Part shown: positions 1 to 64,000 of the stretch, piece after piece
How the letters are laid out: every line of letters begins with the position of its first letter
How positions within the stretch are numbered: position 1 is the first letter of the stretch
IMG/VR virus record: IMGVR_UViG_3300012352_000117
Location: 8,620 to 72,619 of that record
Source of the DNA: a virus
Reading direction: 5' to 3' (one strand)
Length of the DNA: 64,000 bases
The notes under the pieces: generated by a model
Databases searched by the model: none
Seen by the model: the letters and a program-made list of their open reading frames with translations, nothing else
Told to the model about the DNA's origin: nothing
Program-made: the position numbers and the translations under genes

Positions 1-1116
1 AATTATCACCACGGTGAAGGTTCTGCTCAAGGTGCTGCTGTAGGTCTAGCTTCTGATTGGAATAACAACGCTCCAGTTTTCACTGGGTATGGTAACTTTG
101 GATCTCGTCTAGTTCCTGAAGCTGCTGCACCTCGTTATATCTTTGCTTCTCTGTCTGATAACTTTAAGAAGCACTTCACTGATACTGAAGTTGCACCAAA
201 GTCTAACGATCCTGAGAATCCAGAACCAGCACACTATCTTCCAATCATCCCTTGGATCTTGGTTAATGGCATCAGTGGTATTGCTGTTGGTTTCAAGACT
301 GAAGTACTTCCACGTTCTGTAAAGTCATTGATTGAAGCAACTAATGAATGTCTTAAGAATCCAGAAAAGTTCTTGAAAGCTAACAAACCAATTGCGCCAA
401 GCTTTCCGTCTTTCAAAGGTACAGTTACTCAAGTCGCTCCAAACCAGTGGAAGACAACCGGCATCATTGAGTACATTGGAAAGTACACTTATAAGATCAC
501 TGAGCTTCCGATTGGTTATGACCGCGAATCTTATGTAGAGTTCTTGAATGGACTTATTGACAAAGATCTGATTCGTGACTATGACGATATCTGTTCTAAA
601 GACGGTTTCGGCTTTGAAGTAAAGGTTAGCACCCAACAGAAATCTGAAGCTGAAAAAGATGAGCTGAAGTACTTCAAACTAGAGCGTACTCATACTGAGA
701 TTCTCACTACACTTGGTTACGATGGTAAGCTAAAGATTTTTGAATCTGTAGCTGAATTGATTCACTACTTTGTAAAGTACCGCACTGAAAAGTTTGGCGA
801 CAAGATCGCTTATGACATCAATGAGAACGAAGTCGAGATTAATGAACTTACTTTGAAAGCAAAATTCATCAAGCTTGTGATCAATCGTAAAGTCGACTTC
901 CGTACTAGCACGAAGCAACAACTTCTTGACTTCATTGCAGCCAATGTGTCACCAGAAGACTTTGCGAAGAAGTTCGTGAATATTCCATTGTACGAGTGTA
1001 CTCAAGATGAAGTAGACAAGCTTCAAGCTAAAATTGATACTAAAGTTTCAATCTTAGTAGAACTGAAAAAGACTACTCCAGAAGCTCTCTACAAGTCACA
1101 TCTAGCAAAAATCTAA
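1..1116 (+). CDS. gp52: DNA topoisomerase II medium subunit (GyrA/ParC-like), 5' truncated by window edge
   Basis: Frame 1 is open from base 1: NYHHGEGS...GNFGSR...AAAPRYI (catalytic Tyr motif), continuing into the ORF at 259 (ITELPIGY). Confidence 0.92.
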   Translation, partial: NYHHGEGSAQGAAVGLASDWNNNAPVFTGYGNFGSRLVPEAAAPRYIFASLSDNFKKHFTDTEVAPKSNDPENPEPAHYLPIIPWILVNGISGIAVGFKTEVLPRSVKSLIEATNECLKNPEKFLKANKPIAPSFPSFKGTVTQVAPNQWKTTGIIEYIGKYTYKITELPIGYDRESYVEFLNGLIDKDLIRDYDDICSKDGFGFEVKVSTQQKSEAEKDELKYFKLERTHTEILTTLGYDGKLKIFESVAELIHYFVKYRTEKFGDKIAYDINENEVEINELTLKAKFIKLVINRKVDFRTSTKQQLLDFIAANVSPEDFAKKFVNIPLYECTQDEVDKLQAKIDTKVSILVELKKTTPEALYKSHLAKI

Positions 1117-1138
1117 AGAAAAGAATGCACTGAACCTG

Positions 1139-1167
1139 TGTACAAATAATCAAGTTCGGTGTATAAT
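1139..1167 (+). promoter_or_regulatory. sigma70-type early promoter
   Basis: TGTACA-N17-TATAAT upstream of the RNA ligase; same motif family recurs at 7 sites. Confidence 0.8.
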
Positions 1168-1200
1168 ACACCATAGACTGATTAAACAAGGATTTAGATC

Positions 1201-2196
1201 ATGCGTAAGTTGGCAAGCATTCGAAAGATTGATGCAATCGGCCCTATCGAAGGCGCTGATGCTATTGAAGTAGCTACTCTTGGTGGCTGGAAAGTTGTCG
1301 TAAAGAAGAATGAATTCAATGTTGGCGATCTTGCAGTATATCTGGAAATCGACAGCTGGGTTCCGACTGAGCTTGCTCCGTTTCTTAGCAAGGGTAAAGA
1401 GCCACGCGAATACTTTGGTGTGAAGGGTGAACGTCTGCGCACTGTCAAGCTACGTGGTCAACTTAGCCAAGGTCTGCTGCTTCCGTACGCTGTTGTCGGT
1501 CGTATCGCAGCTGAAGACGAAGATGTAAGTACTGAGCTGAACATTCAAAAGTGGGAAGCTCCAGTCAACGCTCAACTCGCTGGTCAAGTGAAGGGTAACT
1601 TCCCAAGTCTGATTCCGAAGACTGACCAAGAACGCGTTCAGAACCTTAAGAAGGAAATTGAAAGCTGCATCGAGAATCGTACTCGCTTTGAAGTTACTGA
1701 AAAGCTTGAAGGTAGCAGCATGACTTGCTATGTGATTGATGGTGTGTTCGGTGTTTGCAGCCGTAACCTTGATCTGAAGCGTGATGAGAATAACAGCTTC
1801 TGGAAGGTTGCTATTGAGCAAGGCATCGAAGAAAAGCTTCTTGCTGTCGGTGCTGACATCGCTATTCAAGGTGAGTTGATCGGTCCCGGTGTTCAAGGAA
1901 ACATCTACAATCTGAGTGCTCTTGACTACTTCATCTTTGATGTGTACAAGATTCAGTTCGGTGGTTACATGGATCCTGAAGAACGCCGTGAATTCGTACA
2001 AAACATTGGTCTGAAGCATGTTCCAGTTCTCACTACTTTCCAACGTCTACTGCCAATGGAGCAACTGTTGACTCTTGCTGAAGGTAAGAGCACTTTCAAT
2101 CCTAAGCAAGAACGCGAAGGCATTGTGTTCAAGGAAGTGAATGGTGGTATCACCTTCAAGGCTATCAGCAACAAGTACTTGCTTGGAGAAAAGTAA
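1201..2196 (+). CDS. ATP-dependent RNA ligase, DRB0094-like family
   Basis: N-terminal MRKLASIRKI...IEGADAIEVA; nucleotidyltransferase motif I TEKLEGSS; QGELIG, EGIVFK and FKAISNKYL motifs. Confidence 0.85.
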   Translation: MRKLASIRKIDAIGPIEGADAIEVATLGGWKVVVKKNEFNVGDLAVYLEIDSWVPTELAPFLSKGKEPREYFGVKGERLRTVKLRGQLSQGLLLPYAVVGRIAAEDEDVSTELNIQKWEAPVNAQLAGQVKGNFPSLIPKTDQERVQNLKKEIESCIENRTRFEVTEKLEGSSMTCYVIDGVFGVCSRNLDLKRDENNSFWKVAIEQGIEEKLLAVGADIAIQGELIGPGVQGNIYNLSALDYFIFDVYKIQFGGYMDPEERREFVQNIGLKHVPVLTTFQRLLPMEQLLTLAEGKSTFNPKQEREGIVFKEVNGGITFKAISNKYLLGEK

Positions 2197-2402
2197 TGGC
2201 GACGCGCAAATCTGGTAAAGTTCAAACGAAGCTAATCGGTGGTCCATTCCACGGATGTAGCATTCCAATGTCTCCGGGCTGCGCATCGCTTTCCTTTAAG
2301 TGCGGAGAGTTTTTTGGTCATTACGATCGTAGCAAATGGAAAAGTGAAATCGTAGAATTGGTCATTGACGACAATCCTAATTTTGTTCTAGGGTATAACT
2401 GA
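2196..2402 (+). CDS. hypothetical protein
   Basis: 68 aa ORF with start/stop overlaps on both sides. Confidence 0.55.
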   Translation: MATRKSGKVQTKLIGGPFHGCSIPMSPGCASLSFKCGEFFGHYDRSKWKSEIVELVIDDNPNFVLGYN

Positions 2403-2881
2403 TGAATACTTTTAAATGCTGCTGGTGCTCTGTTGAAGTACCATCGTTCGATGTATCGCATGTCTGTTCTACCGGACCTTATGCTGTTGAAATGCCAGAG
2501 ACTGTTATGACTAAACCTGCTGAAGTTGAACAACCAAAGAAGATCCCTATGTGGAAGCTTGGTATCATGATTCATGGTTATCGATTAGTTCAAACTTGTG
2601 GAGCTTGTCCAGAGCAGTACGACGTGTTTGATGATATTGGTCAACAAGTAGCTTACTTCCGTCTGCGTCATGGTGGCTTCCGAGTGGATGTGCCTGACGT
2701 TGGTGGTGAGACTATCTACACTGCGAATCCGAAGGGTGATGGTGTATTCTATGAAGACGAGCGAGTTCGTTATCTCACTGAAGCAATTCTTGCTGTGCAA
2801 GAATACTACATCAATCGTCGTTGGGACAAAACTGATTATTCTGAACTAGAGATCGGTTGGACTAAGAATCTTGGTGAATAA
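2402..2881 (+). CDS. hypothetical protein
   Basis: 159 aa, translationally coupled; N-terminal CCWC...HVC. Confidence 0.65.
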   Translation: MNTFKCCWCSVEVPSFDVSHVCSTGPYAVEMPETVMTKPAEVEQPKKIPMWKLGIMIHGYRLVQTCGACPEQYDVFDDIGQQVAYFRLRHGGFRVDVPDVGGETIYTANPKGDGVFYEDERVRYLTEAILAVQEYYINRRWDKTDYSELEIGWTKNLGE

Positions 2882-2883
2882 TC

Positions 2884-3249
2884 ATGAAAGCATATCTACA
2901 TGGAAAGATTCACGCTAAAAAGTATGGAGGCACCTCTGACGACTACGCCGACATCGACGACTTCATCGACAGTACTAAAGCGGCTGTCGCAGACGTCAGA
3001 CATCGAGCCATTCTTCATTCCGCATTCGGGTGTTTCCTTGTCGAGCGAATTTTTGGTCGTACGCGCATCAATTCGGACGGGAAAGAGTATTCTCCAAGAG
3101 ACATTGCAGAAGACCACATCCAACAAGATTTAGGTTTCATTCCAACTATGGAGCACTACCTGAATAACATGACTATCCAACCTTGGATGTCAGGCACTGA
3201 AAAGAAGAACGCTAGTTCTAAACGTAAACACATTAAACTTGAGGATTGA
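2884..3249 (+). CDS. DUF6915-like protein
   Basis: H..S.KKYGG...DY..I.DF.DS...D.RHRAILHS.FG...ERIFG...IAE.HI..DLG pattern. Confidence 0.6.
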   Translation: MKAYLHGKIHAKKYGGTSDDYADIDDFIDSTKAAVADVRHRAILHSAFGCFLVERIFGRTRINSDGKEYSPRDIAEDHIQQDLGFIPTMEHYLNNMTIQPWMSGTEKKNASSKRKHIKLED

Positions 3250-3251
3250 TT

Positions 3252-3725
3252 ATGAGCGACTTGCAAAATGCGTTTGATAAACTGATTGCTGAACAGCGTG
3301 AACTTCAAAAGAAGTTCCAAGAAACTGCTCAAGCATTGTTCAAAGAAACTACTAAAGAGTTCTTCGACAAGAACCCTAAAGTAACTGCTATTGTTTGGAC
3401 ACAATATACACCTTACTTTAACGATGGTGACACTTGTACATTTGGTGTGAACGAAGCTTCATTCACGAATGCTCCAGATCCAGAGAATGTTCGTTGGGGT
3501 GAGTATAATGGAGACGAAGAAACCGCTGAAGACGGTTCTGAAATCTTTGTGTATGATTGCTATGGACAAGCACCAGAAGGCGTAGACAAAGCTCTATGCG
3601 ATAAATTTTCTCGTTTGATTCAATCGTCTGAGATGGATTCAGTGATGCAAGCAATGTTTGACGACCACGTTCAAGTTATTGCTACTCGTGAAGGCTTTGA
3701 CGTTGAAGAATACGATCACGATTAA
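3252..3725 (+). CDS. conserved phage hypothetical protein
   Basis: WTQYTPYFNDGDTC.F motif; acidic C-terminus; SD GAGGA upstream of ATG 3252. Confidence 0.65.
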   Translation: MSDLQNAFDKLIAEQRELQKKFQETAQALFKETTKEFFDKNPKVTAIVWTQYTPYFNDGDTCTFGVNEASFTNAPDPENVRWGEYNGDEETAEDGSEIFVYDCYGQAPEGVDKALCDKFSRLIQSSEMDSVMQAMFDDHVQVIATREGFDVEEYDHD

Positions 3726-3734
3726 GGAAACGAA

Positions 3735-4571
3735 ATGAAAATCGCAGTATGTTCAGATCTTCATCTGGAGTTCGGTCGTTTGGATCTAACAAACACTGAA
3801 GGCGCTGACGTGCTGATTTTGTCAGGTGACATTCTAGTTGCTGAAGATCTAGATCGTCATCCTGGCGATGTTGGTCCCTATGCACCAGTTGAGAGTCATC
3901 GATACATCAATTCAACGATCTATAGAGACTTTCTTGATCAAGTCAACCATGAGTTTCCAAAGGTGATTTACGTTGCTGGAAACCATGAATTCTATGGTGG
4001 TAAGTGGAAGAAGACTTTAGACGTTCTTCATAAGTATATGGTGAACTACCCCAACATCTTCTTCCTTGAAAGAGAGACTCTGAAGGTTGATGACGTCACT
4101 TTCATCGGTGGTACTTTGTGGACTGACATGAACAAGTACGATCCGATCACTATGCATTCGGTTCGTGACATGATGAACGACTACAGAACTATCACGAACG
4201 ACGAGAAGGGTTACACTAAGCTGAAACCGGCTGATACCGCGCTTCGTCATCGTCAAACTCTAGATTACATCAAGAGTGTAGTGGCTGAAAAACATGACGA
4301 GAAGTTTGTAGTAGTTGGTCACCACGCTCCAACTAAGTTGAGCACTCCACCTCACTACAGAGATGACTTCTTGATGAATGGAGCTTACTCAAGTGATTTG
4401 AGCGAGTTCATCATGGATCGTCCTCAGATCAAGTTGTGGACTCATGGTCATACTCATGATGAGTTTGACTACATGGTTGGAGAGACAAGAATAGTCTGCA
4501 ACCCTCGTGGCTATACAAAGTACGAGCAACGTGCACAAGACTTTGTACTTAAATTCGTAGATGTTGTATAA
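3735..4571 (+). CDS. calcineurin-like metallophosphoesterase
   Basis: SDLHLE, GD, GNHE, GHH and HGHTH motifs; ends NPRGY. Confidence 0.9.
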   Translation: MKIAVCSDLHLEFGRLDLTNTEGADVLILSGDILVAEDLDRHPGDVGPYAPVESHRYINSTIYRDFLDQVNHEFPKVIYVAGNHEFYGGKWKKTLDVLHKYMVNYPNIFFLERETLKVDDVTFIGGTLWTDMNKYDPITMHSVRDMMNDYRTITNDEKGYTKLKPADTALRHRQTLDYIKSVVAEKHDEKFVVVGHHAPTKLSTPPHYRDDFLMNGAYSSDLSEFIMDRPQIKLWTHGHTHDEFDYMVGETRIVCNPRGYTKYEQRAQDFVLKFVDVV

Positions 4572-4572
4572 T
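4544..4572 (+). promoter_or_regulatory. sigma70-type early promoter
   Basis: TGTACT-N17-TATAAT. Confidence 0.65.
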
Positions 4573-4605
4573 ACATCTACAAACTGATTATGAAAAGGAA
4601 TTGAA

Positions 4606-5079
4606 ATGACACAACTTTACTCACTGTCCAAGGTTGCTTCGTATCTGGCTGATTACCACGTCGATGCTTCTGGTCAAGTTTACTCAACTAAGCAAGGCAA
4701 CGCTCGTGCTCTAAAGGCGTCTGCTCCTTCTACTTCGCAATACAAGTACTGGAGTTTTAGCCATCACGGTTCAACACGTACCATGCGCACCGACGAACTG
4801 GCTCGTATGCTAGACCGTGATTCTGGTTTCCAAGCTTGGAAACGCAACATGGGTTCTGCGTCTATGACTGCTAGTGCTTCAACTGGTTCTGGTAAAGGCT
4901 ACATTGTTGGTTCTATCACTGACTCTGGTGTTAGCTTTTCTAGTCGTCCAAAGGTTCATTCAAGTGAATCTGAAGCACGTGTTGAATGCGAACGTCTTGC
5001 TTCTATGTACAAAGGTAAGACTTTCATGTACGTTGAAATCAAGGGCTCTGTTAAGGCTACTGGTTTTAGCTGGAGCTAA
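4606..5079 (+). CDS. hypothetical protein
   Basis: 157 aa with SD AAGGA and phage-like codon usage. Confidence 0.7.
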   Translation: MTQLYSLSKVASYLADYHVDASGQVYSTKQGNARALKASAPSTSQYKYWSFSHHGSTRTMRTDELARMLDRDSGFQAWKRNMGSASMTASASTGSGKGYIVGSITDSGVSFSSRPKVHSSESEARVECERLASMYKGKTFMYVEIKGSVKATGFSWS

Positions 5080-5252
5080 TGATGAGCACCTCTGTAAAGC
5101 GATTGCTGCTTAGCATTGGTCTTCTGATCGTCTGGTTTGGGTTTATTACTTCTGGAGGTGCAGTTGCTTCCTTCGCAGTTTCAGCCCTAGCCGGATGGTT
5201 TGTTGGTGGATTGATTTACGAATTGTCTGCAAAGGTGTTTCCAAATGAGTGA
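5079..5252 (+). CDS. small two-TM membrane protein (below ORF-track cutoff)
   Basis: Manual translation MMSTSVKRLLLSIGLLIVWFGFITSGGAVASFAVSALAGWFVGGLIYELSAKVFPNE; exactly fills the gap between neighbours. Confidence 0.6.
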   Translation: MMSTSVKRLLLSIGLLIVWFGFITSGGAVASFAVSALAGWFVGGLIYELSAKVFPNE

Positions 5253-5793
5253 AGAATCTTACGACGCTTTTGTGAAGCGTTTGCAAGAAAAACATCCTCG
5301 TTCTTTTAAGAACGTTTATTGTGGTATCTCTATCTCTGAAGGATGGTACCACATCATTGAATCGTTATGCTCAAATATTGATCACCACGTTAAGTGGAAG
5401 CGTGATCAGCGTGCTAGAGAACTTCTACGCAATAGAGCTATAAAGCGTGGTCCTGAAGCAGTTCTAAAATTTGTTACAACTAAAGGTAAAAATCCCAGTG
5501 AATGGGACATGGAACGTGCTGAAGAAATCATGAATGATGGCATTGTTGAACCTTCTAAGTATGTTAAATATGTAGAGGTGCATCAGATCAAAGAAAAGTT
5601 CGGTGGTCTGCGTTTCTACTACGAAGGTGGCGATGATCAAGTTCACGGTATGGTTCGCATAGCCGAATCATGGGCTGCACATACTTGTGAGACGTGTGGT
5701 GAACGCGGCAAGCTTCGTCATGGTGGTTGGGTAAGAACTTTGTGTGATAAACACGAAGCTGAATATCAAGAAAGCCATAAGAATCGTGTGTAA
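5245..5793 (+). CDS. conserved phage hypothetical protein
   Basis: GWY.II..L and QIKEKFGGLRFYY motifs; C-terminal CETCG...TLCDKH. Confidence 0.7.
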   Translation: MSEESYDAFVKRLQEKHPRSFKNVYCGISISEGWYHIIESLCSNIDHHVKWKRDQRARELLRNRAIKRGPEAVLKFVTTKGKNPSEWDMERAEEIMNDGIVEPSKYVKYVEVHQIKEKFGGLRFYYEGGDDQVHGMVRIAESWAAHTCETCGERGKLRHGGWVRTLCDKHEAEYQESHKNRV

Positions 5794-5965
5794 GAAATCT
5801 TACACTGTATCAGTAGAATACGACGAAGAACTTGGAGATTATGTTCTACCATTTCCAGATGAACTGATCTTAGATTTAGACTGGCATAGCGGTGACGTTA
5901 TCCAATGGATTGACAACAAAGATGGGTCATGGACCCTACGTAAAAAGGAAGATGAAAATGCCTAA
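5786..5965 (+). CDS. AbrB/MazE-like swapped-hairpin protein (putative)
   Basis: YVLPFPDELILDLDWHSGDVIQWIDNKDGSWTLRK; GTG start at 5786. Confidence 0.45.
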   Translation: MCKKSYTVSVEYDEELGDYVLPFPDELILDLDWHSGDVIQWIDNKDGSWTLRKKEDENA

Positions 5966-6173
5966 GTTTGTTTTTGTATGTGAGCACGAAGCTGAAGAAG
6001 ATTTTCCAGCTCGTCGCAACAGCGTTGAATTTTCTGCTGAGACATGGGATGATGTTGTTGCTGAAATGACTAGTTTCTTGCGTGGATGCGGTTATCAGTT
6101 CAAAGGTGAACTAGATATGATTGAGCCAGAAGAGCATAGCCAATTCTTTTACGACTTCGATCGCAACCGCTGA
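5958..6173 (+). CDS. hypothetical protein
   Basis: MPKFVFVCE...EMTSFLRGCGY; SD AAGGA upstream. Confidence 0.6.
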   Translation: MPKFVFVCEHEAEEDFPARRNSVEFSAETWDDVVAEMTSFLRGCGYQFKGELDMIEPEEHSQFFYDFDRNR

Positions 6174-6176
6174 TCT

Positions 6177-6371
6177 ATGCCTACAGCGTTATCGCTGTTT
6201 CTAATACGCTACAGAGACACAGAGTCTAGTAGCTATTTGTATTTCTGGACAGAGAAGCAGGGTGAAACATACGTTCATGTAAGTCCTATGTTCGAAACTG
6301 AAGACGCAGCTAAAGATTGGTATCTAACCACGATTAAACATTTTGACGCAGCAATGAAAGTTATAAAATGA
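6177..6371 (+). CDS. hypothetical protein
   Basis: 64 aa ORF in operon context. Confidence 0.55.
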   Translation: MPTALSLFLIRYRDTESSSYLYFWTEKQGETYVHVSPMFETEDAAKDWYLTTIKHFDAAMKVIK

Positions 6372-7141
6372 AAGTACATATTGGACCTTACAAGAACTGG
6401 GTAGGCCCTTACCAGATTGCAGACACTATCTTCTTCTGGTGCGAGAAGTACCCAGAAAAAGATATCGAAAATCGCTGGGATTATAAGACCAAAGATTGGC
6501 TTGGCGAGTTTCTAGCTCATGGCTTTCATAAGAAGATTGAAAGTGCAGATGGCAGCTGGCGTATGAAACGCGATCGACCAGAGACTTGGTTCTACAAACT
6601 TCTTCTATGGATTGACTCTAAGAAGAAGCGCACAATGAAGATCCACATTGACAAGTGGGATTCATGGAATCTTGACAGTACTTTGAGTCCCATCATTCTT
6701 CCTCTGCTAAAGCAGTTGCGAGAAACCAAACACGGTTCCGGTTATATCGACATGGAAGATGTGCCAGAATACATGCGCACTACTTCTTTCGAAGAGTATG
6801 ATTCTCAAAAATGCTTTGAGTTCTATCATGCTGAAGAAGTAACAGGTGGATATGACATTCATCGTCGCTATGAATGGGTACTTGATGAAATGATCTGGGC
6901 TTTCGAACAACTGCAGCCAGACTGCGATTGGGAAGAACAATACCGTTCTGGTGAGCACGACATCGTCTGGGTACCAGATACTACTAAGCTTGATGAGAAC
7001 GGCAAGCCTAAGTTTCACACTATGACTCATGGTCCAAACGATACTTACAAGTGTGACTATGAAGCTATGCAAAAACACCAAGATCGCATCAATAACGGTC
7101 TACGTCTATTTGGTAAGTATTTCCAGACTTTGTGGGATTAA
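6368..7141 (+). CDS. conserved T4-like phage hypothetical protein
   Basis: 257 aa; WD.WNLD.TL..IILP.LKQL and W..VLDEMIWAFEQ motifs. Confidence 0.7.
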   Translation: MKVHIGPYKNWVGPYQIADTIFFWCEKYPEKDIENRWDYKTKDWLGEFLAHGFHKKIESADGSWRMKRDRPETWFYKLLLWIDSKKKRTMKIHIDKWDSWNLDSTLSPIILPLLKQLRETKHGSGYIDMEDVPEYMRTTSFEEYDSQKCFEFYHAEEVTGGYDIHRRYEWVLDEMIWAFEQLQPDCDWEEQYRSGEHDIVWVPDTTKLDENGKPKFHTMTHGPNDTYKCDYEAMQKHQDRINNGLRLFGKYFQTLWD

Positions 7142-7143
7142 AC

Positions 7144-7404
7144 ATGGATCTATCTAAACGACTTTCGGAGCTTGAAGCTGAGATGTTAGAGCTTCAAGCT
7201 AGAGTTTCTCGACTTGAAGCTCTGATCAAACCACTACAACCTAACCCAGTTGTATTCCCTCAGACACCAGATTGGCTGAGCCCTAGTATCCAACCACTTC
7301 CAGCTTCTAAGTGCTCTAAGTGTGGTCTAGAGTTCTCTGGACCTATGGGATATTGTTGCCCACGAACAGATTGTCCTACAGGCCTTGGTCCAATCATGTG
7401 TTGA
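7144..7404 (+). CDS. coiled-coil plus Cys-cluster hypothetical protein
   Basis: Heptad-like N-terminus; CSKC...CCPRTDC at the C-terminus. Confidence 0.55.
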   Translation: MDLSKRLSELEAEMLELQARVSRLEALIKPLQPNPVVFPQTPDWLSPSIQPLPASKCSKCGLEFSGPMGYCCPRTDCPTGLGPIMC

Positions 7405-7428
7405 TACTAAAGTATTACACTTTTTCTG

Positions 7429-7457
7429 TGTACAAATAATCCTGAATGTGGTATAAT
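7429..7457 (+). promoter_or_regulatory. sigma70-type early promoter
   Basis: TGTACA-N17-TATAAT with extended -10 TG. Confidence 0.8.
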
Positions 7458-7478
7458 AAACTATAGAAAGGAAAAGGT

Positions 7479-7937
7479 ATGATGAGAAAAGGTGAAATGC
7501 TAGACAAAGCTCTACTGATCGCAACTAATGCGCATCATGGTCAGTTTGACAAAGGCGGCAACCCGTACATTCTGCATCCTTTGAAAGTTATGCACTATCT
7601 GAAGTCTAACGACGAAGAACTTCAGTGTATGGCTCTTCTTCACGACGTCGTCGAAGACACTAACACAACTTATGTTGATCTTCGCGAAGCAGGAATCTCT
7701 GAAAGAGTTATCAATGCTTTGAGATGTCTAACTAAGCAACGTGGTCAGACTCTTGGCGAATACAAAGACGCAGTGTTCTCTAATCGAGATGCAATGTTTG
7801 TCAAAATGGCAGATTTGCGACACAACAGCGACATTCGTCGACTCAAAGGAGTCACAGACAAAGACCTTGAACGCATGGCAAAGTACCAGCGATTCTATCT
7901 TGAAATTCGGGCGAAACTAAATGAAAATCTATCTTGA
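7479..7937 (+). CDS. HD-domain hydrolase, RelA/SpoT ((p)ppGpp hydrolase)-like
   Basis: AH.GQ.DKGG.PYILHP, ALLHDVVED and VKMADLRHN motifs. Confidence 0.8.
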   Translation: MMRKGEMLDKALLIATNAHHGQFDKGGNPYILHPLKVMHYLKSNDEELQCMALLHDVVEDTNTTYVDLREAGISERVINALRCLTKQRGQTLGEYKDAVFSNRDAMFVKMADLRHNSDIRRLKGVTDKDLERMAKYQRFYLEIRAKLNENLS

Positions 7938-8427
7938 CATGGACGGTGTTCTCACCGATCTTGAACATCGTTATGCTGAAAAGTTTGGTCAGTTTCCAAC
8001 TGATAAAGATCTAAAGCGAAAGCATTTCTGGAATAACTGGAAAAAGTTTGTCGACGACAATGAGTTTGAAACTCTTCCAAAGCATCCTGGCGCTGAGAAG
8101 TTGCTGAGTGTTGTTGAAATGTTTAGAGGTACAGGAATTCCAGTTGAAATCCTGTCTTCTTCTGGAGGTGGATATTCGCACGATCTAGTTGTCGAGCAAA
8201 AGAAAAAGTGGCTTGCTGCTAATAGTATCTCATACACTGCTAACATTGTTCCTGGTGGTGCTCGTAAAGCTGAATATGCTAAACCTTGGCACATTCTGAT
8301 TGACGACACTGAGCACGTCGTAGAAAATTATCGTGCTCATGGTGGCACTGCTATTCTTCACAAAGATGTTGATGCTACTATTCGTATGCTGCATCTGCTC
8401 CACTTAGAGTGGATGGGCGCTCAGTAA
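7921..8427 (+). CDS. HAD-family 5'(3')-deoxyribonucleotidase-like protein
   Basis: [10 protein letters not shown] motif I; ILSS motif II; KA.YA...ILIDD motifs III/IV. Confidence 0.8.
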
Positions 8428-8807
8428 TGGCGTACTACAACAGTCATCCATATCGTTGTCCAAAATGCGGGCATGAAGAGCTTGCAGGCGGCAGCGATAT
8501 GGATTATTGGACTAAGTCTCCAATCACAGACGAGAACAATCCGATCTGTCCTAAGTGTTGGAATAACTTTCTAGATTCTCTTGGTGCTGAGATGCGATGC
8601 ACAGTCGCTTGGACTAAAGAAGGAAGCGACTATGATAAGCACTATGGAAAAAGACAAACTGTCACTGCAGACACAGTAATGCGCCTTAGAGATGCAACTG
8701 ATGCTCCAATGATGGAATGCAAGAAAGCTTTGGTAGCAACCAATGGTGATTTTGATAAAGCTAAAGAATGGATACGCGTAGGCTATCGATTCAGAACCTA
8801 CATTTAA
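8427..8807 (+). CDS. zinc-ribbon protein with C-terminal EF-Ts N-terminal (UBA-like) domain
   Basis: CPKC...CPKC, then [40 protein letters not shown], which matches the EF-Ts N-terminus. Confidence 0.65.
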
Positions 8808-8810
8808 CAT

Positions 8811-9101
8811 ATGAATGATATACTACTAAACACTTTTTCTTGGATCAAAGATGACTACCGTTCTCATCCTTTTCGTTTTATCGTTGAGCTTCTTGCTTGG
8901 GGCATTTCAATTGGGTGTTCGATCACAATGGCTCTCACAGTCCCGAATCCGCCCTTACTTTCTCTGTATCCTGTTTGGATCCTCGGCTGTAGCCTCTATG
9001 CTTGGGCTGCTTATACTCGGAAATCTTTTGGGATGTTGGCTAACTACATCTTGCTGACAACGATCGACACAATTGGTTTAGTTAGGATGCTTGTAGCATG
9101 A
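8811..9101 (+). CDS. small multi-pass membrane protein
   Basis: Three hydrophobic segments. Confidence 0.6.
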   Translation: MNDILLNTFSWIKDDYRSHPFRFIVELLAWGISIGCSITMALTVPNPPLLSLYPVWILGCSLYAWAAYTRKSFGMLANYILLTTIDTIGLVRMLVA

Positions 9102-9361
9102 TACAGCTTAACACTCAGCAAGTTTATATTCCCCAGCAACCTCCTCCAGTTGCCCCTCCAATTCAATCGTTTACGTTTGTAAAACCCGTGTCTTATGAAT
9201 TTAGAGTAGCTGAGCACCTTGATCAAACTGACAAGGTTATTAAAGTTGCACTCCAAGTCCAAGTGTGGGAGCATAACGATCACGGCACTGGAAACGTGAT
9301 ACAAGCTTGGCACGACGTTCCAAGAGTTAAAATGAAAGATGGAGTTATTCAGTATGACTAA
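9098..9361 (+). CDS. hypothetical protein
   Basis: 87 aa, overlapping start/stop. Confidence 0.55.
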   Translation: MIQLNTQQVYIPQQPPPVAPPIQSFTFVKPVSYEFRVAEHLDQTDKVIKVALQVQVWEHNDHGTGNVIQAWHDVPRVKMKDGVIQYD

Positions 9362-9947
9362 ATGTGTGATTTACGACTTTGAAACTTTAAGTCAAGACCA
9401 GCGCCAAGGTGTTGTTACATCTTTCGCTATGTTGTCGTTTGATGACAAGAGATACATTGAAGATCCTTATACGTTCGAAGAACTTGTTGGAATGTGCAAG
9501 TACATTAAGTTTGATGTTGAAGAGCAAGTAGCAGTGTATCATCGTAAGATGAGCAAAGAAACTATTGAATGGTGGGACAAACAAGGCGAACAGGCTAAAA
9601 AGCAGATTCGCCCAAGTAAAGACGATGTCTCAATCGATCAGCTCTATGCTTTCATTGTGAATAACTGCGACGCTGCAAATATCAAGCGATCATTTACCCG
9701 TGGTAATACCTTTGATCCAATGTTCTTGGATTACTTGATGAAAGACACTGGAAAGCTTCCTCCATTCCATTGGCGAACTGTTCGTGATACTCGATCAATG
9801 ATTGAAGGTATGTCATTTGGTATGGATTTAGACAATGGTTTCATGCCAGGAGATCTTGCTTCAAAGTTTATTAAGCACGACCCATGTCACGACATTGCTA
9901 TGGACGTGATGCGTATGCAACTATTAGCACAAGCGATTCTCTCATGA
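9354..9947 (+). CDS. dexA: DexA-like DEDD 3'-5' exonuclease
   Basis: IYDFETL, KFD.EEQ...TIEWW.KQ, RG.TFD...L and H...HD.AMD motifs match T4 DexA as recalled. Confidence 0.8.
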   Translation: MTKCVIYDFETLSQDQRQGVVTSFAMLSFDDKRYIEDPYTFEELVGMCKYIKFDVEEQVAVYHRKMSKETIEWWDKQGEQAKKQIRPSKDDVSIDQLYAFIVNNCDAANIKRSFTRGNTFDPMFLDYLMKDTGKLPPFHWRTVRDTRSMIEGMSFGMDLDNGFMPGDLASKFIKHDPCHDIAMDVMRMQLLAQAILS

Positions 9948-10120
9948 AACTGTTTACAACAATTCTTCTTTGTGGTATAATACTATCAGGATGCACTACT
10001 TACAACATCAACACAACTACTATAACTTCTCCTGACGTCGTAGTAGAACGTATCGTTGTACCAGTGCCACTTATTGAACGACCTGTTCGAAATCCGAACA
10101 ATCCATATTATACAAAATGA
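9944..10120 (+). CDS. small lipoprotein
   Basis: MKLFTTILLCGIILSG-C lipobox. Confidence 0.55.
   Translation: MKLFTTILLCGIILSGCTTYNINTTTITSPDVVVERIVVPVPLIERPVRNPNNPYYTK
9953..9981 (+). promoter_or_regulatory. sigma70-type early promoter (inside lipoprotein signal-peptide codons)
   Basis: TTTACA-N17-TATAAT with TGTGG extended -10. Confidence 0.65.
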
Positions 10121-10671
10121 ACATTTTCTATCTACATGCAGATCCAAAGACATGCGCTCAACAACACGTTGATAAGCATGTAGTTAAGATGATCCTTGAA
10201 TACGCTCAACTTCTTTCTACTGCTCATCGAGTTATCGACGGCGTTGAAAGTGTAGCACTGTCTAAATCTGGTCGAAAGCAAAAAGTGTGGGCTCTTGACG
10301 ACGAGCGTGAAGCTAACATCTATAAAGCTTCACACATCAACCATCCTTCAGCTAAGTGGGCTCGGCACTGCTACTCTAATTATCAATTTCTTTTCGAGCT
10401 TTGGACTCACTTGCTAGATGAATACACTTACCGCTATGGTAAACATCATTCGTCTGGTCGGTTGCTTGGCTACTTAGCTCGTCCTCCGATGAAGATCTCT
10501 ACTGTACATAAGTTCTCAGCGCCTTGGCGTGCTATGCCAGATGACTACAAAGTTCCTCGTGAAGTTGAAGAATACACTGTGAAATCTTATCGCGCGTACT
10601 ATAACGGTTCTAAGTCTCATATGTTTAAGTGGAAGAACCGAGAAGTTCCTGATTGGGTTGAGGTAAAGTAA
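10117..10671 (+). CDS. pyrimidine-dimer DNA glycosylase family protein (DenV-related)
   Basis: MNIFYL...CAQ.H.DKHVVKMILEYAQLLSTAH; HINHP...W; YRAYY..K. Confidence 0.75.
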   Translation: MNIFYLHADPKTCAQQHVDKHVVKMILEYAQLLSTAHRVIDGVESVALSKSGRKQKVWALDDEREANIYKASHINHPSAKWARHCYSNYQFLFELWTHLLDEYTYRYGKHHSSGRLLGYLARPPMKISTVHKFSAPWRAMPDDYKVPREVEEYTVKSYRAYYNGSKSHMFKWKNREVPDWVEVK

Positions 10672-11051
10672 TGGGATTGCAATGGAGAAAGCGCACCAAG
10701 GACGCAAAGTCTTGGTGGAATTTCTCATCTTCTAAAAGAGGCCTTGGTGCCTCTTTTTCGTTTAAGATGGGAGACATCACTGCTAACTTTGGTACTGGAG
10801 GAAGACGAAGAATCACGATGAAACTTGGAAATGGTTTTCGTTATGTTAAGACTGCGACTATCAAACCAAAACCTAAAGCAATCACTTCATCAAAACCAAT
10901 TGTGTCTACTAACGAACTTATTGACTCATTAGAAACGCTAAACAGAAAATTAGAGCCTCTAGACATGGATAAGTGGACTGGAAAACAGCAGTTAGTTTTT
11001 GTGCTTATAGTTTTTATTGTGTGTCTAGTCGTGCAATTGTCGATGAGATAA
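10671..11051 (+). CDS. DUF4236-like protein with C-terminal TM helix
   Basis: MGL.WRKR...N.S.SKRG.G.S...G...G.RYVKT; hydrophobic C-terminus. Confidence 0.5.
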   Translation: MGLQWRKRTKDAKSWWNFSSSKRGLGASFSFKMGDITANFGTGGRRRITMKLGNGFRYVKTATIKPKPKAITSSKPIVSTNELIDSLETLNRKLEPLDMDKWTGKQQLVFVLIVFIVCLVVQLSMR

Positions 11052-11092
11052 CGATATATAGTTTTAGGTACCCCTCTCAATATGGAAACACT

Positions 11093-11350
11093 ATGCCACT
11101 TTATGATTTTCAATGCACTGAATGTGAAAGCGTCTTCGAAGTAAGCTGCAAAATTTCAGAAAAATCCGATCCTCACTCATGTCCAAGTTGCCAGTCGACT
11201 AAAACAGAGTCGAGGATTTTTTCTGCCCCGAGAGTGGGCGACTCAATTGCTCTTGGATTAAACCAGCACCAGCGTGGATTCAAAGAGGTACTCAATAAAA
11301 TCCACAAACGAGCTGCCGGGAGTGTTCTTAACAAAACTACGGAAATGTAA
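11093..11350 (+). CDS. FmdB-family zinc-ribbon protein
   Basis: MPLYDFQCTEC...CPSC. Confidence 0.75.
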   Translation: MPLYDFQCTECESVFEVSCKISEKSDPHSCPSCQSTKTESRIFSAPRVGDSIALGLNQHQRGFKEVLNKIHKRAAGSVLNKTTEM

Positions 11351-12112
11351 ATGGCAACAAAACGATCAGCGGGAGTGAACGGACAAGTTGAAGAAGCTGC
11401 AGCAGCTGCTAAAACTAAAGTCAATAACCATCTTAAATTAAGACTAGACGATCTAAAAACATTTGAACCTCTAACTGCAAACCAAAAGAAGTTTTTTGAC
11501 GCATATAAGCAAGGAGATTATTTCGTAGCACTCCACGGAGTTGCAGGAACTGGAAAAACATTCTGTGCACTCTATAAAGCTATTGAAGAAGTATTGGATA
11601 AGAACAATCCTTTCAATAAGATTATCGTAGTACGCTCGGCAGTTCAAAGTCGAGACATGGGTCACCTTCCTGGTGACGTCAACGAAAAGATGGAGATTTA
11701 TCAACAGCCATATAGACAAATCTGTGATACACTATTTGGACGCCGTGATGCTTGGGATCGATTAGAAGAGCAACATCATATAGAGTTTATTTCTACTTCG
11801 TTCATTCGTGGTATGTCGTTTGACGATGCTATCATTATCGTAGATGAAATGCAGAACTTAACGTTTGAAGAGATCGATACTGTCATGACCCGTGTTGGTT
11901 ATCGTTCAAAGATCATCTGGTGTGGAGATTATCGCCAGACTGACTTGAACAAGAAAAAGAACGACATGAGTGGTATCTTAAAGTTCTTTGATATCGCACA
12001 ACACATGGCCGCGTTTACAAGAATTGAATTCACTGCCGAAGATATTGTTAGATCCTCTTTGGTCAAAGATTACATTCTCGCTAAGATGAGATACGAAGAT
12101 TATAGTGAATAA
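11351..12112 (+). CDS. phoH: PhoH-family ATPase
   Basis: GVAGTGKT Walker A; MGHLPGD..EK, FIRGMSFD and IIVDEMQN motifs; GD..Q.D. Confidence 0.92.
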   Translation: MATKRSAGVNGQVEEAAAAAKTKVNNHLKLRLDDLKTFEPLTANQKKFFDAYKQGDYFVALHGVAGTGKTFCALYKAIEEVLDKNNPFNKIIVVRSAVQSRDMGHLPGDVNEKMEIYQQPYRQICDTLFGRRDAWDRLEEQHHIEFISTSFIRGMSFDDAIIIVDEMQNLTFEEIDTVMTRVGYRSKIIWCGDYRQTDLNKKKNDMSGILKFFDIAQHMAAFTRIEFTAEDIVRSSLVKDYILAKMRYEDYSE

Positions 12113-12122
12113 ATAGAAGCTT

Positions 12123-12184
12123 TTCACCTTTCAGCTAGATAGATCAATTTGATATAAATATGTCTATCTAACTTGAAAGGTGAA
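12123..12184 (+). promoter_or_regulatory. RBS-sequestering hairpin with T4 late promoter TATAAATA (12153-12160) in its loop
   Basis: TTCACCTTTCA (12123-33) pairs with TGAAAGGTGAA (12174-84); TAGATAGA (12136-43) pairs with TCTATCTA (12163-70). Confidence 0.8.
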
Positions 12185-12188
12185 CTTC

Positions 12189-12815
12189 ATGGAATTAACT
12201 TTAGAGCAATTAAAGCAATTACTGCCTAAAAATCCATACGTCGAGCATTGGCATAGAGCTCTATCTCAGCTTTTGCCGGACTATGAGATAAATACGCCTG
12301 AACGTATAGCAGCGTTCGTGGCTCAATGTGCACATGAATCCGGTGGATTTATGGTACTTAAAGAGAATCTGAATTACAGAGCTCCAACTCTTCGTAAGAT
12401 TTTCCCTAAGTACTTCCCAGACGATGCCATTGCTAATCATTATGCTTCTCTTCCAAACAAGCAAGAAGCAATCGCTAATAAAGTCTACGCCAATAGAATG
12501 GGTAACGGACCAGAAGAATCTGGTGATGGTTTCCGCTATTGTGGCCGTGGTCTAATCCAGCTTACTGGCAAGCAGAACTATTCCTGGTTCGCCGCTTCGC
12601 TAAATATCCCAGTTGAAGAAGCCTCTGAGTACCTACAAACATTTGAAGGTGCTGCTCAATCAGCGTGCTGGTTCTGGGAAACAAATAATCTAAACCAATG
12701 GGCTGACAAAGGTGATATTCTAACATTGACTAAACGCATCAATGGTGGAACGATCGGTCTAGAAGATCGTATCAAGCACTATCAACATGCTCTACACGTA
12801 TTAGGTGGCCACTAA
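12189..12815 (+). CDS. glycoside hydrolase family 19 endolysin
   Basis: AAFVAQCAHESGG, ENLNY, YANRMGNG...GDG.RY.GRGLIQLTGK.NY, TKRINGG..GL.DR. Confidence 0.9.
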   Translation: MELTLEQLKQLLPKNPYVEHWHRALSQLLPDYEINTPERIAAFVAQCAHESGGFMVLKENLNYRAPTLRKIFPKYFPDDAIANHYASLPNKQEAIANKVYANRMGNGPEESGDGFRYCGRGLIQLTGKQNYSWFAASLNIPVEEASEYLQTFEGAAQSACWFWETNNLNQWADKGDILTLTKRINGGTIGLEDRIKHYQHALHVLGGH

Positions 12816-13114
12816 TGAGCGACGATAAGAAATTAGTTAAGTGGCTACTGCTTCTTCTACTGTTGCCATTAGCTTTGGCATATTTCAGTGGCGATAGATA
12901 TCGTTATCCATGTCAAGATCCAAACAATTGGGATAAAGACATGTGTAAGATGCCAATATGTGATGTGAACCGCTCATGCCCGGAACATATCTTTAAAGGA
13001 CAACGTGACCCTAGATTAGGACCTCCAAAAGATGAACAAACTAAAATTACTAATACACCGAATCCAGCTATGGGTGGCGGATCGCTTTCACAAGGAGCAA
13101 ACTGTGGAAAATAA
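12815..13114 (+). CDS. membrane-anchored Cys-containing protein (lysis-cluster candidate)
   Basis: N-terminal TM followed by RYPCQDP...C...C...CP. Confidence 0.6.
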   Translation: MSDDKKLVKWLLLLLLLPLALAYFSGDRYRYPCQDPNNWDKDMCKMPICDVNRSCPEHIFKGQRDPRLGPPKDEQTKITNTPNPAMGGGSLSQGANCGK

Positions 13115-13592
13115 TAACACTCACATCTACACAGAAGAGCAATTGATGGCTCGTCTGAAGTTCTTCATTGGTATCTGCTTATCATTGACGCTCTTCGGTA
13201 TCGTTTTCGTTGTTCTGTATTCGTTGATCTTCGTTACTCAGCCATTGAATGCTATCTCTCCAATCGACCAAAAGTTCTTTGAGTTGATTATTCCTATTGC
13301 GACATTCTTGACTGGTACTCTATCTGGTATCATGTTAGCAAGCGGAGATAAAGAAGGACAGAAAGCAGCTTTAGCCGCAGCAAACAAAGGTTGGGATAAA
13401 CCACCAACTCCAGTTGCTCCACCTCCATCGTTCAATCCTCCTATGAATAGTGGATATGGCAATATGCCTTTGAGCTCTCCTGCTGCATTCGCATCTTCAT
13501 TCGCTGCTCAGGCACCAAACTTTACACCTCAAATTGTAACAGGCTTTGGTGGTAAGCCAGCTCCAATGCAACCTCCACAACCTGAGTTATAA
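13104..13592 (+). CDS. two-TM protein with Pro-rich tail
   Basis: Two long hydrophobic helices; PTPVAPPP-rich C-terminus; GTG start at 13104 after SD AGGAG. Confidence 0.6.
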   Translation: MENNNTHIYTEEQLMARLKFFIGICLSLTLFGIVFVVLYSLIFVTQPLNAISPIDQKFFELIIPIATFLTGTLSGIMLASGDKEGQKAALAAANKGWDKPPTPVAPPPSFNPPMNSGYGNMPLSSPAAFASSFAAQAPNFTPQIVTGFGGKPAPMQPPQPEL

Positions 13593-13594
13593 AA

Positions 13595-13825
13595 ATGAAA
13601 TGGCTCTCTAGTATGATGTCAGACGGAAACAATGGCTCGGTAAGTAGTAAGCGAGTTATAACATTCCTCGCATTCTTACTATGCGGCACAGCTTTTATGG
13701 TAGACTTGTTTACCGAATACAAAGCAGATTCAGAACTCTTTAACTCTATGATGTATATTGTTGTAGCAGGTTTAGGGTTCACTGCATCAGAAAAATTTAG
13801 TACAAAAAGGAAAGAAAATGAATAA
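13595..13825 (+). CDS. holin-like two-TM protein
   Basis: SSKRV, two TMs, basic C-terminus; downstream of the endolysin. Confidence 0.45.
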   Translation: MKWLSSMMSDGNNGSVSSKRVITFLAFLLCGTAFMVDLFTEYKADSELFNSMMYIVVAGLGFTASEKFSTKRKENE

Positions 13826-14015
13826 GATTTTGATCGCACTTCTAGTAGCAATGTCTTCGTTGTCGTTCGCTGCAGAAACACAAAAAGTCTGTATCGACAA
13901 GATTGGTAAAGACGGCAAAGTTGTAATGGGTAAAGATGGCAAGCCTCAGCAAGACTGCAAAATGATGAAAGTACACAAGAAACTTGAAGGTACAGCAGTA
14001 CCAGTTAAAAAGTAA
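13818..14015 (+). CDS. small secreted protein
   Basis: Sec signal MNKILIALLVAMSSLSFA; two Cys; Lys-rich. Confidence 0.6.
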   Translation: MNKILIALLVAMSSLSFAAETQKVCIDKIGKDGKVVMGKDGKPQQDCKMMKVHKKLEGTAVPVKK

Positions 14016-14021
14016 CTTGAT

Positions 14022-14050
14022 TGTACATATTATGATAGCTGTTGTATAAT
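14022..14050 (+). promoter_or_regulatory. sigma70-type early promoter
   Basis: TGTACA-N17-TATAAT. Confidence 0.7.
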
Positions 14051-14056
14051 TAAGGA

Positions 14057-14707
14057 ATGAAAACATTCATTCAACACGATCTTCCAACGCTAAAACGAGT
14101 AGATAGTCCTCAAGGACGAGTTTACCAAACACCGACGGGAAAAGCCTATCCGTCGGTGACTTCTATTACAGGGCAATTGGGTAAAGACGAGTTCTTTGCT
14201 TGGAGAGCTCGAGTAGGCGAAGAAGAAGCAAACCGTGTTGCTGCAAGAGCTGCACGTAGAGGTACTGCTATACATAGTCTATGTGAAGACTATCTCTATG
14301 GCAAGAATCCAGAAGCAACTATGTTTGATCAGCAAGTCTTCAATTCTTTGAAGCCTCATCTAGATCTGATCGACAATATCCACGCTCTGGAATCTAAGCT
14401 CTATTCAGATCATCTACAAGTTGCAGGAACTGTAGACTGTATCGCTGAATACGACGGCAAACTTTCGGTGATTGACTTCAAGACATCGAAACGTATCAAA
14501 TCAAAAGAAGACATTCCAGGCTACTTCATTCAGACTGCAGCGTATGCTGTAGCATTTGAAGAACGCACAGGAATCCCAGTTCCTAGATTATTGATTATCA
14601 TGGGTGTGGATGATGAAGAGCCAATTATCTTCAAAGAAAAACGCGACAATTGGATTGGACAGTTCATTGACTTGAGAGAGCAGTTTCGACGTAGTAAAGG
14701 ACACTGA
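14057..14707 (+). CDS. PD-(D/E)XK exonuclease
   Basis: R.Y.TP.G..YPSVT; RGT..H..CE; AGTVDC; IDFKTS; Y..Q..AY. Confidence 0.85.
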   Translation: MKTFIQHDLPTLKRVDSPQGRVYQTPTGKAYPSVTSITGQLGKDEFFAWRARVGEEEANRVAARAARRGTAIHSLCEDYLYGKNPEATMFDQQVFNSLKPHLDLIDNIHALESKLYSDHLQVAGTVDCIAEYDGKLSVIDFKTSKRIKSKEDIPGYFIQTAAYAVAFEERTGIPVPRLLIIMGVDDEEPIIFKEKRDNWIGQFIDLREQFRRSKGH

Positions 14708-14741
14708 TAAATAATAGACCACTTCAAAAAGGTCTATTATG
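14706..14741 (+). promoter_or_regulatory. late-type promoter variant GATAAATA overlapping a 10-bp hairpin that buries the start codon
   Basis: ATAATAGACC (14711-20) and GGTCTATTAT (14731-40) form a perfect inverted repeat; the ATG is at 14739. Confidence 0.55.
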
Positions 14742-14954
14742 CAGATGTATGCTAAAGCGATGTATCAGGCTTGGTGCAACGGCCAAGATCAAATGCTCAT
14801 TCGTTCTCGCTATAAAGTTTTCATTGCTCTTGCAAGTAGAAATCTAAGTAGATCTTTAGATGATATGGAACAGTTTCTTCGAACTCAATCATGGTTTCTA
14901 AAGCCTGAAGATGATTGTACATCTTCTATAGAACATGGTACAATCTATAAATAG
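14739..14954 (+). CDS. hypothetical protein
   Basis: 71 aa ORF. Confidence 0.55.
   Translation: MQMYAKAMYQAWCNGQDQMLIRSRYKVFIALASRNLSRSLDDMEQFLRTQSWFLKPEDDCTSSIEHGTIYK
14946..14953 (+). promoter_or_regulatory. T4 late (gp55) promoter
   Basis: TATAAATA ending 32 nt upstream of the Cys-rich gene. Confidence 0.7.
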
Positions 14955-14984
14955 ACCTATGTACACAAACACTCAAGGTAAAGC

Positions 14985-15401
14985 ATGACTCTACCAGTAT
15001 CACCTAATGCTATATCGTATTCTAATGTCAATACGGAGACTGGCCAAGCCTCGAATTATTCGTCTACTATGGCTTGGATCAAGACTAAAGCTAAGGCCGC
15101 TAACCAATATAATAATCTAGGCCAGTATCGTGGTTTAGCTTTTTACGCAAATAGCACTGCAGGCAATTGTAATAATGGCAATTGTACTACAGGCACATTA
15201 GCCAACTGCGGTAACATCCAATGCACAAACTGCTTTAATACTACTATCAACTGTGCTAATTGCGATGGCGCTACTAGCTATCTTCAGCCAAACTGTAATT
15301 GCGCTTGCACATACAACTGTGCAACAAACCAAGTTTCTTATAACTGTAATTGTGACTGTGCTTGCGCTTGTGACTGTGCTTGCGCTTGTGACTGTGGCTA
15401 A
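14985..15401 (+). CDS. Cys-rich protein, putative radical SAM substrate
   Basis: 138 aa with 20 Cys in the C-terminal part (NC, CxC, CDCACA repeats); directly upstream of the rSAM/SPASM gene. Confidence 0.7.
   Translation: MTLPVSPNAISYSNVNTETGQASNYSSTMAWIKTKAKAANQYNNLGQYRGLAFYANSTAGNCNNGNCTTGTLANCGNIQCTNCFNTTINCANCDGATSYLQPNCNCACTYNCATNQVSYNCNCDCACACDCACACDCG
15351..15396 (+). repeat. 18-nt tandem repeat (2.5 copies) encoding CDCACA
   Basis: TGTGACTGTGCTTGCGCT x2 plus TGTGACTGTG. Confidence 0.9.
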
Positions 15402-15416
15402 ACTCTGGAATTTAAT

Positions 15417-16865
15417 ATGATTTTTGAAATACACGCTGAACGATCTGAGAACGATAAAAAGACATTTTTCTATGACAACATGTCTAACAAACTCTGGACA
15501 GAAGACTTTACGTTTGAATACCCAGAAGAACAACGTATTAAGTATAGTTCTACTGAATCGTTCGCTTTTGATAAGCATACAGGCTTCGGCAAAAGCAGAA
15601 AAATCAATCTTCTTAAGATACAATTAGGTCTTTCATGCAACTATTCATGTGACTATTGTTCTCAGAAATTTGTAGAACGACCAAAGGAGACTTCTAAGAA
15701 AGATATTGAGAACTTCATGTCTTTACTAGATAACCTAGACTTTGATGAATCATTAGGTTTGAAAGTTGAATTCTGGGGAGGTGAACCATTTGTTTACTGG
15801 AAAACAATGAAGCCTCTAGCTGAGACACTTAGAGAAAGATTCAAACACTGGAAAAAGCAGCCACACTTTTCAGTGATCACTAACGGGTCTATTCTCACTA
15901 ATGAAATTTGTGCTTGGCTGTACGCAATGGATTTTTCTATTGGCATCAGTCATGACGGTCCTGGCCAACCTGTTCGTGGTCCGGATCCTTTTGTAGATCC
16001 AGAAAAGAAGAAAGTTGTTCTCAATCTATACAAGATGTTGAAGCCTTCTGGCAGAATTAGTTTTAATTCAATGCTTTCTTCTAAGAACACTAGTAGAAAA
16101 GACATTTATGATTGGTTCGTAGAATTTGTCAACGACAATAATGTTGTTCTTGGTGAAGGCACTCTAGTTGACGCATACGACGAAGATGGTGTCACCAATT
16201 CATTGAATAGCTTGAAAGAGCATTTTGAGTTTCGCAGAACTGCGTTCAACGATATCTACAGTAATGATGGAAGAATCGGGTTTACTGGTATTCTCCAAAA
16301 AGTAGATGAATTTGTTAACTCTGTTTTGAGCCATAGAGATGCAAACACTTTAGGCCAGAAATGTGGAATGGATCGACAAAACACCATTGCCATAGATTTA
16401 ACTGGAAATGTGCTTACATGCCAAAACGTCAGTGCAGTTGAAACTGCTATGAACTTAGAGTCACATCTTGCTGGTAACATTTCTGACATTGATGCAGTTA
16501 ACATTAAGTCTTCTACGCACTGGAAGAAAAGACCTGATTGTTCAAACTGCCCAGTACTTAGCATCTGTAAAGGTGCATGTATGTTTCTAGATGGAAAGTA
16601 CTGGGAAACATCTTGCTCAAATTCATATTCTGACTCTATTGCACTTTTTGCTCTAGCGTTCGAGAAAATCACTAACGGATATATTCCTACTTTCATCAAC
16701 TCTGATGTTCTTCCAAATGAACGCAAAGATATTTGGGGCACTGTACTAGAGCACAAAGAACAACCAAAGAAGAAAGTATTTCCAATCAAAGTTGTAAGCG
16801 AAAAAACCGAATTAGATGGAATTGAAGTTTACACTAAATCTCAATTACAGGAGAACACAAAATGA
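15417..16865 (+). CDS. radical SAM enzyme with SPASM domain (anSME/RiPP-maturase-like)
   Basis: CNYSCDYC (Cx3Cx2C), FWGGEP, ITNG, ISHDG; C-terminal KCG...TCQ and CSNCPVLSICKGAC (Cx2Cx5Cx3C). Confidence 0.9.
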   Translation: MIFEIHAERSENDKKTFFYDNMSNKLWTEDFTFEYPEEQRIKYSSTESFAFDKHTGFGKSRKINLLKIQLGLSCNYSCDYCSQKFVERPKETSKKDIENFMSLLDNLDFDESLGLKVEFWGGEPFVYWKTMKPLAETLRERFKHWKKQPHFSVITNGSILTNEICAWLYAMDFSIGISHDGPGQPVRGPDPFVDPEKKKVVLNLYKMLKPSGRISFNSMLSSKNTSRKDIYDWFVEFVNDNNVVLGEGTLVDAYDEDGVTNSLNSLKEHFEFRRTAFNDIYSNDGRIGFTGILQKVDEFVNSVLSHRDANTLGQKCGMDRQNTIAIDLTGNVLTCQNVSAVETAMNLESHLAGNISDIDAVNIKSSTHWKKRPDCSNCPVLSICKGACMFLDGKYWETSCSNSYSDSIALFALAFEKITNGYIPTFINSDVLPNERKDIWGTVLEHKEQPKKKVFPIKVVSEKTELDGIEVYTKSQLQENTK

Positions 16866-17209
16866 CAGATGATCAAATCCAAAAAGAAAATGCTATAATG
16901 TCAACAGAGAATCTAGCTCTGTTGATTGATGGTATGCGTCGTATTGATGGCGTTCAGCAAGTACGCTGGTGGCCAGCTCTTAGAACCAAGGTTAAAGAAG
17001 TCGCAGATGACAACGCAGTTAGCATTAACTGCTATATGCACTTATACGGTGATACTTCTATTGATAGATATGTTCAACTATCAAAGGTCTATCCATCCAC
17101 AGTTTGGAATGATCCAACAACACACGCTCTTGCTGTATCTGCTATGAGAGATTCTGTTAAGCTATACTTAGAAACTGGAACTTTATCTAATAACGGATAT
17201 GTAGTCTAA
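16862..17209 (+). CDS. hypothetical protein in rSAM cluster
   Basis: 115 aa, overlaps the rSAM stop. Confidence 0.65.
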   Translation: MTDDQIQKENAIMSTENLALLIDGMRRIDGVQQVRWWPALRTKVKEVADDNAVSINCYMHLYGDTSIDRYVQLSKVYPSTVWNDPTTHALAVSAMRDSVKLYLETGTLSNNGYVV

Positions 17210-17221
17210 ATTAAGGATTTT

Positions 17222-17983
17222 GTGATGCTAAGTGAAAGAGAAGTGAATGAGATTTATTATCTGTCGTATTGCAGTTTTGTAGATCAAAGACAAGACCAAA
17301 ATATAAACATGTCTTTGAACGGCGGGGAATGCAATGCCTTGACATGGAATAAACGACTTCTTGGAGCAGCTAGACATGCTGCTAGCGTAAAAGCTCTTAT
17401 TGGTTTTGATAGGGGTTACATTTGGAATTACAATTTTATTAAAGGCTACAATTTCAGTAGTAGTAGAGGCGAACCGCAGACTCACACAATTGAATCTAAC
17501 AAGAGTTGGTTGATGCGATTTAACGACACCAACGATGGTTGGATGTTTGATGGAAATTTTGAAAACAAGAATCAACTAGAGTATTGTATTCTTAACAATC
17601 AAAAGCTTGCTGCCTTAGACTTTATACACGATAAGATACATTCTTATCGAAAAGATTTTAACTACGATCTTCAAGGTCAGCAGACGGTATACATCCGTAA
17701 ATACATTGAAGCAAAGCGTATTTTAGACAATGGAATTGAGTATGATGATACTTTAGAATTCCCATTTGTTTCTGGATATGCAAACCACATTGGTGGAACT
17801 CTTCGTGAAGCTGCTAAAGCTATTGTGTTTAAGTATGAATCAGAGTCAGCTAACATTGCAGAAAGCGAAAATCTTCGACTAAAATTTGTTGATATTATTC
17901 GTAAAGAAAACGATATTAAGAATCTAACTACGATTCTTAATGATTTTGCGACAGAGCATTACTTTTATGGCGGTTCATTGTGA
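17222..17983 (+). CDS. hypothetical protein in rSAM cluster
   Basis: 253 aa; the C-terminal helical segment (KYIEAKRIL...FPFV..YA..IG.TLREAAKAI) loosely recalls tail-fibre-associated proteins. Confidence 0.6.
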   Translation: MMLSEREVNEIYYLSYCSFVDQRQDQNINMSLNGGECNALTWNKRLLGAARHAASVKALIGFDRGYIWNYNFIKGYNFSSSRGEPQTHTIESNKSWLMRFNDTNDGWMFDGNFENKNQLEYCILNNQKLAALDFIHDKIHSYRKDFNYDLQGQQTVYIRKYIEAKRILDNGIEYDDTLEFPFVSGYANHIGGTLREAAKAIVFKYESESANIAESENLRLKFVDIIRKENDIKNLTTILNDFATEHYFYGGSL

Positions 17984-19116
17984 GCGAAATTATTTTCTAT
18001 AATAGCTACGATATTTTTTGTAATCCCAAGAACGACAAGTTCATGCGTGAAATTCCAGGAGGATTGGCCTTCTCTACGTTTTTTAGAATGTTCACTCTTA
18101 ACGTATCTGCTCATGACCGAAGTGGAATAATCACAACACCTATTAAATCTGGTGTATTGGATCATTTGAGAATGCCGGTGTATGATCCAAACTTTTCTAT
18201 GGAGTATGCTCAAGTTGTAGATAATAGAGCACAGCAGCTTATGCAAGCTGCAAAATCTTCTAATAGAAAACTTGCTATAATGTATAGTGGCGGAATCGAT
18301 TCAACGGTTATACTGTGCTCTATTCTTAAAAATTTTAGCGATAAAGACATCAGAGAAAATGTAGTTGTCTTGTTGTCAGATTTCTCTATTAAAGAGAATG
18401 AAAATTTTTATTATAAGTACGTTTCTAAAAGATTTGAATGTGTATCTAGCTTTAGGTTTCCTTACTATGTTGGAAACGATAAGTATATCACCGTGACCGG
18501 AGAAAATGCAGATCAGTTGTTTGGCTCACAAGCAAATGATAACTTCGCTTTTATGTACAAGTATGAAGACCTTCATACATCTGTGGACGATAATGCTGAT
18601 AAAATCTTAACTATGTTTTCATCTAAGATGGATTCTGAAAGAGTTAAGTACGTAGAACCTATCTACAATCTTCTTAGAAAAACCACTAAAGCAGCTCCAA
18701 TTAAAATAGATACTATCTATGACTTCTTTTGGTGGGTGAATTTTGTTATTAAGTGGCAGTCTGTTTATGTTAGGATTCTTCCATTCTCTAACTACAAAGA
18801 CTCTATAAAGATAGAAGACAACTACACTACGTTCTTCCACACCGAAGAATTTCAGCAATGGTCTATGAATAACACTGACAAATTTACATCTCCAGAAATT
18901 GGTATCGGATCTGTTAAGTTAGCTTCTAAAAAGTACATCATAGACGTCAATGGTGATGCGTCTTATATGAATAAGCCAAAGATTGGTAGTTTAGCTAGAT
19001 TGGTTAAACAAAAAGAGATATGTAGTACACTAGATACTAATATGAAATTCAGATATGATCTTCCTACAGAAGACATGTTCAATTATGAGAATGATTTTGT
19101 GGAGATGATGAAATGA
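17980..19116 (+). CDS. asparagine-synthetase-like N-type ATP pyrophosphatase (no glutaminase domain)
   Basis: PP-loop IMYSGGIDS; TGENADQLFG resembles the AsnB GEGADELFG motif; C-terminal K..SK.YI. Confidence 0.7.
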   Translation: MSEIIFYNSYDIFCNPKNDKFMREIPGGLAFSTFFRMFTLNVSAHDRSGIITTPIKSGVLDHLRMPVYDPNFSMEYAQVVDNRAQQLMQAAKSSNRKLAIMYSGGIDSTVILCSILKNFSDKDIRENVVVLLSDFSIKENENFYYKYVSKRFECVSSFRFPYYVGNDKYITVTGENADQLFGSQANDNFAFMYKYEDLHTSVDDNADKILTMFSSKMDSERVKYVEPIYNLLRKTTKAAPIKIDTIYDFFWWVNFVIKWQSVYVRILPFSNYKDSIKIEDNYTTFFHTEEFQQWSMNNTDKFTSPEIGIGSVKLASKKYIIDVNGDASYMNKPKIGSLARLVKQKEICSTLDTNMKFRYDLPTEDMFNYENDFVEMMK

Positions 19117-19769
19117 TCATTGACAACACGATTGATATGTTGGATACGATGTATCCTTCTATCGCAGAAAAAGTCACACAGACTAAACATACTACAAGAG
19201 CTCTGTCTACCTCTTATGGCTATGTGACGTCAGGCGAAGTTGTATTTCCAAGTGGTGCTAAAGCCTTTGAAAAACAATACTTCAGTTTTTGGTCTAAAGA
19301 TGCTGCCAAGATTAAAGTGACTGGGACAACAGTGTTTTTCACTAGAGTTGGTTTCAAAGGACAGAACAATATTGGTGGTCCATTAGAAGAAAGTGGTCGT
19401 CTATGTTATATTGACGGTTGTAGCGATAGTCTTCTAATCTATCCTCCACGTATGGGTGATCCATCTTTGAACGCTCTATACTTTCCAGCTGGCATCAATC
19501 AGTCTTTCCACATTCATCCAAGTATTCGCTTTGGTGTTGTTGCAGAAGGTACTGGATTCTCTTGTGTACAGAATAGTTCTAGTGGAGAAGTTAAAGAGAT
19601 TCCATTGAATCCTGGAGACATGTTCTGTATTGAGGAACGCGAATTACATAGATTCAGAACTGATTCTTCTCATATGATTGTTGTTCCTTATCATCCAGAC
19701 GGTGACTGGGGTCCAACTGATCATAACCACACAATGTTAAATAGAACTTACATTAAAGGCAACACATGA
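19113..19769 (+). CDS. cupin-fold protein
   Basis: YIDGCSDSLLI.PP..GDP.LN.LYFP.GI.QSFHIHPS.R.G.V..G.G and a later ELHRFRT (metal-binding His). Confidence 0.7.
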   Translation: MIIDNTIDMLDTMYPSIAEKVTQTKHTTRALSTSYGYVTSGEVVFPSGAKAFEKQYFSFWSKDAAKIKVTGTTVFFTRVGFKGQNNIGGPLEESGRLCYIDGCSDSLLIYPPRMGDPSLNALYFPAGINQSFHIHPSIRFGVVAEGTGFSCVQNSSSGEVKEIPLNPGDMFCIEERELHRFRTDSSHMIVVPYHPDGDWGPTDHNHTMLNRTYIKGNT

Positions 19770-19933
19770 AGTTCAAGTTTATCCAAAGAGGTATGTACAC
19801 TGGACATACCTTTGAAATAGATCACTATCATCCGGCAGATCCTAGCAGAAACTTAGTCTGGCTAAAGTGTCTCGATGATGATAGCATACAGATCAATCGG
19901 TATGTAAAAATTACCGAACTGAAATTGTTGTAA
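19766..19933 (+). CDS. hypothetical protein (55 aa, below ORF-track cutoff)
   Basis: Manual translation MKFKFIQRGMYTGHTFEIDHYHPADPSRNLVWLKCLDDDSIQINRYVKITELKLL. Confidence 0.55.
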   Translation: MKFKFIQRGMYTGHTFEIDHYHPADPSRNLVWLKCLDDDSIQINRYVKITELKLL

Positions 19934-20216
19934 TCCCTTCAAAGCGAAGGACTTCTGGACGCGGGTTCGACTCCCGCCATCTCCACCAAAAGTGTATTAG
20001 TGAGGGTCTGTCCTTTTCAATAGAGATTCCTAAGGAATGCAGCTAATATATTTTTGATGGGGATGCCATGGTTTCGACAGGGGTAGATAGTAGAGACGGC
20101 AACACGGTAGGCGATGACCGTAAATCAAGCAAAACTAGTAAATGCAAACGATAACGCATTTTTGATGGCTGCATAAATCGGCTATCGGGGTAAGACATAC
20201 CTCGCAACAGAAACTC
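19934..20216 (+). ncRNA. ssrA: circularly permuted two-piece tmRNA
   Basis: The T-arm GCGGGTTCGACTCCCGC and CATCTCC-A-CCA (ends 19988) precede the 5' strand GGGGATG (20059), giving a 7-bp acceptor stem with G3:U70. Tag frame 20144-20176 encodes ANDNAFLMAA-stop. Outer boundaries are approximate. Confidence 0.92.
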
Positions 20217-20243
20217 AAAATAGGCTCTTCGGAGCCTATTTTT
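20217..20243 (+). terminator. intrinsic terminator with UUCG loop
   Basis: AAAATAGGCTC-TTCG-GAGCCTATTTTT. Confidence 0.9.
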
Positions 20244-20277
20244 ATGCCTAGAATTTGATGTTTTGAATATCAAATTC

Positions 20278-20285
20278 GATAAATA
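20278..20285 (+). promoter_or_regulatory. putative late promoter variant GATAAATA ahead of curli locus
   Basis: One mismatch to TATAAATA; intergenic, directly after the terminator and a 9-bp inverted repeat (20251-20277). Confidence 0.45.
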
Positions 20286-20346
20286 CAAAGAGTGGATATG
20301 CTTTATATCATGATCTAAAAGAAAAAACTTATAATAAAGAGAGATC

Positions 20347-20622
20347 ATGGAATTCTTCAAACTAGTCGCTGAACTAGGTTTTCCTATTGCCGCCGCAATG
20401 GCTGCAGGCTATTTCGTTTTCCTTACACTGAAATTTATCTTAGCTGGAGTAACAGGTTCTGTAAACTCTATGAAAGGTATTATCGGTGCATTGGACAAGC
20501 GCGTGGCCGCTATGAATCACGACGTCATCCGTATCGATACTAAGGTTTCTCATGCCCTTGGAATTCCTCCAGACTTGGATCGAATTGCCAGAGCTGAGCA
20601 ATCTGACGCGCGTAGAGACTAG
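20347..20622 (+). CDS. small single-TM/coiled-coil protein (GFPI motif)
   Basis: ELGFPIAAA, TM, then a heptad region; paralog at 20913. Confidence 0.65.
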   Translation: MEFFKLVAELGFPIAAAMAAGYFVFLTLKFILAGVTGSVNSMKGIIGALDKRVAAMNHDVIRIDTKVSHALGIPPDLDRIARAEQSDARRD

Positions 20623-20624
20623 AC

Positions 20625-20753
20625 ATGAACAGATCTAAACAAATCGCTAAAAACTTATATGAGTTTGAGTTAGATCTAGCACGAAGAAAGAAGACTGTAA
20701 AGTGGAAACTTTGGAATTTACTTTTTAGATTAAAGATGAAAGCGGGGTTATAA
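20625..20753 (+). CDS. hypothetical basic peptide (42 aa)
   Basis: Manual ORF; its stop overlaps the next ATG. Confidence 0.4.
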   Translation: MNRSKQIAKNLYEFELDLARRKKTVKWKLWNLLFRLKMKAGL

Positions 20754-20920
20754 TGCTATTTGTAGATTACGTTTTTGACGTACTAGAAAATGGTACGATT
20801 ATTATGGATAAAGAATTAAGCGCTAAATCAATTGGCGTTAAAAACGGTGACAAGTACATTGTTAATGTTACATTCGATGGTAGAATAATTTTTCAGAAAG
20901 TGAAAGAGCCAGATGAATGA
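20753..20920 (+). CDS. hypothetical protein, weak AbrB-like pattern (55 aa)
   Basis: MLFVDYVFDVLENGTIIMDKELSAKSIGVKNGDKYIVNVTFDGRIIFQKVKEPDE. Confidence 0.5.
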   Translation: MLFVDYVFDVLENGTIIMDKELSAKSIGVKNGDKYIVNVTFDGRIIFQKVKEPDE

Positions 20921-21245
20921 AATAGTTGAATTAGTTAACAAATATGGTTTCCCAATTGTAGCCGCGGGTGGAATGGGCTACTTCGTCTATTATGTTTGGA
21001 CGTGGGTAACTAACGAGATTAAGCCGGTAACCGGCGAAGCTAGTAAAACACTGGTCGATCTGATTGATCGAATTAGAATGCTGGATAATGATCTTATCCG
21101 TTTGAACCAGAAGGTGAATGTAATCTTGTCTTTAAGAGAACAAGGTCAGATAGATCTTTCAAACAAAAATGGATTAGACGATGTTAAAGCATCTCTCAAA
21201 AATATTCCTGGCGGCACTGCTAGTACACCCTTTAAGCAGCCTTAA
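20913..21245 (+). CDS. small single-TM/coiled-coil protein (GFPI motif)
   Basis: KYGFPIVAA, TM, LIDRIRMLDNDLIRL; paralog of 20347. Confidence 0.65.
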   Translation: MNEIVELVNKYGFPIVAAGGMGYFVYYVWTWVTNEIKPVTGEASKTLVDLIDRIRMLDNDLIRLNQKVNVILSLREQGQIDLSNKNGLDDVKASLKNIPGGTASTPFKQP

Positions 21246-21636
21246 CGCTGCAGAGTTAGTGCACCAATTTAATTCACCATCTTTCAATGGTGTTGGGTAT
21301 TCATCACACGTGTTGACTATTGAACAAATAGAAGCACAACGCAGACAAAAGTTAAAAGATGAAGCTCAATCAGCAGCGGATAAAGCTGAGCGTGACAAGA
21401 ACAATACCAATCTAGCTAAGTTTCTCAACAACTTAGAGTCTAGAATTTATGCCCAACTATCCAAACAACTGGCGGATGCAATGTTCGCTGAGGGTGGCGC
21501 TACCAGTGGTACTGTTGACTTTCAAGGAACACAAATAGTTTGGACAAACCTTGGAACTGAAGTTCAATTGACGATCACTAAAGCTGATGGTTCACTAACA
21601 ACTATCACTGTGCCAATCGGAACATTCGGATTCTAA
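21181..21636 (+). CDS. csgF: curli assembly protein CsgF-like
   Basis: Signal peptide, then ELVHQFNSPSFNG, resembling the CsgF N-terminal F.NP.F.G; F..NLESRIYAQLS; adjacent to csgG. Confidence 0.75.
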   Translation: MLKHLSKIFLAALLVHPLSSLNAAELVHQFNSPSFNGVGYSSHVLTIEQIEAQRRQKLKDEAQSAADKAERDKNNTNLAKFLNNLESRIYAQLSKQLADAMFAEGGATSGTVDFQGTQIVWTNLGTEVQLTITKADGSLTTITVPIGTFGF

Positions 21637-21637
21637 T

Positions 21638-22429
21638 ATGAAAAAACTACTAATAACACTGGCAATATTAGCATTAACAGGTTGCTCTAGTATCCGCATG
21701 GAGGTATCAGTAGAAGAGCCTGTTAAGTTAGAAGCAAGAAAAACACTGGTCGAAAGAATTCCAGAACTAGATGGACCTCCAATCACTATTGCAGTTTACG
21801 GATTCCAAGACAAAACTGGACAGAAGAAACCAAATGACAAACTTGCATTATTTTCTTCAGCAGTTACGCAGGGTTCCGAGGTCTTTTTGATCAAGGCACT
21901 GCAAGACAGTAATGGATGGTTCAAAGTAGTTGAACGTGTTGGTTTAGACAATCTTATAAAAGAACGTCAGTTGATTCGTAACCAACGAGAAGTATATGAA
22001 GGAAAAGAGGCAACTCCTCTAAAGCCAATGACAGTGGCAGGTGTCATGATCGAGGGTGGCATCATCGGTTATGATTCTAACATTCGTTCTGGTGGTAACG
22101 GTGCTCGTTTCCTTGGTATAGGTGGTAGTGAGCAGTACCGTGTTGATGAAGTTATTATCTCCATGAGAATAGTGAGTGTGAACTCTGGAGAAGTTTTACT
22201 AACAAGTGCTGTTAGTAAGACCATTTATAGTACTGCACACAATGTAGGAGTGTTGAGATTTATCGACGCTGGAACCAAGTCGTTAGAACTTGAAAGTGGT
22301 CAAGCATTGAATGAACCTACAACATACGCTGTTCGCGTAGCAATCGAACAGGCTGTCTATGAAATGATCATAGACGGCGAGCGAAAAGGATTATGGAAAT
22401 TCAAAACTAAAATAAATCCAAAGGATTAA
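21638..22429 (+). CDS. csgG: curli secretion pore lipoprotein CsgG
   Basis: Lipobox LTGC; AVY.F.DKTGQ.KP, FSSAVTQG, WF.VVER.GLDNL..ERQLIR, IEGGIIGYDSN..SGG.GARFLGIG.S.QYR.D. Confidence 0.93.
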   Translation: MKKLLITLAILALTGCSSIRMEVSVEEPVKLEARKTLVERIPELDGPPITIAVYGFQDKTGQKKPNDKLALFSSAVTQGSEVFLIKALQDSNGWFKVVERVGLDNLIKERQLIRNQREVYEGKEATPLKPMTVAGVMIEGGIIGYDSNIRSGGNGARFLGIGGSEQYRVDEVIISMRIVSVNSGEVLLTSAVSKTIYSTAHNVGVLRFIDAGTKSLELESGQALNEPTTYAVRVAIEQAVYEMIIDGERKGLWKFKTKINPKD

Positions 22430-22434
22430 AAGAA

Positions 22435-23031
22435 ATGAAAAAACTAAGAGCAAGCGCACTTATTATGGCATTGCTTGGCGTGACTTCCGTTTATGCAAAT
22501 GATGTGTATGTAGAACAAGTTGGATCTAGTTCTACAATTACACTTACTCAACAAGGCACTGGAAATAATATCGGTGACAACGTTGATAGTATCTATATTG
22601 GTTCAGGATCAAATACTATTAGTGTCTCGCAAATTGGAGATAGTAACTCATTAGCTATGGTAGTTAATGGATCAGCTACAGATGTATTGGTTACAGTAAA
22701 CGGTAGCAACAACACCAAAGTAATTAACTGCGGAACAACATCTGCATCAGGATGTTCTGGTTCAGACATCAAACAAATCTTAACAGGTGATAGTAACAAT
22801 ATTACTCAAAACCTTGGTGCTGGCGCAAACCACACAAGCTGGATTACTGTTACAGGTGACACAAACACTTTTACTCACACTAGCGCTTCTACTGGTACTA
22901 CTGTGATGAAAGCTGAATTAACTGGTAACCTAAACACAGTGAACGTTACTCAATCTGGAATGACTGCGCAGAATGTTATCCTTAACTCGACTGGTAATCT
23001 TAACACTATTACTATCAATCAGTCAAACTAA
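22435..23031 (+). CDS. curlin-repeat protein (CsgA/CsgB-like)
   Basis: Signal peptide; NDVYVEQVG and repeated x-Q-x-G-x-x-N units; rich in N/G/S/T. Confidence 0.7.
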   Translation: MKKLRASALIMALLGVTSVYANDVYVEQVGSSSTITLTQQGTGNNIGDNVDSIYIGSGSNTISVSQIGDSNSLAMVVNGSATDVLVTVNGSNNTKVINCGTTSASGCSGSDIKQILTGDSNNITQNLGAGANHTSWITVTGDTNTFTHTSASTGTTVMKAELTGNLNTVNVTQSGMTAQNVILNSTGNLNTITINQSN

Positions 23032-24055
23032 CTTTGCAGCAGTAGGTAAAGTTACTGAACAAACTGGTCCGACAGAAATAGTACGTAACAAGAACTCTAC
23101 GCCATCCAAAATTGGATCTGGCGTAGAGATGAATGATACTATCATTACTGCAAAAGCAAAAGCCAAATTAACTTTTCAAGACGATACAACAGTCAATATC
23201 ACTGAGCAGAGCAAGCTAGTGGTAGATGACTTTGTGTATGACTCAAAGAAAGGTACAGGCAAACTCGCTATGAAAGTCGTAATGGGTACTGCTCGTTACG
23301 CCAGTGGTCAAATCGCAAAAACAAATCCACAGCAAGTCGCAATCAATACCCCTACTGCTACAGTTGCAGTCAGGGGTACTGACTTTTCCATGACAGTCGA
23401 CGAGTTGGGCAGAAGTCTCGTCATGTTACTTCCATCGTGTGATAAAGATAAACGCAAGTGTGTCACTGGTGCCATCACAGTTAAAAATGATGCTGGTGAA
23501 GTGTTTATGGACCAACCATATCAAGCAACGTTGGTATCATCACTAACAACTCCACCAACATCACCTATCGTTATAGCTATAGATCAAGCGAACATCAATA
23601 ACCTGTTGATTATTTCGCCACCTAAAGAAATCAAAGAAAAAGAGTTCCAAGAATCGAAGAGCATTCTTGATAAGAATGATCTGAATGTAGACTTACTAAA
23701 GTATAGTGCATTAGACGAGAATCAGCTAGAGAACTATAAAGAACTTGATATAAACAAGTTAGACATAAATTTCTTGTACAACTTTTTAGATGCTGATGCA
23801 GCTGCTCTAAAGCAAGACTTCTTATCGGCAGAGGCAAGATTACTGCCAAACTTCAATCCTTCTGTTGGCGCAACATACTTCTTTAACGATGACCAGTCCT
23901 TGATCAATGTATGTCGTCAAACACCTAATCATCTTGCGTGTGTAAGAAACCCAGTGGATGAAAACAAAACAATTACATACAACCAAGATGGCACTACGTA
24001 TCTTCAATTGATAAACAAAGGTGGTGATACAACAATCACTATTGTGCAACGATGA
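22973..24055 (+). CDS. FecR-domain exported protein
   Basis: Signal peptide; D.I.T..A...L.F.D.T.V.ITEQS.L..D; GTARYASG; I.TPTAT.AVRGTDF. Confidence 0.8.
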   Translation: MLSLTRLVILTLLLSISQTNFAAVGKVTEQTGPTEIVRNKNSTPSKIGSGVEMNDTIITAKAKAKLTFQDDTTVNITEQSKLVVDDFVYDSKKGTGKLAMKVVMGTARYASGQIAKTNPQQVAINTPTATVAVRGTDFSMTVDELGRSLVMLLPSCDKDKRKCVTGAITVKNDAGEVFMDQPYQATLVSSLTTPPTSPIVIAIDQANINNLLIISPPKEIKEKEFQESKSILDKNDLNVDLLKYSALDENQLENYKELDINKLDINFLYNFLDADAAALKQDFLSAEARLLPNFNPSVGATYFFNDDQSLINVCRQTPNHLACVRNPVDENKTITYNQDGTTYLQLINKGGDTTITIVQR

Positions 24056-25290
24056 AGAAGTTTCTTGTTTTATTTTTAATAGCGTTTTCTGCGTATGCTG
24101 ATAACATATCATTGTACAGTTCTAATCTGAACATCATAGGTGTTACACCAACCAGTTACAACAGTCCATACAATGAGGGTGCTTCAAACGCATTCGATGG
24201 AAACCCATACACAAAATACTTGAACTTTGATAAAACGAATGCCGGTGTCACCGTTGAGTTGAATCAAGGTAGAGTCGTGAACTCATTCACAATCACCACA
24301 GCAAACGATTTTAGTGGTCGCGATCCAACAAGCTATAAGCTATACGGAAGTAACAGTGGAAGTAGCTGGACTCTTATTCAACAAGGTTCTCTGACTCTAT
24401 CAGATAGTAGATACAACACATCAACGCCTATCAACGTCAACAACTCTGCTGCATACGTTTACTACTTTATGGTATTCCCTACCACTAAAGCTGGACAGGG
24501 TTGTGGTCTTAACTGCGATAGTATGCAGATTGGTGAACTAACTTATCAGTACAATCCACTAAACACTACCACTAGCACTAAGCAAACAGGCGGCACTATC
24601 GCCAACCCAGGAACTGCTGGAGCGACTGAATCTGCACCCCCTCCACCTGCTCCATCTTACTCTGCGGCCATCACAGCAGAACAACAAGCTAAAGTGAATG
24701 CAGCAAGAGCAAGACAAGTATACGCAAACGACATATACATTGATCAGATAGGTTCGATGAATAACATCACCACATCGCAAAGTGGCAACTATAATCTAGC
24801 TGATATAATTGTGCGCGGCGATGGTAATAACATTGTTCTTGATCAGATAGGTATTAAACAATATGCAAAAATATCAACGACTGGTGACTATAACAATGCA
24901 ACAGTCTATCAATCAAATACTGGTATAAACCCTTCTGGCAATTTTACTGAAACAGTCATAGTTGGTAGTAACAATACATTTAATCTTACTCAGACAGGCA
25001 CAGGTGAAAAACTTAACTTCACAAGCATCAGTGGTAATAGTAATAATCTGCTAAACAACCAACTAGGGTCAGGTAATAAATACTCTGACGTCAAGATGAC
25101 TGGTAACGGAAACGTAGTTAGTCTTGACCAAAAAGATGGTGGCGCGCATGCTGCTAGAATTGACGTTACCAACTCTGGTGGAGCTAACAATATTACAGTT
25201 CTTCAGCAAGGTAATACTAATCAAACATATTCCATTCAGCAAAGTTGTATGACTGTTGGTGGGTGTTCAGTGAGTATAACACAACAATGA
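24052..25290 (+). CDS. discoidin (F5/8 type C)-like domain fused to curlin repeats
   Basis: Signal peptide; NAFDGNP.TKY...FTITTAND...RDP.SY.LYGSN..W; Pro linker; C-terminal IDQIGSMNN...QSGNYN...DQIG...QLGSGN repeats. Confidence 0.7.
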   Translation: MKKFLVLFLIAFSAYADNISLYSSNLNIIGVTPTSYNSPYNEGASNAFDGNPYTKYLNFDKTNAGVTVELNQGRVVNSFTITTANDFSGRDPTSYKLYGSNSGSSWTLIQQGSLTLSDSRYNTSTPINVNNSAAYVYYFMVFPTTKAGQGCGLNCDSMQIGELTYQYNPLNTTTSTKQTGGTIANPGTAGATESAPPPPAPSYSAAITAEQQAKVNAARARQVYANDIYIDQIGSMNNITTSQSGNYNLADIIVRGDGNNIVLDQIGIKQYAKISTTGDYNNATVYQSNTGINPSGNFTETVIVGSNNTFNLTQTGTGEKLNFTSISGNSNNLLNNQLGSGNKYSDVKMTGNGNVVSLDQKDGGAHAARIDVTNSGGANNITVLQQGNTNQTYSIQQSCMTVGGCSVSITQQ

Positions 25291-27302
25291 AAAAACTATT
25301 ATCACCTTGGATGGCGATGCTAACACTAGTTCTAATGTTAGCAGTCAGAATGACAGATCCTTCATTTGTTGAATCTGTGAGACTTCGTTATTTCGACCAA
25401 CTCATAACTTCAAAGGAGAGCACCACTAGCCAGCAGGTACATGTGGTCAACATCGACGATGCCTATATTCGACAAAAAGGACAATTCCCGTTCCCTCGTG
25501 GACAATATGCCGAGCTGGTTGCTAATCTGTATTCTTCTGGTGCTGGGTTGGTTGTCTTTAACATCTATATGCCTGAGCGTGATCGCTTTGGTCAAGATTC
25601 TCAACTAGTATCTACTCTCAAACAAGCGCCTGTAGTTTTACCACATGTTGCTGACGTTAATCCTCAAATCACTGACTCTGTAACGCAGATATTTAGACCG
25701 GGTGTATCGGTCATCGGTGGAGATCCTAAAGATACTGGAGTTAAGTATGCTTCCATTATACCTAACCATGCGCCGTACAACACGAGCGCTGCTGGTATTG
25801 GTGTTGTTAACACTCTGCCTGAAGTCGATGGCGTCACAAGACGAGTTCCAATGGTTGTCAACGCAAATGGCGAGTTGTATCCAAGCATCAGTTTGGAAAC
25901 ACTGCGCGTCGCATCAGGAGACCCTAGCTTCCAAGTTAAAGTCAATGAACTTGGAATTGAAGCCGTCCGTATTCCACAGTTTGGAAAAATCACCACAGAC
26001 GAACTGGGTCGTATCTGGGTCGATTGGTCGTCAAAGCCTTTACAACATTCGGCAGCTAATCTTCCAAAAGACTTTGGTGGAAGTATCGTCATTGTCGGTC
26101 TTACTGCAAAAGGACTCAACAACCCAGTCGCAACACCAATTGGCGCAGTATACCCACATCATCTTCAAGCTGCAGTATTAGACACAGTAACATCTGGTAG
26201 TGTTATCTCTAGACCCGACTGGGCATTACCAGCAGAATTAGCACTTATTATAGTAGCATCTATTCTATCAATCTATCTGGCGAGGTTTACACATGGCTAC
26301 ATCTTCGCAATCGTTCTTGGACTCACTACCTATTATGCAGGTGTTGAATTATTCTTACGATCTGGCTATCTTATTGATGCTGTCTTCCCGATTCTTACCA
26401 TTGGGCTTGTTAGCTTCCACGGATACATTGTTAAGTTCCTTGTCGAGCTGCGCCAAAAGCTCCAGATCAAGAAACAGTTCGGAACATATCTAAGTCCAGC
26501 ATTAGTAGAGAAGCTACAAAAGAATCCAGAACTTCTTACTCTTGGTGGTGAATCACGCGAACTATCAATTATGTTTACTGACGTGCGTGGATTCACAACT
26601 ATCTCTGAGCATTACGGTAAAGATGTTCAGGGCCTTACTAAAATCATGAATCGTTATATGACAGCTATGACAGCAAAGATTATAGAAAACAATGGTACTC
26701 TAGACAAGTATATTGGTGATGCTCAGATGGCATTTTGGAATGCGCCACTTGACGAGCCTAACCACGCAAAGCTTGCAGTTAAAACAGCTTTGCAAATGAT
26801 GGAGAGTCTAGATGACTTTAACAGAGAAATTACAGCAGAGGGTATCCCTGCCTTCGGCATGGGTCTTGGCATCAATACTGATGTCGTCGTGGTTGGGAAT
26901 ATGGGGTCTGATCAGCGTTTTGATTACACTTGCTTGGGTGACGGAGTTAATCTTTCCTCGAGATTAGAAGGTCAGTCAAAGCCATACGGCGTAAAAATTG
27001 TGCTTGGTCCAAAGACAGCAGAGCAAGTAAAAGATGAGTATGGTGTAGTAGAGCTTGATTGCATTGCAGTTAAAGGTAAGAAGATGGGTGTAAAGATTTT
27101 CACACTCGGAGTAGAAACTGAACTGCATAGAGAGTTCTTAGAATTCTACTACAAAGGCGACTGGGATCAAGCTATCAAATCTATTCCATATTGCAAGAAC
27201 GCATGCCCAGAGCTAACCGCTTACTATGACGCTATGCTAGAGCGCTTACTTGAAGGCAAACCTCAAAAGTGGGATGGTACATTCCGCGCAACATCAAAAT
27301 AA
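25287..27302 (+). CDS. CHASE2-domain class III adenylate cyclase
   Basis: CHASE2 motifs (VVNIDD, FP.PRG.YA, D..DGV.RR.P), three TMs, catalytic MFTDVRGFT, DKYIGDA, DYT.LGD.VN.SSRLEG. Confidence 0.92.
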   Translation: MKKLLSPWMAMLTLVLMLAVRMTDPSFVESVRLRYFDQLITSKESTTSQQVHVVNIDDAYIRQKGQFPFPRGQYAELVANLYSSGAGLVVFNIYMPERDRFGQDSQLVSTLKQAPVVLPHVADVNPQITDSVTQIFRPGVSVIGGDPKDTGVKYASIIPNHAPYNTSAAGIGVVNTLPEVDGVTRRVPMVVNANGELYPSISLETLRVASGDPSFQVKVNELGIEAVRIPQFGKITTDELGRIWVDWSSKPLQHSAANLPKDFGGSIVIVGLTAKGLNNPVATPIGAVYPHHLQAAVLDTVTSGSVISRPDWALPAELALIIVASILSIYLARFTHGYIFAIVLGLTTYYAGVELFLRSGYLIDAVFPILTIGLVSFHGYIVKFLVELRQKLQIKKQFGTYLSPALVEKLQKNPELLTLGGESRELSIMFTDVRGFTTISEHYGKDVQGLTKIMNRYMTAMTAKIIENNGTLDKYIGDAQMAFWNAPLDEPNHAKLAVKTALQMMESLDDFNREITAEGIPAFGMGLGINTDVVVVGNMGSDQRFDYTCLGDGVNLSSRLEGQSKPYGVKIVLGPKTAEQVKDEYGVVELDCIAVKGKKMGVKIFTLGVETELHREFLEFYYKGDWDQAIKSIPYCKNACPELTAYYDAMLERLLEGKPQKWDGTFRATSK

Positions 27303-27303
27303 G

Positions 27304-27332
27304 TGTACATTAAACTCCAGTTGTTGTAAAAT
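27304..27332 (+). promoter_or_regulatory. sigma70-type promoter
   Basis: TGTACA-N17-TAAAAT upstream of the OMP gene. Confidence 0.6.
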
Positions 27333-27381
27333 AATTACTGATCGGTGGAGAAACCGGTCTTTACAAACAAAAGGAGTTTAC

Positions 27382-27837
27382 ATGAAGAAAATCGTTATTG
27401 CATCTGCCCTAGCACTCGCCGCTGTTGCCTCAATGGCAGCTGAAGTTGGTATTACTGCAGGTCGTGACTTTGCTGGTACTGATCAGAATGTTGTCGGTAT
27501 TACACTTACTGAAAAGATCAGCAAGAACGTTGGCTTGATCGCAGGTTTCGAACGTACAGAGCCAAGCAACTTTGTTCAGAATCGTTTTAGCCTAGGTGGA
27601 AGTTATGGCTTGTTCAGCGTTGGTAAAGCAACTGTTGCTGCAAAAGCTGGCGTAGCTTATCTAGACAATGCAACTGTCGTTGATGGTTGGGCTGCAGCTG
27701 TTGGTGTTGGCGTCGATGTTCCATTGACAAAGACTGTATCTGCAACGGTTGATTATCGCTACCAAGGCGCTTTGCAAGATCGAGTCAAACAATTTGACGG
27801 CTCTAATGTAGCCTTCGGTCTTAAGTATAAGTTCTAA
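27382..27837 (+). CDS. small outer-membrane beta-barrel protein
   Basis: Signal peptide; alternating amphipathic strands; C-terminal GLKYKF (BAM signal); SD AAGGAG. Confidence 0.8.
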   Translation: MKKIVIASALALAAVASMAAEVGITAGRDFAGTDQNVVGITLTEKISKNVGLIAGFERTEPSNFVQNRFSLGGSYGLFSVGKATVAAKAGVAYLDNATVVDGWAAAVGVGVDVPLTKTVSATVDYRYQGALQDRVKQFDGSNVAFGLKYKF

Positions 27838-27843
27838 TTGAAC

Positions 27844-27851
27844 GATAAATA
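27844..27851 (+). promoter_or_regulatory. putative late promoter variant GATAAATA
   Basis: Intergenic; one mismatch to TATAAATA. Confidence 0.4.
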
Positions 27852-27920
27852 CTAAACCAGTTGGCCGGGACTGGACAACTCGGCCACTTACACACAGACA
27901 TGACACACAAGGAGAAAATT

Positions 27921-28184
27921 ATGTCACCATTCGAGATTCGTCTTGAGCTATTGAAAATGGCTCGCGATATGCTAACAGAAGACTATTATGGTAAACGTCA
28001 GATCGTTGACAGCAACTGGCAACAACAGATCGAGTTAGCTAAACAAACCGGTGTTCCGTCACCGTCGCATCCTGGCTACCCAGCCTATCCAAACGAAGCA
28101 GAGATTATTAGTAAAGCTACTACTCTGAACAACTTCGTATCTCAAATCCCAATAGAAAATCCAAAGGGCAAAAAGTCCACCTGA
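27921..28184 (+). CDS. conserved phage hypothetical protein
   Basis: MSPFEIRLELLKMA.DML...YP...EII.KA..LN.FVS. Confidence 0.7.
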   Translation: MSPFEIRLELLKMARDMLTEDYYGKRQIVDSNWQQQIELAKQTGVPSPSHPGYPAYPNEAEIISKATTLNNFVSQIPIENPKGKKST

Positions 28185-28243
28185 TAAGGGATCGGGCAAG
28201 AGGCACTGACGTCTCTCGCTTTTAACCAATTAAGGAGATAATT

Positions 28244-28828
28244 ATGCACACAAATAAAATAGCGCTCCTTGGCGCATTGGTGCTATCACTTATTATAATG
28301 ATGACTGGCTTTCAAATGTCATCATACAATGTATATCATATTCCTAATCTGATGTCGACTAACGAAGAAGTAGTCCCATCTAGAGCAGTCTCATTCAATC
28401 AGCTCTCTAAGAAAGAGCGTCGTGAAGTTGAATGCTTGGCTAACAACATTTACTATGAAGCAGCATTCGAATCAAGAGTTGGTTGGATGGCAGTAGCTTC
28501 AGTAACAATGAACAGGCTTTTGTCTGGAAATTATGCAGACACTATCTGTGGTGTCGTACATCAAAATAATGGACGAACATATCAATTCTCATGGGTCGGT
28601 ATGAAAAATAAATTGTCCAAAATTAACGAAGATGTGTATAATGAAATTCTGAAGCTTGCAACAGCGACGTATCTAAACTATGATATGTCAAAAGACGTGA
28701 CGAAAGGTGCAACGTACTATCATGCTGATTACGTCAATCCTGGTTGGAGACTCGAAAGAGTTAAGAAGATCGGCCGCCACATCTTTTATAGAAGCAAAAG
28801 AGATTCTGAATCCTTAGGAGAAATGTAA
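28244..28828 (+). CDS. SleB-like cell wall hydrolase (Hydrolase_2)
   Basis: CLA.NIYYEA, AVASV..NR, TIC.VV.Q...QFSW, GATYYHADYV.P.W, IG.HIFY. Confidence 0.88.
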   Translation: MHTNKIALLGALVLSLIIMMTGFQMSSYNVYHIPNLMSTNEEVVPSRAVSFNQLSKKERREVECLANNIYYEAAFESRVGWMAVASVTMNRLLSGNYADTICGVVHQNNGRTYQFSWVGMKNKLSKINEDVYNEILKLATATYLNYDMSKDVTKGATYYHADYVNPGWRLERVKKIGRHIFYRSKRDSESLGEM

Positions 28829-29052
28829 TGAAAGAAAACCTTAACGTACTTACTGCTATAGTTTGTATAAGTATCATTGTGGTGACATTTATTAGTTCAA
28901 TTGCGTATTACAATGTGAATGACCGAAAATTGATGTCAACTAACATTAGCGAAGCTGTTGCAAAAGGCATGGATCCACTTTCTGTGAGATGCTCATATAC
29001 TCATAGCACTGATACAGTTTGTGTTGCTTACGCCGCTTCATCGAAAAAATAA
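28828..29052 (+). CDS. small membrane-anchored protein
   Basis: N-terminal TM; DPLSVRCSY...C. Confidence 0.6.
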   Translation: MKENLNVLTAIVCISIIVVTFISSIAYYNVNDRKLMSTNISEAVAKGMDPLSVRCSYTHSTDTVCVAYAASSKK

Positions 29053-29069
29053 TCTAACAAAGGTATATT

Positions 29070-29744
29070 ATGGATCTGCAAGAACTGCTTAAGAAAACAA
29101 AACCATCGAACGATGGTTCTTACACGAAGCCGATTGCATCTCTACATGAGTTTTATCTCACTGGAGAGATTGAGTCAGCTGATAATTATGTTGAGTGGTT
29201 TGACACGATCCGTCATGCCGGTGAACATGATGCCATCAAGATTTACATCAATTCGTATGGTGGTGATCTATTCACAGCTATTCAATTCTTGCGAGTTTTG
29301 ACAGAGTCTCCTGCAACTAAGATTATCTCTGTTGAAGGAGCTTGTATGTCTGCTGCTACTATGATCTTCATGTGCGCAGACAATTTTGAAGTTACTCCAC
29401 ATTCAGTCTTTATGTTCCATAACTATTCTGGTGGAGCTATCGGTAAGGGTGGAGAAATGATCGATCAGTTGCTTCATGAACGTAAGTGGTCTGAGAGACT
29501 TCTTTATGAGATCTATGATGGTTTCCTTACTAAAGATGAAATCAAAGCTATGCTAGACAACAAAGACATCTGGATGGATGGCGAAGAAGTTGTAAAACGT
29601 ATCAATTTGAAGATTGAATCTAGAATCAAATCTAAAGCTCCTAAAACTGAATCTCGAGCTCCTCGAGCCAAAGGAGCTTCTGCAAAGAAAGCTAGTACTC
29701 CTCGTAAGAAGGCAGAAGCTGAATTGCCAGAAAAACTAAGTTAA
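29070..29744 (+). CDS. clpP: ClpP-like serine protease
   Basis: YINSYGGD, GACMSAA (catalytic Ser), FMFH (His), DIW.D.EE. Confidence 0.78.
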   Translation: MDLQELLKKTKPSNDGSYTKPIASLHEFYLTGEIESADNYVEWFDTIRHAGEHDAIKIYINSYGGDLFTAIQFLRVLTESPATKIISVEGACMSAATMIFMCADNFEVTPHSVFMFHNYSGGAIGKGGEMIDQLLHERKWSERLLYEIYDGFLTKDEIKAMLDNKDIWMDGEEVVKRINLKIESRIKSKAPKTESRAPRAKGASAKKASTPRKKAEAELPEKLS

Positions 29745-29749
29745 AACTG

Positions 29750-29778
29750 TGTACAAATAATCTTGGATGTGGTATAAT
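29750..29778 (+). promoter_or_regulatory. sigma70-type early promoter
   Basis: TGTACA-N17-TATAAT, near-identical to the 7429 promoter. Confidence 0.8.
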
Positions 29779-29801
29779 ATCTCTATACTGTGGAGAACTT
29801 T

Positions 29802-30029
29802 ATGCCAGCCAATAATTACTTTTTGAGGAAACTTGCCAGTGACGAACTGTGGGACACCATGTTCTTCGCCTCTGGTGAGGTTCCAACTAAAGTGAAATCC
29901 AGTGATTTTACGATTTTGAAGACTAAGCTTTTCGAAGCAAAAATCATCACACACCGTAGAATTACAGTGAATGGCGTAAAGTGTGCTAGCGTTCCCGCAG
30001 CTAAACTTTTCATTCAGGAGAATCTATAA
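29802..30029 (+). CDS. hypothetical protein
   Basis: SD GGAGA upstream of ATG 29802. Confidence 0.6.
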   Translation: MPANNYFLRKLASDELWDTMFFASGEVPTKVKSSDFTILKTKLFEAKIITHRRITVNGVKCASVPAAKLFIQENL

Positions 30030-30031
30030 TA

Positions 30032-30301
30032 ATGACTAATCTGTATTCAGTAGAATCTGAAATTGTAACGGCAGCAGCCTTACGCGATTTAGATCGTGTT
30101 CGTGAAATCTACATTGAACTGTCTTCAGCTCGCACAAAGCTTGATCGATGGTTTGATAAGTATATTGATATGTTTAATGAAAAACTTGAGCGAGTGGATC
30201 GCAATGATCCCGTCAAAAAGCTCTATAATACTAAGTTCGATGAGTATTCAAAAATTTCGCGTGTCATTAGAGTTGCCGAAAAATACATGAAGGCAGCATA
30301 A
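30032..30301 (+). CDS. hypothetical protein
   Basis: 89 aa helical ORF. Confidence 0.6.
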   Translation: MTNLYSVESEIVTAAALRDLDRVREIYIELSSARTKLDRWFDKYIDMFNEKLERVDRNDPVKKLYNTKFDEYSKISRVIRVAEKYMKAA

Positions 30302-30516
30302 TGTTTAAGAACGCATCTCAATTCTCTCTCCACATCGAACAACTTGCAGCAAGCAAGAAAATCTCTCACATGGACGCAGTGCTACTATACTGTGAAGAAA
30401 ACTATGTCGAGCCAGATGAAATCAAATCTCTAATCAATAAGACTCTAAAAGACAAGATCGAAATTGACATGCGAGAAGCAAATCTACTCCCTAAGCGCGC
30501 AGCCCTAGATGTATGA
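30301..30516 (+). CDS. gp33: late transcription coactivator
   Basis: FS..IE......S.MDA.L.YCEEN..EP.....LI.K.LKDKI..E/D. Confidence 0.8.
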   Translation: MFKNASQFSLHIEQLAASKKISHMDAVLLYCEENYVEPDEIKSLINKTLKDKIEIDMREANLLPKRAALDV

Positions 30517-30779
30517 AACTCACTACTAAACTTTGTCATTCGCATCTGATGTCGATGCAGTTGATGCCAGATAAGTTTCATAGAGCAGTGCAATCTTATA
30601 GTGCTTCTCCTCCAAACATGGATCATGAAGGCATTATTGGTTATATGGAAGTTGAAGCAACGTTTCATATCAAAGATTTGCAAGCATTTACAGAACTATG
30701 GTATAATGCTTATAAGTTCCCTTCAGACAGAACTGAATGGTACCATAAGATCAAGAGTGAAACTCTAGGAAAGTGTTGA
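30513..30779 (+). CDS. hypothetical protein
   Basis: 88 aa, overlapping start. Confidence 0.55.
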   Translation: MKLTTKLCHSHLMSMQLMPDKFHRAVQSYSASPPNMDHEGIIGYMEVEATFHIKDLQAFTELWYNAYKFPSDRTEWYHKIKSETLGKC

Positions 30780-30780
30780 T

Positions 30781-31131
30781 ATGATCACGGCATTTGTTTT
30801 AATTATCTGGGCTCACTTTATTGGAGACTTCATTCTTCAGTCAGACTATCATGCACAGAACAAAAGCAAAAGTAGCTGGGTTTTAGCTGAACACGTGATG
30901 ATGTATAGTATCCCATTCATAGCACTTGGATTCTTGATTCCACTTTCTATTGGTTGGATTTTATTCAACGCTGTAGCGCACTTTGCCACAGACTTCGTCA
31001 CTAGTCGAATTACTTCTAAATTGTGGGCAGAGAAACAAGTCCATTGGTTCTTTGTTACAATAGGTGCAGACCAATCAATTCATTTTACTACATTGTTTGT
31101 GTCTTATTACTATCTCTTTCTAATGGTGTAA
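30781..31131 (+). CDS. DUF3307-like membrane protein
   Basis: AHFIGDFILQ, H...D..TS and DQSIH motifs. Confidence 0.75.
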   Translation: MITAFVLIIWAHFIGDFILQSDYHAQNKSKSSWVLAEHVMMYSIPFIALGFLIPLSIGWILFNAVAHFATDFVTSRITSKLWAEKQVHWFFVTIGADQSIHFTTLFVSYYYLFLMV

Positions 31132-31134
31132 TTT

Positions 31135-31401
31135 ATGAGCAAAGAAGAAGACAAGATCCAGCATTCTAAGCGTATTCATGATACGAATACTAAAGTGAAG
31201 AAGCAAGTGAAAATTGCTAAAGCACATGGACTTACTGAAAAAGATAAAGCTGTTAAAGAGCCTCATCGACTAGCAAAACATCATGCTATGGACTGCGGGA
31301 ATCCTGGCTGCATAATGTGCGGAAATCCACGTAAGACTTTCAAACAACTAACTATTCAGGAGAAAAAGTTTGCTGAAACTGCCAACTGGGTTGATGAATA
31401 A
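31135..31401 (+). CDS. conserved phage hypothetical protein
   Basis: K.HAMDCGNPGC.MCGNPRK. Confidence 0.65.
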   Translation: MSKEEDKIQHSKRIHDTNTKVKKQVKIAKAHGLTEKDKAVKEPHRLAKHHAMDCGNPGCIMCGNPRKTFKQLTIQEKKFAETANWVDE

Positions 31402-31579
31402 GCTAGGGTTTGTGCTAACAGCTGCTATAATAGTTGTGTACTTCGGAGTAGGGTTTTGGTACTTGTGGCATTTAGATCACAACACGGTTCGATACAATTG
31501 CGACATTGCAGAAATATCTCCAGATTTTCCAATCAAAGCTAGAGAAGAATGTAGGAAAAGAATAAGTGGACGGATTTAA
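31394..31579 (+). CDS. small membrane-anchored protein
   Basis: TM, then YNC.IAEISPDFP...EECRK. Confidence 0.6.
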   Translation: MNKLGFVLTAAIIVVYFGVGFWYLWHLDHNTVRYNCDIAEISPDFPIKAREECRKRISGRI

Positions 31580-32165
31580 AGCATACAAGTATTTCATGGC
31601 AGTGAAGCTTCATTTCACTACAGAGAAGTATGACGTTTTTGAGATGAATGGCAGAGTTGCTGGATCTAGAGTAGCATTTGAACGCCGCAATGATCGAGGT
31701 CTATTTGAAAAACTTGCAAAGAAGTTTGACAACGAACAAGAGTTCATTCAGTTCTTAGTATCTAATTTCGCGTATGGTCATAAGAACGTAGTCTATTCAA
31801 ATGAATCTGACGAGTACTACAGAACTTGGATGAAACGTAAAGAGTCAAGAACTCAGCACTTCACCAACGATCTAACAAATATTATCAATCATCTCGAGAT
31901 GAACCGAATCCCAGCAGAACAATTGTACTCTGTTGAAACTGGAATGCCTGAGCTACTTAATTTGTACTTAGGCGGCCATGTATCTATAGAGACTATGGTT
32001 GTACTTCAAGACTTTGACGACTATCTGACAAAGTGGGAACCTCTTATCATGCTATGGCACGATTCTTTTTTGACAATTAGAAAGTGTACAAGATTCGTTA
32101 AGTATGATAAAATTAAGCTATATTCTATCTACACTAAGTTCAAGGAACAACTGGCTGAGCTGTAA
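31566..32165 (+). CDS. gp59: helicase loader
   Basis: YK.FMAVKLHF...YD.F...G...S...F..R.D...F.KLA; upstream of gp32 as in T4. Confidence 0.85.
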   Translation: MDGFKAYKYFMAVKLHFTTEKYDVFEMNGRVAGSRVAFERRNDRGLFEKLAKKFDNEQEFIQFLVSNFAYGHKNVVYSNESDEYYRTWMKRKESRTQHFTNDLTNIINHLEMNRIPAEQLYSVETGMPELLNLYLGGHVSIETMVVLQDFDDYLTKWEPLIMLWHDSFLTIRKCTRFVKYDKIKLYSIYTKFKEQLAEL

Positions 32166-32167
32166 TC

Positions 32168-32380
32168 ATGGGCAAGACCAATCATAAGCATCACAATAAC
32201 TTCGACGACGAAGATCGCAACAAAAAGAATTCTAAAGGCTCAAAACATTCACGAAATGTCCCAGGCCAAGGAATGCGTGTTATAAATAGTTGGTACGCTG
32301 ATGATGATGAAGACTATTTCGATGACGACATCGAGATGGGCGATTCAATCGACATCGTGCACACCAAAAACACACGTTAA
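32168..32380 (+). CDS. hypothetical protein (basic N-terminus, acidic C-terminus)
   Basis: 70 aa ORF. Confidence 0.55.
   Translation: MGKTNHKHHNNFDDEDRNKKNSKGSKHSRNVPGQGMRVINSWYADDDEDYFDDDIEMGDSIDIVHTKNTR
32281..32288 (+). promoter_or_regulatory. T4 late promoter upstream of gp32
   Basis: Exact TATAAATA. Confidence 0.55.
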
Positions 32381-32419
32381 TACTACGTTTATACATCGTT
32401 CATACAAAGGAAACACAAA

Positions 32420-33373
32420 ATGGATATTCAAACACTCCGCAAAATGCGCAATTCTGACTTTGGCAAGATCTCTCAAGAGTTCGAAAAAGTTGCCAATCCA
32501 CAGTCTGAATCTAAGTCTTACGCAGACGACCGCTTCTGGAAACTAGAAGCAGACAAAGCTGGTAACGCCAGCGCCACAATCCGATTCCTTCCACGCACCG
32601 TTAAGGTTGTCGATGGAACTGAGAAGATGGATGAACTCCCTTGGGTTCGCGTTTTCAGTCATGGCTTTCAAGGCCCAACTGGCAAGTGGTACATCGAAAA
32701 CTCCTTAACTACTATCGGTGAAAACGACCCTGTCGGTGAACTGAATAGTCGTCTATGGAATTCGGGTCTAGAGTCTGATAAGGAAATTGCACGTAAGCAA
32801 AAACGTCGTTTGCACTATGTTGCTAACGTTCTGATCGTCTCTGATCCTAAGCATCCAGAGAATGAAGGTCAAATCAAGCTGTTTAAGTTCGGCAAGAAGA
32901 TCTTCGATAAGATCATGGATAAAGCTCGTCCTACATTCGAAGATGAGACTCCAGTGAACGTTTTCGATCTGTGGGAAGGCGCTGACTTTAAGCTGCGTAT
33001 GCGCAAGGTTGATGGTTACCCTAACTACGACCAATCTGTGTTCTTGGAGCCAGCACCTGTTGCTGAAGACGAAGACACTTTGCTAAGCATTGTGAACCGT
33101 CAATACTTGCTGTCAGAATTCACTGATCGCAAGAACTTCAAAACATACGAAGAACTTAGCCGTAAGCTTGCTTCTGTTCTTGAAGGTAGTGCACCAACTG
33201 CTACTGCAGCTTCTATTGCTGATGCAGATGATGGTTACACTCCTCCAGCTCGACAAGAAGTTAAGAAGGCTGACGTCAAGATCTCTAAGCCAGCAAAGGT
33301 GCAAACCGATGACGACGACGATGGTGATGATGACGCAATGAGCTACTTCAAGAAGATCGCTCAAGAAGACTAA
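32420..33373 (+). CDS. gp32: single-stranded DNA-binding protein
   Basis: DDRFWK...GN..A.IRFLP, HGFQGP.GKWYIENSLTT, NEG...LFKFGKKIFDKI, FD.WEGA.F.L..RKV.GY.NYD.S; acidic tail. Confidence 0.95.
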   Translation: MDIQTLRKMRNSDFGKISQEFEKVANPQSESKSYADDRFWKLEADKAGNASATIRFLPRTVKVVDGTEKMDELPWVRVFSHGFQGPTGKWYIENSLTTIGENDPVGELNSRLWNSGLESDKEIARKQKRRLHYVANVLIVSDPKHPENEGQIKLFKFGKKIFDKIMDKARPTFEDETPVNVFDLWEGADFKLRMRKVDGYPNYDQSVFLEPAPVAEDEDTLLSIVNRQYLLSEFTDRKNFKTYEELSRKLASVLEGSAPTATAASIADADDGYTPPARQEVKKADVKISKPAKVQTDDDDDGDDDAMSYFKKIAQED

Positions 33374-33392
33374 TCAGTTAGACTGATAAAAC

Positions 33393-33420
33393 AAAGGGAC
33401 CTTTCGGTCCCTTTTCTTTT
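33393..33420. terminator. bidirectional intrinsic terminator between convergent gp32 and gp29-like genes
   Basis: AAAGGGACC-TTTC-GGTCCCTTT with a T-run downstream and A-rich sequence upstream. Confidence 0.88.
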
Positions 33421-33422
33421 GC

Positions 33423-35126
33423 TTAGAAAGCGTATCGACTCTTAAAATAATCGTTGAGAATAGGATCAGATTGACGAGATGGTATTCTAACAACGTTGTT
33501 AGTAGTCTTATTGCTAACGTTTGTAGTAGGAGCAACAACAACATTAGAACCAGACGCTGAAGGAGCTTGAGCTGCTTGAGCATTTTGTGCAGACTGAGAG
33601 TATACAGTACCAGCAGTTCCTACTCCAGGTTTAACAGCTTCTGAACCTGCAGCAACTGGTTTAGCGCCATCAGCAGCGGTCGCCTGAGCAGGTGCAGGTT
33701 TTACTGGTTCGGCAGCAGTAGCTGCCGCAGCACCAGATGCACTAGCAGCTTTAGGTTGAGCTTTTCCAAACGGATAGAATGGACCTATTGAAACTTTCTT
33801 ATCGATAACTGGAATAGTGAAACCAATCTCTGGAATACTAATTCCCTGCAGCATTCCGATAACAGAATCTTTTATTCCAATAAAGAAGTCTTTGACTGAA
33901 GCGAATGCGTTAGTCATAGGCTCAATAATGTATTTGTCTACTGAATCACCGATGCCGTTAGTTAGACCTGTGATAACACCAAAAACTGAATCTATTATTT
34001 TAGTAGTTAGACCTTCAAAAGAGAAAGAGTCTAAAGCCTGTTTAGCTTTGTCAAATCCAAAAGCTCCGGCCACCCAAGCTACGGCGTCTTTCAATAGGTC
34101 TAATGGACCCATGATAAGAGAATTTACGAATCCTTTGATAGCTCCAGAGATAGCACCAACGATTCCGTCTTTCTCAAATCCTTCTATTGCACCTTTTACA
34201 GTATCCCAGATAGTCATGATAACTGTTAGAGGATAAGCTAGTTTGCTTACAATCTTTGCAGTTGCGCCAAAGATACTACCGAATGAACTTAACTTGCCGC
34301 CTATCAATGTAAAGAATTCTTGGATGCTAGTGAAGAAGCCTTTTACTTTAGAGATAGCATCTCCGACAAATCCAACAGCTCTAGTCACTGTTGAAGAAGC
34401 TGCTTGAATTTCTTTAAACGCAAACACTATAGGTTCGAAGAAACCTGTAATGACGCCTTTTACTTTAGAGAATATTGCACCAACTTTAGATATACCTTCG
34501 CCACCGAAGATACTTCTAAAGAATCCAACTAAGTTATCAAATACTTGAGTAGCTTTCGAGACGAATGTAGTGAACGCGCCCTTAAACAATTCTACACCAC
34601 TTACAAAGACATCTTTTACAGCAGAGAAAGCTTTCTTGATAGATGGAAAGAAGTCGACAACATAGTTAATGACTTTAGCTAGTCCACTGCCAAATAGTTT
34701 TAATGCTTTTACATATCCTTGTACGGCACCAGCAATTGCACCTAAAGCAAGAGCGATAGCGGTACCAACGCCACCTAAAGTAAAGTCTTGCTTTTTACCT
34801 GCTACTTTTGCAGGACGAGTGTTTTCCTCGATTTTGTCAATAACGTCTGCCTGTTTTGTCGCGACGGCCTGAGCTTCTTGGCGATCTTCTCTTGAATACT
34901 CAGCGTCTTCCGATTTGAGTACGTTTAAGATAGCCTCAAGCAATTTGGTGTGCTTCTTAAGCTCATTGAGCATTTTACTGCCGTTGTCATCAAGAGATGG
35001 AAGGACTTCGCCTTCAATGATCTCGATGCGCTCTAAGCTCTTCTGAATAAGTGCACTGCCAACGTTCTTGTTGGCTGGTACCATATTGCTTTCTTGAAGT
35101 GTTATTAGGTCTCTGAATTCTGCCAT
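33423..35126 (-). CDS. baseplate hub / tail tape-measure-like protein (gp29-like)
   Basis: 567 aa with G/A/F-rich amphipathic helices; ends V.APTTNVSN; sits next to gp51/gp26. Confidence 0.6.
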   Translation of the reverse strand: MAEFRDLITLQESNMVPANKNVGSALIQKSLERIEIIEGEVLPSLDDNGSKMLNELKKHTKLLEAILNVLKSEDAEYSREDRQEAQAVATKQADVIDKIEENTRPAKVAGKKQDFTLGGVGTAIALALGAIAGAVQGYVKALKLFGSGLAKVINYVVDFFPSIKKAFSAVKDVFVSGVELFKGAFTTFVSKATQVFDNLVGFFRSIFGGEGISKVGAIFSKVKGVITGFFEPIVFAFKEIQAASSTVTRAVGFVGDAISKVKGFFTSIQEFFTLIGGKLSSFGSIFGATAKIVSKLAYPLTVIMTIWDTVKGAIEGFEKDGIVGAISGAIKGFVNSLIMGPLDLLKDAVAWVAGAFGFDKAKQALDSFSFEGLTTKIIDSVFGVITGLTNGIGDSVDKYIIEPMTNAFASVKDFFIGIKDSVIGMLQGISIPEIGFTIPVIDKKVSIGPFYPFGKAQPKAASASGAAAATAAEPVKPAPAQATAADGAKPVAAGSEAVKPGVGTAGTVYSQSAQNAQAAQAPSASGSNVVVAPTTNVSNKTTNNVVRIPSRQSDPILNDYFKSRYAF

Positions 35127-35305
35127 TATTTTTTACTCTCTAGTCGTTCTTTTTCTTCTTCGAGGAACTTAATCAACATTGCAACATAAATCTCGCGTTC
35201 GAATGGTAGCATGTCTTCAATATCTACCAACGAGTATTTGTGGTACTGCATTAGCGCGAAGTTCATTTTGTAAAAATTATGCAGATCGTCATGACAAAGG
35301 CACAT
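35126..35305 (-). CDS. gp51: baseplate hub assembly catalyst (below ORF-track cutoff)
   Basis: Manual translation MCLCHDDLHNFYKMNFALMQYHKYSLVDIEDMLPFEREIYVAMLIKFLEEEKERLESKK. Confidence 0.8.
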   Translation of the reverse strand: MCLCHDDLHNFYKMNFALMQYHKYSLVDIEDMLPFEREIYVAMLIKFLEEEKERLESKK

Positions 35306-36021
35306 TAGAAAAAACTGTTGATTCCCTCAAGATACTTGTGATGGTCTTTGTTACAAACTGGACACTTATAATCAACTGCCTGTTTTAACTTCGGCATCGT
35401 CTCGAAAAACTGCTGGATCTTTGCAAATTGCTCAGATGTAAGGTTTTCAATAAATTGCATCAGTTCAGCTCTAGACTGTTCTTTAGCATGAAATACTTCA
35501 TCCGCTGTGTAGATGAAGTCAATACAATCAATCACAACATCAAATACTTGATTCACGTCTTCAATTTTAGCGTCCTTAGCTTTCTTCAGCAATGCTAAGT
35601 CTGGGTACTTCATCTGTACACCAACGCCATCGAATAGTTCAATCTGATTCTTATGACCTTCTGGGAACTCTACATTTAGGTCTGTAAGATCGAACGTGAT
35701 CTTCACTTTAGCTTTTTCGTCTTCGCACGTGTCGCACTTAAAGATAAGTTCAACAAGTTCTCCGACAGACTTTGCTCTTACTTGAGCAAAGATATACTCG
35801 ATGTCGAACATAGCAAGTTTGTCTACGTTAACATCGCTGCTCTTAATACAGTCCTTAAGAATATTCTTAAGAGTGTCGATCATCACAGTCTCGTCAGAGC
35901 TTTGTTGTGCAATCAATAGAGCTTTTTCTTCTTTCACTAAGAACGGTCTGTACTTTACTTCTTGCTTTGTAGAAGGAATAGTTAGAGTATAGACCGGTGT
36001 AGCGTTAATTGGTAATGCCAC
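35305..36021 (-). CDS. gp26: baseplate hub subunit
   Basis: MALP....P.Y.LTIPS....VKYRPFLVKEEK.LL.A; IRAKSVGE-like VRAKSVGE; C-terminal CPVC. Confidence 0.88.
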   Translation of the reverse strand: MALPINATPVYTLTIPSTKQEVKYRPFLVKEEKALLIAQQSSDETVMIDTLKNILKDCIKSSDVNVDKLAMFDIEYIFAQVRAKSVGELVELIFKCDTCEDEKAKVKITFDLTDLNVEFPEGHKNQIELFDGVGVQMKYPDLALLKKAKDAKIEDVNQVFDVVIDCIDFIYTADEVFHAKEQSRAELMQFIENLTSEQFAKIQQFFETMPKLKQAVDYKCPVCNKDHHKYLEGINSFF

Positions 36022-36022
36022 G

Positions 36023-36457
36023 TCATTCTCCTTTAGTCATATTGTGAATAATTTTGTTCAAGTCACTAGTGCTACCAACAAAGATAGCGTTGTTGTTTGT
36101 CACTTGTTTCGCTTCGCCAGTACCACTGTCTTTAGCAGGTGTATCTAGTTTTTGTTTTCGCTGATGTAATTGCATTAACTGCTCGTTTACATCTGCTAAT
36201 TGTTTCATAAGGTTACCAACAACTTCGAATGCACGAGGATGTTCAGACTGTTTAGCAACTTCTAGAGCGTGCAAAAGAGCGTCTTGACCATTCTGCAGCA
36301 AGTTGTATAAGTTATTACGAGTGTAGTCGTAATCTGCTTCTATTTTTTCGTTCTTCTGATCCGTGATAGGCTGTGGATTGAGCTCAATCACTTCTCCAGT
36401 AGTACGTTCAACCGGTTCTATATCAAAGACATTAGATAGTTTGTCGTCAATTTTCAC
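36023..36457 (-). CDS. gp16: terminase small subunit
   Basis: DYDYTR.NL..L...G..AL...LEVA..SEHPRAFEV; NNAIFVGST.DL.K. Confidence 0.8.
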   Translation of the reverse strand: MKIDDKLSNVFDIEPVERTTGEVIELNPQPITDQKNEKIEADYDYTRNNLYNLLQNGQDALLHALEVAKQSEHPRAFEVVGNLMKQLADVNEQLMQLHQRKQKLDTPAKDSGTGEAKQVTNNNAIFVGSTSDLNKIIHNMTKGE

Positions 36458-36469
36458 TTTGTTGCTCTC

Positions 36470-37159
36470 TTAGAATAATGATGGCAGATCCATAGATTTT
36501 AGTGTGTTCTGCCAATCACCAGTGTTATATGCGTTCCAGATCTTGTTTGGAACTTCCATTCCTTTAGCGATAAGTGCTCCTAGTCCAGTTGGCTGTTTCA
36601 GTCCATTGCTATTAGTTTCACTGATCATTTGGCTAGTAGTCCAATATCTATATGCCATTGTCACTTGTACTCGCATTACATCTTTTCCGCCATAGTTCAT
36701 TTCAACTGAACTAATAGTCTTTGGATATGCTTCTCTTAGAACTACTTTATATCGAGAGTTTTCAGCTACGTCATAAACTTCGATATCTACATCGACAGTA
36801 TAGTCTTTGTAGAAATTGAATTGTCTGCTTTGACTGCTCTGAATATTCGATATCCATTGATCAAAGAAAATCTTAACTTTCATTTCTTTATCAACGTAGA
36901 ATGTAAAGTTCACTGGATCAAACATTCTGTCGTTAGGCATTTCAATAGTCTCGCCATAAGTTCTAATCGGAGACGTTTGTATGTTCATTCCAGGAAGTTG
37001 AGTCTGCTCACAGAACAAAAGAACCTTTTCAAGTGTAGCATTATTGAAGAGGTTCTGATCTACAACAGTAGGTCTTTTGAAACTTACGTTATAGTGAGAT
37101 GTTCTAGCAAGACCTTGCTTAACATGACCAATGAATTGGCGTAGTGTTTGTGTTGTCAT
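36470..37159 (-). CDS. gp54: baseplate tail-tube initiator (gp54-like)
   Basis: GLAR...Y.V, LPG, F.FYVD, F..W; Y.V.L..AYP..I..V. Confidence 0.65.
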   Translation of the reverse strand: MTTQTLRQFIGHVKQGLARTSHYNVSFKRPTVVDQNLFNNATLEKVLLFCEQTQLPGMNIQTSPIRTYGETIEMPNDRMFDPVNFTFYVDKEMKVKIFFDQWISNIQSSQSRQFNFYKDYTVDVDIEVYDVAENSRYKVVLREAYPKTISSVEMNYGGKDVMRVQVTMAYRYWTTSQMISETNSNGLKQPTGLGALIAKGMEVPNKIWNAYNTGDWQNTLKSMDLPSLF

Positions 37160-37746
37160 ATTTGTTTAACCGAATCCTGCCAAACAGTTTGGCGACTTGC
37201 TCCGACAAAGCTTTCAACAGGCATCATCATTGCTGTAGGCCAATCTTTAGCGTGAACTTTGATGAATGGGGATTTGACATGATCTGTCAGATACTGTTTG
37301 ACACATGGAGCAGCTGGAGCGAATTTAGCTACACCATCGATGAGACCCCATGAGAATTTCAAACGAGTTTGCTCTGTCATAGCAGAGTCAGTCTTAAAAA
37401 TCATCAGTTTATCCATAAGCCTTACTCGAAGACCGTATGGAAGATAGTGCAAGTTTAGTCCTATGAAACCGCCCTCAGTTTTCTTCCAAGGGAACACCAT
37501 TGGAAATCTATCGAAGTATGGCAATGTGTCTTTATGCTTTGGATCATAATAGAACATGTATAGATTGCCTGGAAAAATCGATGTCGTGAAAGTGTTAGAT
37601 TTATCAGCAAGAAGTTTTTTAGGCGTAATGCCTTTCCCAGCGAGAAGCAAAGCTTGCTGGTCAAACCATGTCTTTGACTTTTTCACTATGTTATAGTCAT
37701 AGCGATTCTTCTCAAAGATACTTTGTAGTGTTGTGTTAGTGGCCAT
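37156..37746 (-). CDS. gp2: DNA end protector protein
   Basis: PG.LYMF.YDPKHKDTLPYFD.FP, GF.GLNLHYLP...R. Confidence 0.88.
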   Translation of the reverse strand: MATNTTLQSIFEKNRYDYNIVKKSKTWFDQQALLLAGKGITPKKLLADKSNTFTTSIFPGNLYMFYYDPKHKDTLPYFDRFPMVFPWKKTEGGFIGLNLHYLPYGLRVRLMDKLMIFKTDSAMTEQTRLKFSWGLIDGVAKFAPAAPCVKQYLTDHVKSPFIKVHAKDWPTAMMMPVESFVGASRQTVWQDSVKQI

Positions 37747-37750
37747 GTAC

Positions 37751-38194
37751 TTATTTATTAACTAGACCAAGATCGTGTTCTGTTAGAATTTTGAATTCCC
37801 AACCTCTATCTTTTGCATACTCGTTTGCTGCTTTCCATTTAGCTTCATTTTTGCCCCAAGTCATCACTTCTTGGATATATCGTTTTGTTGTTCTCTGACC
37901 TACTTTTGGAGGTCTAGTCTGAGAATCAGGTTTTATCTCAATTAGATACGTTTTCAGTTTTCCGTCTTTTCCTCTAACAGTTATAAGGAAATCTACGAAA
38001 TATCTATGGCGCTTGTTATCTGTTGGGCAAATGTATGGTATTACAACTTCTTCAGACTTCCACTTGACGACAGATGGTGTACGATCACACCACGCAGCAA
38101 AGCGTATCTCCCAAGAAGATCTTAGGATGATATTAGTCGGGTCTCCTTCGTACTTTTGTACGTTAACTGGGACGTATTTCCTCTTGTGGTACAT
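37751..38194 (-). CDS. gp4: head completion nuclease
   Basis: P.N..KY.GDP.NI..RSSWE...WCD, W.SEE..IPY, HRYF.DF, IEIKP..QT..P, N.AKW.AA. Confidence 0.92.
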   Translation of the reverse strand: MYHKRKYVPVNVQKYEGDPTNIILRSSWEIRFAAWCDRTPSVVKWKSEEVVIPYICPTDNKRHRYFVDFLITVRGKDGKLKTYLIEIKPDSQTRPPKVGQRTTKRYIQEVMTWGKNEAKWKAANEYAKDRGWEFKILTEHDLGLVNK

Positions 38195-38201
38195 ATAAAT
38201 A
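38194..38201 (+). promoter_or_regulatory. T4 late promoter for the gp48-gp53-gp5 operon
   Basis: Exact TATAAATA about 40 nt upstream of gp48. Confidence 0.75.
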
Positions 38202-38242
38202 TTTGATAAAGCACTACACCTAACCTATTTAGGAAACCAGCA

Positions 38243-39427
38243 ATGGCACTTGAAGACATTAAGAATAAACTAGTAACCTCTGCGAAAGATGCATCGGCGT
38301 CCATGCAGCAGGCTATGGGAAAGTACTCTTCTCCGTTTGGATCATCTAAGACAACATTCGACACTAACAGTAGTACCGGAAAGTATGATGTTGCTAACTT
38401 GACGTATCCTATTGATCTATTCGCGCAAGATAACGGCTTTCCAAGATATGGTAACAATTACGCTATATTCTACATCAACGTAGCAGAAGACTCAAAGCTA
38501 CTACAAGACAAAAATAATGAGACAGTCAACGTTGCTGCAGATGAAAGACTGAGAGCTAGTATCAATCAGATTGGATTACAAACAGATAATGTAATTGTTG
38601 GATCTACAATAGCTGGTGCTGCTGCTGGTACGATCTTAGGATCTCTTGGTGGTTCTGGAGGAGCTGGTGGTGCAGCTGGTGCATTTATCGGTGGCGCTTC
38701 TGCTGCTGTTGTTTCTGCAGCAACTGGTGGTAAGTTGTCTAGACAACAAAAGCGTCTTAAGTCAGCGATTGCATTGCACGTGCCAAATGCGTTGAGTGTT
38801 AGATATTCTGCTACTTGGAATGAAGAAGAAACGGGTGCGTTTCAAGCTGCTGCTATGTTGTCTGAAGGTGGTATGAAATCTCTTTCAGAGTCTGTCAAAG
38901 ACGGATCTGTCAATATGCAAAGTCTTTCTGGTCCAGCTGCTAGTGTAGCAACTGCATTAGCTTTAAATGCTCCAGGCGGTCTTGGATCTGGATTGTCTGC
39001 TGCGTCTGGTCTTGCACCAAACCCAAAGAAAGAGCAGTTATTCAAGGGTGTGGATTTTAGAACATTCACGTTTGACTATCAATTTGCTCCAAAGAGTATT
39101 GAAGAATTAGAAGCAGTTATTAAGATCATCGATACGTTTAAGTATCACATGCATCCAGAGTTTAAGGATTCTTCTTCGTTTGTTTTCATATATCCTTCAG
39201 AATTCGACATTCATTATTATCACGGCAGTTCTGAAAACCAGTATCTACATCGCCACACTTCGTGCGTGCTGAAAGACATGAACATTAACTATACTCCAAA
39301 CGGTATGTTCAACACATTTGGAGCTATGTCTGGTGTAGGTGGTGGGGCTCCAACGCAAATCAACGTACAATTAACTTTCGTAGAACTTGCTATTCTTACA
39401 AAAGATCAAATCAAGCAGGGGTACTAA
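38243..39427 (+). CDS. gp48: baseplate tail-tube cap
   Basis: L.YP.D, I.L..P, NP..EQLF.G.DFR.F.F.Y.F.P.S..E, CVL....NY.P.G, L.F.E. Confidence 0.85.
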   Translation: MALEDIKNKLVTSAKDASASMQQAMGKYSSPFGSSKTTFDTNSSTGKYDVANLTYPIDLFAQDNGFPRYGNNYAIFYINVAEDSKLLQDKNNETVNVAADERLRASINQIGLQTDNVIVGSTIAGAAAGTILGSLGGSGGAGGAAGAFIGGASAAVVSAATGGKLSRQQKRLKSAIALHVPNALSVRYSATWNEEETGAFQAAAMLSEGGMKSLSESVKDGSVNMQSLSGPAASVATALALNAPGGLGSGLSAASGLAPNPKKEQLFKGVDFRTFTFDYQFAPKSIEELEAVIKIIDTFKYHMHPEFKDSSSFVFIYPSEFDIHYYHGSSENQYLHRHTSCVLKDMNINYTPNGMFNTFGAMSGVGGGAPTQINVQLTFVELAILTKDQIKQGY

Positions 39428-39430
39428 TCA

Positions 39431-40210
39431 ATGTATTTCGAAAACTTTCCTACAGTACTTTATGATTTTCCTGTAAAGGATAGCGCTAATAAGTTCATTG
39501 GTGTAAAAGACATCACTAGAAACTTACGATTCAAAGCAGAGTTCATTGAGAGTATCAGTGTATATGAGACTTATCAGATGCAAGATGGAGAAACTATTGA
39601 GATGGTTTCTGAAAAAGTCTATGGTACTCCAGATTATCACTGGGTCTTAATGCTTCTAAATCAAAGGTACGATCACATTGAAGATTTTGCTTTAAGTCAA
39701 AGACACTTCGATAAAGCAATGCTACGAAAGTATGGTAGCAGAATCAATGACGCAAAATACTTTGTGGACATAAACGGATACATTACTAATGGATATGCAA
39801 GTGTCGTGATTGAGAATACTAATGAAGAAGGAAGCGAGCTAATGCTTCTAGACGACTTAATTAAAGTTGGTTCTGTTATTCGTCGTAAAACTGCAATCGG
39901 ATACTACGCGGGTAGAGTAGAATCTATTGATCCCGAGACTAAAGCGTTGACAGTAATGATGACAACTGGAGACTTTAAACCAGGCGATCCTATTGAAGTG
40001 TATAACTATTATGATGACGCAGATGGTAACTACGTAGAAACTTTCTTAGGTTCTTCAACAGTTACATCATTCACAGTTGCTGCAAACTATGGACTAGTCA
40101 CTAACTATGAATATGAGATGATTAAGAATGAAGAAAAGCGAACCATTAAGATTGTTCCAGAGAGATATCTGTCGCAGATCATTTCAGAATTCGATGCATT
40201 GGTTTCATAA
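39431..40210 (+). CDS. gp53: baseplate wedge subunit
   Basis: MYF..FP...Y; Y...DGET.E.VS...YG..DY.WV....N; YE...NE.KR.IK. Confidence 0.88.
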   Translation: MYFENFPTVLYDFPVKDSANKFIGVKDITRNLRFKAEFIESISVYETYQMQDGETIEMVSEKVYGTPDYHWVLMLLNQRYDHIEDFALSQRHFDKAMLRKYGSRINDAKYFVDINGYITNGYASVVIENTNEEGSELMLLDDLIKVGSVIRRKTAIGYYAGRVESIDPETKALTVMMTTGDFKPGDPIEVYNYYDDADGNYVETFLGSSTVTSFTVAANYGLVTNYEYEMIKNEEKRTIKIVPERYLSQIISEFDALVS

Positions 40211-41494
40211 ATGACTACTGAACGTATAAATTTTGCTGGTGACGTTACGATTGAAAAGGCCAATCTAATGTCGTATGACCTTACGACATATAGTATCAAA
40301 AACCAGCTTGTCTCTATTCAGATCTTTGAAGATCTGTTCAGCCCTTTTATCACTGGAATTCTTACGTTTAAAGACTCATTAGACTTCATGAATGCGCTTC
40401 CAGTTATTGGTCAAGAAGTACTGGACTTGGATATCTACACACCAACTCTAAAAGATAAGAATGGTAGAATCAAAGGCCAATTCTACATCAGTGAATTCAA
40501 GAATAGAGAATTCGTTGGTGATAGAAGTGTTGTATATGAACTTGCATTTATTTCAAAAGAATCTATAGCAGACATCAATATTAAATTGAGCAAGTCGTAT
40601 CAAGGCAAAATCTCAGATGTAGCAAAGCAAGTGCTGACTGATAATCTAGTTAAGTTTGATGTCGTTAAGAAGTTAAACATTGAACCAACAAAGAATTCAG
40701 TAAAGTACGTTTCTAATTACTGGTCTCCAGTAAGAAACATGAACTACTTAGCAGACTACGCGTTAAACGAAACTGGTTCACCATCTTACATTTTCTTTGA
40801 GAACCGAGATGGTTTTAACTTTGGTTCTTTAGAAACATTGGCTAAATCAGAGACAGTAGCACAAGAATTTAGATACGATAACTCTACTCAATCGGTTTCT
40901 GCAACAGGCGGATCTTCTCGTGACGTCAATAGGGATTATCAACGTATCACACAGTTTAGTTTGAAGAATGGATTCAACTTGGTCAAGAGATTGAATTCTG
41001 GTATGATGGCATCGGCCGCGTTTGGTTATGACATCACAACTAAGCGTTTTCAGATTAAACCATTCGATTATTTCGCATCATTCAAAGAGCGTAAGCATCT
41101 TAACGATCATCCGTTGGTAAATAACAAGATACCGATGTACTATACTGCTAAGATTTTGTATGCTCCAAATCCATACGAAAACTTTACTGACTATGGAAGC
41201 AACACAAACTTCTCATACATCCAAAAAAGAATTTCTGAAATTCAACAGGGTGGTGATTTTAGAATAGAGATTAACGTACCGGGCAGATTTGACTACACTG
41301 TAGGTCAAGTTGTTCGTATCACTTCTTTTCAAATAGAACCTTTGACTAAAACTGAAAGTAACAAATCACAGCTAGATGCTATCTTCTCTGGTAAGTACAT
41401 GGTCTCTGCGATCAACCATTATGTAACCAGAACACAGCATCAATGCTCAATTGAGTTAGTCAAAGACTCATACATCTCGTCATTTACAAAATAA
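40211..41494 (+). CDS. baseplate hub protein (gp27-like)
   Basis: I.IFEDLFSPF.TG.L...D....P..GQE; YIFFENRDGFNF.S; S.KY.V.AI.H; sits between gp53 and gp5. Confidence 0.6.
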   Translation: MTTERINFAGDVTIEKANLMSYDLTTYSIKNQLVSIQIFEDLFSPFITGILTFKDSLDFMNALPVIGQEVLDLDIYTPTLKDKNGRIKGQFYISEFKNREFVGDRSVVYELAFISKESIADINIKLSKSYQGKISDVAKQVLTDNLVKFDVVKKLNIEPTKNSVKYVSNYWSPVRNMNYLADYALNETGSPSYIFFENRDGFNFGSLETLAKSETVAQEFRYDNSTQSVSATGGSSRDVNRDYQRITQFSLKNGFNLVKRLNSGMMASAAFGYDITTKRFQIKPFDYFASFKERKHLNDHPLVNNKIPMYYTAKILYAPNPYENFTDYGSNTNFSYIQKRISEIQQGGDFRIEINVPGRFDYTVGQVVRITSFQIEPLTKTESNKSQLDAIFSGKYMVSAINHYVTRTQHQCSIELVKDSYISSFTK

Positions 41495-41502
41495 GGTGAA
41501 CA

Positions 41503-44500
41503 ATGATTTACGTAGGCGTAGTTGAAAATAGAGACGATCCACTAAAGCTTGGCCGATGCCAAGTTCGTGTAGTTGGTCTTCACACTGACGATAAAAATTC
41601 ATTACCAACTAAGGATCTCCCTTGGGCGTATCCTATGCAGCCAGTTACATCCGCTGCAATCAACGGCATTGGTTGGACGCCAGTTGGAATAGTTCCTGGC
41701 ACTTGGGTAGTTGTTATGTTTCAGGACAAAGACAACCAGATGCCAATCATGCTTGGATCTCTTGGTGGAATTCCTCAAAGTAAAGCTGCTCAAAAGATTG
41801 CTCTAGATGGCGCACAAGTAAGCACCGGCAGAGAAAATGAAAGTACCGATCTAGTAAGTAGTGCAACAAATGCTATCACAAGTGCTTTAAGCAGTCTGTT
41901 TGGCGGAAAATCTTCTGCAGCGTCTGAAACACTTGGTGCTGATAAAGATGGTACTCCAACTATCACGCCTGCAAAAGTAGAACCAACTGCTCAAGCAATG
42001 GCACCAGATGCGCAATCACCATCTGGTAATCCATCTGCTGCTACCGATGCTACTCTAAAGTCAGCTATTCCAACTAAGCCTCCAGCTAAATACGCTTCAA
42101 ATGCTACTAAGCAAGAACAATGTATTAAAGCTATCATTTCAGCTTGCGACAAAGTTGGTCTAACTAGCAAGTACGCGAAGGCATCTATACTTGGTATCTG
42201 TGGAGGTGAATCAGCTTGGCTTCCTTTAGAAGAAGGCTACAACTATTCAGAAGATGCTTTACTAAAGATTTTTCCTGGTGTGTTTTCGTCGCAGCCAGAA
42301 AAGGCAAAGACATATGCTCGCTGGCAAGGAAGTCGAGCAGACTTCTTCCGTTTCCTCTATAGTCCTAACTATAAGAACGGTAAAGGTGCTGGAAACAAAT
42401 TGCCAGATGATGGTGCGTTGTTCTACGGCAGAGGTTTTAACCAGATCACTGGTAGATCTTTATACGAGCAACTTGAAAGAGAGTTAAAGAAGATTGGTGT
42501 TAACGCTCCAATTAGTACACAACCAGATCTATTGATATCTAACATTGAGATCTCAGCTGCAGCTACAGCGATGTTCTACAAGTTGAACGTTAAAGCTAAT
42601 CCTGATAGTCCAGATTATTTTCAAACTGCGTTGAAGCGAACAGGAAATGCTGTTGGTTCTTCGTATGAAAAGAAAAAGATCATGTATGAGTACTTCCTTG
42701 GTGAAGGTGTACTACCAGCTTCTACTAATAAGCCAGCTGCTGACGAAACTAGAACTTACTCTAGCGCAGAAGTAAAGTACTTGCCTCCGAATAAGCAAGC
42801 TGCTCTTACAGAAGATCGTACTGGATCTGATGCTCAAGGGTTTGCTGATCCTAAAGGTAAGTATCCTTTACGCAATTTGTTAGATGAACCAGACACAAAC
42901 CGTTTAGCTCGTGGTATCATTAAAGAGACAGCAGTAGAATTCAAAGATGCTTCTAGAACTACTGGAGTTCAGACAGCTAATGGATCTGCTGGAACATGGG
43001 AACAACCATTAGCTCCATTCGGCGGTGTATATCCATATAGCAAAGTGTATGAATCAGAATCTGGCCATCTAATGGTATTCGACGATTCACCGGGCCACGA
43101 AAACATAAGTCTATATCATCGCACCGGATCTTTTGTAGACATTGATGCTAATGGTACAATGGTGCATAAAATTGTTGGTGATGGCTATGTCATCATGGAC
43201 AGAAATGGATTCGTGACTATTGAAGGTAAGTGCAACGTACACATTGGTGGTGACGCTAGCATTCTAGTCGATGGCAATGCAGACGTTGAAGTCAAAGGAT
43301 CTACTAACGCTGTATTCCACAATCAAGTTGATATTGGTTGCGCAAGGGACGTAAATTGGGCTATTGGTGGAGACTTAAACTTAAAAGTTGACGGCAACAT
43401 CAACACTACTGTTGGTGGAAACTTAGCAGAGAGTGTAACTGGCACTCACTCTGTTCAGACTACTGGAAATATGTCGGTTGTCACTGATGGCAATTACGGC
43501 ACTCAAGTTGCTGGAAGTTATGGTGCTAAAGTTACAGGCACGATGAAGTTAGATGTTGCAGATGATCTGTCTCTAAAATCTGGAGCTGATATTAGCAACG
43601 ACGCCGCTGGTGAATTTAACGCCAAGTCTGAAGGCATGAATATGAATGCCGGAGGAGGAAACTTTAACGTTGATGGAGCAGAATTCAGAGGTCAACAAGG
43701 ATCTGCAAATCCTCCAAGTGTTAGTGAGATTGAAGCAGTTGAAAAATTTGTTGCACTCACTCTTGAAGCTCCAGCAGTTGCATCAGCTTCTGGAACTACA
43801 TTTGAGCTTCTACAGACTCCTGTAAGACCAAGTCCGCAGATCATTGTTAAGACTGAAGTTAGTGATAAGTATGAAGCACAAGCAGCAGACTTTCAGAAGA
43901 ATCCTGGAAAGTATTATAACGCTGACGCTGAAAAAGCTGGCGTCAACCCACAACGCCCACCACAACCAGATATTGGAGATGCTGGTCAAAGCTTGAAATC
44001 TGGAGCTGAACCAAGTGATATTCAAGCTTTCTTATCGAAGCAACTTGTTCTAGCTAAAGAAGGCTATTGGTCTGAAACCGGTATGAAAGATAAGACTAAG
44101 AGCAATCCAAACATTATGGCTATGTGGAAAGACATTGGTATGGAAAGTGTCGCAAAGGGTCTAGGAGATCAGACTGCGTGGTGTATGGCGTTTGTTAACT
44201 GGACGTTGAAGCAATGTAATTATCGCTATGTTCAGTCTGCTAGAGCTTACGATTTGCGCGATAAACCAGATCGTTGGAAAATGACTAAAGTGACTGATCC
44301 ACAACCTGGAGATATTTGTGTATGGTCTTATAGCCATGTAAACTTTGTGTATGAAGTTAAGAATGGTAAGTGCACGTTTGTGGGTGGAAACCAAGGTGGT
44401 GGTAAAGTTACTGACAACAATCCAACTGGAGGTTCTGTAACTATAAGCTATCCTAACGGAGTAGCTCCAAGCAATTCTAGCATTGTTGGATTCTACAGAC

Positions 44501-44514
44501 CAAGTAAGATATAA
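41503..44514 (+). CDS. gp5: baseplate spike gp5 with GH19-like and C-terminal CHAP-like hydrolase domains
   Basis: OB-fold GVVE.RDDP.KLGRC.VRV.G.H; YGRGFNQITG; YPYSKV.ESESGH...DDSPG; terminal AWCMAFVNW...HVNF...GGNQ. Confidence 0.88.
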   Translation: MIYVGVVENRDDPLKLGRCQVRVVGLHTDDKNSLPTKDLPWAYPMQPVTSAAINGIGWTPVGIVPGTWVVVMFQDKDNQMPIMLGSLGGIPQSKAAQKIALDGAQVSTGRENESTDLVSSATNAITSALSSLFGGKSSAASETLGADKDGTPTITPAKVEPTAQAMAPDAQSPSGNPSAATDATLKSAIPTKPPAKYASNATKQEQCIKAIISACDKVGLTSKYAKASILGICGGESAWLPLEEGYNYSEDALLKIFPGVFSSQPEKAKTYARWQGSRADFFRFLYSPNYKNGKGAGNKLPDDGALFYGRGFNQITGRSLYEQLERELKKIGVNAPISTQPDLLISNIEISAAATAMFYKLNVKANPDSPDYFQTALKRTGNAVGSSYEKKKIMYEYFLGEGVLPASTNKPAADETRTYSSAEVKYLPPNKQAALTEDRTGSDAQGFADPKGKYPLRNLLDEPDTNRLARGIIKETAVEFKDASRTTGVQTANGSAGTWEQPLAPFGGVYPYSKVYESESGHLMVFDDSPGHENISLYHRTGSFVDIDANGTMVHKIVGDGYVIMDRNGFVTIEGKCNVHIGGDASILVDGNADVEVKGSTNAVFHNQVDIGCARDVNWAIGGDLNLKVDGNINTTVGGNLAESVTGTHSVQTTGNMSVVTDGNYGTQVAGSYGAKVTGTMKLDVADDLSLKSGADISNDAAGEFNAKSEGMNMNAGGGNFNVDGAEFRGQQGSANPPSVSEIEAVEKFVALTLEAPAVASASGTTFELLQTPVRPSPQIIVKTEVSDKYEAQAADFQKNPGKYYNADAEKAGVNPQRPPQPDIGDAGQSLKSGAEPSDIQAFLSKQLVLAKEGYWSETGMKDKTKSNPNIMAMWKDIGMESVAKGLGDQTAWCMAFVNWTLKQCNYRYVQSARAYDLRDKPDRWKMTKVTDPQPGDICVWSYSHVNFVYEVKNGKCTFVGGNQGGGKVTDNNPTGGSVTISYPNGVAPSNSSIVGFYRPSKI

Positions 44515-44516
44515 AG

Positions 44517-45104
44517 ATGGCGTGGACACCAACTATACCGTTGTTAGGCACCGTAGTCGAGTTTGAGAACTTTAGTTTTCCGCTCGACTATACTACAGTT
44601 GGAGTTGATCCGTTAACTGGACTAGAGACAGAAGTTCATTACCCAGTTCGTATAACGACAACTTCACCTAAAGATACTGTAGTGCTTGCTAATTCTCAGG
44701 TTACATGGACTGCTCCACCTGGAGGTACTGGATTATATTCGTATGTTCTTGGAACTGGAGCTAGCGTTTCAGGTTTCTTTAAGTATGTCTACAACGACAC
44801 TGTCGAGTATATGAATTTTGATAAAGATATCATTACTTTAGCCGGCACAGAGACTACAGGAACATGGGAACTATTTGACGTTAACGATTGTTACCAAATG
44901 TTGTCATTCAAAGCAGACACTACAAGATATCGTCAGTTCTCTTATACGGCTGAAGCATACACTAAGTCTAGAGTTGGCGGAAACGATGTTATAAACGTAG
45001 TGTCAACTCTAAATTGTACTATAGATGTAAGTGATAGAAATTGGACACCAGGTATGACTGCACTTAGAAACGCAGTAGCAACTACTAAAGCAAGAGGGGT
45101 ATAA
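44517..45104 (+). CDS. hypothetical baseplate-region protein
   Basis: 195 aa between gp5 and PAAR. Confidence 0.65.
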   Translation: MAWTPTIPLLGTVVEFENFSFPLDYTTVGVDPLTGLETEVHYPVRITTTSPKDTVVLANSQVTWTAPPGGTGLYSYVLGTGASVSGFFKYVYNDTVEYMNFDKDIITLAGTETTGTWELFDVNDCYQMLSFKADTTRYRQFSYTAEAYTKSRVGGNDVINVVSTLNCTIDVSDRNWTPGMTALRNAVATTKARGV

Positions 45105-45403
45105 TGCCAGCAGTAGCTTTACAAGGACAAATGTCAACTGGGCACGGATGCTTTCCACCGACTGCCGCAGTAGGTCCATACACAACAAAATCGTATTTCA
45201 ATGGAAAGCCTATTCAACTGCGCGGCACTACTCAATATGCCCCGCATACTTGTGGAAATACTACACACCCATCGTCTGCACGTAAAGTGAGTGCGGCTGG
45301 AGGCACCTTCTACTTAGAAGGTAAACTAGTTGCTATGATTGGAGATATGATTGACTGCGGCGACGCCGTAGCAGAAGGCTCACCTACAAGTTTCATCGCA
45401 TAA
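45104..45403 (+). CDS. PAAR-like spike tip protein (gp5.4-like)
   Basis: MPAVA..G..STGHGCFPP; H.CG...H; G..VA.IGD...CG..VAEGS. Confidence 0.85.
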   Translation: MPAVALQGQMSTGHGCFPPTAAVGPYTTKSYFNGKPIQLRGTTQYAPHTCGNTTHPSSARKVSAAGGTFYLEGKLVAMIGDMIDCGDAVAEGSPTSFIA

Positions 45404-45416
45404 GAGATAAATAAAT

Positions 45417-45809
45417 ATGTCTAAACCAGAACCAGTTTTTGCTGATATTGACTTCAATTTTACACGTAATCCAATCAGTAATGATATTACACGTAAGACT
45501 GATGTTGAGGCTATCAAACAATCAATGAAGAACCTCATCTTAACGATGTTCTTCGAGAGACCCTTTAGAAGCAATCTAGGTTCTCCAATTAACAACTTAT
45601 TGTTTGAACCAGCTTCGCCGATGCTTGGCATGATGCTGAAAAAAGCAATAGAACAAGTTATAACTAACTTCGAACCAAGGGTAGACCTTCAGGAAGTTGT
45701 GGTGACCGTATTGGCAGACGAAAACCTAATGAACGTAGAAGTTCATTACACAGTCTTAGGAACACAGGCGCTACAGACCTTCAACATGATCCTTGAAAGA
45801 ACACGATAA
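45417..45809 (+). CDS. gp25: baseplate wedge subunit
   Basis: DID.NF..NP...D......EAIKQS.KNLILT...ERPF....GS; I.NFEPRV. Confidence 0.92.
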   Translation: MSKPEPVFADIDFNFTRNPISNDITRKTDVEAIKQSMKNLILTMFFERPFRSNLGSPINNLLFEPASPMLGMMLKKAIEQVITNFEPRVDLQEVVVTVLADENLMNVEVHYTVLGTQALQTFNMILERTR

Positions 45810-47644
45810 TGGCAGACAATAATAAAATCAGAGTAGACGAACTAGAGTTTGAGGGAATCAAGAACAACCTCAAGAATTTCTTACGTGGTCAAAAACAGTT
45901 CAAAGATTATGACTTTGATGGATCTAACCTTTCCATCTTAGTTGACGTTCTTGCATACAATACTTACTACAATTCTATCTACAACAACCTTGCGTTAAAC
46001 GAAATCTTTATTGATTCTGCTAGCAAGCGTAACAGTGTTGTCTCTATCGCTAAGCAACTTGGTTATACGCCAAAGTCTACTAGATCTGCAAAAGCATATG
46101 TTACTCTAACTGTCATTTATCCAAACACTGAAGAAGTCGCTGATCAGCTAGTGTTACCGAAACACACTCCTTTCACTTCTGTTATCAATGAAACTACATA
46201 TTACTTTATAAATTTAGATGAAAGAATCGCTACTAAAGATGCTAGCGGTAAGTTCGTATTTGATAATTTAGAGATCGTTGAAGGCCGTCCATCTACAGAG
46301 AAGTATATTGTAGAGCCTGGTGTTAAGATGCGAATCAATAACCAGTTTTGTGATACATCTACTCTAAGAGTTTATGTTAATGACAGCGCGTTGACTGGTG
46401 ATCCTGTCATCTTTTCTCAAGCAGACGGTATTACTGGTGTAGGTCCTACAGCAAACATTTATTTCTTAAAAGAAATCGATGATGGTTTGTATGAAATCAC
46501 ATTTGGAGATGGTTCTGTTGGTGTAAAACCAAAGAATGGTAATCTGGTTACGTTCGAATACATTATTTCTTCTGGTCCAGATGCTAACAACTGCAAGACA
46601 TTTAAACCTGACCTTGGTGTAATTGGCCAAGGTGCTACAGTTAGAATTGCTACAGTTAGCTCTGCTATCGGTGGTGCAGAAGCTGAAGGTATTGAGAGCA
46701 TTCGATTTAATGCTCCTCGTAGTAACGTTACACAGAATCGAGCTGTAACTGAAGGTGACTATCAGAATATAATCTTCTCTAACTTCGATAACGCTAAATC
46801 TATTAGTGTTTGGGGTGGAGAAGATAATAACCCTAAAGTGTATGGTAAAGTCTTTATCTGTGTTAGACCTAAGACATCTTTGTATCTTACAGACGATGAA
46901 AAACTATTGTTGAAGAATAGCGTTCTTAAGCCAAAATCAATTATTACTTCATATCCAGAGATAGTTGATCCAGAATATTTGAATATTCAAATAAATACTA
47001 CATTCTACTATAATCCTGCAAACACTACTCGTAGCGTAGCTTCTATCATTGATATTGTTAAGAGCACAATCTCATCTTATGCAGCAAGTGATTTGCAAAA
47101 GTTTAATGGAACTTTCCGCCAATCTAAGATAGCTAGACTTATCGACGGTTGTGAAAAATCAATTCTAAGCAACGTGACAACTATCTTGTTAAGAAAAGAA
47201 GTAGAGCCAAAATACAACTCTAACGCTCAATACTATCTTGATATTGGAAACCCTATCTATACTGAAGGCGTGCCAGAAGATTCAGTTATCTCAACGGGTT
47301 TCTATCTTCCAGATGGCGGCACCACAGTGTACTATCTGAGAGATGACGGTGTTGGAAACATGGTCTTGTACTATAAAGACGGCTTCCAAGAAGTTGTGGT
47401 AAATAGAACTATTGGTACTGTAAATTACACAAAGGGTGTTATCTCTATCAATGGACTTCAAATTTCAGCGATTGCAGATACTGCGTTCGAGTTTATCATA
47501 AAACCAGAGTCATACGACGCTGTTGGCGTTAGAAATCAGATTCTAGAAATTCCTACATCAATGATCACCGTTAAAGCACTAGTTGACACTGTCGCAACTG
47601 GTCGTGGAACAACTTCTTACGTACACACCTCAAGCAGATCATAA
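45809..47644 (+). CDS. gp6: baseplate wedge subunit
   Basis: LEF..IK.NLK.FL..Q..FKDYDFDGS.LS.L.DVLAYNT; QNRAVT..DY; WGGE.N.P..YGKV. Confidence 0.93.
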   Translation: MADNNKIRVDELEFEGIKNNLKNFLRGQKQFKDYDFDGSNLSILVDVLAYNTYYNSIYNNLALNEIFIDSASKRNSVVSIAKQLGYTPKSTRSAKAYVTLTVIYPNTEEVADQLVLPKHTPFTSVINETTYYFINLDERIATKDASGKFVFDNLEIVEGRPSTEKYIVEPGVKMRINNQFCDTSTLRVYVNDSALTGDPVIFSQADGITGVGPTANIYFLKEIDDGLYEITFGDGSVGVKPKNGNLVTFEYIISSGPDANNCKTFKPDLGVIGQGATVRIATVSSAIGGAEAEGIESIRFNAPRSNVTQNRAVTEGDYQNIIFSNFDNAKSISVWGGEDNNPKVYGKVFICVRPKTSLYLTDDEKLLLKNSVLKPKSIITSYPEIVDPEYLNIQINTTFYYNPANTTRSVASIIDIVKSTISSYAASDLQKFNGTFRQSKIARLIDGCEKSILSNVTTILLRKEVEPKYNSNAQYYLDIGNPIYTEGVPEDSVISTGFYLPDGGTTVYYLRDDGVGNMVLYYKDGFQEVVVNRTIGTVNYTKGVISINGLQISAIADTAFEFIIKPESYDAVGVRNQILEIPTSMITVKALVDTVATGRGTTSYVHTSSRS

Positions 47645-50265
47645 TGCCAAAGTTTTCTAAGATAGCTGATATCGTTTCGAGTCAGCTTCCTAATTTCGTA
47701 CAGGATGATTATCCTACGTTTATTGCTTTTCTAGAAGCGTACTATACGTTTCTAGATCAGCAGAAAATGACTCGCAATCTCGAGTACATTAAGGACGTTG
47801 ACTCTACGCTAGACGATTTTATCGGTTACATTAGACGCGAAATCGCTCCAGAAATTCCTCAGAACAATCGCTTCTTTATGAACCACGCCAAAGAAGCGCA
47901 ATTGGCTCGTGGTAGTGAAGATTCGTATCGTTCGTTGTTTCGTCTGCTTCTGAAAAAAGAAATTGATATTCAGTATCCAGCTGAAAAGATGTTAAGAGCA
48001 TCTGGTGGAGAATGGGAACAAGACACATCTTTCTTTATGAAAGTTACTGCAGGCGATCCATTCACTCTGCAAAACAATTACTTGTATATCAATTGCGTGA
48101 AAAGACAGACTGCTCACAAGCATCGTGTGTATGTCAAGAAGATTCAAAAAGTAGAAACTACTTTAGACATCTATGAAGTCTTCATAACTAAGAATTACTA
48201 TGGAATTATTGATCATGACGATGAAATTAACTATAACGGTGTAAAAGCAGTAATTCAACCAACAACTGCTAAAGTAAAAATCGTAAAAGCTGGTAATGGA
48301 TTCAAGGCTGGTCAAGTTTTCAATATTGGCACTTCCACGGCTTCTGGTCTTCAAGTAAAAGTAGTTAAGACTACTCCAGATGGTGGTTTAAAGCAACTGC
48401 AGATTATTTCGTTTGGTGTAGGTTTTAAGAAAGACTTCTACTACAATCTTACTAGATATCAGGCATTAGCCAGTTCTCAAGCTATAAGTGGTTTGAACAT
48501 ATCAGTTAACGACGTTCTTACTGATGGTAACGATGCTGGTGTATTGAACAAAGTTAACTATCACTCAAACTATGCTGAAGGTAACTACGTCGGTGATGTT
48601 TTGGCTGACTTCTATAGCACAAATATTCCTGAAGAATCTGAACAAGTTGTCGCTAGTATATTAGTAGAGCTAGGTGGTATTTCTAGATATCCTGGCTACT
48701 ATAAGTCTTCAAACAGTCTTATTGATGATGACAGTTTTATCCAAGACGGTGAATACTATCAAGACTTCTCATACGTCATTAAGATTGACGAAAAACTAGA
48801 TACTTATCGCGATACTGTTCTATCAATTCTTCATCCTGTAGGCCGTAAACTATTCGGTGAATATCAGTTAGATTCTTCATTCCAGTTAGATCTAGAAATT
48901 TCTAACCCAGTTATTCGTATTCTGATTCCACAGTTCTCTGAATCTGTAGAAGCAGTCTCTATGCTAGACAGAACAATCTATGGTGTTGAGAACTTTAGAT
49001 TTGTTGCGAATGGAGTGCTTGATAGCTGGCAGATCTATGATCCAGAAAACCCAGTAGCCTCAGTTATTCTATTTGTCAAGTTAAACGGTGTTTCTCTAGA
49101 TAGAGTTCAATACTGGGATATTGTTGGCGACAACGTAGTTTTTAACTTCGTTCCAACTAGTGGCGATATTATCGAAGTTAGATACGCTGTAATGAGCTAC
49201 TCTGGTAGCACTTCTCTTCAAACAGCGATATTTGACGTGCGTAAGCCTCTATCGGATATCGCATCTTCAATGGAAGATGTTGTAAGCACAAAAGCATTTA
49301 GTAAATCACTATTGCCTGCTTATGGATATATCGATGAAGTTACACAAACGGATGTTAGAGTAAATCTGACTACAAAGGTATTTCCATCTTTAGAAATATT
49401 GCAAGATCCACAATCTACAAACAATCAAAAAGATTACTTTGTGATGGGCGACACTGGTACTGCCGAAGGTGCTGCACCAGAAACAAACTTAACTATTAAA
49501 GGCATTAGTAAAGCACTAACGTCTGCAAGCGTTACACCGTTATCTGACGCAGCTGTATTCAGCATGTCAAAACCATTGACTGACACTCAATCGTTGATCG
49601 ATTCTTCAGTTAACTTGTTTACTAAGATTCTAAATCCATCTACTGGATATACAGATCAAGTAAAGATGACAAATGGAACTGGTGCTACAGAATCTGATTC
49701 TACTGATACTAACACCAAGTTTGTTGTTAAGCCTCTAACAGATTCTATTAACTCTGCAGCATTTACACATACTGTAGGTTTTACTTTATCTAAACCTCTA
49801 ACAGATTCTATTAACTCTGCAGCATTTACACATACTGTAGGTTTTACTTTATCTAAACCTCTAACAGATTCTATTAACTCTGCAGCATTTACACATACTG
49901 TAGGTTTTACTTTATACAAGCCTTTGTCAGATTCCATCAGCGATTTTACTGATGCTTCTACAAAAGTTTTTAATAAATACTTAGCTGATAGCGTTACCAT
50001 TGCTGAAAACATTGGTTCAGTGCTATTGATAAGAAATCTTAGTGACAGCGCCATTGTTGGCGATTATGCCAATAAGACTATGAATTCTGGTGCTGTGACA
50101 GAAACAGCATCAGCAACTGACTCTTCAACTTCAACATTTATGAAGAGTCTAACTGAAACTGTAACTATAAATAGTACAGGATATTTACAACTAAACCCAT
50201 ACTCTTCTGACCTGACATTCTTCGCTGAAGAATTCTTAGCAGGAAGAACAGACATCACCATCTAG
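47644..50265 (+). CDS. gp7: baseplate wedge initiator-like protein with C-terminal repeats
   Basis: SQLP.FV.DDYP.F..FLEAYY; YQD.SYV; LHP.G; C-terminal KPL.D repeats. Confidence 0.7.
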   Translation: MPKFSKIADIVSSQLPNFVQDDYPTFIAFLEAYYTFLDQQKMTRNLEYIKDVDSTLDDFIGYIRREIAPEIPQNNRFFMNHAKEAQLARGSEDSYRSLFRLLLKKEIDIQYPAEKMLRASGGEWEQDTSFFMKVTAGDPFTLQNNYLYINCVKRQTAHKHRVYVKKIQKVETTLDIYEVFITKNYYGIIDHDDEINYNGVKAVIQPTTAKVKIVKAGNGFKAGQVFNIGTSTASGLQVKVVKTTPDGGLKQLQIISFGVGFKKDFYYNLTRYQALASSQAISGLNISVNDVLTDGNDAGVLNKVNYHSNYAEGNYVGDVLADFYSTNIPEESEQVVASILVELGGISRYPGYYKSSNSLIDDDSFIQDGEYYQDFSYVIKIDEKLDTYRDTVLSILHPVGRKLFGEYQLDSSFQLDLEISNPVIRILIPQFSESVEAVSMLDRTIYGVENFRFVANGVLDSWQIYDPENPVASVILFVKLNGVSLDRVQYWDIVGDNVVFNFVPTSGDIIEVRYAVMSYSGSTSLQTAIFDVRKPLSDIASSMEDVVSTKAFSKSLLPAYGYIDEVTQTDVRVNLTTKVFPSLEILQDPQSTNNQKDYFVMGDTGTAEGAAPETNLTIKGISKALTSASVTPLSDAAVFSMSKPLTDTQSLIDSSVNLFTKILNPSTGYTDQVKMTNGTGATESDSTDTNTKFVVKPLTDSINSAAFTHTVGFTLSKPLTDSINSAAFTHTVGFTLSKPLTDSINSAAFTHTVGFTLYKPLSDSISDFTDASTKVFNKYLADSVTIAENIGSVLLIRNLSDSAIVGDYANKTMNSGAVTETASATDSSTSTFMKSLTETVTINSTGYLQLNPYSSDLTFFAEEFLAGRTDITI
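49732..49915 (+). repeat. 63-nt perfect tandem repeat (about 2.9 copies), 21-aa unit
   Basis: Units start at 49732, 49795 and 49858; each encodes PLTDSINSAAFTHTVGFTLSK. Confidence 0.95.
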
Positions 50266-50274
50266 GAGAACTAA

Positions 50275-50727
50275 ATGAACGTACTCGAATCTCTAAAAGC
50301 TACCGGTGCGCTTAAAATCGAAAGATTCAACAGCACCGGCGACATCGTCGAAACACTTGAAGTCCCAAACCTTGTTGTTACCGTAGGTAAGAACTTCATT
50401 GCGTCTTCAATGTTGAAGACTACAACTAACTCCCCAGCTGCTATGACTCACATGGCAATTGGTTCGGATCTAACTGCAGCAGCTGCAGCTAACACAACTC
50501 TAGGTGTTGAACTTGGCCGTGTTACTCTAACTGCATCTACAGTTTCTGCTAACGCAGTTACTTACACTGCTACTTTCCCAGCAGGTACAGGTACTGGTGA
50601 CGTTAAAGAAGCTGGTATTTTCAACGCAGCATCAGCAGGTACAATGCTATGCCGTACAACTTTCCCAATCGTGACCAAGCAAGCTGGTGACTCTATCGCT
50701 ATTACTTGGGTTGTTACTGTAAACTAA
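50275..50727 (+). CDS. structural baseplate/fibre-associated protein
   Basis: NLVV..G, MA.G, L..ELGR, ATFPAG.GTG...EAG.FNA...G.ML.RT.F. Confidence 0.65.
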   Translation: MNVLESLKATGALKIERFNSTGDIVETLEVPNLVVTVGKNFIASSMLKTTTNSPAAMTHMAIGSDLTAAAAANTTLGVELGRVTLTASTVSANAVTYTATFPAGTGTGDVKEAGIFNAASAGTMLCRTTFPIVTKQAGDSIAITWVVTVN

Positions 50728-50728
50728 T

Positions 50729-53050
50729 ATGGCTACTTCTGTTCTAAGGCAGACTGTACATACCTCGTTAGCACGTACACTGCTAAACGAGGTATTGACT
50801 CGTTCTGTAAAATACTACTTCAGTTATGGAAAGACTGACTCTTGGGGGACCGACACTGTACCTGATGCCTTAGACACGTTAGATTATGAACTATTGGCTA
50901 GAAAGAATACAGTCTTTGTAAAAGAAGTTCTTCCAAGTGACACATGTCTAGTTGCACCAAGATACAACTGGGTCTATGGTTCTGTATATGATGACTATGA
51001 TCAATACACTTCTTCAAGAGTAGCGTTCAGTGGAGCGCCAAGTCTTGAAGAAGCTGTTTACTACGTCATGACAGACGAATACAACGTATACAAGTGCTTG
51101 TTTAATGGAGCTAATGCGTCTTCAACTGTAAAGCCTACTGGTACATCAGTAAGTGCTTTCCAGACAGAAGACAATTATATCTGGAAATTCATGTATACAG
51201 TTCCAACTTATCTAAGAAACAAATTCTTGTCTAGTACACAGATGCCAGTCACTGTTGCTATTCAGAATGCGTATTACTCTGATGGTAAGATCGAAAAGTT
51301 TTCCATTGCGGCAAAAGGCTCTGGATACGTACCTAACAAAATATTGACTGGTACTGTAAGCAGCTTTGGAACTAACTATCGTAAAGTTTTTGGAGCTGGC
51401 ACTCAGTTCTTGACTGCTTCAACTCCAATTGGTAGTCTTTGGACAGCGCAGACTAACGTATACGCTGGACAAAAACTATATTATTCTACTAGAGCTTACA
51501 CTGTAATTGCTGCAGGTAAGACAAGTTCTACTGCACCAACACACACTAGTGGCACCGTCGCAAACGGCACTGCTACGTTAAGCTATACTGGTGTTCTACA
51601 GTATGACACTTCTCAGCGTTTAGCAACTGGCGACACTATTGTTATTAACAACGAGGTTAGAGTTGTTGCATCTGTTGAAAGTGATACTGAATTAACTATA
51701 AGATCTACTGATCCACAATTGTATATCGGAACTGCTTCTCAGATTACAAAGTTAAACACTTATCTTGAAATTGTAAGTGGTGACGGATACAAAGAAGCAA
51801 ATCCATACATCTTAACCGGTGTTGCTATTACTAACGCTGGTGTGGACTATGGAGATCAAGAATTCGATGTTACTGTAGTTTTCTCCGAACCAACTCTTCC
51901 AAACGGAAGAATTGCAAAGGGCACTGCTATAGTAAATGCATCAGGTAACATAACTGGTGTAACGCTTGATGACGCTGGTTATGGATATGCAATTCCACCT
52001 AAGATTAGTTTTGTAAGTAACACTGGTCTAGGATCTGGAGCAACTGCTACAGTTACTTACACACGATCTAAAGCATACTTAGATCCAGTTGTTAATGAGA
52101 CAACTGGTGAGATTACCAATGTTAGAATCGCAGATGCTGGTATTGGATACACCTATGCCAACATCACTGTTCGCAGAATTAAAGTTCAAGTCGGAACTTA
52201 CACAGACGCTGAAGTTTCTGTTGATGTTAACTTAGGTCAGATCAATACTCAACAAGCAACTGTAGAAGCTTCTGCTGTAAACGGCGCTATCCACGTTATC
52301 AAGATGGACAATCCTGGAACTGGTTACACCACTGCAACATTGACTGTTAACGGCGACGGTACCGGATGCACTGCTGTACCAGTGATTGAAGCAGGTCAGA
52401 TTAAGCGTGTTGTCGTTACTAATCCAGGAAAAGAATACACGTATGCTACAGTGACTGTTACTACTACAGATACTCCTTCAGTTGTTGCAGTTGCTAGAGC
52501 AGTTATTTCTCCTTCTGGAGGTCATGGCAAAAACGCTATTGACGAACTTGGTGCTAGAACAATTCTATTCTATAACAGACTTGAAACTACACCTATTCAA
52601 GGCATCACTGTTTCTGCAGACTATCGTCAAGTGTGCTTGTTTAAGCAACCAAAAGTCTTTGGAAGTCAGCTATTGTATAACGGATATGTTGGCGCTACGT
52701 GCTATAAGATGACTGTTGATATTTCTGGAAAGCCAGCGTTAAGTACTATTCCGCTAAACAGCGAACTTAGAATAGTTCCATCCAATAGCACTTCAACGTA
52801 TGTTAGATTTAGACTAGTTGCACGCACAACAAATTCTATGTTGCTGCAAGCACTAGATAATAACGATGAACAAGTAAGAACTGGTTATAGAGTTCGTCAC
52901 TCTAACGGCACTGACTATTACACAATCTCTGTTGTTGATAAACCAGATGTTGAAAAACTACAAGGTGAGATTGTGTATATCGACAATCGTCAACCATTTA
53001 AAGCTTTGACAGATCAACCAGTTTCTATTTCATCTAGATTCAGACTATAA
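50729..53050 (+). CDS. gp8: baseplate wedge subunit with large insertions
   Basis: RYNW..G..YD.YD; YYVMTDEYNVYKCL.N...ST.KPTG; D.Y.WKFMYT; SP.GGHG; G.IVYIDNR.P. Confidence 0.8.
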   Translation: MATSVLRQTVHTSLARTLLNEVLTRSVKYYFSYGKTDSWGTDTVPDALDTLDYELLARKNTVFVKEVLPSDTCLVAPRYNWVYGSVYDDYDQYTSSRVAFSGAPSLEEAVYYVMTDEYNVYKCLFNGANASSTVKPTGTSVSAFQTEDNYIWKFMYTVPTYLRNKFLSSTQMPVTVAIQNAYYSDGKIEKFSIAAKGSGYVPNKILTGTVSSFGTNYRKVFGAGTQFLTASTPIGSLWTAQTNVYAGQKLYYSTRAYTVIAAGKTSSTAPTHTSGTVANGTATLSYTGVLQYDTSQRLATGDTIVINNEVRVVASVESDTELTIRSTDPQLYIGTASQITKLNTYLEIVSGDGYKEANPYILTGVAITNAGVDYGDQEFDVTVVFSEPTLPNGRIAKGTAIVNASGNITGVTLDDAGYGYAIPPKISFVSNTGLGSGATATVTYTRSKAYLDPVVNETTGEITNVRIADAGIGYTYANITVRRIKVQVGTYTDAEVSVDVNLGQINTQQATVEASAVNGAIHVIKMDNPGTGYTTATLTVNGDGTGCTAVPVIEAGQIKRVVVTNPGKEYTYATVTVTTTDTPSVVAVARAVISPSGGHGKNAIDELGARTILFYNRLETTPIQGITVSADYRQVCLFKQPKVFGSQLLYNGYVGATCYKMTVDISGKPALSTIPLNSELRIVPSNSTSTYVRFRLVARTTNSMLLQALDNNDEQVRTGYRVRHSNGTDYYTISVVDKPDVEKLQGEIVYIDNRQPFKALTDQPVSISSRFRL

Positions 53051-53053
53051 ATA
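53046..53053 (+). promoter_or_regulatory. T4 late promoter
   Basis: Exact TATAAATA upstream of the DUF4815 gene. Confidence 0.75.
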
Positions 53054-53086
53054 TAGTTGACAGTAAAATAACCTGAAGGTAAAAGC

Positions 53087-56000
53087 ATGACAACTAACTT
53101 TAACGTAGAGCCATATTATGATGACTACTCTGAAGATAAGAAATTCTATAGAATTCTCTTCAGACCTGGTTATGCGGTTCAGGCTCGAGAGTTAACACAG
53201 CTTCAAACGATTCTACAAAAACAAATTGAGCGTACTGGAAATCATCTATTCAAAGATGGTTCTATGGTCATTCCTGGCCAAGTGTCATTTGACACTAAGC
53301 TGGCGTATGTAAAACTGAAAGCAACTTACGGAACAACTGATATCTCAGCTTATGTTCTGAACATGATTGGTATGACTATCGAAGGTCAAACAACTGGTGT
53401 TCGTGCTAAAGTTGTTCAGGCATCTAAAGCCTCTGGTTCTGATCCAGTAATGTTGTTCGTTAAGTACACTAGCAATGGTGCTGCTGATGAACTAGGTACT
53501 GATCAAGGTGCTCAAAGAGAATTCTTAGCTAATGAAGTGTTAACTACACTAGTTAATGAAGGCGAAACAAGCTATACCGTTCAGATTCAATCTACTAACA
53601 CTACACTAAACCCAGCGTTTGGTGAAAGTTCTGCAGCGTCTGTTTCTAAAGGTGTCTATTACATCAAAGGATTCTTTGTTCTAGTTGACGATCAAACTGT
53701 TATTCTAGACAAGTACAAGAAGAATCCTACGACAAAGGTTGGATTAAAGATTGTAGAATCTTTGATTGAGCCAGAAGATGATGAAACACTTCTTGATAAC
53801 GCACAGAGCAGCTATAACTATTCTGCTCCAGGCGCACATCGCTATACGATCGATGCTCAGCTGTCAAAACGAGCTATTGGTTCGGCTGAAACTGAAGACT
53901 TTATTGAACTACTTCGTGTAGTAAACGGTAAGATTCAGTACATCGTAAACAAAACAAGTTACGCTGTATTAGAAGACAATTTAGCTCGTCGTACTTATGA
54001 CGAATCTGGCAACTACACTGTTCGTCCATTCGGTATTGATGTTCGTGAATACCGCGACAACTATCGTGTTACTTGGACTGCTGGCACTGCATATTTAGCC
54101 GGTGACATTATTAGATACAACAATTTGTACTATGTCGCCAAAAAGAGTGGTGTTTCTCTAAGTGTTGCAAATCCTACACTAGATACAAACTGCAGCTGGG
54201 AAGAAACAGCGTCTCCAGCTTTTAACCGTGGTATCTATCCAGCACCTACAACAGTTAAGAAGCCTGTACTAGATATCAATGGCGAACCGACTTTCAATCT
54301 AGATGAAGATGGAAACATCGTTTCTCAGATCTTCACTACTCCAAATGCTACAGTAGCTGATCACCTAGAACTAGAAGGTAAGTTAGCAGTTGGACTAGAA
54401 TCTGGTAAAGCATACGTCTATGGATACGAAATTGAAAAGTTTGGCACATCTTATGTAGACGTACAAAAGTCACGTGAGATTGATTCTGAGTCTAATGTTC
54501 TTTTCTCTGCCGACTACGGTAACTATGTTCTAGTTAACAATGTAAACTTTGCACCAACAATTTCTTCTCTACCAGAAGTCAAGTTGTATAACGCTTATAC
54601 TACTACAGCTGGAGCAATTCCATCTGGTACAGGCGTTGTTGAAGTTGGTACTGCAAGAGTAAGAGGATTCGAATGGCATTCTGGGGCAACATCTGGAGCT
54701 AATGCTTATTACAAGTTGTTCTTGTTTGACATTAAGATGAATCAGATTCCCGGTGATGCTTTTGGTAATCGTTACACGTTTAACTATCATGCTAAGCAAT
54801 TTAGAATTGCTGGTGCTGGTAACACTAGTTCATTCACTGCTGATGCTGCAGTTCTTCCAGAAGTAAAAACTGGTGCTATCACTTTCACTGGTGGCCCAAC
54901 TTCAACTATTATTGGCGTGAACACTAAGTTCTTGACTGAACTAAAAGTTGGTGATTACATCTTCTTGGACAACTCTCCACGTAGAATTACATCTATCACT
55001 AGCAACACTTCGTTGACCATCAGCACAAACGTTGGAAATCAATCTGGTACTTTAGTTCTAAAATGTACTGCACTACTACAAGATACAACTAAATCTTCTC
55101 TAGTATTCCCTCTACCACAATACGCTGTTAAAACAGCTTCTGTTAGTTCTTATTATGTTTCTGATGTCTTCAGTGTTAATGCATCATTGGCATCTGGAGC
55201 GACATGTAGCGTAATCATTACTACTTCTGGTGGAAATGAATTTGCTAATCCAGGCGACTTTGGTAACTTTACTCTATTCAGCGCATTTGATGGTAGTGTT
55301 GTCACACCAAGCGCTGCTGTACGTGCCGGCGATAATCTATCTGTCACATTTACTATTCCATCCGCATATGCATCTACTGCATTCTTAGTATACGCTACTA
55401 TCAATAAAGAGCAGTCAATTGGTTTAAAGTCTAAGACAGTTACAACTGGTACTTCTACGAAGACTACTAAGTCTACTGCACAAGCAAAGATTGTTTATCT
55501 TGGAAAAGCTGACGGTATCAAACTGAAGTCTGTTAAGATGGCAACAGGTGATTTTACAACGCCTGGCTCTTACACGATCGACATCACTTCTCGTTATTCT
55601 TTCAATGGCGGCCAGACATCTTCATACTATGGCATTGCTAATATAACATTGAAAGATGGACAAGCATTGCCTACTGCTCCAATTCAAGTAACTTACGAAT
55701 ACTATAACCACGGAAGTGGCGACTTCTTCACTGTAGACTCATACACAAATTACAAAGAAGTTCCAGTCTTTGCTGGTATTAACTTACGTGATTGTATTGA
55801 CTTCCGTCCACGAGTAGACGACTCCAACACTGGTGAGATTGTATTCAGTGGTGGTAATGATCTTCTTCCAAAGTTTGGAGAAGACATGATCATCAGCTAC
55901 GAATATTATCTTGGCCGCAAGTCTAAGATCGCTATCAACAAGTCTGGTGATTTTAGAGTTGTTGACGGTGCATCAAGTCTAACTCCATCAGAACCTAGCG

Positions 56001-59000
56001 ATCCAACTAACAGCATGGTTCTATATAAGTTGGAATTAGAACCATATACATTTACAACTAACTCTACATCAGTTGCAATTACACCTATCGAAAACAAGCG
56101 CTATACTATGCGTGATATCGGTAGAATTGAGCAACGTGTAAATCAATTAGAATACTATACATCTTTGTCTTTGCTTGAGCAAGAAACAAAGAACTTGACT
56201 ATTCAAGACGAAGATGGATTTGATAGATTCAAGAACGGTTTTATTGTAGATAACTTCACAAGTCAATCTGTTGGAAATCCTGAATCTCCTGACTACTCAT
56301 GTTCAGTTGATATGGAGAATGGAATTCTACGTCCATTCTACAGCATGACTAACGTCGATTTTACTGAAACTCATACTAAGAACAGTGACCGTGCTGGTGC
56401 AAACATCAACTATCAGTTAACTGGTGATGTGATCACACTACCATACACAAATGTTAGCTTGATCAATCAGCCTGCTGCTTCAACTGCTGTCAACGTTAAC
56501 CCATTTGCTGTGTTCACATACATCGGTCAAGCAGAACTGTATCCTCCATTCGACCGTTGGTTTGAAGTTAATCGCCGTCCTGACATTATTCTTAGCGTAG
56601 AAGGAAACTATAACGCTATTAAGACACTAGCTGAAAAAGCTGGTGTTCTTGGTACTGTTTGGAATGCATGGCAGACACAGTGGACTGGTGCAACAGTAAG
56701 TACTGGTACAAACACAGAATTTATGCGTGGTAACGGTATTAGATTCGTTACTACAGAAACTACAGCTACAAACGTCGGTCAATCTAGATCTGGTATAAAG
56801 ACTACGATCAAAGAGAGCATCGAGATGAAAACAGTCGACGACAAAGTGTTGTCGGTTGCAACAATTCCATTCATGCGTAGCCGTAATATCTTAGTTCAAG
56901 CTAAGGGATTGAAGCCAAACACAATTTTCTATCCATACTTTGATAAGCAATCTATTTCTGCATACTGCGACCCTGCTGATAAATTAGTGATTAACAAGAC
57001 TGGGTTCAACTCCATCAACTTTAACGACGATGAAAACGCAGAACCAGTAATTAACGTTGGTGCAGACTATAAAAACTCTGCACGTGCCATCGGTCCAAAC
57101 CCAGATATGGCGCTAAACGTTGGTGACGTATTATATGTCTCAAAGCGTGGAGCTACAACATATACAGCTGCGACATCTCCTACAACTGCAGTCGTAGTTG
57201 GTACAGAGAATAAGCTTACAGCTGGTGTAGTTACAGAGCGCTCATTGTACATTGTTAACGTAAAAGATTCAAACACATCTGATGGTGTTGGTTTCTTGGC
57301 AAACGATGAAATCGCTGGTACAGTCAGTGGAGCTACTGCTAAAGTTGTTTCTCACACAGTTAGAGCAGTTGGTTCACAACTGACTACTGACACTAATGGT
57401 GAAGTTAACTTCTTGTTCAACGTTCCAAATACCGATGCTCTACGTTTCCGTACAGGTAAGAAAGAACTTGCTCTTCTTGATAAGTCAACATATGATTTAC
57501 TAGCAGCTAACTCTTCTCTGACTACAGAATACGAAGCTCAAGGTTTCTTAGAAACACGTCAAGCTACAGTACAAGCAGTTCGTAACGCAACTTTAGTAAC
57601 TGAAACTGTTAGCGAGAACAGAACTGTTGTTCAATCTAACCAGCGTATCATTGCTGACACAGGTTGGTACGACCCTCTAGCTCAAACTTTCTTAGTTGAC
57701 GGATATCCAGAAGGTACTCCTACTGGCGATGTTTCCGCAAAAGTACAAGGCGGCGGTTGCTTCTTGACTGGAGTAGACATCTTCTTTGCAACAAAGGATG
57801 ATTCAGCTCCTGTTATTCTTCAGATTCGTGAAGTTGTTAACGGCTATCCAGGCCGTGCAGTATTACCATTCTCACAAGTTGTTCTGAAGGCTGATAAAGT
57901 AAATACTTCTACAAACTCAAGCGTAGCAACTAGATTCACGTTCCCATCACCAGTATACGTACAGAATTCTACTGAATACTGTATCGTTCTTCTTTCTAAC
58001 TCTATTGGTTACAAAGTTTGGGTGTCCGATCTTGGTCAGAAAGATTTGTTGACCAGCAACAACATCGACAAGCAACCGTACTCTGGTGTGTTGTTCAAGT
58101 CTCAGAATGCTTCTACTTGGACTGCTGAACAGATGCAAGACTTGAAGTTCCAGTTGTATCGTGCTAAATTCCTAACCGGAAAAGTTGGCAGAGTTGAATT
58201 CGAGAACAACGTTATCAAAGATGAAGAACTAGATCTAGATCCAATTCAGTTTACTGCTGGTTCTAATAAAGTTCGTGTGAACATGCGTAATCACGGTATG
58301 ACCGCTGGTGCATATCCATCAAAAGTTACTCTACGAGTAGACAGCGAAGTTACAACTGGCACAATTACCGTGACTAAGAGTTCCACAACAGTGACAGGTG
58401 TTGGTACCGCATTCTTGACAGATATGGCAGCAGAATCTGCGTTGTACGATAAACAAGGTCGTCTAATTGGTGTTGTTGCATCTATCGCAAGCAACACAAG
58501 CTTGACACTATCTTCTGCTGCAACATTTGCATATACAGGCACATGGAGATTTGTAAATGCTATCTATGGCATCAAACCTATTAACTTGTTCAAGCAACAC
58601 ACAGTTACAGCTGTAGAAGAATTTGATAACTTCATTATTACTCTATCTGAGAATGCTACACAAACTGGTTATGGCGGTGGTTCTGGTATCAAAGCTACTC
58701 GTCAGATTCAGTATGACGCTGTACAACCATACATGACTTATCAGACATTCGCTAATACAAAGATTGTTCCATACTATATTGGTATTACTGGTAAGTCGAT
58801 TGATGGTTCGCAAGTACCATATAGAAAATCCAATGATGGCGGATATGGATACATGCCAGTCACATTGAATGAAACTAACAATATGCCAGTTCCATTCATG
58901 CTAGTCTCAGATGAAAACGCTGCAGCTCGTCCAGGCGATGGCATCACTCTAGATCTATCTACAAAAACTGGAAGCCGAAACTCTGCAATTATCAGAGCAG

Positions 59001-59983
59001 ATATCTACAGCGATGTTGATACTCTATCTCCAGTAATCGACACACGAAGTGTTTCAGCTATTTTGATCAGCAACAAGGTTAACAACCCATCTAGCGCTAT
59101 CAACATTACACCGATCGATGATCGTGCTATCATAACTAGCGCAACGGACGTCACAGTTCGAACAGCTACTGTCTCTGTATTCAGAGCAAGCAATGTAGTT
59201 ACTATCAACACTAACGGTGCTCACGGATTTGTTGTTGGACAAAAAGTTAGAGTAGCTCTTACAGATAATACTGACTTCAACGGCGAATTCACGATTCTTT
59301 CTGTTGACGAAACTAAGTTTACTTACACTTTAGCTGGTACTGATTTTGCGACAGAAGGTTCTCCAGATGCAGACGTTGGTTATGTCTACGGCGGTGTTAT
59401 CAAGATTGGTAATACTGGAGAGAATAGAGCTAACGCCGCTACTCTGTATTCTGGTCAATATGTTAAGATTCAAGGTGTGAATATTTACGGCGAATCTACT
59501 CCAGACAACGTTGTAGAAGTTCTGCTATCAGATGTTTCTGCAGATGGTTCAATTCTAAGAGTTGGTTCTATCTTATCTGTTGGCACTGGAAATATTAGCA
59601 TCACGTCTTATGATCGTTTCTATGATGAAATTACCCCAGTTGGTTCTTCTAGTTACAGTAAATACGTAACAAAGAGAATCATACTTGCTAACCCATCTAC
59701 ATTCTTGAAGATTCGTTATGCTGCTTCTGTGCCACTCACATCTGATATTAAAGTCTACTACAAGCTTGGCTTAGTCGGTTCATATGAAGATTTTTCTACT
59801 GTTGAATATTCTAAAGCTAATGTGACATATAAGAAGTCTAACGACGGCGTATTCAAAGATGTTGAAATCGACATTCCTGATCTGCAGAGCTTTAGTTCTT
59901 TCGCAGTTAAGCTTGTTTTCACATCTACAGATTCTTCTAAGGTTCCGCAAGTTAAAGAACTAAGACTAATTGCTTGCGCATAA
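53087..59983 (+). CDS. DUF4815/VrlC-like large virion structural protein
   Basis: FNV.PYYDDY...K.FYRILFRPG.AVQARELTQLQ; LARRTYDESGNY; RFKNGFIVDNF; DPLAQTF; DLKF.LYRA.F. Confidence 0.85.
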   Translation: MTTNFNVEPYYDDYSEDKKFYRILFRPGYAVQARELTQLQTILQKQIERTGNHLFKDGSMVIPGQVSFDTKLAYVKLKATYGTTDISAYVLNMIGMTIEGQTTGVRAKVVQASKASGSDPVMLFVKYTSNGAADELGTDQGAQREFLANEVLTTLVNEGETSYTVQIQSTNTTLNPAFGESSAASVSKGVYYIKGFFVLVDDQTVILDKYKKNPTTKVGLKIVESLIEPEDDETLLDNAQSSYNYSAPGAHRYTIDAQLSKRAIGSAETEDFIELLRVVNGKIQYIVNKTSYAVLEDNLARRTYDESGNYTVRPFGIDVREYRDNYRVTWTAGTAYLAGDIIRYNNLYYVAKKSGVSLSVANPTLDTNCSWEETASPAFNRGIYPAPTTVKKPVLDINGEPTFNLDEDGNIVSQIFTTPNATVADHLELEGKLAVGLESGKAYVYGYEIEKFGTSYVDVQKSREIDSESNVLFSADYGNYVLVNNVNFAPTISSLPEVKLYNAYTTTAGAIPSGTGVVEVGTARVRGFEWHSGATSGANAYYKLFLFDIKMNQIPGDAFGNRYTFNYHAKQFRIAGAGNTSSFTADAAVLPEVKTGAITFTGGPTSTIIGVNTKFLTELKVGDYIFLDNSPRRITSITSNTSLTISTNVGNQSGTLVLKCTALLQDTTKSSLVFPLPQYAVKTASVSSYYVSDVFSVNASLASGATCSVIITTSGGNEFANPGDFGNFTLFSAFDGSVVTPSAAVRAGDNLSVTFTIPSAYASTAFLVYATINKEQSIGLKSKTVTTGTSTKTTKSTAQAKIVYLGKADGIKLKSVKMATGDFTTPGSYTIDITSRYSFNGGQTSSYYGIANITLKDGQALPTAPIQVTYEYYNHGSGDFFTVDSYTNYKEVPVFAGINLRDCIDFRPRVDDSNTGEIVFSGGNDLLPKFGEDMIISYEYYLGRKSKIAINKSGDFRVVDGASSLTPSEPSDPTNSMVLYKLELEPYTFTTNSTSVAITPIENKRYTMRDIGRIEQRVNQLEYYTSLSLLEQETKNLTIQDEDGFDRFKNGFIVDNFTSQSVGNPESPDYSCSVDMENGILRPFYSMTNVDFTETHTKNSDRAGANINYQLTGDVITLPYTNVSLINQPAASTAVNVNPFAVFTYIGQAELYPPFDRWFEVNRRPDIILSVEGNYNAIKTLAEKAGVLGTVWNAWQTQWTGATVSTGTNTEFMRGNGIRFVTTETTATNVGQSRSGIKTTIKESIEMKTVDDKVLSVATIPFMRSRNILVQAKGLKPNTIFYPYFDKQSISAYCDPADKLVINKTGFNSINFNDDENAEPVINVGADYKNSARAIGPNPDMALNVGDVLYVSKRGATTYTAATSPTTAVVVGTENKLTAGVVTERSLYIVNVKDSNTSDGVGFLANDEIAGTVSGATAKVVSHTVRAVGSQLTTDTNGEVNFLFNVPNTDALRFRTGKKELALLDKSTYDLLAANSSLTTEYEAQGFLETRQATVQAVRNATLVTETVSENRTVVQSNQRIIADTGWYDPLAQTFLVDGYPEGTPTGDVSAKVQGGGCFLTGVDIFFATKDDSAPVILQIREVVNGYPGRAVLPFSQVVLKADKVNTSTNSSVATRFTFPSPVYVQNSTEYCIVLLSNSIGYKVWVSDLGQKDLLTSNNIDKQPYSGVLFKSQNASTWTAEQMQDLKFQLYRAKFLTGKVGRVEFENNVIKDEELDLDPIQFTAGSNKVRVNMRNHGMTAGAYPSKVTLRVDSEVTTGTITVTKSSTTVTGVGTAFLTDMAAESALYDKQGRLIGVVASIASNTSLTLSSAATFAYTGTWRFVNAIYGIKPINLFKQHTVTAVEEFDNFIITLSENATQTGYGGGSGIKATRQIQYDAVQPYMTYQTFANTKIVPYYIGITGKSIDGSQVPYRKSNDGGYGYMPVTLNETNNMPVPFMLVSDENAAARPGDGITLDLSTKTGSRNSAIIRADIYSDVDTLSPVIDTRSVSAILISNKVNNPSSAINITPIDDRAIITSATDVTVRTATVSVFRASNVVTINTNGAHGFVVGQKVRVALTDNTDFNGEFTILSVDETKFTYTLAGTDFATEGSPDADVGYVYGGVIKIGNTGENRANAATLYSGQYVKIQGVNIYGESTPDNVVEVLLSDVSADGSILRVGSILSVGTGNISITSYDRFYDEITPVGSSSYSKYVTKRIILANPSTFLKIRYAASVPLTSDIKVYYKLGLVGSYEDFSTVEYSKANVTYKKSNDGVFKDVEIDIPDLQSFSSFAVKLVFTSTDSSKVPQVKELRLIACA

Positions 59984-59997
59984 TTGGAGTCACAATC

Positions 59998-60225
59998 ATG
60001 TATACACTTAAGGTTGAAGGTTCTGAATCGCTTGTTCGTGATGTAAACACTCAAGCGATCATAAATACTAATGAGAATGAATACAAGAGTTATGTTGCAA
60101 AGCAAGCTCTTGTGCAGCAGCGAAAGCAGCAAATAAATAATCAAACAAAAGAACTTGAAAATCTTAAGCAAGAAATGAACGAGATTAGATCGATGCTAGC
60201 AGCACTACTAACAAAAGGTAAGTAA
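59998..60225 (+). CDS. small coiled-coil protein
   Basis: KVEG...LVRD..T.AIINTN, then heptads ending EI..ML..L. Confidence 0.65.
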   Translation: MYTLKVEGSESLVRDVNTQAIINTNENEYKSYVAKQALVQQRKQQINNQTKELENLKQEMNEIRSMLAALLTKGK

Positions 60226-60228
60226 GAG

Positions 60229-61563
60229 ATGCCAACTCCACCATCACCAATTACCGTCCCAACATCATTAGCCTACAGATCTATTGTAGGCAGAAGCATA
60301 CCGCTTACCAATCTTGAATTGGATGGTAACTTTGCTTACTTAGAAAATCTAACAGAACAGCGATTGTTGATCACTGACTTCACTTCCACTAACATGGTTA
60401 CGAAGTTGAATGCAGATCCAGCAACTTCATCAGCTGGAGGATTAGACTCAGCGTTGCTGCGAGGTTCAGCTCCTAGTAGCTCTAATCTCGCAAACAGTAT
60501 TGTTCTAAGAGATTCTAATGGAGATTTTTACGCTAGTGTAGTGCATGCTCCAACATTTGATGGTAAAGCTAATGACGCTATTACTGCAGATGGCGCAGAT
60601 AAGCTTAACACTGCTAGAACAATCAATGGTGTGTCTTTTAACGGTACAGCAAACATCACTGTATTCGATAGCACTAAAGTTGCAAAAGCTGGCGATACCC
60701 TAACAGGTAAGCTTATATTCTTCACTCCGACAACCGGTGCAGCATCATTAACACTTCCTCATGGAGTTGCTCCAACTACACTTGTTAACGGTGACGTCTG
60801 GACAACAACTGTTGGTCAATTTAATAGAATTGCTGGTATTACACGTCGAGTTGCATACATCGATTCTGACATCAGTGGTACCGCATCCAATGTTACTGGC
60901 ATTGTTGCTATTGCAAACGGTGGTACTGGAGCAAATGATGCAGCAGAAGCAAGAGAAAAACTAAGTGCTGCAACACGTGGTAACAACTCTGACATTACTA
61001 GACTATCCGGACTAACAACTGCCATAACACCTGCACAGGGTGGTACAGGTTTAACTTCGCCTGGAGCTGCTGGTAACGTACTAACAAGTAATGGCTCTGG
61101 AAGCTGGACTTCTTCAGCCCCAGCTTATATTCCATCAGGAGCCGTAATGCCTTTTGCAATGGCTACAGTTCCAAGCGGTTGGTTAGAATGTAATGGCGCC
61201 GCAATTTCAAGAACAGTATATACGACTCTATTTGCTGCAATTGGTGTAACATATGGAGCTGGCAACGGCACAACTACTTTCAACTTACCTGATCTACGCG
61301 GTATGTTCGTTCGTGGCTGGGATCATGGAAGAGCAGTTGATGGAGCTCGCGCTATAGCTTCATATCAAGAAGATGAATTCAAATCTCATACTCACACTCT
61401 AAAAGGCAACGATAGAGGAAATAACTATCCTCAGAAGACAGCTCCTGGTCTATGGAATGATGATGCTGAATTCAACGTCACAGATGAAAAGACAATCGCT
61501 GCAACTGGTGGCTCTGAGACTAGACCAAAGAACATTGCTATGATGTACTGCATTAAGATCTAA
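60229..61563 (+). CDS. tail fibre protein with tail collar domain
   Basis: LT..ELD.NF N-terminus; GGTG repeats; P.G.V.PFA....P.GWL.CNG..ISR..Y..LFA.IG.TYG.G.G.TTF.LPDLRG.F.RGWD; ETRP.NIA..YCIK. Confidence 0.9.
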   Translation: MPTPPSPITVPTSLAYRSIVGRSIPLTNLELDGNFAYLENLTEQRLLITDFTSTNMVTKLNADPATSSAGGLDSALLRGSAPSSSNLANSIVLRDSNGDFYASVVHAPTFDGKANDAITADGADKLNTARTINGVSFNGTANITVFDSTKVAKAGDTLTGKLIFFTPTTGAASLTLPHGVAPTTLVNGDVWTTTVGQFNRIAGITRRVAYIDSDISGTASNVTGIVAIANGGTGANDAAEAREKLSAATRGNNSDITRLSGLTTAITPAQGGTGLTSPGAAGNVLTSNGSGSWTSSAPAYIPSGAVMPFAMATVPSGWLECNGAAISRTVYTTLFAAIGVTYGAGNGTTTFNLPDLRGMFVRGWDHGRAVDGARAIASYQEDEFKSHTHTLKGNDRGNNYPQKTAPGLWNDDAEFNVTDEKTIAATGGSETRPKNIAMMYCIKI

Positions 61564-61575
61564 CGGAAAGCTAAA

Positions 61576-64000
61576 ATGACAACAATTGTACTAAGAGCAA
61601 ATACACCAGGTGGTCTAACCAACACCCAGCTTGATGCCAACTTTACAAATCTAAACAACGACAAAGTTGAAACTTCGTATCTGTCGAACACCTTTGCAGG
61701 TACTACAAATATTACAACTTTAGGTACCATTGCAACTGGTACTTGGAGTGCAAGCACCATCGCTGTTAATAAAGGCGGCACTGGTGTAACAACATCAACT
61801 GGTACAGGTTCTGTAGTTCTAAGCACTTCTCCAACATTAGTTACTCCTACACTTGGAGTAGCTAGTGCTACGTCTATTAACAAAGTTGCAATCACTGCTC
61901 CAGCAACTGGATCTACACTTACAATCGCAGATGGTAAGACATTAACTGCTAGCAATACGCTTACATTTACTGGTACAGACGCTTCATCAGTAGCATTCGG
62001 CGCTGGTGGTACTGTTGTGTACACCGCAAACAAACTAAGTGCTCTTTCTGCAACAACTTCAGCTGAACTTGCAGGTGTTATCTCTGATGAGACTGGCACT
62101 GGTAAACTTACATTTGCAACTAGCCCTACATTCACTACGTCGATCTTAACAGATTCGACAACATTTGCAATTGCTAATACAACTGCAACTACACTAAACA
62201 TTGGTGGAGCAGCGACTACTATTGCGATTGGCGCTTCTACAGGCACTACGACAATTGGCAATAGTCTTGTTGTTACTGGCAACTTGACAGTTAATGGAAC
62301 TACTACATCCATTAACACTGCAACAATCTCTGTCGACGATATTGCTATTGAACTAGGTGATGTTACTACACCGACTGATACTACAGCAAACGGCGGTGGT
62401 ATTATTCTTAAAGGCACAACCAATAAGACTATCCTTTGGAATTCTACAGACGTTGCTTGGAATTCTTCTGAGAGTTTTAACGTAGCAACTGGCAAACAAT
62501 ACGAGATTGGTGGTACTTCAGTACTAAGCAGTACTACTCTAGGATCTGGAGTTACATTCTCAAGTCTAACTTCTGTTGGAGTTATCGCCACAGGAACTTG
62601 GCAAGCAACAGATATTGGTCTAGCTCATGGCGGTACTGGTGCGACTCTGACTGCAGCAGATGGTGGTATCGTCTACTCAACTTCTTCTGCTCTAGCTATT
62701 GCTGATATCGCTGGTGTGGTCTACGCTAACACGACTGGAGCTCCTACTGCTGCTACTGCAGCCAACATTGGTTCTATTGTAGACACACGATACGCGATGA
62801 TTGGCACTACAACACCAACATCAGAATATCTTTATGTCACTAGAACTTCTACTTCTCCGACATTATATGTACGTCAAGGTTCTACTGGCGATCTAGCTTC
62901 GTTCTTTGTAAGCGCTACTGCCGGTGCAACATCTGGTACTTCATATGTCACGCTTACAAACACTGGTGGTATCAATGCTACTGGTGTTCTTGCTACTGCA
63001 AACGGTACTGCAGCACTACCAAGTCACACCTTCATATCTGATACTAACACAGGTATTTCGTCAAACGGTGCTGATATTCTAACAATTTCTACTGCCGGTG
63101 CAGCTAGAGTGACTGTTAATGCTATCGGTGATGTTAACGTCAATAAACAGTTGGGTGTAGGTGGTACACATAACCCAGCAACTGGTCCTATCACCACATT
63201 AGGTGCGATCACTGCCGGCGGTACTGGTTACATGAACGGTACTCATACTAGTGTTCCTCTAACTTCAGCTGGAGGTGCTAACGCATTAGGCACAGTGACT
63301 GTTGCAGGTGGTATTGTTACAGGAGTTACTTTGACATGGGGTGGATATCGCTACTCTGCGGCCGAAGTTTTAACTGTAGGTACTCCAGCAACTACTGTTG
63401 CAACTACTGCAGCATCTGGCACAGGTTCTGCTGCTACAATAACATTTGCAGCTCAAGCTGCAGCACCATTCCAAGTTGGCGCACAGATTGTAGTTGCTGG
63501 TGTTACGCCAACTGCATATAATGGAACATTCACAGTAACAGCTTGCACTACTACTACAGTTACATATGCTAGCACTGCTACAGGCGCACAGACTGTTGCT
63601 GGTACTGTCAAGCAAGGAACTGCTTTAACTAATGCTACACTAACAGCTAGTGCTGTTCAAGGCACCGGTGTGTACATTGCTTCAAGTTCAGTACCGCGTA
63701 TTAGACTTGAAAACACTGCTACTAGTGTATCTTCTGGCACTGAATTAGGTACTATTCTATTCTCTAGTGCTGATGGTAGTGCTAATGCATCAGGCGACGT
63801 TGCATATATTAGAGCTATTGCAGCTGGTACTTCTGGTGGCGGCTACTTCCAATTCTTTACATCTGTCAACGGTGGTGCGCCATCTATGTCAATGTATTTG
63901 AACTCTACTGAGCAATATAACACTGGTCATATCTATCTTACAACATCAGATGATGTTAATGCCGATGCAACAACTACATTTATTGACTCTAGCGCACTGT
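61576..64000 (+). CDS. long tail fibre protein, 3' truncated by window edge (absent from ORF track)
   Basis: Frame is open from ATG 61576 (MTTIVLRANTPGGLTNTQLDANF); T/G/A/S-rich with GGTG motifs; read codon by codon without a stop to about 63720 and appears open to the window end. Confidence 0.85.
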   Translation, partial: MTTIVLRANTPGGLTNTQLDANFTNLNNDKVETSYLSNTFAGTTNITTLGTIATGTWSASTIAVNKGGTGVTTSTGTGSVVLSTSPTLVTPTLGVASATSINKVAITAPATGSTLTIADGKTLTASNTLTFTGTDASSVAFGAGGTVVYTANKLSALSATTSAELAGVISDETGTGKLTFATSPTFTTSILTDSTTFAIANTTATTLNIGGAATTIAIGASTGTTTIGNSLVVTGNLTVNGTTTSINTATISVDDIAIELGDVTTPTDTTANGGGIILKGTTNKTILWNSTDVAWNSSESFNVATGKQYEIGGTSVLSSTTLGSGVTFSSLTSVGVIATGTWQATDIGLAHGGTGATLTAADGGIVYSTSSALAIADIAGVVYANTTGAPTAATAANIGSIVDTRYAMIGTTTPTSEYLYVTRTSTSPTLYVRQGSTGDLASFFVSATAGATSGTSYVTLTNTGGINATGVLATANGTAALPSHTFISDTNTGISSNGADILTISTAGAARVTVNAIGDVNVNKQLGVGGTHNPATGPITTLGAITAGGTGYMNGTHTSVPLTSAGGANALGTVTVAGGIVTGVTLTWGGYRYSAAEVLTVGTPATTVATTAASGTGSAATITFAAQAAAPFQVGAQIVVAGVTPTAYNGTFTVTACTTTTVTYASTATGAQTVAGTVKQGTALTNATLTASAVQGTGVYIASSSVPRIRLENTATSVSSGTELGTILFSSADGSANASGDVAYIRAIAAGTSGGGYFQFFTSVNGGAPSMSMYLNSTEQYNTGHIYLTTSDDVNADATTTFIDSSAL

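Follow-up and report, generated by a model that had tools for sequence, protein, structure and literature searches.

The DNA analysed here (the window) is a stretch of 64,000 nucleotides, positions 8,620 to 72,619 of the IMG/VR viral contig IMGVR_UViG_3300012352_000117, a record of 76.9 kb that is rated about 48% complete. The stretch is present in aquatic and freshwater metagenome runs. The gene of interest lies within a block of genes on one strand, in the order RelA/SpoT-type HD hydrolase, NT5C-like nucleotidase, gene for the 126-residue protein P0001, and small hydrophobic protein. The features discussed below are as follows.

7429–7457, plus strand: sigma-70-like promoter candidate (TGTACA-17-TATAAT with TG; score 10/12), in the gap before the HD gene
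7479–7937, plus strand: small HD hydrolase, RelA/SpoT (p)ppGpp-hydrolase-like, 152 aa (Pfam HD_4, 27.3 bits)
7921–8427, plus strand: NT5C-like 5'(3')-deoxyribonucleotidase (PF06941, E 6.7e-5; phrog_2643, E 1.7e-31)
8427–8807, plus strand, stop included: gene for the two-domain protein P0001 (open frame of 126 codons plus stop)
8427–8654, plus strand: four-Cys zinc ribbon, residues 1–76 (C11, C14, C41 and C44, plus an invariant C58)
8658–8780, plus strand: EF-Ts N-terminal (TS-N, UBA-like) three-helix domain, residues 78–118 (from sequence, model and conservation)
8688–8690, 8709–8714 and 8721–8723, plus strand: Arg88, Met95-Met96 and Lys99, predicted EF-Tu-contact residues
8781–8804, plus strand: basic-aromatic C-terminal tail of VGYRFRTYI type, residues 119–126 (from alignment A3 and column counts)
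8811–9101, plus strand: 96-aa hydrophobic protein, probably a membrane protein, directly downstream of the P0001 gene

The P0001 gene runs from an ATG at 8427, which overlaps the stop codon of the upstream gene (TAATG), to a stop codon at 8805–8807. We assigned the start to this ATG rather than to the upstream GTG at 8409 because every homologue begins at the same ATG. Three full-length homologues from other metagenomes (P0002–P0004) are 62–82% identical to P0001 and have the same neighbours.

The product of the HD gene matches TIGR00691 (spoT_relA; E 1.6e-16) over profile positions 1–101 only, which is the hydrolase part, and also matches phrog_990 (E 4e-60). It looks like a small alarmone hydrolase, encoded two genes before an EF-Ts-like module, and the block as a whole is in keeping with translation and stringent control as its subject, although this is only suggestive. 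The promoter candidate at 7429–7457 could serve the block from 7479 to 9947 as its early promoter; it stays only a candidate because promoter-like sites in this region are no more frequent than expected by chance. No T4-type late box (TATAAATA) was found between 4.5 and 12.1 kb of the window, the first one lying at 12153. The block looks early, and its genes would be expressed early in infection. The 96-aa hydrophobic protein matched no Pfam or PHROG family; its gene is syntenic in one related locus (L009) and absent from another (L005). A separate 90-aa open reading frame at 7132–7404 on the plus strand, also absent from L005 and also without a Pfam or PHROG match, encodes a protein with a coiled-coil-like stretch in its N-terminal part and many Cys residues at its C-terminus (CSKCG...CCPRTDC).

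Contigs assembled from RNA libraries in three studies match positions 8700–8937 with 0–1 differences. We take them as a weak hint of transcription and no more, because RNA libraries can contain DNA. Some of these contigs extend from the 3' end of the module into the gene at 8811–9101. RNA-library contigs that overlap 8696–8732 alone are bacterial tsf genes, not phage. That short segment (33–37 nt) has at least 90% DNA identity to many abundant contigs from freshwater DNA and RNA runs; the flanks of these contigs read as genuine bacterial EF-Ts (AMVAELRAKT ... TEAEGDMDKA). The match may be a clue to the donor or host lineage, which would be betaproteobacteria-like, or may merely reflect a very conserved peptide.

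The earlier note on this sequence described two CPKC motifs followed by an EF-Ts-like stretch, and this layout is borne out: the motifs supply C11/C14 and C41/C44, and residues 78–117 (nucleotides 8658–8777) align with EF-Ts. The N-terminal ribbon belongs to a family without a name, whose members occur only on metagenomic phage-like contigs (alignments A2 and A4). Seven clusters of stand-alone ribbons (P0005–P0011; 75–77 aa) end exactly where the module begins in P0001, and in the one stand-alone-ribbon locus that we inspected (L002) the following gene encodes no module. Pfam searches with the ribbon returned generic ribbons only, below cut-off. An Atlas look-up with residues 1–76 yielded nothing beyond viral clusters without names and models called "small CPxCG zinc finger", the latter under their trust levels. 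The full-length AlphaFold model, built from a 13-row alignment, has a mean pLDDT of 56 and is too poor to describe the ribbon or contacts between the domains.

As a small phage four-Cys ribbon, this domain resembles the Lar restriction-alleviation zinc ribbon (PF14354). However, none of 12 family members matched PF14354 at E ≤0.01, and we do not class the P0001 ribbon as Lar. The remaining signals are a match to phrog_6422 (E 1.3e-3) and an hhalign probability of 57%, over 20 columns, against the Lar-like ribbon of an independent metagenomic protein, P0074. That protein (115 aa; PF14354, 27.5 bits) joins its Lar-like ribbon to a TS-N module, as P0001 does with its own ribbon.

Residues 78–118 are a clear homologue of the N-terminal domain of EF-Ts, with a resemblance far beyond chance. 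The earlier note had proposed this homology and an HMM search as its check, and the search supports it. NCBIfam TIGR00116 (tsf) matched residues 78–117 at profile positions 3–42 of 293 (E 2.1e-12, 46.8 bits), well ahead of the Pfam models EF-Ts_N (PF25025; E 2.7e-5, 24.5 bits, gathering threshold 33.2) and UBA/TS-N (PF00627; E 1e-3, 19.3 bits, gathering threshold 22.4). It should be noted that PF25025 was built on the mitochondrial domain, whereas TIGR00116 models bacterial tsf. The TIGR00116 score is far under the curated cut-off of 104 bits for equivalogs because only the head of EF-Ts is present. In a phmmer search of the PDB, the best matches were EF-Ts of Mycobacterium tuberculosis (7VMX chain A; E 9e-7) and of E. 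coli (1efu; E 2e-4), both ungapped; HMMER aligned residues 80–118 with residues 5–43 of the former and residues 79–117 with residues 3–41 of the latter (1efu_B). Over about 40 residues, the module is 60–76% identical to real EF-Ts encoded in bacterial rpsB-tsf loci. The nearest real EF-Ts proteins found share the octapeptide TDAPMMEC with the module and come mostly from Burkholderiales, a taxonomy that serves only as a lead because the search was seeded with that motif.

Structural comparison gave the same assignment. An AlphaFold model of residues 72–126, made from a 37-row alignment that included real EF-Ts rows, has a pLDDT of 81 and predicts helices at 81–91, 95–104 and 109–124. EF-Ts N-domains take all of the first 14 places among its PDB matches (rmsd 0.4–1.0 Å over about 40 residues, 49–55% identity), and the modelled three-helix fold is that of the E. 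coli EF-Ts N-domain (residues 1–54; 1EFU chain B). The shortness of the domain keeps the Foldseek E-values weak (2e-2). Generic UBA domains rank under the EF-Ts N-domains. A generic ubiquitin-binding UBA was considered for this segment and rejected: EF-Ts models or structures outranked UBA in every search, and the loop reads DAPMM, as in EF-Ts, not MGF or MGY. The earlier note had allowed that the segment might score better as a generic UBA or L7/L12-like domain with an unconserved contact face. We found EF-Ts domains at the top of every comparison, and the C-terminal domain of bL12 (L7/L12) matched in neither sequence nor fold.

The rest of EF-Ts is missing from P0001. In EF-Ts this domain is N-terminal and is followed by the core, the dimerisation module and the C-terminal module, whereas in P0001 it is the C-terminus of another protein, none of those parts follow it, and the protein ends 9 residues after the domain. 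Where real EF-Ts has a linker into the core (K-G/L-x-A-A-x-K), the module has its basic-aromatic tail. The absence of the core, which the earlier note had also pointed out, extends to the whole 76.9-kb record: a search for the EF_TS core (PF00889) found no match there, while the same search matched 10 of 14 control genomes. Likewise, subdomain N with its TDFV motif (Asp80, Phe81) is absent from both the protein and the record. The gene also sits in a different setting from real tsf, in a phage accessory-gene block after the HD and NT5C genes and not behind rpsB; the real tsf loci L015 and L016 have the arrangement rpsB-tsf. P0001 cannot be a nucleotide-exchange factor.

Phage proteins that are fragments of EF-Ts without its full function, and that have been suggested to act on EF-Tu, are known from Caulobacter phage Colossus (gp247; PMC3556154) and Lactococcus Ceduovirus (gp21; PMC7150918). 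For both, a role as a translation booster has been proposed, in which a miniature EF-Ts speeds GDP/GTP exchange on EF-Tu. By their descriptions, however, gp247 keeps subdomain N with Phe81 and gp21 resembles the C-terminal dimerisation part, so that both retain parts of EF-Ts other than the N-domain, and neither is described as a shuffled module. As subdomain N with TDFV is the element that opens the nucleotide site, and is lacking here, we regard a booster role for P0001 as highly improbable.

To see which positions of the domain have been kept, we counted residues in 26 core-less modules on unrelated carriers and in 128 EF-Ts-type N-domains. Position 88 is Arg in 25/26 modules and in 128/128 EF-Ts domains. 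Position 95 is Met in 21/26 modules (Leu in 4/26) and in 125/128 EF-Ts domains, and position 96 is Met in 25/26 and 127/128, respectively. Position 99 is Lys in 25/26 modules, with Arg in the other one, and Lys in 125/128 EF-Ts domains, with Arg in three. By contrast, position 104 is Glu in 116/128 EF-Ts domains but in only 2/26 modules, where Ala is found in 15/26, and position 115 is Trp in 16/26 modules compared to 25/128 EF-Ts domains. Position 105 is Cys or Thr in the phage modules, a derived feature relative to EF-Ts, and a basic-aromatic tail of the type R-x-F/Y-R-T-Y/W-I/L closes about half of the modules, again on unrelated carriers. Taken together, these counts indicate that the EF-Tu-facing residues were held while other positions moved.

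The conserved positions correspond to known contacts. R13 and K24 of M. tuberculosis EF-Ts are N-domain contacts with EF-Tu (PMC9529903) and align with Arg88 and Lys99, while M19 and M20 of E. coli EF-Ts align with Met95 and Met96; in E. coli numbering, the full set R12, M19, M20 and K23 corresponds to Arg88, Met95, Met96 and Lys99. The claim that P0001 retains the Arg, Met-Met and Lys can thus be extended to its relatives, in which each residue is kept in at least 21 of the 26 homologous modules and three of the four in 25. The position of EF-Ts Glu28 is 104 here, and the Glu is lost in P0001. That this Glu went while the EF-Tu face was kept is consistent with the lifting of a constraint that acts only on whole EF-Ts. 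Six other residues of E. coli EF-Ts that are vital for interaction with EF-Tu (K51, G54, D80, F81, I125 and G126; PMC9529903) all lie outside the copied part. The Arg, Met-Met and Lys are conserved throughout real EF-Ts as well, so that a need for a stable fold, or a capture not long ago, could account for part of their retention in place of a kept interface.

The derived features of the phage set (loss of Glu104, Cys or Thr at 105, Trp115 and the conserved Arg/aromatic tail) could instead mean that the TS-N fold was kept as an adaptor for a partner other than EF-Tu, such as a phage early protein, another translational GTPase or RNA, with specificity supplied by the tail and the altered surface of helices 2 and 3. 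Three-helix domains of the UBA type are versatile in what they bind, and the lower structural matches do include generic UBA domains. However, of all surface positions in the phage set, those that face EF-Tu in EF-Ts are conserved best, and an identity of 50–76% to real EF-Ts would be unusually high after a change of partner. We therefore think that such repurposing is unlikely, both as regards the partner and as regards the source of specificity.

The module is not confined to P0001. A search of 1.8 billion representative proteins with a module profile gave 11,365 matches, mostly real EF-Ts. Among the best 150 of these 11,365 matches are about 20 proteins that lack the EF-Ts core and carry the module at the C-terminus of unrelated sequences. 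In all, about 25 other metagenomic proteins bear the module on unrelated partners, and the contexts that we inspected look like phage accessory-gene blocks. All of the core-less carriers are metagenomic sequences without names. Loci L005 and L006 lack the ribbon; in their protein P0012 an NT5C-like nucleotidase, the upstream neighbour of P0001, bears the module at its C-terminus, and this module groups with that of the window with support of 95/95. P0013 has the module behind a further, different N-terminal part, P0095 carries it on a relative of the window's ribbon, and twelve more proteins (P0038, P0040, P0044, P0051, P0052, P0061, P0065, P0075, P0092, P0125, P0133 and P0164) carry it on uncharacterised domains. 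Tandem TS-N-like modules with no EF-Ts core are found in P0072 (130 aa; two copies) and in P0036 (386 aa, on a 19-kb contig; three copies). The metagenomic protein P0037 (124 aa) also has tandem modules of this kind and no core. IMG/VR itself contains a 142-aa module protein and, in a 343-kb phage, a stand-alone module protein of 70 aa. These sequence comparisons show ribbon and module to be two separable units, and the module to have been shuffled.

In a tree of the modules and EF-Ts N-domains, the EF-Ts rows group together (87/92), and P0074, which keeps Glu104, is the only module that falls inside their group. This suggests that most modules derive from one capture and that P0074 may represent a second, independent one; a single origin of the phage modules is neither favoured nor rejected (p-AU 0.50) by this tree of only 51 columns, too few for a count of the captures.

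The module is also under selection. Between P0001 and P0002, dN over the module is 0.07 and dS is 1.6; in other pairs, synonymous sites are saturated and dN is 0.2–0.5. The gene is under strong purifying selection. This bears on the idea that the module is an inert remnant, either a scrap of host tsf that is read through or an artefact of gene calling, an idea to which the identity of at least 90% between 8696–8732 and bacterial tsf contigs from the same sample types lends some substance. A remnant would not be expected to show such selection with saturated synonymous sites, to occur in frame on many carriers with a common new tail, or to persist where the zinc ribbon has been lost, and we find this explanation barely credible.

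We propose that P0001 is an early accessory protein that joins the four-Cys ribbon (residues 1–76) to a C-terminal EF-Tu docking module (residues 78–126), the latter consisting of a TS-N domain captured from bacterial tsf and a phage-specific basic-aromatic tail. Helix D of EF-Tu (residues 144–156) binds the EF-Ts N-domain as well as the C-terminal domain of L7/L12 (PMC5770553, PMC5574714). The module retains the face by which EF-Ts grips helix D in the G domain of EF-Tu. Having no core (TDFV, Asp80/Phe81) to expel GDP, it would bind EF-Tu without recycling it; with the core absent, a TS-N module that does bind would act as a tether or a plug. It would tie the cargo that it carries, in P0001 the zinc ribbon, to EF-Tu, an abundant protein of the host. 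While bound, it would occupy helix D and exclude EF-Ts and bL12 from that EF-Tu molecule, whether as a side effect or as a second purpose, so that the molecule would be held out of the cycle of exchange and ribosome delivery, or would be shielded. The bL12 C-terminal domain is likewise small and helical and contacts helix D, and one would expect it to face competition from a free TS-N domain (PMC5770553).

We favour a docking-tag role because the module is nearly always the last domain of its varied carriers. We give an even chance to the reading in which P0001 carries a non-catalytic EF-Tu docking module that tethers cargo and occupies helix D. A prediction of the complex between the module (alignment A1) and E. 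coli EF-Tu as a stand-in for that of the host, run without controls, gave scores of 0.26 and 0.27, where the mark is 0.32, and speaks neither for nor against binding. On its own, a TS-N domain covers no more than a portion of the interface that EF-Ts has with EF-Tu, so that its affinity alone may be low. The proposal in the earlier note of a phage EF-Tu-binding module is partly supported: the identity of the domain, the lack of a core and the kept contact face bear it out, and binding itself, like any part in blocking defences such as Lit-type proteases, is conjectural.

A broader form of the docking reading is that phages use the module, tail included, as a portable EF-Tu tag at the C-terminus of diverse early proteins, among them zinc ribbons, a nucleotidase and uncharacterised domains, and at times produce it by itself or in tandem. 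It would bring phage effectors to helix D of the host's EF-Tu, and so either divert a portion of the EF-Tu pool from EF-Ts and bL12 or shield EF-Tu from immune systems that cleave or recruit it. EF-Tu is a hub of phage-host conflict: it is cut by Lit and by type IV Thoeris, Avs7 builds it into a sensor complex, the T4 capsid protein binds it, and Qbeta replicase takes up both EF-Tu and EF-Ts (PMC13581612). We put this broader form forward as possible but doubtful, with Lit, type IV Thoeris and Avs7 as the systems from which EF-Tu might be shielded.

The setting of one sister module also agrees with a link to translation. On a 27-kb JGI contig (L011, 5841–8426), the gene for P0065 (141 aa) overlaps the end of a gene for a T4-type RNA ligase 1 (Rnl1), which itself follows a gene for PNKP; these two genes are the tRNA-repair pair. 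A gene of the Gad2 family (PF26128) lies 4 kb upstream on the same contig.

The proximity of a module to tRNA-repair genes would suit a different function, in which the module is a decoy that soaks up a host factor recognising EF-Ts, for example a defence system or a tRNase toxin that needs EF-Ts. Several CDI tRNase toxins do require both EF-Tu and EF-Ts (PMC9086364). However, EF-Ts works via EF-Tu in the published cases, no specific binder of the EF-Ts N-domain is known, and a decoy leaves the fusion to varied cargo unexplained. We consider a decoy quite improbable and retain docking on EF-Tu as the preferred reading.

If docking on EF-Tu is correct, a selected EF-Tu-binding domain that phages transfer from gene to gene would give DNA phages a new means of reaching the elongation machinery. 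In its broader form, the reading would define a new class of host-takeover or counter-defence module directed at the most abundant translation factor. The domain would also provide a functional handle on small proteins that are otherwise blank, and would be a minimal ligand, supplied by nature, for the helix D site that EF-Ts and the ribosomal stalk have in common.

The TS-N domain itself is textbook knowledge. That DNA phages employ it alone or fused to other sequences is undescribed in the literature that we searched, which contained no paper on a TS-N-only phage protein. P0001 is a new carrier of the module, and the evidence that the domain has been shuffled is clear. The statement in the earlier note that no DNA-phage protein of this architecture had been described stands for that literature and for 50,697 deposited phage records; as regards the module itself it needs amending, since the module recurs on many metagenomic carriers. 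Megablast of window positions 7000–11000 against deposited phages gave no match. A tblastn search of the 50,697 records with the protein matched 7 of them: three unannotated records that we inspected encode full-length bacterial EF-Ts and three more are annotated as tsf, so that the six assessed records, in which the gene looks like host DNA, show no instance of this protein at that sensitivity. The three inspected records, labelled "UNVERIFIED" (OQ572403.1, 17826–20942; OR846595.1, 64078–67194; MT838987.1, 1–2586), contain full-length tsf with open frames of 300–310 aa, which suggests that these phage assemblies include host DNA.

Follow-up and report, generated by a model that had tools for sequence, protein, structure and literature searches.

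Radical SAM/SPASM maturases can link Cys to Asp or Glu carbons, as PapB does with PapA (freyrasin) and QhpD with QhpC. The substrate of QhpD is a protein subunit, not a short exported peptide. To our knowledge, the substrates described for radical SAM/SPASM maturases are small exported peptides and one enzyme subunit, QhpC. No description of radical SAM maturation of phage fibres or virion proteins was found in the literature searched. A candidate for such maturation lies in the window, the 64,000-nt stretch of viral DNA analyzed here, where a Cys-tailed protein (A) is followed by a radical SAM/SPASM enzyme (B) and four further genes (C to F). The features of the locus are as follows.

14946..14953, + strand: late-promoter-like TATAAATA, T4-type, 31 nt 5' of the A start codon (ATG)
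14985..15401, + strand: gene A, 138 aa with 20 Cys, the proposed substrate of B
15350..15396, + strand: 2.6 exact tandem copies of an 18-nt unit, encoding CDCACA tail units at the 3' end of A
15417..16865, + strand: gene B, 482 aa, with CX3CX2C, a seven-Cys SPASM domain and a conserved C-terminal extension of ~80 residues
16862..17209, + strand: gene C, 115 aa, predicted alpha/beta protein, start overlapping the end of B
17222..17983, + strand: gene D, 253 aa, poorly conserved, in every case immediately 5' of E and overlapping it
17980..19116, + strand: gene E, 378 aa, putative PP-loop (SGGIDS) adenylating enzyme, from its motif and AsnB-type synthetase fold
19113..19769, + strand: gene F, 218 aa, cupin (HxH ... 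H), often the third gene of the D-E module
19766..19933, + strand: ORF G, 55 aa, doubtful as a real gene, 4-nt overlap with F, 3' part overlapping the tmRNA gene

Genes A to F are all on the + strand, and the ORF calls give 4-nt overlaps at B/C, D/E and E/F. The preliminary description had proposed six co-directional, closely packed ORFs behind a late promoter, including a 20-Cys protein, a CX3CX2C plus SPASM enzyme, an SGGIDS PP-loop enzyme and a cupin. The ORFs and every one of these elements were found where it had placed them. The source of the window is a T4-like myovirus from freshwater, and its host is probably a betaproteobacterium. Since 50,697 cultured phage genomes gave no match to the whole cluster by megablast, or to E or the N-terminal head of A by tblastn, the lineage is an uncultured one.

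Every Cys of A falls within the last 78 residues, where the Cys content is ~25%. The protein is modular: a conserved N-terminal head (MTLPxSGxIS..IN.E.G) is joined by a linker to an Asn/Cys-rich core, and the core leads into the C-terminal (X-Cys)n tail. Asn precedes 11 of the 20 Cys in the core, which is ~75 residues long. The tail, in which X is mostly Asn, Ala or Asp, closes in ...CDCACACDCG. A had no match among Pfam and NCBIfam models, and its homologs comprise 1131 clusters.

Co-occurrence of A and B was counted in unique viral B loci whose flanks extend 1.2 kb or more to either side. An A homolog lies on the same strand as B in 56/56 related viral loci, no more than 100 nt away in 48 of them. 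Only 23/1552 of the other six-frame ORFs in these loci reach 8% Cys or more. A conserved pairing of a Cys-rich protein with a SPASM radical SAM enzyme had been postulated, and comparison of gene neighborhoods had been set beforehand as the test that could refute it. The radical SAM homologs do co-occur with Cys-rich ORFs, and A plus B is the invariant core of the cluster. The type of A follows the phylogeny of B, with type II forming a single clade (100/100 support). The C-terminal extension of type II A was considered as a fused C or D and rejected (hhalign probability ~0.1).

The pairing extends to more distant relatives. B homologs with 35–50% identity are found downstream of an ORF ending in (N/D/A-C)n in 59/80 bacterial-genome loci. 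Examples of these ends are ...YNFNCNCNCACDCCC and the ...NCNCNC(D)CC type, and the contigs that carry them with a B homolog are mostly betaproteobacterial. In Achromobacter phage JWF, gp028 contains ...NCNCDCNCNCSC followed by a Hint domain, and in Ralstonia phage RSP15 the C-terminal end of gp048 is ...NCQCGN. Both phages encode a B homolog (gp030 and gp045, respectively; 44% identity), and neither has the A-type head. As judged from these sequences, the common denominator of the partners of the B family is the (X-Cys)n tail. The family has members on over 500 viral and over 200 bacterial genome contigs. Among freshwater phages of Betaproteobacteria and betaproteobacterial prophages it is abundant.

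The cluster-binding motif of B is C74-X3-C78-X2-C81. The SPASM pattern CX9-15GX4C ... CX2CX5CX3C ... C, which denotes two auxiliary 4Fe-4S clusters, was found as C316-X13-G-X4-C335 ... C375-X2-C378-X5-C384-X3-C388 ... C400, and all seven Cys are invariant among 15 B homologs. Scores exceeded the cut-offs of both Pfam Radical_SAM (PF04055; 31.3 bits, cut-off 29.5) and NCBIfam SPASM (TIGR04085; 36.5 bits, cut-off 27). By these motifs and scores, B is a member of the radical SAM superfamily and its SPASM subgroup. It matched phrog_1802 (1.6e-59), and its best curated matches were the PapB (1.5e-22), geopeptide, QhpD (1.5e-18) and CcpM maturases. Against the PapB family model NF047865, B scored 80.3 bits, below the cut-off of 340, and it was far under the cut-off of every other curated maturase family too. 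The closest solved sequence relative was 8vpo (2.4e-10), which comes from a paper on cyclopropylglycine synthases, not thioether synthases. Matches to anSME were also obtained (TIGR03942, 5.8e-15; PDB 4k36, 1e-5). Because B scores under all curated cut-offs and its closest structure is 8vpo, homology does not fix its reaction. B belongs to an uncurated, largely phage-borne family. Only ~60 residues precede its core, and no RRE/PqqD-like domain was found in B or C with Pfam. A predicted complex of A with B scored 0.01, which weighs neither for nor against an interaction.

The locus resembles PapB and QhpD in the CX3CX2C motif and full SPASM domain of its enzyme and in a putative substrate with Cys next to Asn or Asp. 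It differs in that the motif of A consists of X-Cys dipeptide runs and an N-C core instead of CX3D. Furthermore, A/B lack an RRE, a protease and an exporter, and the carriers of the motif are phage proteins, including the tail fibres of relatives. In the CXXX-repeat system (TIGR04114/TIGR04115) Cys recurs at every fourth residue, whereas in the A tail it recurs at every second. The CXXX-repeat protein belongs to a different family, and the 25 best NCBIfam matches of B do not include TIGR04115.

The carriers of the Cys tail were examined for known domains. Six of the 10 tested match PHROG tail-fibre families (up to 5e-89), and 2 of those 6 also match Pfam Collagen (3.5e-43). In relatives the tail is borne by fibre proteins or ORFs of 200–600 aa. 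Self-cleaving fibre modules, namely the Peptidase_S74 chaperone and Hint/BIL, sit directly after the Cys tail in relatives of A and in the JWF fibre; variants of A have a C-terminal Peptidase_S74 (1.2e-6) or Hom_end_hint (5.5e-10) domain. In endosialidase-type fibres the C-terminal module is cleaved off, and the part preceding it is the mature C-terminus. Since the S74 or Hint module directly follows the tail, the tail would become the mature C-terminus in those relatives. After S74 cleavage one variant would end in ...CACFW, matching type Ib, whose free ends are ...CACACW. In 16/51 loci the stop codon of an S74-ended fibre ORF lies no more than 150 nt 5' of the A/B pair, and in one locus two S74 fibre genes flank the pair. 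In contrast to the S74/Hint fibres, A of the window has no such module and the tail itself is the end. A fibre-domain match is absent from this A, which lies outside the baseplate module, ~18 kb away. Neighbors of A to F in the window are auxiliary genes (a PD-(D/E)XK nuclease, the tmRNA and curli-like genes).

Because the tail of relatives ends collagen-like and other trimeric tail fibres or precedes S74/Hint modules, the product of A is most likely a component of a fibre or adhesin of the virion rather than a secreted peptide. The preliminary description had offered both a cross-linked virion appendage or adhesin and a released peptide. The comparative data, namely the fibre families, the S74/Hint modules and the S74 neighbors, favor the former. 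Since the B family adjoins Cys-tailed tail-fibre proteins in hundreds of other phages and prophages, B most likely cross-links a virion fibre part.

The explanation that we consider fairly probable is that A and B are a substrate-enzyme pair that matures a fibre part, and that D-E-F form a separate module. The presumed substrate, A, would present an Asn/Cys-rich core and then the X-Cys dipeptide tail as its mature C-terminus. B, with two auxiliary SPASM clusters, would cleave SAM reductively, remove a hydrogen from a carbon in a Cys-adjacent residue and join that carbon to a Cys sulfur. The resulting thioether would be that made by PapB, QhpD and CteB; for B, this chemistry is a guess by analogy. 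Staples of this kind, within one chain or between chains, would give a compact tail whatever the redox state. A more specific form of this proposal is put forward tentatively. In it, an unnamed radical SAM/SPASM family staples C-terminal (Asn/Asp/Ala-Cys)n fibre tips with C-S links, possibly across the chains of a trimer, and D-E-F amidates or ligates the Gly-ended tails.

Within the literature searched, radical SAM cross-linking of a phage fibre part has not previously been described for phages. In relatives, the proteins that accompany the B family are tail fibres or carry S74/Hint modules. If B cross-links fibre tips, this would be a new viral way to harden or lock the host-recognition apparatus within the reducing cytoplasm. 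Virions would also gain a new type of post-translational modification, in which an appendage carries a redox-proof covalent knot made by an enzyme. The X-Cys repeats would then be a compact, genetically encoded cross-linking tag.

E has the PP-loop motif MYSGGIDST. Its structural model (pLDDT 96.6) matched beta-lactam synthetase, AsnB, TsnB9 and McjC with a Foldseek probability of 1.0 (E ~1e-4); matches including 1mc1, 1ct9, 7ylz and McjC had TM-scores of 0.3–0.4. The model agrees with the earlier suggestion that E is AsnB-like, with the predicted fold of the AsnB, beta-lactam synthetase and McjC synthetases. This fold and the PP-loop SGGxDS are also common to carbapenam synthetase. Together they suggest that E carries out carboxylate adenylation and then amide formation. 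Unlike AsnB-type enzymes, E has no N-terminal glutaminase domain, the aligned region beginning at residue 50–70, and it has an obligate upstream partner, D. E was under the threshold of Pfam Asn_synthase (PF00733), with one homolog reaching 16.7 bits against 21. Unlike in lasso systems, no lasso-type protease or core lies beside E. F matched Cupin_2 (PF07883) with 28.9 bits, above the cut-off of 27.2, and has HIH and the later H. D has no conserved Cys or His, which excludes a lasso-type Cys protease, and it has no similarity to JWF gp029, of which it had been considered a homolog. An Atlas language-model search gave a weak lead from D to tail-fibre assembly proteins (0.88–0.92, TM 0.46). D may be a helical partner of E, with E acting as an AsnB-type amide-forming enzyme and F as a cupin.

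The six genes had been regarded as a single pathway, and their distribution does not bear this out. B is present in only 12/78 E-centred viral loci and absent in 66, and C occurs in only part of the family. D-E pairs follow many different, unrelated genes and in some cases are duplicated. The E family, with 1602 clusters at 50% identity, far outnumbers the Gly-ended type of A and is a very large phage enzyme family without known function. By this distribution D-E-F is a separate mobile module, recruited beside A/B in this lineage. Because D-E-F mostly occur without A/B, they may be unconnected with A. D-E-F would then be an auxiliary module for small-molecule or other protein modification that merely adjoins A-B-C in a hyperplastic region. 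We regard this as a substantial possibility, though one that falls short of probable. Against it, D/E adjoin A/B only where the tail is Gly-ended, in 8/9 such loci compared with 0/54 others (Fisher p = 2e-9). The Gly-ended type of A is located in at least 4 places in the B tree, and a contig from a Polynucleobacter culture is another case of a Gly tail with D-E. Beside A/B, D-E always have the same order and strand, and in the window their stop and start codons overlap. In the favored explanation, the substrates of D-E-F would be tails that contain Asp and end in Gly; a carboxylate might, for example, be adenylated and then converted to an amide. The association of the Gly tail with D-E comprises few evolutionary events.

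A second alternative is that the (X-Cys)n tail binds metal or Fe-S in the manner of metallothionein, or forms a disulfide knot, and that B forms no thioether but catalyzes Cys-to-formylglycine oxidation, C-C bond formation or epimerisation. Metallothionein shares the CxC spacing and high Cys content of the A tail, and the matches of B to anSME and to 8vpo would suit another chemistry. However, that the tail strictly accompanies a radical SAM enzyme suggests a need for enzymatic maturation. In 63–81% of tail dipeptides the residue before Cys is Asn or Asp, and these are compatible with the acceptor residues of ranthipeptide-type links (PapB, QhpD). Moreover, thioether makers top the curated matches of B. 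We consider this alternative unlikely.

That A is a true RiPP precursor, with a 60-residue N-terminal leader and a core tailored by B (and E, F) into a bioactive peptide (bacteriocin, signal or metal binder) freed at lysis, would fit the leader-plus-core appearance of A, the RiPP maturases that head the curated matches of B and the McjC fold of E, but is very improbable given that no leader protease or exporter was found in the window or in ~150 related loci, that no immunity gene is conserved beside the pair, that B and C lack an RRE, that the tail and B family occur with the long fibre ORFs and S74/Hint modules described above, and that the JWF and RSP15 homologs do without the head.

C may be a family-specific helper of A/B. 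It is restricted to part of the family and is sometimes tandem-duplicated or N-terminally extended. A Foldseek search of PDB and AFDB clusters with its model (pLDDT 89) gave no match below E = 0.03, and an Atlas language-model search gave no usable match. An RRE/PqqD-like partner was considered for C and rejected, as the confident model matches no known fold. No homolog of G was found in related loci.

The window has 6 copies of TATAAATA against 3.4 expected, a number that alone is not significant, and 4/6 sit no more than 50 nt 5' of a start codon. The exact sequence was rejected as a conserved feature since it is present in only 12/69 related loci; the shorter ATAAATA core is the enriched element. 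This core lies no more than 70 nt 5' of the homologous A/B pair in 30/69 loci, where chance predicts ~0.015 per 70-nt window, or ~1 over 69 loci. The enrichment is in line with the late timing first proposed, and A and B are probably late-expressed. Without being proof of transcription, contigs from riverine RNA libraries of four studies are 99–100% identical to pieces of A to F.

Six closely packed ORFs run in the same direction, with 4-nt overlaps at B/C, D/E and E/F, and lie where the preliminary description had placed them.

Genes of the cluster in the window
14985-15401, + strand: A, Cys-tailed protein and proposed substrate, 138 aa
15417-16865, + strand: B, radical SAM/SPASM enzyme, 482 aa
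16862-17209, + strand: C, accessory protein, 115 aa
17222-17983, + strand: D, poorly conserved protein, 253 aa
17980-19116, + strand: E, PP-loop AsnB-type adenylating enzyme, 378 aa
19113-19769, + strand: F, cupin, 218 aa
19766-19933, + strand: G, doubtful seventh ORF, overlapping a tmRNA gene

No homolog of G was found in the related loci. The 20-Cys protein, Cx3Cx2C plus SPASM enzyme, SGGIDS PP-loop enzyme and cupin named in that description were all confirmed. All 20 Cys of A lie within its last 78 residues, 11 of them preceded by Asn, and the 3' end of the gene is an exact 18-nt tandem repeat coding for CDCACA units. B has CX3CX2C (C74, C78, C81) and a complete seven-Cys SPASM pattern, and these Cys are invariant across 15 homologs. 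E contains MYSGGIDST, and F scores above the Pfam Cupin_2 threshold. TATAAATA lies 31 nt upstream of the ATG of A. In 30/69 loci an ATAAATA core precedes the A-B pair at no more than 70 nt from its first gene (about 0.015 expected per 70-nt window), which is consistent with T4-type late promoters. Four riverine studies contain short RNA-library contigs that match A to F at 99-100%, although such contigs cannot prove transcription.

Pairing of the radical SAM enzyme with a Cys-rich ORF, the point on which the cluster had been proposed to stand or fall, was counted in 73 unique viral B loci, 56 of them flanked on each side by 1.2 kb or more. A same-strand A homolog was present in 56/56 flanked loci, less than 100 nt away in 48. 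Since Cys-rich ORFs are otherwise scarce (23/1552 six-frame ORFs in viral B loci), a functional A-B pair is favored. A and B form the conserved core of the cluster, and the type of A tracks the B phylogeny. B is a member of a very large family without a name; its relatives comprise 2566 clusters at E <= 1e-10 in the protein collection and are encoded on at least 527 IMG/VR stretches and 224 stretches of bacterial genomes. A has 1131 homologous clusters. No recurrent exporter, leader protease or immunity gene was found beside the pair in related loci.

The claim of a single six-gene pathway did not hold. B is present in only 12/78 E-centered viral loci. In nearly all of the 78 a D-like gene overlaps the start of E, and F is found in many. 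Because D and F regularly accompany E, mostly without B, D-E(-F) is best regarded as an independent mobile module, with D-E representing a very large phage family separate from the radical SAM pair. The E family comprises 1602 clusters at 50% identity, and E had no tblastn match among 50,697 cultured phage genomes. Foldseek matches the E model (pLDDT 96.6) at probability 1.0 to several synthetase domains (beta-lactam synthetase, AsnB, TsnB9, carbapenam synthetase, McjC); the glutaminase domain is absent from E. Neither Cys nor His is conserved in D. Tandem duplicates of D-like/E pairs (about 215 aa + 374 aa, then about 208 aa + 365 aa) occur in several loci, including L130, L138, L146 and L154.

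Beside A and B, D-E(-F) is found only with Gly-ended tails (8/9 vs 0/54, Fisher p = 2e-9). The association recurs at four or more points on the B tree, and also in L169, a contig from a Polynucleobacter culture. D-E(-F) may therefore have been recruited as an amide-forming enzyme onto tail ends that contain Asp and Gly, a proposal we hold tentatively because independent evolutionary events are few.

Proteins of the A family begin with an N-terminal head (about 35 residues), followed by a linker that varies (in one locus, L028, a long Gly-rich domain), an Asn/Cys core in which GNC, NC, NC.NCD, Q, C and YNC are invariant, and a variable C-terminal end.

C-terminal classes of A
Class Ia: (CA/CD)n with a Gly end; the window's own A
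Class Ib: end ...CACACW
Class Ic: end NCNCNC
Class II: about 300 aa, gene downstream of B; conserved 170-residue extension after ...NCNCSKIIC
Class III: C-terminal Hint domain (Pfam 5.5e-10)
Class IV: C-terminal Peptidase_S74 intramolecular chaperone (Pfam 1.2e-6)

S74 cleavage of the class IV protein would yield ...CACFW, resembling the free, Trp-terminated ends in class Ib. Plausibly, the Cys tail is the mature C-terminus in every class. The class II extension, an uncharacterized fiber-associated module starting at a conserved Cys, also ends a Gly-rich protein of Synechococcus phage SynMITS9220M01 that is flanked by genes annotated as fiber genes. In this protein (gp028, L168 2669-4519) the 170-residue domain comes after a Gly-rich domain, about 34 consecutive Pro and an Arg run. 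C is present in classes Ia, Ib, III and IV, sometimes doubled or extended, and absent from II and Ic. Its confident model is a small alpha/beta protein (pLDDT 89) for which structure search in PDB and AFDB clusters matched no known fold, and C was rejected as an RRE.

Distant B homologs in Achromobacter phage JWF, Ralstonia phage RSP15 and bacterial-genome loci have Cys-tailed partners without the A-type head. In JWF a B homolog (44% identical) lies two genes downstream of a fiber protein in which ...NCNCDCNCNCSC passes straight into a Hint domain. In RSP15 a side tail fiber ending ...NCQCGN comes before the homolog, which directly precedes a giant baseplate-type protein with a counterpart in the window at 53087. 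The window protein (53087-59983, 2298 aa) and RSP15 gp044 (L002 7349-12283; 1615 aa as annotated, 1644 aa from an upstream GTG) share the N-terminal start ...PYFDDY..KF.RILF. In 59/80 bacterial-genome loci the B homolog lies downstream of a same-strand ORF (about 100-600 aa) that ends in (N/D/A-C)n. PHROG tail-fiber families were matched by 6/10 tested tail carriers (up to 5e-89), two of these six also having Pfam Collagen repeats (3.5e-43). The X residue of the tail dipeptide is N in 55-66%, A in 8-34% and D in 8-15%. Across these comparisons the shared partner of B is the tail and not the head. In 16/51 viral loci a fiber ORF ending in S74 stops upstream of the pair at a distance of 150 nt or less, and one locus (L010) has S74 fiber genes on both sides. 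Ralstonia jumbo phage RP12 (L004 2132-7242) has three consecutive radical SAM genes, including one with 26% identity to B, beside virion structural genes in a different and more complex cassette. Near the window end, an 81-aa ORF (63370-63615, - strand) with 19 Cys and many Ser may be a wrong-frame artifact of a repetitive gene.

The best curated matches of B are PapB, geopeptide, QhpD and CcpM, which are thioether-forming or related maturases; all are far under family cut-offs. The nearest solved sequences are 8vpo, CteB and anSME; the paper behind 8vpo deals with radical SAM cyclopropyl synthases. Homology therefore leaves the chemistry of B unfixed. If A and B are a substrate-enzyme pair making part of a virion fiber or adhesin, which we consider rather probable, the chances that B makes thioether cross-links are about even, because the tail is Cys-dense and Asn and Asp dominate next to Cys. 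Asn and Asp are known acceptor residues of ranthipeptide-type links. Given a trimeric carrier (collagen repeats, S74 chaperones), chains could also be stapled to one another. The A-B system would work like radical SAM/SPASM peptide maturation systems. It falls outside each curated maturase family and, unlike a classical RiPP cluster, has no RRE, protease or exporter. The features first described are borne out, and their interpretation in part: the A-B pairing holds, a single six-gene pathway does not. A literature search, not covering all journals, found no paper on radical SAM maturation of phage fiber proteins. The system is widespread and open to experiment in the cultured phages JWF and RSP15.

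The 76.9-kb IMG/VR record from which the window comes is that of a T4-like myovirus, since the window encodes T4-type baseplate hub/lysozyme, wedge and tube-cap genes, a gp32-type SSB and PhoH. The stretch occurs in aquatic, freshwater and riverine metagenomes. Directly after the cluster, overlapping G, is a tmRNA gene (19858-20244, + strand) of the betaproteobacterial two-piece type (RF01850, 160 bits vs a gathering score of 84) that also matches RF04321 permuted tmRNA. River samples contain RNA contigs of high depth that match the conserved part of the phage tmRNA. This tmRNA is of host type and is a useful host clue. Bacterial contigs with B homologs are mostly from Limnohabitans, Polynucleobacter and Burkholderiaceae. 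L169, a 28.7-kb contig in the assembly of a Polynucleobacter sp. JS-Safj-400b-B2 culture (coverage about 277 by its name), has the A-B-D-E-F order of the window, a Gly-ended A and a B with 59% identity. From the tmRNA type, these taxa and L169 we infer a freshwater betaproteobacterial host. L169 is probably a phage of the window's lineage replicating in that culture, and could thus lead to a cultured representative.
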